A stretch of DNA of 32,000 nucleotides from Halogeometricum borinquense DSM 11551 (GTDB taxonomy: Archaea; Halobacteriota; Halobacteria; Halobacteriales; Haloferacaceae): NCBI RefSeq assembly GCF_000172995.2, contig NC_014729.1, forward strand, positions 1,140,001 through 1,172,000, read 5' to 3'. Below, in pieces: positions 1 to 32,000 of the stretch. The notes under the pieces are model-generated. The model saw nothing but the letters and a program-made list of their open reading frames with translations. It made no database searches and was not told the DNA's origin. The stretch's first letter is position 1. Each line of letters opens with the position of its first letter. A program made the translations under genes and the position numbers.

Positions 1-5
1 GGAGA

Positions 6-1457
6 TCACGCGTGCGCAAGTTTCCAGACTCCCTTCGGGACAGCGGTGAGGAACGGAAGCAGAAGCAACACGTACAGCCAGCCAGCGGGTGGACCGAACG
101 GCGTTACGAGCAACGTGGCACCAGCGACCACGATGAGGCAAGCCGAGGCGACAGCGATGCCAGCGAGCCACTGGTTGAGCGGCGAGAGTTCGGTTGACCG
201 AATCGGTAGCTCGAACGTCTCGATCAGTGCTTCCGGATTACTGACTGGCCCGAGGGTGCGTTCGGTGTCATCGTCGTCTCCCCCCGTCTTCACGGTCAGC
301 CTTCGTGTGTCGAAATACCGGTCTGAGAACTGAGTTTCCACGACTGTCGCGTTGTGAAGGACACCCACCGGCGCCGACCACTGTGTGTCGCCGGTTAGTC
401 GGTCGTAGGCGACAAGCTGGTCGCCAATGCGTCGGTACGTTACCCAGCCGCTCTCGAGGACTCCCATGACGATGTCGCTACAGAACATGATGCAGAACAG
501 CAGGAATGCGATAAAAGCCGAGCCACTCCGGAGGGCTGGAGACGGCTCGCCGGCAACGATGGCGATCAGTCCGAGCCAGACAAACGTGGCCATGGTGGCG
601 TAAAACGGTCCCGTAGTCGTAACTGCACGCCAGACCGCGGTCGCCGCAACCGCACGCCGGTCAACGTCAATCGCGGCTGAGGGATCATCATCGGGAACGT
701 CGAGCGGTTCCAGCGCGGAATCGCTATCCGGACCAGAGAGCCAGCTAGTGAGCCGACCTCCACCGTCGCGTTCCGCACGGAAGCCGGACCACTCGAAGAG
801 GAGTTTTGCAAACACGAATCCAACGAGCGCAAGCGTTGTTCCGGCAGCACCCGTTACTGGGGCGATAAACGGGACGATAAATAGGACGGCCATGAGGAAG
901 AATCCCTGCCGAGCGGGAATTTCGACGACTGAGTACGGAGAGACATCTGCGTACCGTCCGCTCCGAATGTAGGAGTAGCCGGTCTCGCCGAGTTGACCGA
1001 TGAGCAGCACAGCGACGCTTGAGAGTACTGCCGGATGACGGATGACATCACTGACTGCAATGACTTCTGAGAGGCTGAAGCTGATGAAAAGGCCGAACCA
1101 CGCACCGCCATAGATGACTGCAGCAGCGAACGGAACGTTGCGCGGGTATATGGGTGGAAGGAACTCGTGAACGCTCACGCTCCCGCGTTTGGCGACGAGA
1201 TCGTTACTCGACACGCTGATGACGCCACTCTCTCGATCGGAGACTGGCGGCTGGCCGGCGAACAGCGCTTTCGCTCCCGCGAGGAGGAATAGCAACTGTA
1301 GCTCAAGGGCGTACACGGCGACAAGTGTTTCCGGATCCCAATCGAGCCACAACACCCCGATGAGCGGAGGTAGGTTTGCGACGAGAACCGGGAGGAACCC
1401 GAACGCGGGTGGAAGAGAATCGCCGTGCCGTGGAGGAGCCATACGTGAATCTGTCAC
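6..1457 (-). CDS. Polytopic membrane protein with a C-proximal soluble bPH-like (bacterial PH/DUF304-like) segment; function unknown
   Basis: 483-codon ORF with many hydrophobic helices. The N-terminal LPPLIGVLWLDWDP block resembles DUF6498-type membrane proteins. A soluble segment (WVTYRRIGDQLVAYDRL...RRLTVKTGG...ETFELP) sits between TM helices. The alternative-frame ORFs here are Arg/Ser-rich shadows. Confidence 0.6.
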   Translation of the reverse strand: MTDSRMAPPRHGDSLPPAFGFLPVLVANLPPLIGVLWLDWDPETLVAVYALELQLLFLLAGAKALFAGQPPVSDRESGVISVSSNDLVAKRGSVSVHEFLPPIYPRNVPFAAAVIYGGAWFGLFISFSLSEVIAVSDVIRHPAVLSSVAVLLIGQLGETGYSYIRSGRYADVSPYSVVEIPARQGFFLMAVLFIVPFIAPVTGAAGTTLALVGFVFAKLLFEWSGFRAERDGGGRLTSWLSGPDSDSALEPLDVPDDDPSAAIDVDRRAVAATAVWRAVTTTGPFYATMATFVWLGLIAIVAGEPSPALRSGSAFIAFLLFCIMFCSDIVMGVLESGWVTYRRIGDQLVAYDRLTGDTQWSAPVGVLHNATVVETQFSDRYFDTRRLTVKTGGDDDDTERTLGPVSNPEALIETFELPIRSTELSPLNQWLAGIAVASACLIVVAGATLLVTPFGPPAGWLYVLLLLPFLTAVPKGVWKLAHA

Positions 1458-1646
1458 CGTCGTCCAATTATATAGATGATGAACCAGATCCGTTTGTCTT
1501 ACTTTTAGCCGCCAATCTCAGGAGGGAACCACCAAAGTCCGGTTACAATATCGAAGAAAACCAACGATAGACCGGCTGCCAACACTGGCTGCGTTTGCTA
1601 TAGATGAAAGTCTGACGAACATTCATAAACCGAGACACTAATTGAC

Positions 1647-1934
1647 ATGCACATGGTAACGAGTGCAAATTCGTCGTCAGTTACTGCGGATGCGGACGAG
1701 GCGATCAGCCTCGCCGTCGTAGAAGCGGTCAGTGTCGCCGCAGATACGCCGGTTCTCGAACTCCCCCCGCTGTACGACGCGATAGACCCCGACGTACTGG
1801 ACGAGTTGTTCGCCGGCCGGCAAGCGGCCGAGCGAATCACGTTTCGGTACGCGGGGCACCTCGTAACCGTCCACGGAGACCGGACCATAGAAATCTTGGA
1901 CGTGGACGAAGCGCAGACCTGCCGTTCTACATGA
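1647..1934 (+). CDS. Stand-alone HalOD1 (halobacterial output domain 1) protein
   Basis: 95 aa. ISLAVVEAVSVAADTPVLELPPLYDAIDPDVLDELF...ITFRYAGHLVTVHGDRTIEI matches the HalOD1 signature (PLY..iDpDaLd.LF, then F.Y.G..V.V). An AT-rich divergent promoter region lies upstream. Confidence 0.7.
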   Translation: MHMVTSANSSSVTADADEAISLAVVEAVSVAADTPVLELPPLYDAIDPDVLDELFAGRQAAERITFRYAGHLVTVHGDRTIEILDVDEAQTCRST

Positions 1935-2105
1935 CTCTAGCGACGAGACCGACACACGACCCCGAGCAGTTGGGGAGCGCCACCGGCAACAACACGGCAG
2001 ATGATCCTGCTCTGCAGTCTGGAATTCTTGACCCACAGCACTGGATACAACGGTAGTCTCGTGCGGGCGCAACCCACTTACAGCCGCGGTCCCGACTGAG
2101 ACCAA

Positions 2106-4871
2106 ATGAGTAGCCGTGGTCGGCGACTTCTCTGCGAGGCGGCGGAGCGAGCGACTGACCCGTTCGACTTCGACCCGCAGACGGTGTCACTCGCTGACGA
2201 AAACGTCCTTGCGCGACTCGAACCGTCCGTCCGCGAGTGGTGGGTCGATCAGTTCGGACGCTACGTAGACGGCAACGGCGGCTTCTTCACTCCGCCGCAG
2301 CGCGAAGCGGTCCCCCTCATCGACGACTCGGAAAACGCCCTCATCTGTGCGCCCACGGGGTCCGGAAAGACGCTTGCCTCCTTTACCGCCATCATTAACG
2401 ACCTGTTCCGACGCGACAGGGAGTTAGCAGACGGTCTCGAAAACTCGGTGTACTGTCTGTACATCTCGCCGCTGAAGTCTCTGGCCAACGACATCCATCG
2501 CAACCTTACACAACCGCTTGAGGGAATCACCGAGAGGATGGACGAACGCGGCGAGACGGTCACTCTCCGGCACGCAATCCGCCACGGCGACACCGACAGT
2601 ACCGACCGGCAGAAGATGCTGGAGACGACGCCGCACATCCTCAACACGACGCCCGAGACGCTTTCGATTCTCCTCAACTCGCCGAAGTTCAAGGAGAAAC
2701 TTCGGACCGTCGAGTACGTCATCGTAGACGAGATACACAGTCTCGCGGAGAACAAACGCGGCACGCATCTCTCCGTCTCGTTGGAGCGTCTGGAGAATCT
2801 GTGTCACGATTCACCGACTCGAATCGGCTGTTCGGCGACGGTCGAACCGCTCTCGACGATGGCCGAATTTCTCGTAGGACGCGGCGACGACGGCGACCCC
2901 CGCGAGTATGAACTCGTGGACACGCGGTTCGTCCGCGACTTCGACCTGCAGTTGGAGTGTCCAACAGACGACCTCATCAACACGCCCCGGAACGTCGTTC
3001 AAGAGCGGTTCTACGACCGACTGGACGAGTTGGTGCAGTCGCACACGAACACACTCGTCTTCACCAACACCCGGTCGGGCGCAGAACGCGTTCTCCACAA
3101 CCTCAGGGAGAACTACGACGGCTACGACGAGCAGAACTCCGGGTGCCACCACGGGAGTCTGTCCAAAGAGCGCAGACAGGAGATCGAACGCGAGCTAAAA
3201 GACGGAAATCTGGACGTAGTGACGACCTCGACCAGCCTCGAACTCGGCATCGACATGCCGCACATCGACCTCGTGGTACAGGTGGGGTCGCCGAAATCAG
3301 TCGCTTCGTTGCTCCAACGCGTCGGGCGCGCGGGTCACCGACTCGGACAGACCGTCGAGGGGCGCGTCATCGCCCTCGATAGAGACGAGTTAGTCGAGTG
3401 CGCAGTGATGCTGCGGAAGGCCGAAGACGGATTCGTTGACCGGGTGTTCGTCCCTGAAAACGCCCAAGATGTCGCCGCTCAGCACGTCTACGGGATGGCC
3501 ATCAACCGGGTGTGGCGCGAGGAGGAGATACTGCAGACGCTCCGGCGTGCGTACCCGTACCGGAACTTCTCCGACGCCGAGTGGGAGCAACTGATGGCGT
3601 ATCTCACGGCCGACTACGAGGGACTGGAGGACAAGAACGTCTACGCGAAGGTATGGCGCGACACGAACGACGCGCCCGACGGCGAACACCATTACGAGGA
3701 GTACGACGTGGGCGAACCGCTCGTCGGTAAGCGCGGGCGGATGGCTCGCGTCATCTACATGACGAACATCGGCACCATCCCCGACTCGTTCACCTGCGAC
3801 GTGATGACCCGGTCGGGCGACGAGTGGGTCGGCCAACTGGACGAGAACTACCTCGACACCATCGACTCCGGTGACGTGTTCGTCCTCGGTGGCGAACATT
3901 TCGAGTACCGCTACCGACGCGGGTCGAAGGTGTACGTGGACAGAACGAGCAAGCGGCCAACGGTTCCCTCGTGGTTCTCCGAGCGCTTGCCCCTCTCGTA
4001 CGATTTGGGCCGAGAGATAACGCGATTTCAAGGCGAACTCCTCGGCAGATTAGACGACGGCGGTCCGCCGGCCGTACGGACGTGGCTCCGTGCGTTTCCG
4101 GTGGACGAAAACAGCGTCCGTGCCATCACTCGGATGTTCGACGAGCAGGTGCGCTACGCCGGTTCCGAGAGCGTTGCAACCGAGTCGCGCATTGCCATCG
4201 AGGAGCAACTCGACAGAGACGAGTACCAACGGCGCTTCTACGTCCACTCGAACTACGGCCGGCGGTTCAACGACGGTCTCTCGCGCCTCATCGCCTTTCA
4301 TTTCGCGCGGCGGTCGAACGCGAACGTGCAGGTGGCCGTCGCGGACAACGGGTTCTCCATCTCGATGCCGCTGAACCGGAAAGTGGACGTAGAGGCCGTC
4401 ATCCGCGACATCGACCCCGACTCGGTTGACGAGGATCTGCGGGCCGCACTCGACGGCACGGACCTCCTGAAGCGGTACTTCCGTATCAATGCCACCCGCG
4501 CGCTGATGATACTGAAGCGCTACAAGGGGTACGAAAAGTCCGCGGCCCAACAACAGGTGTCCTCGGAGATGCTCCTGTCGTTCGCGCAGGATCTCGACGG
4601 CTTCGCCGTGATGGAGGAGACGTACCGAGAGATTCTGGAGGACAAACTGAACGTGGCCGCGGTCAAAGACGTACTTCGGGGCGTCAAGTCGGGCGACGTG
4701 GAAGTCGTCGCACGCAACGTGGACTCACCGACGCCGCGTGCGTTCGGTCTCGCCACGCTCATGGCCAGCGACGTGGTTCTCGCAGAAGACGAGAGTCAAG
4801 CCCTCAAAGCGTTCCACGCCCGCGTCTTAGACGAAATCGGTGACGACGAGGCCGTGCCAGTGGACGACTAA
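2106..4871 (+). CDS. lhr: Lhr-type ATP-dependent SF2 DEAD/DEAH-box helicase
   Basis: 921 aa. Motif I APTGSGKT, motif II VDEIH, SAT, HHGSLS, TSSLELGID, QRVGRAGH, followed by a long Lhr-type C-terminal (DEAD_assoc-like) region. Confidence 0.9.
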   Translation: MSSRGRRLLCEAAERATDPFDFDPQTVSLADENVLARLEPSVREWWVDQFGRYVDGNGGFFTPPQREAVPLIDDSENALICAPTGSGKTLASFTAIINDLFRRDRELADGLENSVYCLYISPLKSLANDIHRNLTQPLEGITERMDERGETVTLRHAIRHGDTDSTDRQKMLETTPHILNTTPETLSILLNSPKFKEKLRTVEYVIVDEIHSLAENKRGTHLSVSLERLENLCHDSPTRIGCSATVEPLSTMAEFLVGRGDDGDPREYELVDTRFVRDFDLQLECPTDDLINTPRNVVQERFYDRLDELVQSHTNTLVFTNTRSGAERVLHNLRENYDGYDEQNSGCHHGSLSKERRQEIERELKDGNLDVVTTSTSLELGIDMPHIDLVVQVGSPKSVASLLQRVGRAGHRLGQTVEGRVIALDRDELVECAVMLRKAEDGFVDRVFVPENAQDVAAQHVYGMAINRVWREEEILQTLRRAYPYRNFSDAEWEQLMAYLTADYEGLEDKNVYAKVWRDTNDAPDGEHHYEEYDVGEPLVGKRGRMARVIYMTNIGTIPDSFTCDVMTRSGDEWVGQLDENYLDTIDSGDVFVLGGEHFEYRYRRGSKVYVDRTSKRPTVPSWFSERLPLSYDLGREITRFQGELLGRLDDGGPPAVRTWLRAFPVDENSVRAITRMFDEQVRYAGSESVATESRIAIEEQLDRDEYQRRFYVHSNYGRRFNDGLSRLIAFHFARRSNANVQVAVADNGFSISMPLNRKVDVEAVIRDIDPDSVDEDLRAALDGTDLLKRYFRINATRALMILKRYKGYEKSAAQQQVSSEMLLSFAQDLDGFAVMEETYREILEDKLNVAAVKDVLRGVKSGDVEVVARNVDSPTPRAFGLATLMASDVVLAEDESQALKAFHARVLDEIGDDEAVPVDD

Positions 4872-4886
4872 TCTCTCGCGGAGAGA
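4872..4886. terminator. Perfect hairpin (TCTCTC-GCG-GAGAGA) in the 19-nt gap between convergent genes
   Basis: Read directly from tctctcgcggagaga, which sits between the lhr stop (4869-4871) and the stop of the minus-strand small ORF (4891-4893). A terminator function is inferred only. Confidence 0.3.
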
Positions 4887-4890
4887 GAAC

Positions 4891-5076
4891 TCAACTCGTC
4901 AGCAGCCAGAGCGCGATGTACGTGACGATGCCGACGAAGATGGCGACGAGAAAATCGCCCGCACTGTTGCTTCCGAGGAGTGTAAGCACCACCCCGGCGA
5001 GTGCGCCCGAAATGGCACCGAGGACTCCCCGACGGAACGCGTCTGACTCTTCGAACCGGTCTCGCAGCGAGGTCAT
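4891..5076 (-). CDS. Small (61 aa) two-helix membrane protein, hypothetical
   Basis: ATG at 5076. MTSLRDRFEESDAFRRGVLGAISGALAGVVLTLLGSNSAGDFLVAIFVGIVTYIALWLLTS has an amphipathic N-terminus and two hydrophobic helices. The longer 180-aa form of this ORF is Ser/Arg-rich and overlaps the HTH gene. Confidence 0.4.
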   Translation of the reverse strand: MTSLRDRFEESDAFRRGVLGAISGALAGVVLTLLGSNSAGDFLVAIFVGIVTYIALWLLTS

Positions 5077-5200
5077 AGAACGGGTGGAATTCGTTAGCAG
5101 GAAAGAAGAACGCTCCGACGTGGCGCAGACGAGACGCGAGCGACGAATCGGTGCCAGTTTCGGTATAGATTTTTGTGCGCTGAACGGTGAGAATCGGTCG

Positions 5201-5446
5201 ATGGCCGCACCGTCGTCTTTCGACGTCGCTGATATCTCTCCGCTCGCGTGGCGACTGCTCCGCGTCGCCGCCGGATACGACCAACGGTCGGTCGAACGCG
5301 AGGTTGACGACATCGTCCAAGCACACATCTCGATGCTCGAATCCGGAACGCGTGCCCTCTCGCGTCCGCGACGAGAGGAATTGTTCGAGCTATACGCCGC
5401 TGAACTCGACGCAGACCAGATCGAAGCCCTCACGACGTACTTTTAG
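5201..5446 (+). CDS. Small XRE-like helix-turn-helix transcription regulator
   Basis: ATG at 5201 (verified in sequence), 81 aa. LAWRLLRVAAGYDQRSVEREVDDIVQAHISMLESGTRALSRPRREEL resembles an XRE/Cro-type HTH. The upstream part of the 176-aa ORF is low-complexity and non-acidic. Confidence 0.55.
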   Translation: MAAPSSFDVADISPLAWRLLRVAAGYDQRSVEREVDDIVQAHISMLESGTRALSRPRREELFELYAAELDADQIEALTTYF

Positions 5447-5517
5447 CTGAATTGTGTGTTATAAGGACGCACATATCTTCCACCTTCGAAAGAATTAATC
5501 GTGTAGTTTTGGATTAG

Positions 5518-7206
5518 ATGTGTGTATCAATGATACACCCCAGTAAATCACGATCTCAGCGGCGTTTAATACTATTCGCGGTTGCGGTCGTCGGGACAGC
5601 ACTCATTGCAGTCGCTCCGTCTCCGGGCGGGTTGACCGTGAAAGGGCAGTACGCGCTGGCGACGATGTTCTTCGCTGGATTTCTCTGGGTCACCGGCGCG
5701 CTCCCACTTGCTGTGACGGCTATTTCGATTCCGTTCGTCCTGACGGCACTGGGCGTCTACCCTGACTTAGACACGGCACTTGTCGGCTTCGCGGACCACC
5801 TCATCTTCCTGTTCATCGCTGGGTTCATGCTGGCGAACGCGTTGCAGAAGTACGATATCGACCGCAGAATCGCGCTGTACATGATGTACGTTATGGGGTC
5901 GTCGCCTCGCCGACTCGTCGGGGCCGTCATGCTCGCCACCGCCTTCCTCTCGATGTGGGTGTCGAACACGGCGACGACGGCGATGATGACACCCATCGCT
6001 CTCGGCGTTCTCACGCAGGTACTCGGCCGCGAAGAGGTCAAGGCGGCGGCGGACGACCCGAGCGCCGACATCGATTCGAGCGTCGCCGCGGATAGCCGTT
6101 CGGAAGACAGAGATTCAGGTACCTCGTCAGACGTGGCGTCCGACGGCGGGTTGGCAGACACCACTCGCTCCGATTCCTTCACGAACCTCCAGATTTCGAT
6201 GTTGCTCGGGACGGCCTACGCCGCCAGCGTCGGCGGCGTCGGGACGCTTATCGGGACCCCACCGAACGCGATTCTCGCTGGACAACTGGACAAGATTCTC
6301 GGCTACGAAATCGGCTTCGTACAGTGGCTCCTTATCGGCCTCCCAATCGTCATCGTCACGCTTCCGATCGTCTGGTATCTCCTCACCTTCCGTATCTACC
6401 CGCCGAAGATAGACGACGTCGATGACGCCCGCGACGAAGCGGGGCGCTACCTCCGTCAAGAAGGCCCGCTGAGTACGCGTGGCAAGCGGGTCGCCATCAT
6501 CTTCACCGCGACAGCGGGACTGTGGGTTCTCGGCGGTCTCGGTGGCTTCTTCAGCGACTATCTGCCCGCCGCGTGGGCGACGACCATCTTCGGCGGCAAG
6601 GGTGCGACGGTCCTCGGCGTCGAAGGTCATCAGGGACTGCTGTACTACGTGATGGTCGGACTTGCGGCCATTCCGGCGCTCGTCCTCGCAGACACGATGG
6701 AGTGGGACGAACTCGCAGACATCGACTGGGGAACCATTCTCCTGTTCGGCGGCGGCATCGCCCTCGCCGATGCTCTCGCTGCAACCGGTGCCACAAACTG
6801 GATAGCAAACACCGTATTCGGTTCGCTAACCGGCGCGCCAATCCTCCTCGTCGTCGGTGTCGTCGTCTTGCTGATCATCTTCCTCACGGAGATGACCTCG
6901 AACACCGCGACGGCGAGTATTATCGTCCCCATCCTCATCGGCATCGGCGGTATCTTTGCGACGACGCTCGGTCTCGCCGAAGTCTCCGCCGCCATCTTCC
7001 TCTCCGTTTCGGGAGCTGTCGCCGCGAGTTTCGCCTTCGCGCTTCCGGTGGCGACGCCGCCGAACGCCATCGTGTTCGGGTCGGGGTACATTCAACAAGA
7101 ACACATGATGCGGGCGGGTGTCATCTTGAATCTCGTGATGACGGCCGTCTTGACCGTCCTCATCTGGCTCATGTTCCAGTTCGTCTGGCCCGCGATTCTC
7201 TGGTAA
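5518..7206 (+). CDS. DASS/SLC13-family (divalent anion:Na+ symporter-type) permease
   Basis: 562 aa and polytopic, with the two hallmark hairpin motifs SNTATTAMM and SNTATASII. An acidic cytoplasmic loop insert is present (DDPSADIDSSVAADSRSEDRDSG...). The start could instead be the ATG at 5530. Confidence 0.85.
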   Translation: MCVSMIHPSKSRSQRRLILFAVAVVGTALIAVAPSPGGLTVKGQYALATMFFAGFLWVTGALPLAVTAISIPFVLTALGVYPDLDTALVGFADHLIFLFIAGFMLANALQKYDIDRRIALYMMYVMGSSPRRLVGAVMLATAFLSMWVSNTATTAMMTPIALGVLTQVLGREEVKAAADDPSADIDSSVAADSRSEDRDSGTSSDVASDGGLADTTRSDSFTNLQISMLLGTAYAASVGGVGTLIGTPPNAILAGQLDKILGYEIGFVQWLLIGLPIVIVTLPIVWYLLTFRIYPPKIDDVDDARDEAGRYLRQEGPLSTRGKRVAIIFTATAGLWVLGGLGGFFSDYLPAAWATTIFGGKGATVLGVEGHQGLLYYVMVGLAAIPALVLADTMEWDELADIDWGTILLFGGGIALADALAATGATNWIANTVFGSLTGAPILLVVGVVVLLIIFLTEMTSNTATASIIVPILIGIGGIFATTLGLAEVSAAIFLSVSGAVAASFAFALPVATPPNAIVFGSGYIQQEHMMRAGVILNLVMTAVLTVLIWLMFQFVWPAILW

Positions 7207-7260
7207 GGGTGGCACAGACGACGAAACGCCCGAAAAGGAGGTACATCGGCCCGCGGCCGA

Positions 7261-7713
7261 TCACTTCGGGACCCACGTTTCGTGAAGGTGGTGCCAGCGG
7301 ACGCCCTCCGGAGGGTCACCAGACTCCGCCCGATGGCCCGCAGAGCGTTGCTCTGTGACGGCTGAATCGCGGACGAACACGACTGAACTCACCCGTGTCG
7401 TCGCCTCCTCCGGTGCCGTCTGATGTTCGCGGTAGGTAAGGACGCAGGTGTCGCCGTCTTCGTGTCGAACTGCGACGTCGCTTACGTCGATAGAGAGGCC
7501 CGGCGCGTGGCCGTGGCCATCGCGGATGGAGTCGAGCAACGGATCACGTTTTCTCACCTCGCCGTCGGGAGTTACCATCTCGAACGCCGGACCGAGAGCG
7601 TCCGCGACACGGGCGAACGACTCGTCGGTTTCGGGTGCCTCACCGCGGAACCACCGCTCGAAAAAGTCGTGGAGTCCGACAATTTCGCGTTCGCAAGCCT
7701 CAGTCAGAGACAT
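7261..7713 (-). CDS. DUF4440/SnoaL-like (NTF2-fold) protein
   Basis: The internal ATG at 7713 (MSLTEACEREIVGLHDFFERWFRG...) avoids overlap with the dna2 stop at 7770. The C-terminal WHHLHETW is typical of DUF4440. Confidence 0.6.
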   Translation of the reverse strand: MSLTEACEREIVGLHDFFERWFRGEAPETDESFARVADALGPAFEMVTPDGEVRKRDPLLDSIRDGHGHAPGLSIDVSDVAVRHEDGDTCVLTYREHQTAPEEATTRVSSVVFVRDSAVTEQRSAGHRAESGDPPEGVRWHHLHETWVPK

Positions 7714-7769
7714 GTTTGCGACACACCCACCCGCGACAAAAAATCTATCCCGCAGCAGAACTCTGTCGC

Positions 7770-10574
7770 TCACCGGCGCGCCCACTCAAGCATCCGCGCG
7801 TAGAACGGGTCGGATTCGAGGGCGTTGGCGTCGCCGACGAGGACGAGCGACTTCTTCGCGCGAGTCAGCGCGACGTTGATGCGACGGTGGTCCTCGAAGA
7901 TAGGTCCGTCGAGCGTTCCGCTGGCGACGAACGAGACGATGACGACCTCCTTCGAGGAGCCTTGGAATCGGTCTACGGTGTCCACAGTCACGTCTGTCCG
8001 TTTTCCGATCTCAGCTACTTGCGCTCGGAACGGCGCGATAACGCCGATATCGTCGGGTTCGACGCCCGCCGCGACGAACGTCTCGACGAGTTCGGCCACG
8101 CGCTCGGCTTCTACGGGGTTGGTGTTGCCGACGCGCGACCCATTGGGGTCGATGAACGCCACCGGGTCGCGGAGCGGTTCCGGGAGCGCCGACTCGTCCA
8201 CACCGAGATCCGAGAGCCGTTGGGCGGCCACTTCACCGGTCGCGGGTCGAAGCGCGCCGTCGTAGAACTCCGCCGACGAGAACGCCTGAATCCGCTGACT
8301 CATACGGTACTGGCGGTCCAGCATCACCGACGCCTCCGGCGCGGCATCGATGAGTCGTTCGAAAAGCGACTGCTGGAGGTCGTTCTCCGCGCGGACGACT
8401 GGCGGCAGTTGTTCGTGGTCGCCGACGAGAACGAACCGGTCGGCGCGGTTGATGGCGGCGAGCGTTCCCGGTTCGGTCAACTGCGACGCCTCGTCCACGA
8501 GCGCCACGTCGAACGACTGCTCGCGCATCACGCGTGATCCACACGACGAAGTAGTCGCGGCGACGACGGGTGCATCGGTCAGTTCTGCGACCCGGTCGTT
8601 CGGGTCGCCGGTCGTCTTCAAGTGGAGATCCTGCATGTCCTCGCGGATGCCGTTCTCAGTGCCGACGCGCACCGCGTCCGCAAAGCCCTGATCGCGCAAC
8701 GCTTCGAGTGCGTTGTCCACCGCACGGTTCGTGAACGCAGAGAGGAGGACACGGTTGCCGTCAGCGACGAGTGCGCGGACGATTCGAGCGATGGTGTACG
8801 TTTTTCCCGTTCCCGGCGGTCCGTGAACGAGAGCGAAATCCTCGGCGTCCACTGCGAGTTTCACGGCTTCGTTCTGCGCGTCGTTATTATCGATATACGT
8901 CGCCTCGCTTCGCTCTGTGAACGCCGGGTCCCGGCGGCCGAACAGCACGTCCTTCCGGTCTGAATCGCCCTTCAAAAGCGCGTCGTGGACGGCGGTGAGC
9001 ATCCGCGAGACAGAGATTTCGGACGGGTATACGTCGAGTCGGCGGAGTTCGACGGGTTCGTCTGCGGTGACGACCACTCTGTCTCCAAGTTCGCGGATAC
9101 GGCAGAGTTCTGCATGGCCTCCGACGGGGTCGCCGTTGCTGGCGAGACACACGTCGCCTTCCCGGAGTTTCGATACCGCGCCGTCGGGTTTCTTCGCCGT
9201 GAGTTCCCACCGCTGCCCCTCGATTTCACGTTGGTCGAGCGGTTCGAGACCGATGAGCGCTCTGTCGTCGTCGGCCCGTTCCGCGGCGGACTGCTCCCAG
9301 AGTTTGCGGTACTCTGCGTGCGTCTCGCGCCGCTCCTCCTCGATAGCGCGGTAGATTCGGTCGAAGTACTCGCGTTCGTCTTCGGGAAGGGGCTTACCGA
9401 TCTTTCCTGCTTTCGACTCTTGGTCGAGACGCCCAGAGACCACCATGCAGGTGTCCTGTTCGAAGCAGTACTCGCAGTTGGCGTCCGCTTCGAATCCGGT
9501 CGGGACGGCGGTATCAAACTCCATCGCGGCGATTTCGTTACGCGTGCGGACGACGAACTCCAAGAGACCGTTTCCGATGGAGAACTCCTTTGCGGGCGAG
9601 AGGTCGCCGGACTCCTCGTGTCGTTCGAGAGCGGTGTTTTTCGTGTAGAGAAGCGTCCCCGTGTTGGCCGGGACGCCGCGTTCGTCGAGGACGAGAGCGT
9701 ACGCCGCGGCCTGAATCTTATCTTGGAATCGCGGGTCGCGCTTGAGGTTCTTGCCGGTCTTCAGTTCGACGGGCATCCCGCGGCGGAGCGCGTCCGCCCG
9801 GCCTTTAATCCCGAACGTCGGCGAGATGAGCGTGTACTCCGAGCGCCACTCGTCTTCCTCCGTAAGCGTTCCCTGCGCTAACCAGCCCTCGATGGCGGCC
9901 GCATTCCGCCGCACCTCGTCTTCAACCTCGGTCGCGTCGTAGCCGAGCAAGCCGAGTTGCAGGCCCGCTTCGGCGACGCGCTCCTCGATAGCGTCGTCTA
10001 AGTCGCGCCCGCGGAGGAGGTCACCGAACACTTCGTGGACGATTGTCCCCTTCACGACGGGATAGTTCAGCGGGATTCCGGACAGTTTGTTCAGATAGTA
10101 CATCCGCGGGCACTGCACCCACGAGCGAATGTCTGTCACGTCGACGAGGAAATCCGGTTCGAGGACGACGTACGACTCTTTCGCCGTCGAGTACGTCGGT
10201 TCGCCGCGATACTCCGACTCTTCGGCGTCGGTGACGAGAAGGTCCATGCCGGGTTCTGCGAGGTCTGCGGTGTGGGTCCACTTCCCCCAGAGCGTCACCC
10301 GGACGAGTGCATCGCCGTCGGCGTCAGTGGTGTCGGCCGATCCGTCGCCCACGGCGTCGATTGGTCCGTCACCCGCCGCACCGGGACGAATCGACACTTC
10401 GGCGAGCGAGCGCGTTCCGTACTGCGTCTCCACTTCGCGTTCGTCGCTCACTTCGACGATGCGGCCGCGGAGGTTCACACCGACAGGTCCGTGCCGGGGC
10501 GAAAAACGCTGTCGGTCACGGTTGTCGATCACGGACACGTTGCCGCCGACACCCTCCAGCGTCGTCTGAGTCAA
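7770..10574 (-). CDS. dna2: Dna2-like nuclease-helicase: N-terminal OB-like region, Cas4/RecB-type Fe-S PD-(D/E)XK nuclease, SF1B helicase
   Basis: 934 aa. Nuclease elements are Cys in WVQCPRMYY plus CEYCFEQDTC (a C...CX2CX5C cluster), GRADAL, VELKTGK (ExK) and QAAAYA (QxxxY). Helicase motifs are GPPGTGKT, VDEASQ, VLVGDHEQLPP, QYRM, TVDRFQGSSKEVVIVS and NVALTRAKKSLVLVG. Confidence 0.85.
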   Translation of the reverse strand: MTQTTLEGVGGNVSVIDNRDRQRFSPRHGPVGVNLRGRIVEVSDEREVETQYGTRSLAEVSIRPGAAGDGPIDAVGDGSADTTDADGDALVRVTLWGKWTHTADLAEPGMDLLVTDAEESEYRGEPTYSTAKESYVVLEPDFLVDVTDIRSWVQCPRMYYLNKLSGIPLNYPVVKGTIVHEVFGDLLRGRDLDDAIEERVAEAGLQLGLLGYDATEVEDEVRRNAAAIEGWLAQGTLTEEDEWRSEYTLISPTFGIKGRADALRRGMPVELKTGKNLKRDPRFQDKIQAAAYALVLDERGVPANTGTLLYTKNTALERHEESGDLSPAKEFSIGNGLLEFVVRTRNEIAAMEFDTAVPTGFEADANCEYCFEQDTCMVVSGRLDQESKAGKIGKPLPEDEREYFDRIYRAIEEERRETHAEYRKLWEQSAAERADDDRALIGLEPLDQREIEGQRWELTAKKPDGAVSKLREGDVCLASNGDPVGGHAELCRIRELGDRVVVTADEPVELRRLDVYPSEISVSRMLTAVHDALLKGDSDRKDVLFGRRDPAFTERSEATYIDNNDAQNEAVKLAVDAEDFALVHGPPGTGKTYTIARIVRALVADGNRVLLSAFTNRAVDNALEALRDQGFADAVRVGTENGIREDMQDLHLKTTGDPNDRVAELTDAPVVAATTSSCGSRVMREQSFDVALVDEASQLTEPGTLAAINRADRFVLVGDHEQLPPVVRAENDLQQSLFERLIDAAPEASVMLDRQYRMSQRIQAFSSAEFYDGALRPATGEVAAQRLSDLGVDESALPEPLRDPVAFIDPNGSRVGNTNPVEAERVAELVETFVAAGVEPDDIGVIAPFRAQVAEIGKRTDVTVDTVDRFQGSSKEVVIVSFVASGTLDGPIFEDHRRINVALTRAKKSLVLVGDANALESDPFYARMLEWARR

Positions 10575-10657
10575 CTGCCTCGGGGTATCCGCCTTGAATT
10601 TTCGATGAATCTGCCAAAATCGGCACGCTCATCCGACACGACGTGGTACGGTTACGT

Positions 10658-11212
10658 ATGCGCGTCAGGGATTGGAAAGACATCCTCTCGGACGTTACGG
10701 ACGCCGGTGTGGACCCAGATGGGTGGCGTGCCGTTGCTGGCCACCGTGAGGACGGACTCGGTGAAGAACTCTTCTTGGGGCATCCGGACGCCGGCGTCTA
10801 CGAACTGAAAACGTACGCGAAGAACCCGATGGAAGTTCGCGGCGTGGGTTCGCGCGTCGCGCGCCGTATCGACGACGACATCGAACCGCTCCTCCCACGT
10901 CGCGGCGACGACGGCGGCCGCTTTGCGGTCCAGTCGCCCCCGGAGGACGAAGACCACGCTGAATCGATGGCGAAACGGCTCGAAGAAACGGTGAAAGTAC
11001 ACGCCGAAGCGCCGACAACGCCCGAGGACCTATTTACCGACATGATGGACGCTATCGACAGTCCGGCGTTCGGACCGATGGAGTACGAGTTCGACGGCCG
11101 TCCGGACCGTCTAGACGACTTGACCGACGAGTTCTCTGATGCGGACGAACTGTTGACAGAGGATCTAGACGACCTCATCGAAGACGACGGCGTCGGTCGC
11201 GGCTTCCAGTAA
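10658..11212 (+). CDS. Conserved-looking acidic hypothetical protein
   Basis: ATG at 10658 (MRVRDWKDIL...); the track's GTG at 10643 is also possible. Composition is halophile-like and acidic, with a very acidic C-terminal tail. No motif recognised. Confidence 0.55.
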   Translation: MRVRDWKDILSDVTDAGVDPDGWRAVAGHREDGLGEELFLGHPDAGVYELKTYAKNPMEVRGVGSRVARRIDDDIEPLLPRRGDDGGRFAVQSPPEDEDHAESMAKRLEETVKVHAEAPTTPEDLFTDMMDAIDSPAFGPMEYEFDGRPDRLDDLTDEFSDADELLTEDLDDLIEDDGVGRGFQ

Positions 11213-11283
11213 CCTGACGGACCGAACTCGACTTCCGTTCGTTGAATAACCTTTTTCCCGTTCGGTTCGGTCGATAGGCTATA

Positions 11284-12576
11284 GTGCCCCCGACGGAACT
11301 CTCAGAAACCCTACGAGAGTACACCGTACCGCTCGAAACGACAGATCCGAGCACCCCACCGAGTAAACACATCCCCGAGAAGGTGTTCGGCAACGCCATG
11401 CTCGTCGGTCTGGGCGAGGCCACCCACGGAACCCGAGAGTTCGTCCGTCTCAAACACCGACTCATCCGTCATCTTGTCGAGCGACGGGGATTCCGAACGC
11501 TCGCCATCGAGGCTGGACTCACCGCGACGTTGGCGGCCGACGACTACGTCTTCGAGGGCCGAGGGACGACCGAGACGGCGCTCCGTGAACTGGACAAGTG
11601 GCAGTGGCAGTCCGCTGCCGTCGGCGAACTCCTCCAGTGGCTCCGTTCGTTCAACGAGGGGCGGTCGCCAGACGATAGGGTCAGAATCCGCGGAATTGAC
11701 CTCAACGACCCATCGAAACCAGCGGATCGACTGCAGTCGTCTTTTGAGAGACTCGACCTACCCTGGGTCGGCGCAGACGATATGGCGGCGATAGCTGCGC
11801 TGGCTGATTCACCCACCGGACCTGTCGGAGAGAAACGACGCGAGGCGGCTGTCAACGCCGTCCGAGCAGTGCAAGACGGACTCAGCGACGGTCACGCGGT
11901 TGACTCGACGGGCGAACGGGAACAAGAGCGGGAACGAACGCGAGAACGAGAGCAAGAGCGAGTGAGACACCTCTGCCGAGCAGTCGAACAGGCGTGTGAG
12001 TGGGCTCCGGTGCGTCATGCACACGACGGACCACATCCTGAAGGGATGGCAGTCCGCGACAGTCTCATGGCTCGGAACGCCGAACGAGCGCTCGAACTGG
12101 ACCACGGCGAGGGCATCATCGCATGGGCACACGACGGCCACGTTCAGCGTGGCACGTTCGATGACGGCAGTCTGTGGGCCGACGTTGAGACGATGGGTGA
12201 ACACCTGACAGCGGCGCTCGGGAGCGACTACCGGCCGGTCGGGTTCGACTTCGCCCGCGGATCAGTTTGTGCGCTTCCTTCGGGCGGAACGGCGGGCGAC
12301 GGTCCGCGAGCGTTCTCCATCGACGACCCGCCAGAGGAGAGTGCGACGGCGTCGTTAGATACGCTCGACTGCGCTCCGTACCTCCTCCGCGTCGCCGCTG
12401 CAAGCGACTCGTCTCGACTTGAATCGCTTCTCGACCGACCGCAGCGACTCCGATACGTCGGATCGGTGTACGACTCCGAGACACCGCAGGAGGCGTTTCG
12501 AGAGACGGTGCTGTCGGAGTCGTTCGACGAACTGGTGTTCGTCCCCGAATCGACACCGGTTCGCCTGCTCGACTGA
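11284..12576 (+). CDS. Erythromycin-esterase (EreA/ChaN-like) family protein
   Basis: 430 aa with a GTG start. LVGLGEATHGTREF...LVERRGFRTLAIEA is the characteristic N-terminal family block, followed later by AWAHDGHV. Contains a Glu/Arg-rich low-complexity insert. Confidence 0.75.
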   Translation: MPPTELSETLREYTVPLETTDPSTPPSKHIPEKVFGNAMLVGLGEATHGTREFVRLKHRLIRHLVERRGFRTLAIEAGLTATLAADDYVFEGRGTTETALRELDKWQWQSAAVGELLQWLRSFNEGRSPDDRVRIRGIDLNDPSKPADRLQSSFERLDLPWVGADDMAAIAALADSPTGPVGEKRREAAVNAVRAVQDGLSDGHAVDSTGEREQERERTREREQERVRHLCRAVEQACEWAPVRHAHDGPHPEGMAVRDSLMARNAERALELDHGEGIIAWAHDGHVQRGTFDDGSLWADVETMGEHLTAALGSDYRPVGFDFARGSVCALPSGGTAGDGPRAFSIDDPPEESATASLDTLDCAPYLLRVAAASDSSRLESLLDRPQRLRYVGSVYDSETPQEAFRETVLSESFDELVFVPESTPVRLLD

Positions 12577-12642
12577 CTGGCGCTCGGCCTCACCGCCTGC
12601 GACAACCATGTTTTCAAATCCCCTCATGCCGACGTGACTGGT

Positions 12643-13059
12643 ATGAGCGCACGGGCAACAGTCGAGGACTACTACGAGGCTCTCCGGCGAGGAGAACCGT
12701 TGTACCCCTACTTCGCGGAGGAGGCCGACGCGGTGAAGTTCGGAGTGGGCGAGACGCTCGTCGGCTACGACGACATCGCGGAGGGCCTGCGCGAGCAGAC
12801 ACGAACGACGACAGACTGGACCGTCGAGAGCGACGCGCTGCGCGTCGTCGAACGTGAATCACACGCCGCGTTCTCTGACTCAGTTCGAATGGCGTGGACA
12901 GATACCGAGCAAGATATCGAGTACGACTTCGACACGCGGTGGAGCGGAACGCTCGAACGTCGGCCGACAGACGACGATCCGAACAGGGACGAGACGACCG
13001 ACGAATGGGTTTTCGTCGGGATGCACGTCAGCGTCGCACACACAACGGAGGAGCAGTGA
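12643..13059 (+). CDS. NTF2/SnoaL-like small protein
   Basis: ATG at 12643 (GTG at 12634 possible). ATVEDYYEALRRGEPLYPYFAE... has an NTF2-fold-like N-terminal helix pattern and acidic composition. Confidence 0.6.
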   Translation: MSARATVEDYYEALRRGEPLYPYFAEEADAVKFGVGETLVGYDDIAEGLREQTRTTTDWTVESDALRVVERESHAAFSDSVRMAWTDTEQDIEYDFDTRWSGTLERRPTDDDPNRDETTDEWVFVGMHVSVAHTTEEQ

Positions 13060-13295
13060 TGGTCGGACCGAGTCTATCTGGCGAGGAGCGAACGGCCGCC
13101 AGCATGCGACTCAAAATCGGGTTCGTCCTCCTCGTTGCTGCCTCGGGCGCACTCGTCGCGTTGCAGGCCGGGGGAGAACCCGTCTATATCGCCGGCGGAT
13201 TCGTCGGCGGGCTACTTCTCGGCATTATTCTCACGTATCTCCTCGTGCATTGGTGGTCGGATTTCGTGGCGACGACGAACCGCGGCCGTCGCTGA
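13059..13295 (+). CDS. Small (78 aa) two-helix membrane protein, translationally coupled to the upstream gene
   Basis: The ATG at 13059 overlaps the upstream TGA (tgATG). MRLKIGFVLLVAASGALVAL and IAGGFVGGLLLGIILTYLLV are hydrophobic helices. Confidence 0.5.
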   Translation: MVGPSLSGEERTAASMRLKIGFVLLVAASGALVALQAGGEPVYIAGGFVGGLLLGIILTYLLVHWWSDFVATTNRGRR

Positions 13296-13310
13296 GTCGC
13301 CGCTGACGGA

Positions 13311-14291
13311 CTACAGCCGCGACTCCGGATCCACCCGCGCAATCCACTTCCACGGATTTTTGATCTCCTCGTCGGTCGGCAGATGCTCCGGGTTCTCCCA
13401 AACGACGGACGCGGCGGCGACGCCGCGTTCGTCAGCCACCGTCTCGAAGAACTTCGCACCACGTTCGTACTGGCGACGCTTCACGCCGAGACCGAGGAGT
13501 CGCCGGGCGAGACGTGCGATGGGGCCGCCGCCGCTTCGTCGGGCGTCGAGCTTCTCGCGGAGGTCCGCATACTCCGCGTCAAACGCTCGATCCATGAGGA
13601 GTTCGGCGTATCCTTCGACGGCTGTCATCGCCGTATCGAGGTCTGAGAACGCCCGCCGGTCGAACTCGCCGTGAGCAAGGGAGTTCAATCCATCCTGCAT
13701 CCTCGTTTCGAGGTGGCCCGAAAGCCACGGCGCGGCACCGAACTCGGCGGCGTGGGCGACTTCGTGGAAGGCAATCCATCGACGGAAACGGGGGAAGTCA
13801 ACGTCCAGTGACTCCGCGACTGCAACGATGTTCGGGTGAACGAAGTAGAGACCGTGGTCCGCATCTCCCTCTGCGAGGAGAAGCGGGTCGTACTGCCCGA
13901 GGACGTTCTTGCCGAGGAACGATAGCATGAACGCCATCGTCCCAGTGTTGACGACGCGCGTGACGCCCGGGAGAGGGACGCGCCCGCGCTCCTCGATAGG
14001 ACGCATGACGCGTTTGAACGTCCGAATGTTCGCGTCAATCCAGTGGTGACGGTTCTGTACTTCGACAACCTCGGGGAGATCGAACTCCACGTCGCCCACC
14101 GACTGGAGGCGTTGGCGGGCGTCGCGTACGTCCGTTGCGTACCCCTCGCGGTCCTCTGTGGAGAGCGTGAGATCACCGGGGTCGGTCACGTTCTTCGCGG
14201 CGTCGGCGACTGCGGCCCAGTCAATCGCACCGGTGCCTTCGCCGTCGCCCGAAGCGGTCGCAACCGCGTGGACGCTACGGAAGATATCCAT
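13311..14291 (-). CDS. Zinc-dependent metalloprotease, DUF2342 family
   Basis: 326 aa with an HExxH motif (AFHEVAHAAEF). The overall pattern resembles DUF2342/TIGR03624-type putative hydrolases. Confidence 0.7.
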   Translation of the reverse strand: MDIFRSVHAVATASGDGEGTGAIDWAAVADAAKNVTDPGDLTLSTEDREGYATDVRDARQRLQSVGDVEFDLPEVVEVQNRHHWIDANIRTFKRVMRPIEERGRVPLPGVTRVVNTGTMAFMLSFLGKNVLGQYDPLLLAEGDADHGLYFVHPNIVAVAESLDVDFPRFRRWIAFHEVAHAAEFGAAPWLSGHLETRMQDGLNSLAHGEFDRRAFSDLDTAMTAVEGYAELLMDRAFDAEYADLREKLDARRSGGGPIARLARRLLGLGVKRRQYERGAKFFETVADERGVAAASVVWENPEHLPTDEEIKNPWKWIARVDPESRL

Positions 14292-14433
14292 ACGTCGTCT
14301 GGGGGGCGCGCGGACAAAACGCTTGTTCCGATACCCGTATCAATCACCTGCTGTCCACAGGTCAGTCTCGCGCCGCCGTCAGCTGATTTAACGCCGAGTC
14401 GCAGGGTGTAACCGGGTGCTGACGGCACGGCCG

Positions 14434-14440
14434 TTTATAC
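14434..14440 (+). promoter_or_regulatory. TATA-like box (TTTATAC) for a probably leaderless transcript of the VOC gene
   Basis: Centred about 26 nt upstream of the ATG at 14463. This is typical haloarchaeal leaderless geometry (established knowledge), with no experimental support. Confidence 0.4.
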
Positions 14441-14462
14441 CTGTCCGGGCCGATTGCCCTCC

Positions 14463-15338
14463 ATGCTCACGATAGATCATGTTGCTTTCGGAGGCAGCGA
14501 GTTGGATCACCTGCGCACAGCCGCGGCGGATGTCGGTCTCCCCTCGGAGTACGGCGGACCGCACGGCAACGGCACGACGCATATGGCCGTCGTCGGCCTC
14601 CCGGACGGCTCGTACATCGAATTCATCGCGCCGACGGAGGACACCTCCCCCGACGATGCCGACTTCTGGTCCGCGCATCTCGCGGCGGACGCCGGTCCGG
14701 CGGGATGGTGCATCGAAGTCTCGAACGTCGCCGCATCCGCGAAGACAGCTATCGATAGCGGAGTTCGCGTTGACGGCCCGCACGAGGCCAGTCGCGTCAG
14801 CCCCGACGGCACGCGCATCGAGTGGGACATGTGTTTCGAGGGACCCACTGATGACGGACGCCTCCCGTTCGTCATCGCTGACCGCACACCACGGTCGTAT
14901 CGTACGACGCCAAATCTGGATCTCGTTGACTCGCCGCTCGTGGGAACCGCACTGGTCGTCCTCGCCGTCGAAAAGACAGACCGAACGGCCTCGCTTTTAA
15001 CCCGCCGCCATCGCCTTCCAACACCGATTGCGGCAGATGGACCCTTCGACCGGTTCAGTATCTGCCCCGGCGCACCTGTTGCCTACGCCGAGACGGGTGA
15101 CGGCGAAAATCAAAGCAGTACGGCCCAGATGCAGGCTGGTACTGACGATATCGCTAGTCGCGTGGATTCTCTCGGTGAAGGCCCGTGCGCGTACTTCCTC
15201 GCCGCAGACGATTTCGAGGCGGCGACAGAACAGTTCTCGCTGACCGACGTGCAGTCGTTCGGTCCCGACGGTGACCGCCGTGCGGCGTGGTTCGACCACG
15301 GGGTGTTTCGTGGCCGACTCGGCGTCGTCGAGTTGTAG
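14463..15338 (+). CDS. Glyoxalase-like/VOC-family protein
   Basis: MLTIDHVAFGGSELDHL...THMAVVGLPDGSYIEFIAP matches the glyoxalase-like domain pattern. The track's TTG at 14454 is a less likely start. Confidence 0.65.
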   Translation: MLTIDHVAFGGSELDHLRTAAADVGLPSEYGGPHGNGTTHMAVVGLPDGSYIEFIAPTEDTSPDDADFWSAHLAADAGPAGWCIEVSNVAASAKTAIDSGVRVDGPHEASRVSPDGTRIEWDMCFEGPTDDGRLPFVIADRTPRSYRTTPNLDLVDSPLVGTALVVLAVEKTDRTASLLTRRHRLPTPIAADGPFDRFSICPGAPVAYAETGDGENQSSTAQMQAGTDDIASRVDSLGEGPCAYFLAADDFEAATEQFSLTDVQSFGPDGDRRAAWFDHGVFRGRLGVVEL

Positions 15339-15383
15339 CCACTCGTCAGTGAGTACGGCGTCGTCGCCACTCGCGGCGACAGC

Positions 15384-15399
15384 GAGAAAGGAAAATCGC
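15384..15399 (-). terminator. T-rich tract (GATTTTCCTTTCTC on minus strand) about 15 nt after the rps2 stop
   Basis: Oligo-T tracts are archaeal termination signals. An adjacent 6-bp hairpin lies at 15363-15380 (gtcgcc-actcgc-ggcgac). Function is inferred only. Confidence 0.25.
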
Positions 15400-15414
15400 G
15401 TCGTCTCTCGAAAG

Positions 15415-16221
15415 TTAGACTTCGGCTTCGAAGTCTTCGAGCGCGTACACCTGGTCGGTTCCGCGGCGGTCGAGCGTCTCGTTGGCGAGCAGCCAGTAGA
15501 CGACCGACAGTGCGCGACGACCCTTGTTGTTCGTCGGCACGACGAGGTCCACGTTCGAGGTCTGGTTGTTCGAGTCGCACATGGCGATGACCGGGATGCC
15601 GACCGTGATGGCCTCCTTGACGGCTTGGGAGTCGCCGATGGGGTCGGTGACGACGACCACGTCAGGTTCGATGTAGCCCGCGTAGTCGGGGTTCGTCAGC
15701 GTACCGGGGATGAAGCGGCCCGTTCGGGCGCGCGCGCCAACTGCGTCGGCGAACTTCTTGGCCGGGAATCGACCGTACTGGCGCGAACTCGTGACCAGAA
15801 TCTGCTCTGGGTCGTAGCCCGCGAGGAAGTCCGCGGCGGTGCGGATGCGCGAGTCCGTCTGGCTCACGTCGAGAACGTACAGACCGTCGTCACGGACGCG
15901 GTGGATGAACCGCTCCATGTCGTTGGTCTTCTGCTGGGTCCCGATGTGGACACCAGCACCGAGGTAGTCCTCGACGGGAATGAGGAGGTCGGCCTCCTCG
16001 TCCGGCATGACGTCCTCGTCGAACGTTGGTTCTTCTTCGGCTGCTTCGGCGTCGGCCTCGTCCTCCGCCGCCTCTTCGTCGGCGGCGTCGGCGGTAGTGG
16101 CCTCGGCGACTTCTTCTTCCGTCGTCTCGGCCGCCGCCGTCTCGGAGTCGTCGCTGGCCGCTTCGGCCTCCGCGACATCGTCGTCGACGACTTCGACCGC
16201 TTCGTTGTCGTTGTCTGTCAT
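15415..16221 (-). CDS. rps2: 30S ribosomal protein S2 (uS2) with acidic N-terminal extension
   Basis: [10 protein letters not shown]...[16 protein letters not shown]...VVVVTDP core. ATGA overlap with the enolase stop. Confidence 0.95.
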
Positions 16222-17423
16222 ACTGCGTCGTCCGCGATGCGGATGAGTTCGTTGAGTTTAGCGGTTCGCTCGCCTTGGACCGTTCCCGTCTTGATGAAGG
16301 CGGCGTCGGTTGCGACGGCGAGGTGTGCGATGGTCGTGTCCTCCGTCTCACCCGAACGGTGGGAGATAACGGCGTCGTACCCGTTTCGGACGGCGAGTTC
16401 GACGGCGTCGAACGCGTCCGAAAGCGTTCCGATCTGGTTCGGCTTGATGAGGATCGAGTTCCCGGCACCGGCGTCGATGCCGTCCTGCAGGCGTTCGACG
16501 TTAGTAACGAACAGGTCGTCGCCGCAGATAAGCGTCTGGTCGCCCACACGCTCGGTCAGGTCTGCGAAGCCCTCGTAGTCGTCCTCGTCGAGGGGATCCT
16601 CGACGTAAACGAGGTCGTACTCCTCGACCATCTCGGCGACGTAGTCCACCTGTTCGTCGGTGGACTTCACTTCGTCACCGTAGACGTACCCGTCCTCGTC
16701 GTCATCGTAGAGTTCCGCGGCGGCCATATCGAGCCCGAAGCGGACCTCGAAGCCGAGTTCGTCTTCGACGTCGGAGACGGCTTCGTCTACGACCTCGAAC
16801 GCTTCCGCGTCCGAGATGGGCGGTGCCCATGCACCCTCGTCGCCCTTTGCGGCGGGGGTGTCGCGTTCGTCGAGAATCTCCGAAACGCGTGCGTGAACTG
16901 CGGCGTTGGCGAAGACGGCCTCGGAGACGCTCGGCGCGCCGACTGGCGCGGCGAGGAACTCCTGAATGTGCGTGGCCTCTTTCGCGTGTTCGCCGCCGCC
17001 GACGACGTTACCGAGCGGAACCGGGAAGTTCTCGCCGCGGAACGCGCCGCCGAGGTGCTGGTACAGGGGTGCACCGAGCACGTCGGCACCGGCTTTCGCA
17101 GCCGCCATCGAGATGGCGACCGCGCTGTTGGCACCGATTTCGGAGAAGTTGTCCGTTCCGTCTGCGGCACGAAGTGCGCCATCGACTTCGCGCTGATTCC
17201 CGGCATGAACCTCTTCGATGAGGCGCGGGACAGCGTGACGCCGTGCGGCCGCGATGGCCTCTGACGGCGGCAGTTCGATGGCTTCGTACTCGCCGGTACT
17301 CGCACCGCTGGGTGCAGCCGCGCGGCCGAACCCACCGGATTGGGTGAGTACGTCCGCCTCGACGGTCGGGTTACCGCGCGAGTCGAGGACGCGCCGGAGT
17401 CGAACGTCGGTGATGAGTGTCAT
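16218..17423 (-). CDS. eno: Enolase (phosphopyruvate hydratase)
   Basis: [25 protein letters not shown]...[17 protein letters not shown], full-length enolase signatures. ATG at 17423 is preferred over the track's GTG at 17429. Confidence 0.95.
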
Positions 17424-17425
17424 TT

Positions 17426-17602
17426 TCACTTACCCTCTCGTTGGACTGTGAACGGCAACACACCGGCGTCGTACTCCTCGGCCGCAATGAGGATTGGCTC
17501 ACTCTGGTCCGTATCAAGGAGGACCGGCGCGCCGTACGACACCTGCAGCGCTCGCGCGCCGAGGATGCGTGCCTTCTCGTATCGGTTGTAGCGCTGTTGC
17601 AT
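17426..17602 (-). CDS. rpoK: DNA-directed RNA polymerase subunit K (Rpo6)
   Basis: Not in the ORF track (58 aa). Hand translation gives [58 protein letters not shown], the Rpo6/RpoK core (RYE.ARI.G.RA.Q...GAP). TAATG overlap with rpoN. Confidence 0.85.
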
Positions 17603-17796
17603 TATTGGTATGGTGCCACTACGTCCACAAGGTCCTTGTGCGAGACCATCATGCGCCGGCAGCAGTGACGCTCCACGCCGAGTTCGTCGAGAACCTTGGC
17701 GGGGTTTTCGTCACCTTCGCGGGCGCGTGCTTTGAACTCGTCCCAGTGTTCGCCGACGACGTTGCCGCACGTGAAACACCGGACGGGAATCATCAT
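17602..17796 (-). CDS. rpoN: DNA-directed RNA polymerase subunit N (Rpo10)
   Basis: [15 protein letters not shown]...[17 protein letters not shown], the zinc-binding Rpo10 signature. Confidence 0.95.
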
Positions 17797-17808
17797 GGGT
17801 GGATCACC

Positions 17809-18207
17809 TCAGCGGTAGGACTTCTGGTAGCGTGCTCGTGCGCCCGGTCCGCCCCACTTCTTGGACTCGGACTGGCGAACGTCGTTGACGAGCAACGAAC
17901 GGTCGAAGTCCATGTAGGCGTCTCGGAGTTCGGCGTCGTTGAGATATTGCACCAGCCCACGCGCGATGGCAGTTCGCACTGCATCTGCCTGACCGGCGAA
18001 GCCGCCGCCGGAGACGCTGACGTCGATATCGACCTGTGAACGGAGGTCCTCGCCAGCGATGCGGAACGGTTCCAGCATCTTCAGGCGGGCCATCTCCGGT
18101 TCGGTCAGTTCGACCGGGCGGGAGTTGATACGGACGCGACCCTCACCCTCGCGCACGGTTGCGCGAGCGATGGCGGTCTTCTTCTTTCCTGACGTGTTCG
18201 TTACCAT
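17809..18207 (-). CDS. rps9: 30S ribosomal protein S9 (uS9)
   Basis: 132 aa with C-terminal [14 protein letters not shown]. 7-nt overlap with the rpl13 stop. Confidence 0.95.
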
Positions 18208-18638
18208 GTGACGTTAGCACCCAGTTTCTCGGAAACCTCTCCGAGTGCGATGAACTTGATGTTCGACAGGCGGTCCAGCGAGGTGTCGTCGAGAACGTCG
18301 CCGTCCTCGTCGAACGGGTTGCCGACGTAGACGCGGACGTTCGAGAGTGCCTCGCGGCCCTTGTCGGTCTTGTACGGGACCATCCCGCGCACGGCGCGCT
18401 TGAAGATACGGTCCGGACGCTTGGGGTAGTACGGTCCCTGGTCCGAACCCACTTCGACGCGCTTGCGGTAGACGCCCATCACGTCGTCTTCGGATCCCGT
18501 GATGACTGCGTCTTCGGCGTTTACGATGGCGACCTTCTCGCCGGCGAGCGCCTTCTGGGCGACTTCGCTGGCGACACGGCCAAGGATACAGTTTCGCGCG
18601 TCAACGACAACGTCTGCGTCGAACTCGGCGAGGCTCAT
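18201..18638 (-). CDS. rpl13: 50S ribosomal protein L13 (uL13)
   Basis: ATG at 18638 (verified). [27 protein letters not shown]...[21 protein letters not shown]. The track's 235-aa form adds an Arg-rich non-homologous N-terminus that overlaps rpl18e. Confidence 0.95.
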
Positions 18639-18985
18639 CGAATCACCCGTACATCGGACCCGTCGGGGTTCTGTTCTGCGATCTGTTCGAGGGTCACCGT
18701 GTCTCCGACCTGTTCTATCTTCTTGCGAGCGGACGACGAGAAGTCGACCGCTGCGACGGTAACGTTCTTTTCCAGCACACCGCTGCCCAGCACCTTGCCG
18801 GGGACGATAACGGTCTCGTCTTCCTTGGCGTACCGTTCGATACGACCGAGGTTGACCTCTGCGTGGGTGCGCCGGGGCTTTTCGAGACGGTCCGCGACGT
18901 CCTGCCACACGTTGGCGCCAGACTCACGAGAAACCGCCTTCAGCTCGGCGATGAGACTGTTGAGTCTCGGGTTAGTCTTACTCAT
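18635..18985 (-). CDS. rpl18e: 50S ribosomal protein L18e (eL18)
   Basis: [27 protein letters not shown]...[12 protein letters not shown] overlap with the rpl13 start. Confidence 0.9.
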
Positions 18986-19012
18986 TGTCTACCTCCTTCT
19001 GAGAAAACGGAG

Positions 19013-19097
19013 TGCAGGGAGCAGGATTTGAACCTGCGGACCCCTATGGGACAGCGCCCTGAACGCTGCGCCGTTGGCCAGACTTGGCTATCCCTGC
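19013..19097 (-). tRNA. tRNA-Leu (anticodon CAG), class II with long variable arm
   Basis: Reverse complement folds by hand: GCAGGGA/TCCCTGC acceptor, CAGCG-TTCAGGG-CGCTG anticodon arm, GCAGG-TTCAAAT-CCTGC T-arm, discriminator A. CCA is not encoded. Confidence 0.9.
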
Positions 19098-19138
19098 TCG
19101 CACTCCGACGTACTGCGTGCCCCTTCAAACCAGTTTCG

Positions 19139-19251
19139 ATTCGACGGCCGATAGGCTCGCCGGCGCTCGGGCGCGAGACGCTCGCGGACGCGGCCGTCAG
19201 GGCGGCTACGGGCGAGGCGCTCGCTTCGCGGGCGGCGAACGGTCGTCGAAT
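19139..19251. other. GC-rich structured spacer: 12-bp long-range stem enclosing two near-identical short hairpins
   Basis: attcgacggccg (19139-19150) pairs with cggtcgtcgaat (19240-19251). Inside are CGCGAG-ACG-CTCGCG (19172-19186) and GCGAG-GCG-CTCGC (19212-19224). There is no credible ORF. Confidence 0.3.
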
Positions 19252-19273
19252 GGTGGAAGGGACAGTCATTATT

Positions 19274-20056
19274 CTATATCGCTACTTTCTCTTCGAGTTC
19301 GGCCGCGCGGTCAGAGATACTCTCGACTGCGCGACGGACCAGTTCCGGGACGGTGAACGACCCGTCCGTCTCCACGTGGAAGACGAACGCGCCGGGCACG
19401 TCGTGTACCTCGACTTCCTTGCCGGGGTATCGCTTCGTGAGGTCGTTGTCGAACTCTGACGTGGGGACGAGTTCGCCGTCTTCGGCGCTCTCGTCGGCGG
19501 CGTGTTCGGCCGCCTGCTCTTCGATGACCCCTCGGAGAATGTTCGGTTCCTGCTCTTCGAACTCGTTGGCGTCACCAACGACCTCCACGCGGTGGAGATG
19601 TCGGTAGCCGACAGCCACACCACCTTGGTGCTTCGCGTGGGACTTCCCGTCACCGAGGACGGCGTCAGCCTCAAGTTCGAGGCGTTGGCCCTGCTTCAGT
19701 TCGATGATGGGCACGTTGTCCTCTGCGGGTTTGACGAGTTCGTCAGACGTCTCGATATCTCCGGAGTAGGCTGTTGCCGGACCTTCCACGTCGAGTGCAA
19801 GTGTCACGGTGTCGCCCTGCTCGAAGTCGTCGAGCGGCGTCGTGAGCGGAACGAGGCCGAGGCGGAGACCGATCATCTCGTCGAACATCACCGACGAGTT
19901 CTCGACGAACCGTACGGTGTCGATACTGAACGTCGGCACGTCAGCGATCATCGCTCGCCGGATGCCGTTGGCGACTGCCGGGGTCATCCCGCGAACGAGG
20001 AAGCGAGCCTTTCGGTCGTCGCGTTCGATGAACTCGACCTCGAAATCTTCTGCCAT
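19274..20056 (-). CDS. rpoD: DNA-directed RNA polymerase subunit D (Rpo3)
   Basis: [57 protein letters not shown]..., the Rpo3/RpoD N-terminal dimerisation-domain signature. Confidence 0.92.
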
Positions 20057-20065
20057 GGGTCTATG

Positions 20066-20461
20066 TTAGAGTCGGCTGTTTTTCGGCGCGCGAGTACCGT
20101 CGTGCGGAATCGGCGTGACGTCCTCGATACGGCCGATTTCGAGACCGGCACGGGCGAGGGCACGAATCGTTGCCTGTGCGCCGGGGCCGGGGCTCTTGTT
20201 GAGGTTGCCGCCGGGGCCGCGCACGCGAACGTGCAGGCCCTCGATGCCGGCCGCTTTGACTTCCTCTGCGACCTTCTCGGCCATCTGCATGGCCGCGTAT
20301 GGCGACGCCTCGTCGCGGTTCTGCTTCACCACGGCACCACCGGACGACTTGGCGATGGTTTCAGCGCCAGTCTGATCGGTGATGGTGATGAGCGTGTTGT
20401 TGAACGATGCGTGTACGTGGGCGATGCCCCACTTTGCGCCGGAGTTCTCGGATTCGCTCAT
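20066..20461 (-). CDS. rps11: 30S ribosomal protein S11 (uS11)
   Basis: [19 protein letters not shown]...[31 protein letters not shown]. Confidence 0.95.
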
Positions 20462-20464
20462 TGG

Positions 20465-20992
20465 TTACTCCTGACCCTCTGCTCGCTCGGGGTGTAGTTC
20501 GTCCGAGAGCGGACTGCCTTCGTCGAATTCGACGAGGCCCTCCTCGGAGACTTCGACCATCTTCGACGGACGCGTGACGCGGGCACCGTCAACGACCACG
20601 TGGCCGTGAACGATGAACTGCCGCGACTGGTCCGGCGTGTGACCGAGGCCTTTGCGGTAGGCGACGGTCTGCAGACGACGTTCGAGGATGTCGGTCACGT
20701 CGAGACCGAGGACCTCGCTGATGTTGTCGTCTTCAGAGAGAATGCCGTAGCGGCGGAGACGGTCGAGGAACTCGACGCCGAGTTCCTCGGCCTGCTCCAT
20801 GTCACCCTGCGCTTCACCGATGAGGCGTCGGGCCTCACGGCGGTAGTTACGCAGTTCGGACTGGGCACGCCAGAGTTCCTCTTTGTTCTTCAGACCGTAG
20901 CGCCCGAGGAGGTCGGCCTCCTGTGCGATGCGCTCGCCCTGGAACGGATGATTCGGCGTCTCGTAGAATTTGGTGTTCTTACCGGTCGCCAT
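20465..20992 (-). CDS. rps4: 30S ribosomal protein S4 (uS4)
   Basis: KFYETPNHPFQGERIAQE...LERRLQTVAYRKGL...QFIVHGHVVVDG (S4 domain). Confidence 0.95.
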   Translation of the reverse strand: MATGKNTKFYETPNHPFQGERIAQEADLLGRYGLKNKEELWRAQSELRNYRREARRLIGEAQGDMEQAEELGVEFLDRLRRYGILSEDDNISEVLGLDVTDILERRLQTVAYRKGLGHTPDQSRQFIVHGHVVVDGARVTRPSKMVEVSEEGLVEFDEGSPLSDELHPERAEGQE

Positions 20993-21510
20993 TATTCTTC
21001 ACCGCCCTCTTCGGCGGCCTGTTCTTCTTTGATGGCTTCGACGTTCACGCCGATGGTCCCCTCCGTACGTCCGGTGGACTTCGTGCGCTGACCGCGCACC
21101 TTCTGTCCGCGCTTGTGGCGGACGCCCTTGTAGGAGTTGATCATCTTCATGCGGTTAATGTCGTGGCGGCGCTTCTGTTCGAGGTCCGAGCCGGTCTTGT
21201 GGGTGGTCTCGCCGGTGTAAAAGTCATCGCGGCGGTTGATCATCCACTCGGGGGCGTGGTCGTTGAAGTTCTCGACAACATCGACAACGGCGTCGATGTC
21301 ATCTTGGTCGAGAAGCCCGAACGTCTCCGTTCGGTCCACACCCGCGGCGTCGGCGACGATGCGCGCCGTGCGCTTGCCGATACCTTTCATGTCGGAGAGA
21401 CTCCGCTCTACCGTCTTCGTCCCGTCAAGGTCGGTCTGACCGATCCGGACGAAGTACTGGAGGTCTTCCTCCTCCTCGGGAGCGTCGTCTTGTGGTTCTT
21501 CTGCACTCAT
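20992..21510 (-). CDS. rps13: 30S ribosomal protein S13 (uS13)
   Basis: VRIGQTDLDGTKTVERSLSDMKGIGKRTARIV...YKGVRHKRGQKVRGQRTKSTGR. TAATG overlap with rps4. Confidence 0.95.
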   Translation of the reverse strand: MSAEEPQDDAPEEEEDLQYFVRIGQTDLDGTKTVERSLSDMKGIGKRTARIVADAAGVDRTETFGLLDQDDIDAVVDVVENFNDHAPEWMINRRDDFYTGETTHKTGSDLEQKRRHDINRMKMINSYKGVRHKRGQKVRGQRTKSTGRTEGTIGVNVEAIKEEQAAEEGGEE

Positions 21511-21529
21511 GACTGGAAAGTCGGGTGAG

Positions 21530-21614
21530 CGTTGCGGCGGGGATTCGAACCCCGGAGGCGTGGTGCCACTGAGTTAGCAACCCAGCGCCTTGGGCCAGGC
21601 TTGGCTACCGCAAC
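21530..21614 (-). tRNA. tRNA-Ser (anticodon GCU), class II
   Basis: Reverse complement: GTTGCGG/CCGCAAC acceptor, CTGGG-TTGCTAA-CTCAG anticodon arm, long variable arm, CGGGG-TTCGAAT-CCCCG T-arm, discriminator G. It lies 19 nt upstream of rps13 on the same strand. Confidence 0.9.
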
Positions 21615-21870
21615 ACACAATTTGGTTACTGTCGCCCTTCCGGACTCGGGACCGATGCCCCTACAGCGTATTGCAATCGGAACAAAACGTGGCCTCTACT
21701 TAAGCATCACGATAGGGTGTGCGGATGAGATCGGGACACACGCGAGCCTGAAAGACGGCCTGAGAGCGTTGAATGGAACCGAACAGTGGTCTCGGATATC
21801 CAACAGCGCAGCCGATTCGATAAGTTATAACGTGACAGGTGTGTGCCGGGTTAGACCATCCGCCGAACGG

Positions 21871-21877
21871 CTATATC
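21871..21877 (+). promoter_or_regulatory. TATA-like box (CTATATC) for the thioredoxin gene, leaderless geometry
   Basis: Centred about 26 nt upstream of the ATG at 21900. Confidence 0.4.
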
Positions 21878-21899
21878 CACCGAGAGACAACGGCCAGTT

Positions 21900-22262
21900 A
21901 TGACTGCGGAGGCTCCGACTACCGGCACGCCCAGTAGACCCCTCTCCATCGAGTCGGAGGCGGAACTCGACGAACTGATCGCCGAAAACGACCTCGTGCT
22001 GATCGACTTCTACACGAAGGGATGTACGCTCTGTCAGAGTATCGAACCCGTCCTCGGAAACGTCGCTCGCGCGCACGACAATTTGACTGTTGCTCTTTGC
22101 AATCCGCGTGAGGACCCGCCACTCATCGAGCGATTCAACATCCAAAGCGTGCCGACGCTCGTTCTGTTCGAGGACGGTGAGCGCGCCGGAAGGCTCGCAG
22201 ACGGATTCCAAGGCGGTGCGGCCATCGACGACTTTCTCGCCGAGTCGCGATCAGATACGTAA
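21900..22262 (+). CDS. Thioredoxin-fold protein with non-canonical CTLC active site
   Basis: 120 aa. LVLIDFYTKGCTLCQSIEPVL...SVPTLVLFEDGE has thioredoxin topology, including the cis-Pro (VPT) region. The CxxC is at 22023-22034. Confidence 0.75.
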   Translation: MTAEAPTTGTPSRPLSIESEAELDELIAENDLVLIDFYTKGCTLCQSIEPVLGNVARAHDNLTVALCNPREDPPLIERFNIQSVPTLVLFEDGERAGRLADGFQGGAAIDDFLAESRSDT

Positions 22263-22299
22263 TACTCGAAGGGGGAACGGACGAGTCGGTCGGCCGTTA

Positions 22300-23259
22300 T
22301 CAGGCCCCGATGTACTTCTCGTTGATAACCCACTCGTCGTCTTCGTCCTGCACGAGGTACTCACCGTAGTAGGGGACGCGGTTCGCCACCGTCTCGCGGT
22401 ACGCCTCTCGAATCTCCCCGCGGGTCATCTGGCCCATCGGTCGTAAGTCGTCGTTTCGGTTGAGACAGCCTTTGAGATACCCCTCGTGCGTAACGCGCAC
22501 GCGATGGCAGTTTGCACAGAAGTCCTCGTTCTCCACGGGATCTACGATTTCGACCATCCCTTGGCCGACGTAGTAGCGGCGGCGGTGGTGCATCTCGCGC
22601 ATCTCTACTCGATCCGCCTTCCCTTCGAGCCAATCGTGGACGCGTTGGATGTCGATGTTCCATTCGGGGCGACCCGTCAGTTCGGGCATGTACTCGATAA
22701 GTTGGAGTTGCAGGCCGGGATTCTCGGCGACGTGATCGACCATCTCCTCGACGTACCCCGCGGTGTGTTCGAAGACGACCATGTTGAGTTTCACCGGGTC
22801 GAGTCCGGCGTCGAGGGCTGCTTGGACTCCCTCCAGCACGTTGTCGTACGCGCCGGACTTCGTGATCTCCGCGAACGCTTCGGGGTCTAACGCATCTTGA
22901 GAGACGTTCACCCGAGAGAGACCGGCCTCTTTCAGGTCTTCCGCGCGTCCGGGAAGGAAGGTTCCGTTCGTCGTCAGCGAACTCTCCATCGACTCGGGTG
23001 TGCGGCGGATAATCTCCGCTAAATCTTGGCGGAGCATCGGTTCACCACCGGTGAACTTCACCTTCTCGACGCCAAACTCCTCAACGACTTCGAGGAAGCG
23101 AACGACATCGTCGGTAGACATCTCGTCGTCCGACGGTTCCATCGGACCGCGCGTGTCGCCGAGTCCCTCGTTGTGGCAGTAGACGCAGTCGAAGTTACAC
23201 CGGTCGGTGAGAGAGATGCGGACGCCGCTCACTTCGCGTCCGAAGTCGTCCACGAGCAT
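22300..23259 (-). CDS. moaA: GTP 3',8-cyclase MoaA (radical SAM, molybdenum cofactor biosynthesis)
   Basis: ATG at 23259 (verified). [32 protein letters not shown] (CX3CX2C), GGEPMLR, and a C-terminal auxiliary cluster [19 protein letters not shown]. Confidence 0.9.
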
Positions 23260-23449
23260 GTATCGAATCTGGCATTCGACGCTGATAAATTCGCGGTCAG
23301 TTCGGCACGAGTCGTAACGTGTGAGGGTTACGTTCGGCAGGGATTCGGATTGGTACCGGTTACAACTCCTGCAATGTGAGACGGTCACCGCATCGTTCCA
23401 CGCGCGATAGTTGACAACCCTTATCGGCCGTCCTCACGGAGTCTGTGAC

Positions 23450-24511
23450 ATGAACGACGAAGCGGTACGCGACCGGCTCCGGGCGGTCGAGGACCCGGAC
23501 CTCGGCGACGACATTGTCTCGGCGGGGCTTGTCAACGCTATCGAGGTTGCGTCCGACGACGCGGACGACGGTTCGGGCGTCGTTCGCATCTCGCTTGCAC
23601 TCGGTGCGCCGTATTCGCCGCACGAGACTGATATCGCCGCGCAAGTGCGCGAACAGTTCAGCGACACCGACTACGAAGTAGATCTCACGGCGAAGATTCC
23701 ATCCGATCTCTCCGCAGACGAGGACGTGCTACCGGGCGTGAAGAACATCATCGCCGTCGCGTCCGGAAAGGGTGGTGTCGGCAAGTCCACTGTCGCGGTG
23801 AACCTTGCGGCGGGACTGTCGAAGCTCGGTGCGCGCGTCGGCCTGTTCGACGCTGACATCTACGGCCCGAACGTCCCGCGCATGGTCGCGGCCGACGAAG
23901 CACCGCAAGCGACTGGCGATCAGACCATTGTTCCGCCGGAGAAGTACGGCATGAAGCTCATGTCGATGGCCTTTCTCGTCGGCGAGGACGACCCGGTCAT
24001 CTGGCGCGGTCCGATGGTTCACCAACTCCTGACGCAGTTAGTCGAAGACGTGCAGTGGGGCGAACTCGACTACATGATTCTGGACCTCCCACCGGGGACG
24101 GGTGACACGCAGTTGACTGTCCTCCAGACGCTCCCACTCACAGGCGCGGTCATCGTGACGACGCCGCAGGACGTGGCTATCGACGACGCTCGCAAGGGCC
24201 TCCAGATGTTCGGCAAGCACGACACGAACGTCCTCGGCATCGTCGAGAACATGTCGTCGTTCCGGTGTCCCGACTGCGGGTCAAGCCACGACATCTTCGG
24301 CGCAGGTGGTGGCGAGGCGTTCGCCGCGGAGAACGACATGCCGTTCCTCGGTGCGATTCCGCTGGACCCCGATGTCCGAACCGGTGGCGACGGCGGCCGG
24401 CCGGTGGTTCTCGAAGACGAAGGCGAGACGGCAGAGGCGTTCCGACGGATGACCGAGAGTGTCGCTGATATGGCTGGCGTCGTCCGGCGACGCGAGGTTT
24501 CGGAGCGATGA
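23450..24511 (+). CDS. mrp: Mrp/NBP35/ApbC-family Fe-S cluster carrier ATPase
   Basis: ATG at 23450. N-terminal DUF59-like region (VRDRLRAVEDPDLGDDIVSAGLV), deviant Walker A VASGKGGVGKST, and the cluster-bridging CPDCG motif. Confidence 0.9.
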   Translation: MNDEAVRDRLRAVEDPDLGDDIVSAGLVNAIEVASDDADDGSGVVRISLALGAPYSPHETDIAAQVREQFSDTDYEVDLTAKIPSDLSADEDVLPGVKNIIAVASGKGGVGKSTVAVNLAAGLSKLGARVGLFDADIYGPNVPRMVAADEAPQATGDQTIVPPEKYGMKLMSMAFLVGEDDPVIWRGPMVHQLLTQLVEDVQWGELDYMILDLPPGTGDTQLTVLQTLPLTGAVIVTTPQDVAIDDARKGLQMFGKHDTNVLGIVENMSSFRCPDCGSSHDIFGAGGGEAFAAENDMPFLGAIPLDPDVRTGGDGGRPVVLEDEGETAEAFRRMTESVADMAGVVRRREVSER

Positions 24512-24798
24512 GCGAGGACGAGGAACTACCCGAGGAGTTGCAGGAGGACGAACCCGATTGGGAGATGGCTCCTGACTCCGACGCCGAGTTCGAACCGGAC
24601 GCGGAGCGACGAGAGTTCCTTCGTGGGATAGCCGAAGACGTATACGGCGACTCGTCCGAAAGCAAACAGCTTTCGGCCATCCTCTATCGCGTGAGCGACC
24701 TGTACGATCCGGACGAGGACACGTCACCCGAGGAGATCTACCTCAACGTCAGGCACATCATGGATATCAAGGCGAAAGGCGGTCTGCGGAAAGACTGA
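24508..24798 (+). CDS. Small very acidic hypothetical protein, ATGA-coupled to mrp
   Basis: 96 aa. MSEDEELPEELQEDEPDWEM...LYDPDEDTSPEEIYLNVRHIMDIKAKGG. Halophile-like composition and a 4-nt overlap with the mrp stop. Confidence 0.55.
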   Translation: MSEDEELPEELQEDEPDWEMAPDSDAEFEPDAERREFLRGIAEDVYGDSSESKQLSAILYRVSDLYDPDEDTSPEEIYLNVRHIMDIKAKGGLRKD

Positions 24799-24997
24799 GT
24801 CTGGCTTTACTTTCACCAGCGCAGTTCGACTGAAATCTCTCTCGGTGGTTTCTCCCGGCCCTGTCCAACCCGTATTCGCCCGACTGCAAGGAGTTTCACT
24901 TTCACCGTGCACCGACCACTTGTTTTGAGTTTTCGACGAACCGAACGGTACGCACAGTATTCGACCGACTCACCGCAAATGGCGGCTACTTTTCACC
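24783..24997. repeat. Degenerate ~88-90-nt tandem repeat (about 2.5 units) in a long intergenic spacer
   Basis: Core ACTTT(T)CACC occurs at 24809, 24898 and 24988. A second conserved block, GTATTCGNCCGACT, occurs at 24872 and 24957, and a weaker GACTG...TTTAC lies ahead of the first core. Confidence 0.5.
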
Positions 24998-25017
24998 GTT
25001 GCGGCCGATGAGCGAAC

Positions 25018-25653
25018 GTGGACGCCGAACAAGATTCACTCCGGAACCCGTTCAATATGGACCTCGACTGTGAGAACTGTTCAGGTCTCTGTGACGTTCG
25101 TGAGAACGTCGTTCACGGGTACGGCGACGTGGGCGGGGAGTTTCTGTTCATCGGAGAACAGCCGAGAGGTGGCGCAGACGAGACTGGGGTTCCGTTCACG
25201 GGCGACCCCGCGGGCGAACGACTCCAGCGAATCCTCGGTGATCTCGGGTTCTCCCGGTCGCGCCCCGACAGCGACGAACCGGACCTCCAGAACGTCTTTC
25301 TTACCTATCTCACACGCTGTCGGCATCCGGAACGGCGGCCGGACGAAGAGGAGATACTGACCTGCGAACCGTATCTCAACGCCGAGGTACGGATGATAAA
25401 CCCCGAAATACTCGTCCCCATCGGCCAGCGAACGCTTGAATCGCTCGCTATCGACTACACGACGCGCGCGCCGGACAGTTTCGACATCGAGGAAGCGCAC
25501 GCGACGACGATTCGCGGGCGTGGCTTCGAACTCGTCCCGATGCTGGACCTGGACGAACAGACCGACGAGGACGCGGACGCATTCGTCGAACACGTCACGG
25601 AGTCGGTGTTTTCGCGGGACTACCGGCAGACAAAAGGCCGTCGTAGTCGCTAA
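25018..25653 (+). CDS. Uracil-DNA glycosylase superfamily protein (family 4-like, Cys-rich N-terminus)
   Basis: CENCSGLC...FLFIGEQPRGGADETGVPFTGDPAGERLQRIL corresponds to the GE.PG...G.PF.G..G..L motif. The track start is a GTG at 25018; the ATG at 25057 (MDLDCENC) is an alternative. Confidence 0.75.
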   Translation: MDAEQDSLRNPFNMDLDCENCSGLCDVRENVVHGYGDVGGEFLFIGEQPRGGADETGVPFTGDPAGERLQRILGDLGFSRSRPDSDEPDLQNVFLTYLTRCRHPERRPDEEEILTCEPYLNAEVRMINPEILVPIGQRTLESLAIDYTTRAPDSFDIEEAHATTIRGRGFELVPMLDLDEQTDEDADAFVEHVTESVFSRDYRQTKGRRSR

Positions 25654-25675
25654 CGTCGTTGGTCAGGTCCGTAAG

Positions 25676-25909
25676 TTAGGTCTGCCAGTACGGCGTCGCC
25701 GTCTTACTCGCCATTCGCGCGCCGTAGAACACCATCCCGACGACGGCCGCGATGAGGAAGACGGCCACTAGGAGCGCCCACGACTCGGCAGCGGGGAGAA
25801 ACACCACGACAGCAGCGATACCGAGCAGTACAACAGCAACGGCACCGAGGCGACACAGTACTCGTGTGAGTCTGGAATGTGCGAGTCCGTCAGACGAGTT
25901 CGTCGGCAT
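25676..25909 (-). CDS. Small (77 aa) two-helix membrane protein, hypothetical
   Basis: ATG at 25909 (the track's TTG at 25942 is possible). Two clear hydrophobic helices (LGAVAVVLLGIAAVVVFL and ALLVAVFLIAAVVGMVFY). No homology recognised. Confidence 0.4.
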   Translation of the reverse strand: MPTNSSDGLAHSRLTRVLCRLGAVAVVLLGIAAVVVFLPAAESWALLVAVFLIAAVVGMVFYGARMASKTATPYWQT

Positions 25910-26001
25910 ACCACACGTTGGAACTGCGACCACTTGAAGCAAAGCGGAAACCCGAACGGTGAAGCGGCGAGTTGAAGGGTCACCCCGCCCGAGGTGGAGG
26001 C

Positions 26002-26766
26002 ATGACTGTCGTCGCTCTCATGGCGGATCCGCCGCGCCCCGGACTTGTTCTCTCAGAACTCGCCGAGACGAGTCCGCTGTCGGAGACTGAGGCCGCGGAC
26101 CTCTACGCCGCGATGTTGAAAGACTCGATGGTCGCCGTCAGCCGCTCCGGTGGCGACCTGCTCGTGAACTACCGGTCTGAGGACCTCCTGCCCGAGGCGT
26201 ATCGTGAGGAGGATGGGACGGCGGAAGCGGCGGTCAGAACGCTAGCCGCCGATGCCCTCGACGACCCGAGCGAGGCGCGCTTCGAGGTGCAAGTCGGATC
26301 GAGCGTCTCCGCACGCGCAGGGAACACGATGATGCACTTGCTCCGAGACGAAGACGTTCGCACGGCCGCCGTCGTCCGCGGCGATGCCCCGTTTTTCACC
26401 CGGTCGAAGATCGATTCGATGGCGATGAAACTCCGGACGAACGAAGTCGTCCTCGGCCCGTCCACTGCGGGTCGGAGTTACGTGGCTGGCTTCTCCGATC
26501 CCATCGACTTCTCCGAAGCGTTCACGACGCCGGAAGTCGAGACGCTCACCGCGCGCGCGAACGACGCCGGGCACAACGTGGCGTTCTTGGAGATGCAACC
26601 GACCGTCCGAACCGGTGTAGACCTCCTCACGCTCGTCCCGGCGATTCGCGCGCGGTGGCAAGCCGAGCGAATCGTCCCCGGCTACACGGCCGAATTCGTC
26701 GTCGAGACGGGTCTGAACGTGGTCGAAGAGGACGGAGAACCGACCTTGGTCCGCGACGAGGAGTGA
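26002..26766 (+). CDS. DUF2064/nucleotidyl-(glycosyl)transferase-like protein
   Basis: ATG at 26002. MTVVALMADPPRPGLVLSEL..TSPLSETEAADLYAAMLKD resembles the N-terminal strand-loop-helix of DUF2064/MobA-like transferases. The assignment is tentative. Confidence 0.5.
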   Translation: MTVVALMADPPRPGLVLSELAETSPLSETEAADLYAAMLKDSMVAVSRSGGDLLVNYRSEDLLPEAYREEDGTAEAAVRTLAADALDDPSEARFEVQVGSSVSARAGNTMMHLLRDEDVRTAAVVRGDAPFFTRSKIDSMAMKLRTNEVVLGPSTAGRSYVAGFSDPIDFSEAFTTPEVETLTARANDAGHNVAFLEMQPTVRTGVDLLTLVPAIRARWQAERIVPGYTAEFVVETGLNVVEEDGEPTLVRDEE

Positions 26767-26807
26767 CCGACAAACCTTAGAACACCCACCGAGAATCAAC
26801 ACCCGCT

Positions 26808-26890
26808 GGTGGGATGGCAGAGTGGACTATTGCGCCTGCCTTGAAAGCAGGTGGCCTTTGGCCTCCTGGGTTCAAATCCCAGTCCCACCG
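26808..26890 (+). tRNA. tRNA-Ser (anticodon UGA), class II
   Basis: GGTGGGA/TCCCACC acceptor, CCTGC-CTTGAAA-GCAGG anticodon arm, long variable arm, CTGGG-TTCAAAT-CCCAG T-arm, discriminator G. Confidence 0.9.
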
Positions 26891-26892
26891 CC

Positions 26893-26896
26893 TTTT
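26893..26896 (+). terminator. Oligo-T run immediately after tRNA-Ser(UGA)
   Basis: TTTT begins 3 nt after the discriminator base. Oligo-T is the archaeal termination signal. Confidence 0.35.
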
Positions 26897-26995
26897 CAAG
26901 CGAATTTCGTATGACGTAGTTTCAACTGCGCCGCACGGTACCGAATCTGCCGGTAGATGCGTAACGGCTATGGGTTGGCCTTCCAACACAGGGAT

Positions 26996-27319
26996 ATGGA
27001 CTGGCCACACGACCCTGATAGCGAAGAAGGGAGTGAGGGAATGCGCAAGTACGGGCAGGCAATCATTGCGAAGAAGGTAGACGAAGACGAGGACTTCCCC
27101 CTCTCGACGGCGGAGTTCGTCGAAGAACACGGTGACGACCCGATTCGGATCGACTACGAGACGGTTGTCTCGCTTCGGGATATCTTCGAGAACGTCGAAG
27201 AAGAGTCGTTCGAGGCCTTCGTGCCGTTCCACAAAGCCGTCGGTCGCGCGATGCGCGAGAACGGCTACTGGTTCTACGAGGGCGCAGACCAGTTCGCCGA
27301 GACGAAAAACAGCGCCTGA
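26996..27319 (+). CDS. Conserved-looking small acidic haloarchaeal protein (function unknown)
   Basis: MDWPHDPDSEEGSEGMRKYGQAIIAKKVDEDEDFPL...NGYWFYEGADQF. The ATG at 26996 has a weak TATA-like GCTATGG about 26 nt upstream. The ATG at 26957 is an alternative start. Confidence 0.6.
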   Translation: MDWPHDPDSEEGSEGMRKYGQAIIAKKVDEDEDFPLSTAEFVEEHGDDPIRIDYETVVSLRDIFENVEEESFEAFVPFHKAVGRAMRENGYWFYEGADQFAETKNSA

Positions 27320-27358
27320 ACCGGCGTCGTTCGTCACCGCTCGTTCAGAGAGACTGAT

Positions 27359-28012
27359 TTATTCCGGAGTGGGACGTTCCCAATCGCGCGTCGTGTCACC
27401 TTCGACCTCGGCCTGTACTTTCTCTTCGAGGAGGTTCACAGCGACGCTATTTGCGCCTTCAGGGATGATGAGGTCGGCCTGTTTCTTCGTCGGTTCGATA
27501 AACTGCTCGTGCATCGGTTTGACCGTCGAGAGGTACTGGTCGATGACGCCTTCGAGGTCGCGGCCGCGTTCGATAACGTCGCGTTGGATGCGCCGGAGGA
27601 TGCGCACGTCCGCGTCGGTTTCGACGTAGAGACGCAAGTCGAACATCTCGTTTATCTCCTCGTCGTGAAGCGCGAGGATGCCCTCGATGATAATAACGTC
27701 AGTCGGTTCAACCGTCTCAGTTTCGTCCTTACGATTGTGTACCTCGAAATCATACTTCGGCATCTCGATTGGCTGTCCCTGCAACAGCGTTGCGAGTTGG
27801 TCGTGGAGGAGTTCCCACTCGAACGCCGACGGATGGTCGTAGTTGACCGACTCGCGTTCGGATAGTTCGAGGTGACTCAAGTCGTTGTAGTAGTTGTCGA
27901 TTGGGATGCGCGTGACGGACTCGCCGACGTTCTCCGTGATGAGTCGTGCGACGGTAGTCTTGCCAGCGCCGGTCCCGCCCGCGATACCGATGACGAACGA
28001 CGGGATGGTCAT
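27359..28012 (-). CDS. udk: Uridine kinase
   Basis: ATG at 28012 (verified). FVIGIAGGTGAGKTTVA (P-loop), NYDHPSAFE, VIIIEGI, and RRIQRDVIERGR. Confidence 0.9.
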   Translation of the reverse strand: MTIPSFVIGIAGGTGAGKTTVARLITENVGESVTRIPIDNYYNDLSHLELSERESVNYDHPSAFEWELLHDQLATLLQGQPIEMPKYDFEVHNRKDETETVEPTDVIIIEGILALHDEEINEMFDLRLYVETDADVRILRRIQRDVIERGRDLEGVIDQYLSTVKPMHEQFIEPTKKQADLIIPEGANSVAVNLLEEKVQAEVEGDTTRDWERPTPE

Positions 28013-28201
28013 CGGTGGAAAACGCGCCTGCGTCGATTTGAGCGTGGCGATTCCCGATTGGCCCCGACGAGTCACAACTTTTCACACGCACCCGAGTCAG
28101 TCAAACGAACGACATTTGTAGTGTTAGTATACCTCTATCACTGGTGTTTCATGCATTCTAAACTGCCAAAATCGACCGTCGGCGGTCAGGCGGGAGGTAA
28201 A

Positions 28202-28208
28202 TTTATAA
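28202..28208 (+). promoter_or_regulatory. TATA box (TTTATAA) for the substrate-binding protein gene, leaderless geometry
   Basis: aaaTTTATAAtgg is centred about 28 nt upstream of the ATG at 28233, within an AT-rich 220-nt divergent spacer. Confidence 0.45.
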
Positions 28209-28232
28209 TGGGGTGATGCCTTTGCGTGTCAC

Positions 28233-29552
28233 ATGGCACGTGATATCGCACGCCGTGACTTTCTGAAGCGCGCGGGTGCAGCCAGTGCTGTGGGAGCAGC
28301 GGGACTATCAGGGTGTATCGGAAGCCCCGGAGGAGGGGGAGGCGGTCCGGAAGGACTCGTTGTCATCGGCTACCCGGAAAGCGGAATTCAACTCTTCCGC
28401 GACTACTACAGCCAGTCCGACGGGTCCGAGAGCATTCTCGTCCCCGACGGTCTGCGCGACGGTGCGATGCCCGGTCAGGTCGGCAACGACATGGCGAACG
28501 TCACCGGGACAGCACCGGCGGCGGGCGGTCCGAATCAGGAAGCGTTCAACCAACTGTTCCAAGACGAGTACAACGCAGCGCCGGGTGTGTTCACCTCACA
28601 GTCGTACGACTCCGTGGCGCTGCTCATCCTCGCAAACGCCGCGGCGGGTGAGAACAGCGGTCCGGCGCTGAAAGAGCAGATGCGTCGCATCGCCAACCCC
28701 GGAGGCGACGAGTACGGTCCGGAGAAATTCGTCGAAGCGGTGGAAGCGGCCGCCAACGGCGACGACATCAACTATCAGGGTGCGTCGTCCGCGACGAACT
28801 TCAACGAGAAGGGCGACCCGGCGTCAGCCGCGTACGCCATCTGGGAGTTCGAGGGAACCGACTCGGATTCGACGGCCACCCAAGAGGTGCAAAACTTCGA
28901 AGGCGAAAACCCAGAGGGGAGCGGACCGTCGGCCGACAGCGGACCGGGAGGTTCCGACCGCGAAATCTCGGTGGGGATTCTCCTCCCTGAAACCGGCGAC
29001 CTCGCGTCCGTCGGTGCGCCGATGATTCAAGCGGCACAGATCCCGGTCAAACAGGTCAACAACGCCAATCCGGCGGGACTGACCGTCAACGCGCAGATTG
29101 AGGACACGCAGACATCGCCCAGCGCCGGCACTTCGGCCGCACAGGCACTCGTCAGTGCGGGCGTTCCGGGCGTCTGTGGCTCTGCGTCGTCTGGTGTCAA
29201 CGTTCCCGTCTCACAGCAGGCGTTCATCCCGAACGAAGTCGTCGGCTGTTCGCCGTCCTCGACGGCGCTGTCGGTGTCGAACCTCGAAGACAACGACTTC
29301 ATCTTCCGGACGGCACCGTCGGACTTCCTGCAGGGCCGTGTCATGGCGCAGGTCATGTCCGAGCGACTTGAGGCGTCCACCGTCTCGACGCTGTTCGTCA
29401 ACAACGACTACGGCCAGCAACTGTCGAACCGCTTTGCCAACGTGTTCGAAGAGCAGTTCGACGGTGAGGTGTACCACCAGACCGCGTTCAACATCGGAGA
29501 GTCTTCGTACTCCTCAGTCATCGAGACGGCGCTGTCCGCTCCGGACAACTGA
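28233..29552 (+). CDS. Tat-lipoprotein LivJ-type (Peripla_BP_6-like, type I) ABC substrate-binding protein with swapped half order (apparent circular permutation)
   Basis: RRDFLK twin-arginine motif plus LSGC lipobox. Residues 41-208 resemble the C-terminal half of LivJ and residues 244-439 resemble the N-terminal half (see findings). Single uninterrupted ORF. Confidence 0.85.
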   Translation: MARDIARRDFLKRAGAASAVGAAGLSGCIGSPGGGGGGPEGLVVIGYPESGIQLFRDYYSQSDGSESILVPDGLRDGAMPGQVGNDMANVTGTAPAAGGPNQEAFNQLFQDEYNAAPGVFTSQSYDSVALLILANAAAGENSGPALKEQMRRIANPGGDEYGPEKFVEAVEAAANGDDINYQGASSATNFNEKGDPASAAYAIWEFEGTDSDSTATQEVQNFEGENPEGSGPSADSGPGGSDREISVGILLPETGDLASVGAPMIQAAQIPVKQVNNANPAGLTVNAQIEDTQTSPSAGTSAAQALVSAGVPGVCGSASSGVNVPVSQQAFIPNEVVGCSPSSTALSVSNLEDNDFIFRTAPSDFLQGRVMAQVMSERLEASTVSTLFVNNDYGQQLSNRFANVFEEQFDGEVYHQTAFNIGESSYSSVIETALSAPDN

Positions 29553-29695
29553 GAAAGGCGAGACATCTCGTACCGACTCCAACGTTTCTTTCGACGCAAC
29601 CGGTGAGCGGCGGCGTTTCGTTGGTCCCGCAGCGTTTCTTTGCTCCGACAGAGTGACAGAAGGTACTCATACCACGACGGACACGACACACACCA

Positions 29696-30490
29696 ATGCA
29701 TCGCCGCGCCCTCCTCGCTAGTCTCGGGTCGTCGCTGCTCGTCGGTATCGCAGGCTGTCAGTCGGACCCCGGTGAAACGGGCAGTTCATCGCCGACAGAC
29801 AACGCCACGCGAACGAACTCACCTGCGACGGGGACGACGCAACGCCCGCCTTCGACCGGGACGCCGACAGGAGACGCGTACACTGTTCCTGATGCGGACC
29901 GAATACTCGGCTCCGCGCAGGCGAAACTCCGGAACGACAGTGGCGAAGCGACGACGTTGACGCTCGCTGTCGAGTACGAGGGCGACCGCTTCTTCGAGGA
30001 GTCGTTCGACTTGAAAGCGGGTGATGAGGTATCCACTGACTCGTTGGTCGCCTCGCACGCCACCTACGACGTGGTCGTGGAGACGAGCGACGGTGGCCGG
30101 GCGACGGACGAGTGGTTGATCCCGGAGCGTTGGCACTGGCCGCAGTTGGCGATTCTCGTCGCAGACGATGGGTCGCTTCAGATTGGCTGTGGATTGCCCC
30201 GAAGCCGAGAGATACCGGTCGAGAACACGGATGAGACGCCGCGTGATGTGACGCTAACGCTCTCTGACGGAAACGAGACGGTCGTAGAGACAACGCAGAC
30301 GATACAACCCGGTAACGGCCACCTCAGCTTTGACGGTCCTATCGGTGGCGAGTACGAGATGCAGATCGAGACAGACGAAGGGTCAGACACTGCGACGTAT
30401 TTCTCCTGTTACTGCCGGAATACGGAAGCACGCGTTCAGATCGACGACGGCAAGCCGACGCTGGAGACGCTCCGACTCACCTGCGAGTGA
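29696..30490 (+). CDS. Secreted lipoprotein with Thr/Pro-rich linker and two internally repeated modules; function unknown
   Basis: MHRRALLASLGSSLLVGIAGC (signal plus lipobox), a T/P/S-rich tether, then two similar ~60-aa beta-rich units. Five Cys lie in the C-terminal half. Confidence 0.6.
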   Translation: MHRRALLASLGSSLLVGIAGCQSDPGETGSSSPTDNATRTNSPATGTTQRPPSTGTPTGDAYTVPDADRILGSAQAKLRNDSGEATTLTLAVEYEGDRFFEESFDLKAGDEVSTDSLVASHATYDVVVETSDGGRATDEWLIPERWHWPQLAILVADDGSLQIGCGLPRSREIPVENTDETPRDVTLTLSDGNETVVETTQTIQPGNGHLSFDGPIGGEYEMQIETDEGSDTATYFSCYCRNTEARVQIDDGKPTLETLRLTCE

Positions 30491-30565
30491 GACGCGGTGG
30501 GGAGTAATCGGTGTATTCACTCCACACCGTCGAGTTGTCGCAAAAATCGAGTTCGGTCCGGGGCG

Positions 30566-31321
30566 TTAGCCGCCGAGGAAGTCTTGGCGAACCTGTTCGT
30601 CGTTCAGGAGCGCCCGACCGGAATCGGTGTAGCGGTTCTCGCCGTTAGCGAGGACGTACCCGCGGTCACACCGCCGAAGAGCCTCCTTCGCGTTCTGTTC
30701 GACCATGAGGATGGCCGTTCCTGCCTCGTTGATCTCGTCGATCTTGTCGAACATCTCGTCTACGAGGTCCGGTGCGAGACCCGCCGAGGGTTCGTCCAAC
30801 AGCAGCAGCGAGGGTTCGAGCATCAGGGCACGACCCATCGCTAGCATCTGCTGTTGGCCGCCGGACATCGTCCCCGCTTTCTGCCCTTTCCGTTCTTCGA
30901 GGATGGGGAAGCGTTCAAACACCATATCGAGGGCGTCCTGCGGCACCTCATCAAGGATGTACGCACCCATCTCCAAGTTCTCTTGAACCGTGAGCGCCGC
31001 GAAGACGTTGTCGTTCTGCGGGACGTATCCGACGCCCTTGTGGATGATCTCTTCGGGGCGCAGGCCAGTGATGTCCTCGGTCTCGAACGTCACTGTTCCG
31101 CCCATGTGACTGGTGAGGCCGAAGACGGACTTCATCAGCGTGGACTTGCCTGCACCGTTCGGGCCGACGATGGTGACGTACTCGCCGTCGTGAACGTCCA
31201 TGTCCACGTCGGTGAGGATCTGTAAGTCTCCGTACCCCGCATCAAGGTTGCGGACGCGAAGCAGTTCTTCGCCCGCAACATCGGGTGTCGAGTCCGTCGC
31301 CGCGGTGGTGTCAGAACTCAT
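30566..31321 (-). CDS. livF: Branched-chain amino acid-type ABC transporter ATP-binding protein (LivF-like)
   Basis: GPNGAGKSTLMKSVFGL (Walker A), LSGGQQQMLAMGRAL (signature), LLLLDEPSAGLAP (Walker B). ATGA overlap with the upstream livG. Confidence 0.9.
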   Translation of the reverse strand: MSSDTTAATDSTPDVAGEELLRVRNLDAGYGDLQILTDVDMDVHDGEYVTIVGPNGAGKSTLMKSVFGLTSHMGGTVTFETEDITGLRPEEIIHKGVGYVPQNDNVFAALTVQENLEMGAYILDEVPQDALDMVFERFPILEERKGQKAGTMSGGQQQMLAMGRALMLEPSLLLLDEPSAGLAPDLVDEMFDKIDEINEAGTAILMVEQNAKEALRRCDRGYVLANGENRYTDSGRALLNDEQVRQDFLGG

Positions 31322-32000
31322 ACGTTCCCTCCGAGGTACGCTTCGATGACCTCTTCGTTCGATTTGATGTCCGCTGGCGTGCCCTCAGTGAGGACGCGCC
31401 CTTGGTGGAGGACGATGACGTGTTCGCAGTTCTCCATGATGAGATCCATATCGTGTTCGACCAACAGGAAGGTGTAGCCCTGCTCTCGGAGTTCGTGGAT
31501 GTGCGTGAGCAGTCGTTTCTCAAGCGACGGGTTGACGCCGGCGAACGGTTCGTCCAACAGGAGCATGTCCGGGTCCGTCAGCAGTGCCCGAGCCATCTCC
31601 AGCAATTTCCGCTGACCGCCCGAGAGGTTGCCCGCGTACTCCTCTGCGATGTGGTCTATCTCGAAGAACTCCAGCACCTCCCAGACGCGCTCTAATAGCT
31701 CCTCTTCTTGCTCGATAACGTCGTTGCGGACGCCTGGGGTAACTGAACGCCAGAGTTTCTCGCCGCGCTGGTTCTTCGGCGCAAGCATCATGTTCTCCAA
31801 GACGGTCATGTCTTCGAGTTCGCGGGCGATTTGGAACGTCCGGACGAGTCCCTTGTTGGCGATTGCGTGCGGTTCCATCCCGGTGATGTCCTCGCCGTTG
31901 AACGTGACTGTCCCTTTGTCGGGTTTGAGCATCCCCGTGATGAGGTTGAACGTCGTCGATTTCCCGGCCCCGTTCGGGCCGATGAGGCCAGTCAGCGTTC
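31318..32000 (-). CDS. livG: Branched-chain amino acid-type ABC transporter ATP-binding protein (LivG-like), 5'-truncated by the window edge
   Basis: Reverse translation of 31933-32000 gives LTGLIGPNGAGKSTTFNLITG (Walker A) upstream of the track's Met. LSGGQRKLLEMARAL and MLLLDEPFAGVNP are also present. The gene continues beyond 32000. Confidence 0.9.
   Translation of the reverse strand, partial: TLTGLIGPNGAGKSTTFNLITGMLKPDKGTVTFNGEDITGMEPHAIANKGLVRTFQIARELEDMTVLENMMLAPKNQRGEKLWRSVTPGVRNDVIEQEEELLERVWEVLEFFEIDHIAEEYAGNLSGGQRKLLEMARALLTDPDMLLLDEPFAGVNPSLEKRLLTHIHELREQGYTFLLVEHDMDLIMENCEHVIVLHQGRVLTEGTPADIKSNEEVIEAYLGGNV

What the first reader, a model, noticed from the sequence alone, without database searches (positions are those of the whole stretch)
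28233..29552. LivJ-type substrate-binding lipoprotein with its two halves in swapped order (apparent circular permutation)
Seen directly: residues 244-439 (nt 28962-29549; EISVGILLPETGDLASVGAPMIQAAQIPVKQVN...FRTAPSD...YGQQLSNRF...ESSYSSVIETALSAPDN-stop) align colinearly by eye with the N-terminal ~190 residues of canonical type I binding proteins such as E. coli LivJ (DIKVAVVGAMSGPVAQYG...LRTTGLD...YGEGLARAV...DFSTLVARLKKENID). Residues 41-208 (nt 28353-28856; GLVVIGYPESGIQLFRDYY..ILVPDGL..MANVTGTAP..FTSQSYDSVALLILANAAAG..NFNEKGDP..YAIWEFEG) align with the LivJ C-terminal half (FVYYGGYHPEMGQILRQA..FMGPEGV..GLLVTKP..WTTYAALQSLQAGL..TWDEKGDL..FGVFDW). The order is therefore Tat signal/lipobox, C-half, a 35-aa Gly/Ser/Asp/Pro/Thr linker (residues 209-243) that looks like a typical post-lipobox tether, N-half, stop. 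The stop falls exactly where canonical proteins continue into the strand that here follows the lipobox (..ALSAPDN* versus ..GGPEGLVVIGY..). The ORF is uninterrupted (439 codons), keeps RRDFLK plus LSGC, and has a good TATA box 28 nt upstream, so it looks expressed rather than decayed. Inference: this is the product expected from a tandem duplication or fusion followed by in-frame loss of the first N-half and the last C-half. A permuted binding protein would have its termini and membrane tether moved relative to the ligand-binding hinge. I do not know whether this topology is already represented in databases.
Basis: partly seen in the sequence, partly recalled or inferred. Interest (0 to 1): 0.7.

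Follow-up and report, generated by a model that had tools for sequence, protein, structure and literature searches.

The report
Circularly permuted haloarchaeal amino-acid binding lipoprotein
This gene encodes a working nutrient-binding protein whose two sequence halves sit in swapped order compared with all solved relatives; the swapped form is old and conserved across salt-loving archaea, and relatives preserve the fused and half-trimmed stages that show how such a swap arises.

Summary
ORF 28233-29552 (+, 439 aa; Halogeometricum borinquense) is a Tat/lipobox protein. Residues 244-434 match Peripla_BP_6 positions 1-187 and residues ~73-153 match positions 226-311. Rejoining the halves in silico gives one continuous match to Pfam profiles and to solved LivJ-type structures.

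It is not an artefact or remnant. The gene is identical in independent assemblies and colinear in at least 80 species genomes across Halobacteria. dN/dS is 0.17. In 69 of 75 loci it sits convergent to livHMGF. All LivJ amino-acid-contacting positions are kept and are split between the halves. AlphaFold2 gives pLDDT 87 and pTM 0.84.

New findings: close canonical relatives exist (about 50% identity), as do tandem N-C-N-C fusions. At least five permutation events have bootstrap support, with four break points, each just before a beta-strand on the side away from the cleft. One metagenomic locus (L085) looks like a fusion-and-truncation intermediate that still carries the cut-off fragment.

The only natural precedent I found is T. 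pallidum MglB-2, a different family with a different break point. No solved structure or paper describes this topology. I rate it a new variant of a known kind, interest about 0.65.

The parts
28202..28208 (+). TATA-like promoter element (TTTATAA), centred 28 nt upstream of the ATG; implies a leaderless or near-leaderless transcript
   Evidence: Read directly. TTTATAA or TTTTATAA is conserved at the same distance in Halogeometricum limi, Haloferax and Halobellus, with CTTATAA/CTTATCA in Halorussus/Halorubrum. Promoter function is inferred, not shown.
28233..29552 (+). Complete gene for the circularly permuted LivJ/HAAT-type substrate-binding lipoprotein (439 codons plus stop)
   Evidence: ORF. 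100% identical to an H. borinquense protein and to DNA from independent assemblies. Pfam PF13458 95 bits against a cut-off of 31.7.
28233..28316 (+). Tat signal peptide with RR (R7, R8) and lipobox LSGC (Cys28)
   Evidence: TIGR01409 17.7 bits against a cut-off of 16.7; Pfam TAT_signal is weak. M1, R7, R8 and C28 are invariant in 32 orthologues.
28317..28349 (+). Post-lipobox Gly-rich tether (residues 29-39); length is variable among orthologues (about 10-60 aa)
   Evidence: Alignment A1; pLDDT below 50 for residues 1-35.
28350..28904 (+). Old C-terminal part of the fold (residues 40-224; about LivJ 195-346; Peripla_BP_6 positions about 188-343). Carries ligand positions Y47, D72 and F120.
28905..28961 (+). 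Conserved connector of about 19 aa (residues 225-243) that joins the old C-terminus to the old N-terminus; probably a former lipoprotein tether
   Evidence: Fixed length with invariant P227, G229, G231, A234, D235, G239 and R243. pLDDT about 80-89. Its last residues resemble the tether ends of canonical relatives.
28962..29549 (+). Old N-terminal part of the fold (residues 244-439; about LivJ 1-194; Peripla_BP_6 positions 1-187). Carries ligand positions S320, S342-T344 and Y393.
30566..31321 (-). livF-type ABC ATPase, the last gene of the convergent livH-livM-livG-livF operon; presumed partner transporter
   Evidence: ORF; ABC_tran. livF lies downstream on the opposite strand in 69 of 75 related loci.
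31318..32000 (-). livG-type ABC ATPase (runs off the window end; livM and livH follow in the genome)
   Evidence: (ABC_tran plus BCA_ABC_TP_C, then two BPD_transp_2 genes).

Best explanation
The gene encodes a functional, Tat-exported, lipid-anchored binding protein of the LivJ/HAAT family (type I, 'cluster B'). Its chain order is circularly permuted.

Layout. The mature chain starts at the strand equivalent to LivJ 196-202 in lobe 2 and runs through the old C-terminus. A conserved connector of about 19 aa leads into the old N-terminal strand beta1 of lobe 1. The chain ends after the helix equivalent to LivJ about 181-192.

Function. All secondary-structure elements are present once, so the protein folds into the usual two-lobed Venus-flytrap. 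Its amino-acid-binding site is built from residues of both sequence halves. It delivers an amino acid (exact specificity unknown) to the LivHMGF importer encoded convergently next to it. Fold and function are inferred from sequence and a confident model, not from experiment.

Consequences of the permutation (inferred from LivJ domain boundaries recalled from memory). The membrane tether moves from the cleft-distal pole of lobe 1 to the cleft-distal pole of lobe 2. The connector adds a fourth chain crossing between the lobes.

Origin (inferred, supported by extant relatives). Two adjacent or tandem binding-protein genes fused. The second signal peptide was lost, leaving its tether as the linker. 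An in-frame 5' deletion then removed the first N-part and a 3' truncation removed the last C-part. This happened early in Halobacteria for the window's clade. Comparable events occurred repeatedly in the family.
For: Permutation:
- Swapped Pfam and PDB coordinates.
- The de-permuted sequence aligns continuously to profiles and solved structures.

Fold:
- AlphaFold2 gives mean pLDDT 87.3 and pTM 0.84; only the signal peptide and tether score low.
- Foldseek hits Leu-bound LivJ-type proteins (4n0q, 3ipc, 4gnr) at 2.2 A rmsd, but over only about 190-200 of about 345 residues. That is the pattern expected for a permutant under a sequence-order aligner.

Binding site:
- LivJ S79, A100-T102 and Y150 map to S320, S342-T344 and Y393.
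- LivJ Y202, E226 and F276 map to Y47, D72 and F120.
- These positions are conserved across the family.

Real and selected:
- DNA is identical in independent assemblies, and dN/dS against Haloferax is 0.17.
- More than 100 colinear clusters.
- At least 80 species across Haloferacaceae plus Halorubrum, Halorussus, Halostella, Haloarchaeobius and Haladaptatus.

Transporter link:
- livF-G-M-H lies convergent in 69 of 75 loci, with no other binding-protein gene within 10 kb.

Origin:
- Canonical relatives at about 50% identity, tandem N-C-N-C proteins, and other break points.
- Permutants pair with canonical proteins at 89-100% bootstrap.
- Locus L085 carries signal-C'-linker-N-C[1-23], then a 22-nt break with a stop, then the orphaned rest of C. 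Its two C copies are 76% identical in DNA.
- Linker ends match the tether ends of canonical neighbours.
Against: - There is no experimental structure, ligand or expression data for this protein.
It reproduced the published residue numbers, but it was 344 aa long, not the 346 aa listed for the LivJ-type chains 2lbp and 1usg.
- Specificity within Peripla_BP_6 (amino acids, amides, urea, aromatic acids) is not fixed by these residues alone.
- The tree is neighbour-joining on corrected p-distances, not maximum likelihood.
- Two alternative break points (P0126, P0127) rest on single metagenomic contigs.
- The P0483/P0411 pair shares a linker motif (SADxxPG) with the window clade although both halves are closer to canonical proteins. 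The number of independent origins is therefore uncertain, and gene conversion or reversion cannot be excluded.
- No tandem N-C-N-C form was seen among haloarchaeal relatives in the top 150 cluster representatives.
Confidence: 0.85

Rival explanations
1. Assembly or annotation artefact: the swapped order results from a chimeric join in this genome assembly.
For: None found. This was the default worry for any unusual domain order.
Against: The 1320-nt gene is identical in a Logan assembly of run ERR481281 and in GCA_004150395.1. The exact protein is on 6 contigs. Colinear orthologues at 61-89% identity occur in at least 80 species genomes, including complete chromosomes.
Confidence: 0.01
2. Rearrangement remnant: an open but functionless leftover of a scrambled binding-protein gene.
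For: Related locus L085 does contain a cut-off, probably decaying fragment next to a permuted ORF, so remnants do exist in this family.
Against: dN/dS is 0.17 over the whole gene. Mean column identity is 77% across genera, with invariant ligand-site, signal, lipobox and connector residues. The TATA element and the livHMGF partnership are conserved. The monomer model is confident.
Confidence: 0.03
3. The two halves do not fold back on each other within one chain. Instead they pair between chains (a domain-swapped dimer or oligomer), or the protein acts as a sensor or chemoreceptor-like binding protein and does not feed the ABC importer.
For: Circular permutants and tandem repeats can promote domain swapping (general knowledge). 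The gene is convergent to livHMGF, not co-transcribed with it. Binding proteins can double as chemoreceptors, as proposed for TpMglB-2.
Against: AlphaFold2 predicts a compact monomer with pTM 0.84 and an ordered connector. The convergent pairing with livHMGF holds in 69 of 75 loci, and there is no alternative binding-protein gene at the locus.
Confidence: 0.07
4. A single ancient permutation in Halobacteria, followed by gene conversion from canonical paralogues, or by reversion to canonical order, explains the apparent recurrence. On this reading the family is not unusually prone to permutation.
For: The linker motif (S/P)SAD-x-x-PG is shared by the window clade, P0121, P0122, P0125, P0130 and P0483/P0411. 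It is absent from the canonical tethers examined.
Against: P0127 pairs with canonical P0297/P0128 (bootstrap 93-100) and carries a linker like P0297's tether plus a leftover C fragment. The Halorubrum group has the tether end 'EFEARV' of canonical P0378/P0394. Bacterial P0179 pairs with canonical P0226 at 100% bootstrap. Break points differ: profile positions about 35, 140, 187 and 209.
Confidence: 0.15

Closest known systems
Canonical LivJ/LivK-type (HAAT family, Peripla_BP_6, type I / cluster B) amino-acid binding proteins, e.g. E. coli LivJ (1Z15), LivK (1USG), Brucella 4N0Q, S. pneumoniae 4GNR, Agrobacterium Atu2422 (3IPC), T. maritima 3TD9
   Same: - Same family by sequence: PF13458 95 bits native and 108 bits de-permuted.
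- Same fold elements, and the same ligand-contacting positions (S79, A100-T102, Y150, Y202, E226, F276 equivalents).
- Same partner genes, livHMGF.
- Local structural match at 2.2 A rmsd.
   Different: - The chain order is circularly permuted at about LivJ residue 194/195.
- The old termini are joined by a conserved connector of about 19 aa.
- The anchor enters lobe 2 and not lobe 1.
- No solved chain is colinear with it over both halves.
Treponema pallidum Tp0684 / TpMglB-2, founding member of the proposed 'Type Ic / Cluster Bc' circularly permuted binding proteins (PMC4990184)
   Same: - A natural circular permutant of a type I binding protein that is a membrane-tethered lipoprotein.
- It is still functional and has an additional (fourth) inter-lobe crossing.
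- It is encoded near its ABC transporter and found as a conserved subfamily, not a one-off.
   Different: - Different family: a glucose/galactose binder related to MglB, not the LivJ type.
- Different break point: only the first three N-lobe strands (about 70-100 residues) are moved to the C-terminus, and its C-lobe order is unaffected.
- Its moved part has almost no sequence similarity to canonical MglB, so the authors could not decide between permutation and acquisition from another gene. Here both parts are clearly homologous, and canonical relatives reach about 50-75% identity.
The 'permutation by duplication' model of circular permutation: tandem duplication or fusion followed by truncation of both ends (general protein-evolution knowledge, from memory)
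   Same: The stages the model predicts are all seen among relatives. They are canonical N-C proteins, fused N-C-N-C proteins whose units are each other's closest relatives, a partly truncated C-N-C locus with an orphan fragment, and finished C-N proteins.
   Different: - The two C copies at L085 are only 76% identical in DNA, and some permutants have halves of unequal similarity to their nearest canonical relative. This points to fusion of diverged neighbouring paralogues and not to a fresh tandem duplication.
- The signal peptide and lipobox are retained through an in-frame internal deletion.
Tandem substrate-binding domains fused in one polypeptide (e.g. the two SBDs of Lactococcus GlnPQ; from memory)
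   Same: Relatives P0135, P0140, P0155 and P0163 carry two complete LivJ-type domains in one lipoprotein. P0163's cluster has 17 members, including Candidatus Poriferisocius.
   Different: Those are type II domains fused to the permease. Here the domains are type I in a free lipoprotein, and the window protein itself contains only one domain's worth of sequence.

Membership tests
LivJ/HAAT-type binding protein (Pfam Peripla_BP_6, type I / cluster B) | Significant match to the family profile above the curated cut-off | tested here: met
   PF13458 95 bits (cut-off 31.7) for the native sequence and 108.3 bits de-permuted; PF01094 64.7 bits (cut-off 25.4).
LivJ/HAAT-type binding protein (Pfam Peripla_BP_6, type I / cluster B) | Complete set of fold elements for both lobes | tested here: met
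   The de-permuted sequence covers profile 1-311/343 (PF13458) and 4-352/353 (PF01094) in one stretch. The AlphaFold2 model has pTM 0.84 with alternating beta-alpha elements throughout.
LivJ/HAAT-type binding protein (Pfam Peripla_BP_6, type I / cluster B) | Chain order colinear with the family (N-lobe start, three crossovers, C-terminal tail) | tested here: not met
   Profile positions 1-187 lie at residues 244-434 and positions 226-311 at residues 73-153. PDB and Foldseek alignments cover only about half of each target. This is the one way the protein departs from the family: it is a homologue with a different topology.
LivJ/HAAT-type binding protein (Pfam Peripla_BP_6, type I / cluster B) | Conserved residues that hold the alpha-amino and alpha-carboxylate groups of the ligand | tested here: met
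   S320, S342-S343-T344, Y393, Y47, D72 and F120 align with LivJ S79, A100-A101-T102, Y150, Y202, E226 and F276. The LivJ sequence and residue roles come from memory.
LivJ/HAAT-type binding protein (Pfam Peripla_BP_6, type I / cluster B) | Encoded with LivH/LivM permeases and LivG/LivF ATPases | tested here: met
   Convergent livF-G-M-H lies immediately downstream in 69 of 75 loci with enough sequence.
LivJ/HAAT-type binding protein (Pfam Peripla_BP_6, type I / cluster B) | Binds an amino acid and delivers it to the transporter | not testable with these tools
   Needs ITC or DSF on purified protein, plus uptake assays.
Circular permutant (standard definition) | Two homologous segments in swapped order; rejoining them restores an end-to-end colinear alignment | tested here: met
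Circular permutant (standard definition) | 3-D structures superpose over the full length when a non-sequential (cp-aware) alignment is allowed | not testable with these tools
Foldseek, which aligns in sequence order, covers about 197 of 345 residues at 2.2 A, which is consistent but not a full test.
TpMglB-2-like 'Type Ic / Cluster Bc' permuted binding proteins | Homology to MglB-type sugar binders, with the first three N-lobe strands relocated to the C-terminus | tested here: not met
   The best families and structures are all LivJ type or ANF receptor. The break point is in lobe 2 at profile position about 187, not within the first about 100 residues. This is an analogue, not a member.
Haloarchaeal Tat-dependent lipoprotein | Twin-arginine motif, hydrophobic stretch, and a lipobox with an invariant Cys | tested here: met
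   RRDFLK...LSGC. TIGR01409 17.7 bits against a cut-off of 16.7. R7, R8 and C28 are invariant. Actual export and lipidation are not testable here.
Pseudogene / rearrangement remnant | Relaxed selection, disruptions in relatives, patchy presence | tested here: not met
   dN/dS is 0.17. Intact colinear orthologues occur in at least 80 species.

The most novel reading that the evidence does not exclude
LivJ-type lipoproteins are a natural hot spot for circular permutation. The same alpha-to-beta loop break point (about LivJ 194/195) has been hit independently in haloarchaea and bacteria, and three other break points also exist. Fused and half-truncated intermediates still survive. The ancient haloarchaeal form is kept because moving the lipid tether to lobe 2 and adding a fourth inter-lobe strap changes how a membrane-tethered binding protein opens, closes or docks on LivHM. 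In that case the permutation is adaptive and not neutral.
Probability: 0.3. Interest if true: 0.8.

Novelty: new variant of a known kind. Interest (0 to 1): 0.65.

Why it matters
Natural circular permutants of periplasmic-binding-protein folds are very rare in the literature. For type I proteins I found only TpMglB-2, whose evolutionary origin its authors could not settle.

- **Evolution.** This family offers a conserved, clearly homologous permutant with close canonical relatives. It also offers tandem fusions, several break points and an apparent intermediate locus. That makes it an unusually complete natural series for testing the duplication-and-truncation route to new protein topologies.
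- **Mechanism.** It gives a natural experiment on how tether position and an extra inter-lobe strap affect Venus-flytrap dynamics and docking to an ABC importer. Haloferax volcanii has the orthologue and is genetically tractable.
- **Engineering.** The naturally tolerated break points lie just before strands at about LivJ 36, 135, 195 and 220. They are ready-made candidates for split or permuted designs and for fluorescent-protein insertion in LivJ-based biosensors.
- **Annotation.** Hundreds of database entries are labelled as ordinary binding proteins without any note of the different topology.

Tried and rejected
1. The first AlphaFold2 run used 32 orthologues at 75% identity or more and gave pLDDT 55.7 and pTM 0.50. 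I discarded it. Adding divergent permuted sequences fixed the problem.
2. Foldseek cannot align circular permutants, so it shows only half-length matches. I could not run CE-CP or TM-align -cp because coordinates are not exposed.
3. Four literature searches with different wording found only engineered cpGFP sensors and TpMglB-2. The library holds open-access papers only, so absence of a hit is not proof of novelty.
4. Expression evidence. I guessed H. volcanii locus tags HVO_2797-2802 from memory. Only HVO_2801 appears, as part of a strongly down-regulated branched-chain amino-acid ABC system during HFPV-1 infection (PMC9436352). No supplement is held. I could not verify that this tag belongs to this locus, so I do not use it as evidence.
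5. P0126 (break point at profile position about 140) is a singleton with no flanking remnants and no adjacent liv operon. I keep it as single-contig evidence only.
6. I first read P0483/P0411 as a clean independent origin. The shared SADxxPG linker motif made me withdraw that, and I have left it unresolved.
7. I considered whether the Ig_halo gene downstream is part of the system. It is present in only 7 of 80 loci, so I rejected that idea.
8. The sigma-70 promoter scanner was not used, because it does not cover archaeal promoters.
Full report
**What is there.** The window holds an uninterrupted 439-codon ORF at 28233-29552 (+). The product is 100% identical to a Halogeometricum borinquense protein annotated as a branched-chain/neutral amino acid ABC transporter substrate-binding protein. 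The N-terminus has a twin-arginine motif (RRDFLK) and the lipobox LSGC. NCBIfam's Tat-signal model passes its cut-off (17.7 against 16.7 bits). A TTTATAA element lies at 28202-28208, centred 28 nt upstream of the ATG, and recurs at the same distance in other genera. That fits a leaderless haloarchaeal transcript, which is an inference.

**Checking the observation.**
- Pfam places residues 244-434 on Peripla_BP_6 positions 1-187 and residues 73-153 on positions 226-311. ANF_receptor gives the same reversed order, and each half is significant when scanned alone.
- phmmer against PDB sequences repeats the pattern. For 4gnr, query 242-430 maps to chain 5-189 and query 101-152 to chain 263-312.
- As a direct test I rejoined the protein in silico (residues 241-439 followed by 38-226). 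The result is one continuous Peripla_BP_6 match (4-315 to 1-311; 108 bits against 95 bits in two pieces), one continuous ANF_receptor match (26-370 to 4-352/353), and single full-length alignments to 4gnr, 3td9, 3ipc and LivK that run across the artificial junction ...ALSAPDN|GPEGLVVIGY....
- The swapped order is therefore real, and it is a circular permutation in the strict sense.

Residues 209-224 belong to the last beta-hairpin of the fold. The true connector is about 19 aa (225-243), has a fixed length, and carries seven invariant positions among 32 orthologues. The real post-lipobox tether varies from about 10 to 60 aa.

**Not an artefact and not a remnant.**
- The gene's DNA is identical in a Logan assembly of a sequencing run and in a separate NCBI assembly.
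- More than 100 protein clusters at 70-90% identity are colinear with it over about 100% of its length.
- A scan of species-representative genomes found colinear copies (residues 1-439 or 39-436, 61-89% identity) in at least 80 species. These include Haloferax, Halogeometricum, Halobellus, Halopelagius, Haloquadratum, Haloplanus, Haloprofundus, Salinigranum, Halorubrum, Halorussus, Halostella, Haloarchaeobius, Halalkalirubrum and Haladaptatus.
- dN/dS against the Haloferax orthologue is 0.17, with dS 0.75.

**Fold and binding site.** The first AlphaFold2 run, on a shallow alignment, was poor (pLDDT 55.7). With divergent permuted sequences added, the model reached mean pLDDT 87.3 and pTM 0.84. 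Only residues 1-35 score low, and the connector scores about 80-89. Foldseek's best PDB hits are LivJ-type amino-acid binders in closed, ligand-bound states (4n0q, 3ipc and 4gnr at 2.2 A rmsd). Open forms fit much worse (1z15 at 6.7 A, 1usg at 7.6 A). Every hit aligns only about 190-200 of about 345 target residues, as expected when a sequence-order aligner meets a permutant. None of the 50 listed hits aligns full-length.

I aligned the de-permuted family to E. coli LivJ. The ligand-contacting positions map as follows, and they are conserved across the family:

| LivJ position | Window protein | Part of the window protein |
|---|---|---|
| S79 | S320 | C-terminal part (old N-half) |
| A100-A101-T102 | S342-S343-T344 | C-terminal part (old N-half) |
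| Y150 | Y393 | C-terminal part (old N-half) |
| Y202 | Y47 | N-terminal part (old C-half) |
| E226 | D72 | N-terminal part (old C-half) |
| F276 | F120 | N-terminal part (old C-half) |

The site needs both halves, which argues that they fold together into one Venus-flytrap that binds an alpha-amino acid. The exact specificity is unknown.

**Genomic context.** In both Halogeometricum and Haloferax the order is udk(-), permuted binding protein(+), Ig_halo protein(+), then livF, livG, livM and livH on the minus strand. No other binding-protein gene lies within 10 kb. Across the 80 related loci, livF-G-M-H sits immediately downstream on the opposite strand in 69 of the 75 loci that have at least 4 kb of downstream sequence. 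The Ig_halo gene occurs in only 7 of 80. The permuted protein is therefore the presumptive receptor of this HAAT-family importer.

**Where the new ends are.** The break lies between the helix equivalent to LivJ about 181-192 and the strand equivalent to LivJ 196-202, in lobe 2. In these Rossmann-like lobes the ligand-binding residues follow the strands, as the model shows for Y47, D72, S320, S342-T344 and Y393. A chain that starts at the beginning of a strand therefore enters at the pole away from the cleft. Using LivJ domain boundaries from memory (lobe 1 is 1-120 and 250-328; lobe 2 is 121-249 and 329-346), I infer two consequences:
- The tether moves from the far pole of lobe 1 to the far pole of lobe 2.
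- The connector adds a fourth crossing between the lobes, as was seen experimentally in TpMglB-2.

**The wider family.** An exhaustive HMMER search over 1.84 billion cluster representatives gave 7232 hits. I classified the top 150 by searching them with the two halves of the query, with these results:
- 119 are canonical N-C, some at 49-53% identity to the query.
- 9 are C-N with the window's break point.
- 4 are tandem N-C-N-C proteins of 813-1034 aa.
- Several full-length lipoproteins have other break points. P0122 and P0129 start at profile position about 35, with the first beta-alpha unit moved to the end. P0126 starts at about 140. In P0127 the N-part runs on to about 209.

Pfam coordinates confirm each of these independently. 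All have a Tat signal, a lipobox and a Gly/Asp tether that joins directly to the new start. All four break points fall in an alpha-to-beta loop immediately before a strand of the model.

**Independent origins.** I de-permuted every sequence, aligned them and built bootstrapped neighbour-joining trees.
- P0127 pairs with canonical P0128 (100%) or P0297 (93%).
- Bacterial P0179, which has the same break point as the window, pairs with canonical P0226 (100%).
- P0126 pairs with canonical P0124 (94%), and P0141 with canonical P0182 (89%).
- The window clade stands on its own (92%).
- The two units of each tandem protein are each other's nearest relatives (96-100%).
- A second, Halorubrum-rich C-N group (P0340 to P0387) has N-halves 72-79% identical to canonical P0378 but only 45-55% identical to the window. 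Its linker ends in the same 'EFEARV' as P0378/P0394's tether.

I therefore count at least five permutation events.

One case is unresolved. P0483 (Haloglomus litoreum, an isolate genome) and P0411 are 70-77% identical to canonical neighbours in both halves, yet they carry the linker motif SADxxPG typical of the window clade. Convergence, gene conversion or reversion cannot be told apart with the present data.

**An apparent intermediate.** P0127 is a singleton: its closest relatives, at up to 89% identity, are canonical. On its 56.7-kb contig the canonical relative P0297 maps in four pieces:

| P0297 residues | L085 coordinates | Identity | Element |
|---|---|---|---|
| 1-30 | 8001-8090 | 73% | signal peptide |
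| 296-450 | 8184-8648 | 78% | first, partial C-half |
| 75-291 | 8709-9359 | 89% | N-half plus the first 23 residues of C |
| 292-452 | 9382-9867 | 84% | rest of a second C-half, in another reading frame |

About 22 nt containing a stop codon separate the third and fourth pieces, and the usual convergent livF-G-M-H follows. The two C copies are 76% identical in DNA and 83% in protein, so collapse of near-identical repeats during assembly does not explain the layout. The internal linker (...GGGGEMNREIKY) resembles P0297's tether (...GSGGDMDREIRY). This is the pattern expected if two diverged neighbouring genes fused, the second signal peptide was lost, the first N-part was deleted in frame, and the last C-part was then cut off. 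It rests on one metagenomic contig and needs read-level confirmation.

A small footprint of the same process may remain in the window protein. The residues Pro-Asp/Glu occur at both ends (...ALSAPDN-stop and GGPEGLVVIGY...), where continuous relatives read ...NDNPDGLFLVGY... or ...SNDPDTLVVIGY....

**Comparison with what is known.** The protein is a homologue of LivJ-type binding proteins. It meets every membership feature I could test except colinear chain order, so I file it as a topological variant of that family.

The only natural circular permutant of a type I binding protein I found in the literature is T. pallidum TpMglB-2, proposed as 'Type Ic / Cluster Bc' (PMC4990184).
- It belongs to the sugar-binding MglB lineage.
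- Only its first three N-lobe strands are moved.
- Its origin could not be resolved because the moved part has lost sequence similarity.

The present family differs in lineage and break point, and in having close canonical relatives, several break points and intermediates.

Two limits apply to the novelty claim. The paper library is open access only. The databases hold hundreds of these sequences under generic names.

**Verdict.** This is a real, ancient and selected circular permutant of a LivJ-type amino-acid binding lipoprotein that serves a LivHMGF importer. The family shows recurrent permutation by fusion and truncation. I rate it a new variant of a known kind, with interest about 0.65.

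Noticed in passing
window 29696-30490 (+): A 264-aa ORF directly downstream of the binding-protein gene starts MHRRALLASLGSSLLVGIAGC (signal plus lipobox-like Cys) and hits Pfam Ig_halo (PF25942). It lies between the binding-protein gene and livF in H. borinquense and Haloferax, where it is 405 aa. tblastn detects it in only 7 of 80 related loci, so it is not a conserved part of the system. Its function is unknown.
   Followed up: partly
L085 9360-9870 (JGI metagenome 3300042668, contig Ga0466774_0000141): A 135-aa ORF was called next to permuted P0127. It is the orphaned remainder of a second C-half, separated from the main ORF by about 22 nt (CGATAGAAGCCAGCGAAAGAAG) that carries a stop and shifts the frame. 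It is still free of internal stops over 162 codons, so the break is either recent or a sequencing error.
   Followed up: yes
L028 and L037 (Haloquadratum walsbyi J07HQW2, same scaffold, about 11.5 kb apart); L051 and L052 (Halorussus halobius, two scaffolds): Some genomes carry two copies of the permuted gene. The second Haloquadratum copy (L037) has no liv genes nearby. Halorubrum genomes seem to hold both a window-clade copy and a member of a second, separately derived permuted group (P0367, P0385).
   Followed up: partly
proteins P0148 (1943 aa) and P0186 (1199 aa): These are very long relatives with three to five N-half matches spaced about 380 aa apart, which means arrays of three to five tandem LivJ-type domains in one polypeptide. 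The source organisms are unknown.
   Followed up: no
proteins P0163/P0283-P0296: The tandem two-domain (N-C-N-C, about 813 aa) form is a well-populated cluster of 17 members on contigs up to 3.57 Mb. It includes the bacterium Candidatus Poriferisocius sp., so double LivJ-type lipoproteins are a stable gene form in some bacteria.
   Followed up: partly
window 26808-26892 (+), 21529-21614 (-), 19012-19097 (-): Three tRNA genes: Ser-TGA, Ser-GCT and Leu-CAG. The long mechanical ORFs that overlap 26777-27337 read through tRNA-Ser and are not genes.
   Followed up: no
window about 18000-21500, by comparison with L001/L002: The window lies next to a conserved ribosomal-protein/RNA-polymerase cluster (S13, S4, S11, RpoD, L18e, L13), followed by thioredoxin, moaA-like radical SAM, an Mrp/ApbC-type ATPase, UDG and uridine kinase. 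The same order holds in Haloferax, so this is a stable chromosomal core region and not an island.
   Followed up: no
linkers of P0483, P0411, window clade, P0121, P0122, P0125, P0130: These linkers share the motif (P/S)SAD-x-x-PG...GR(T/E), which was not seen in the canonical tethers examined. It is unexplained: it could mark common ancestry of the fused junction or a structural requirement of the connector.
   Followed up: partly
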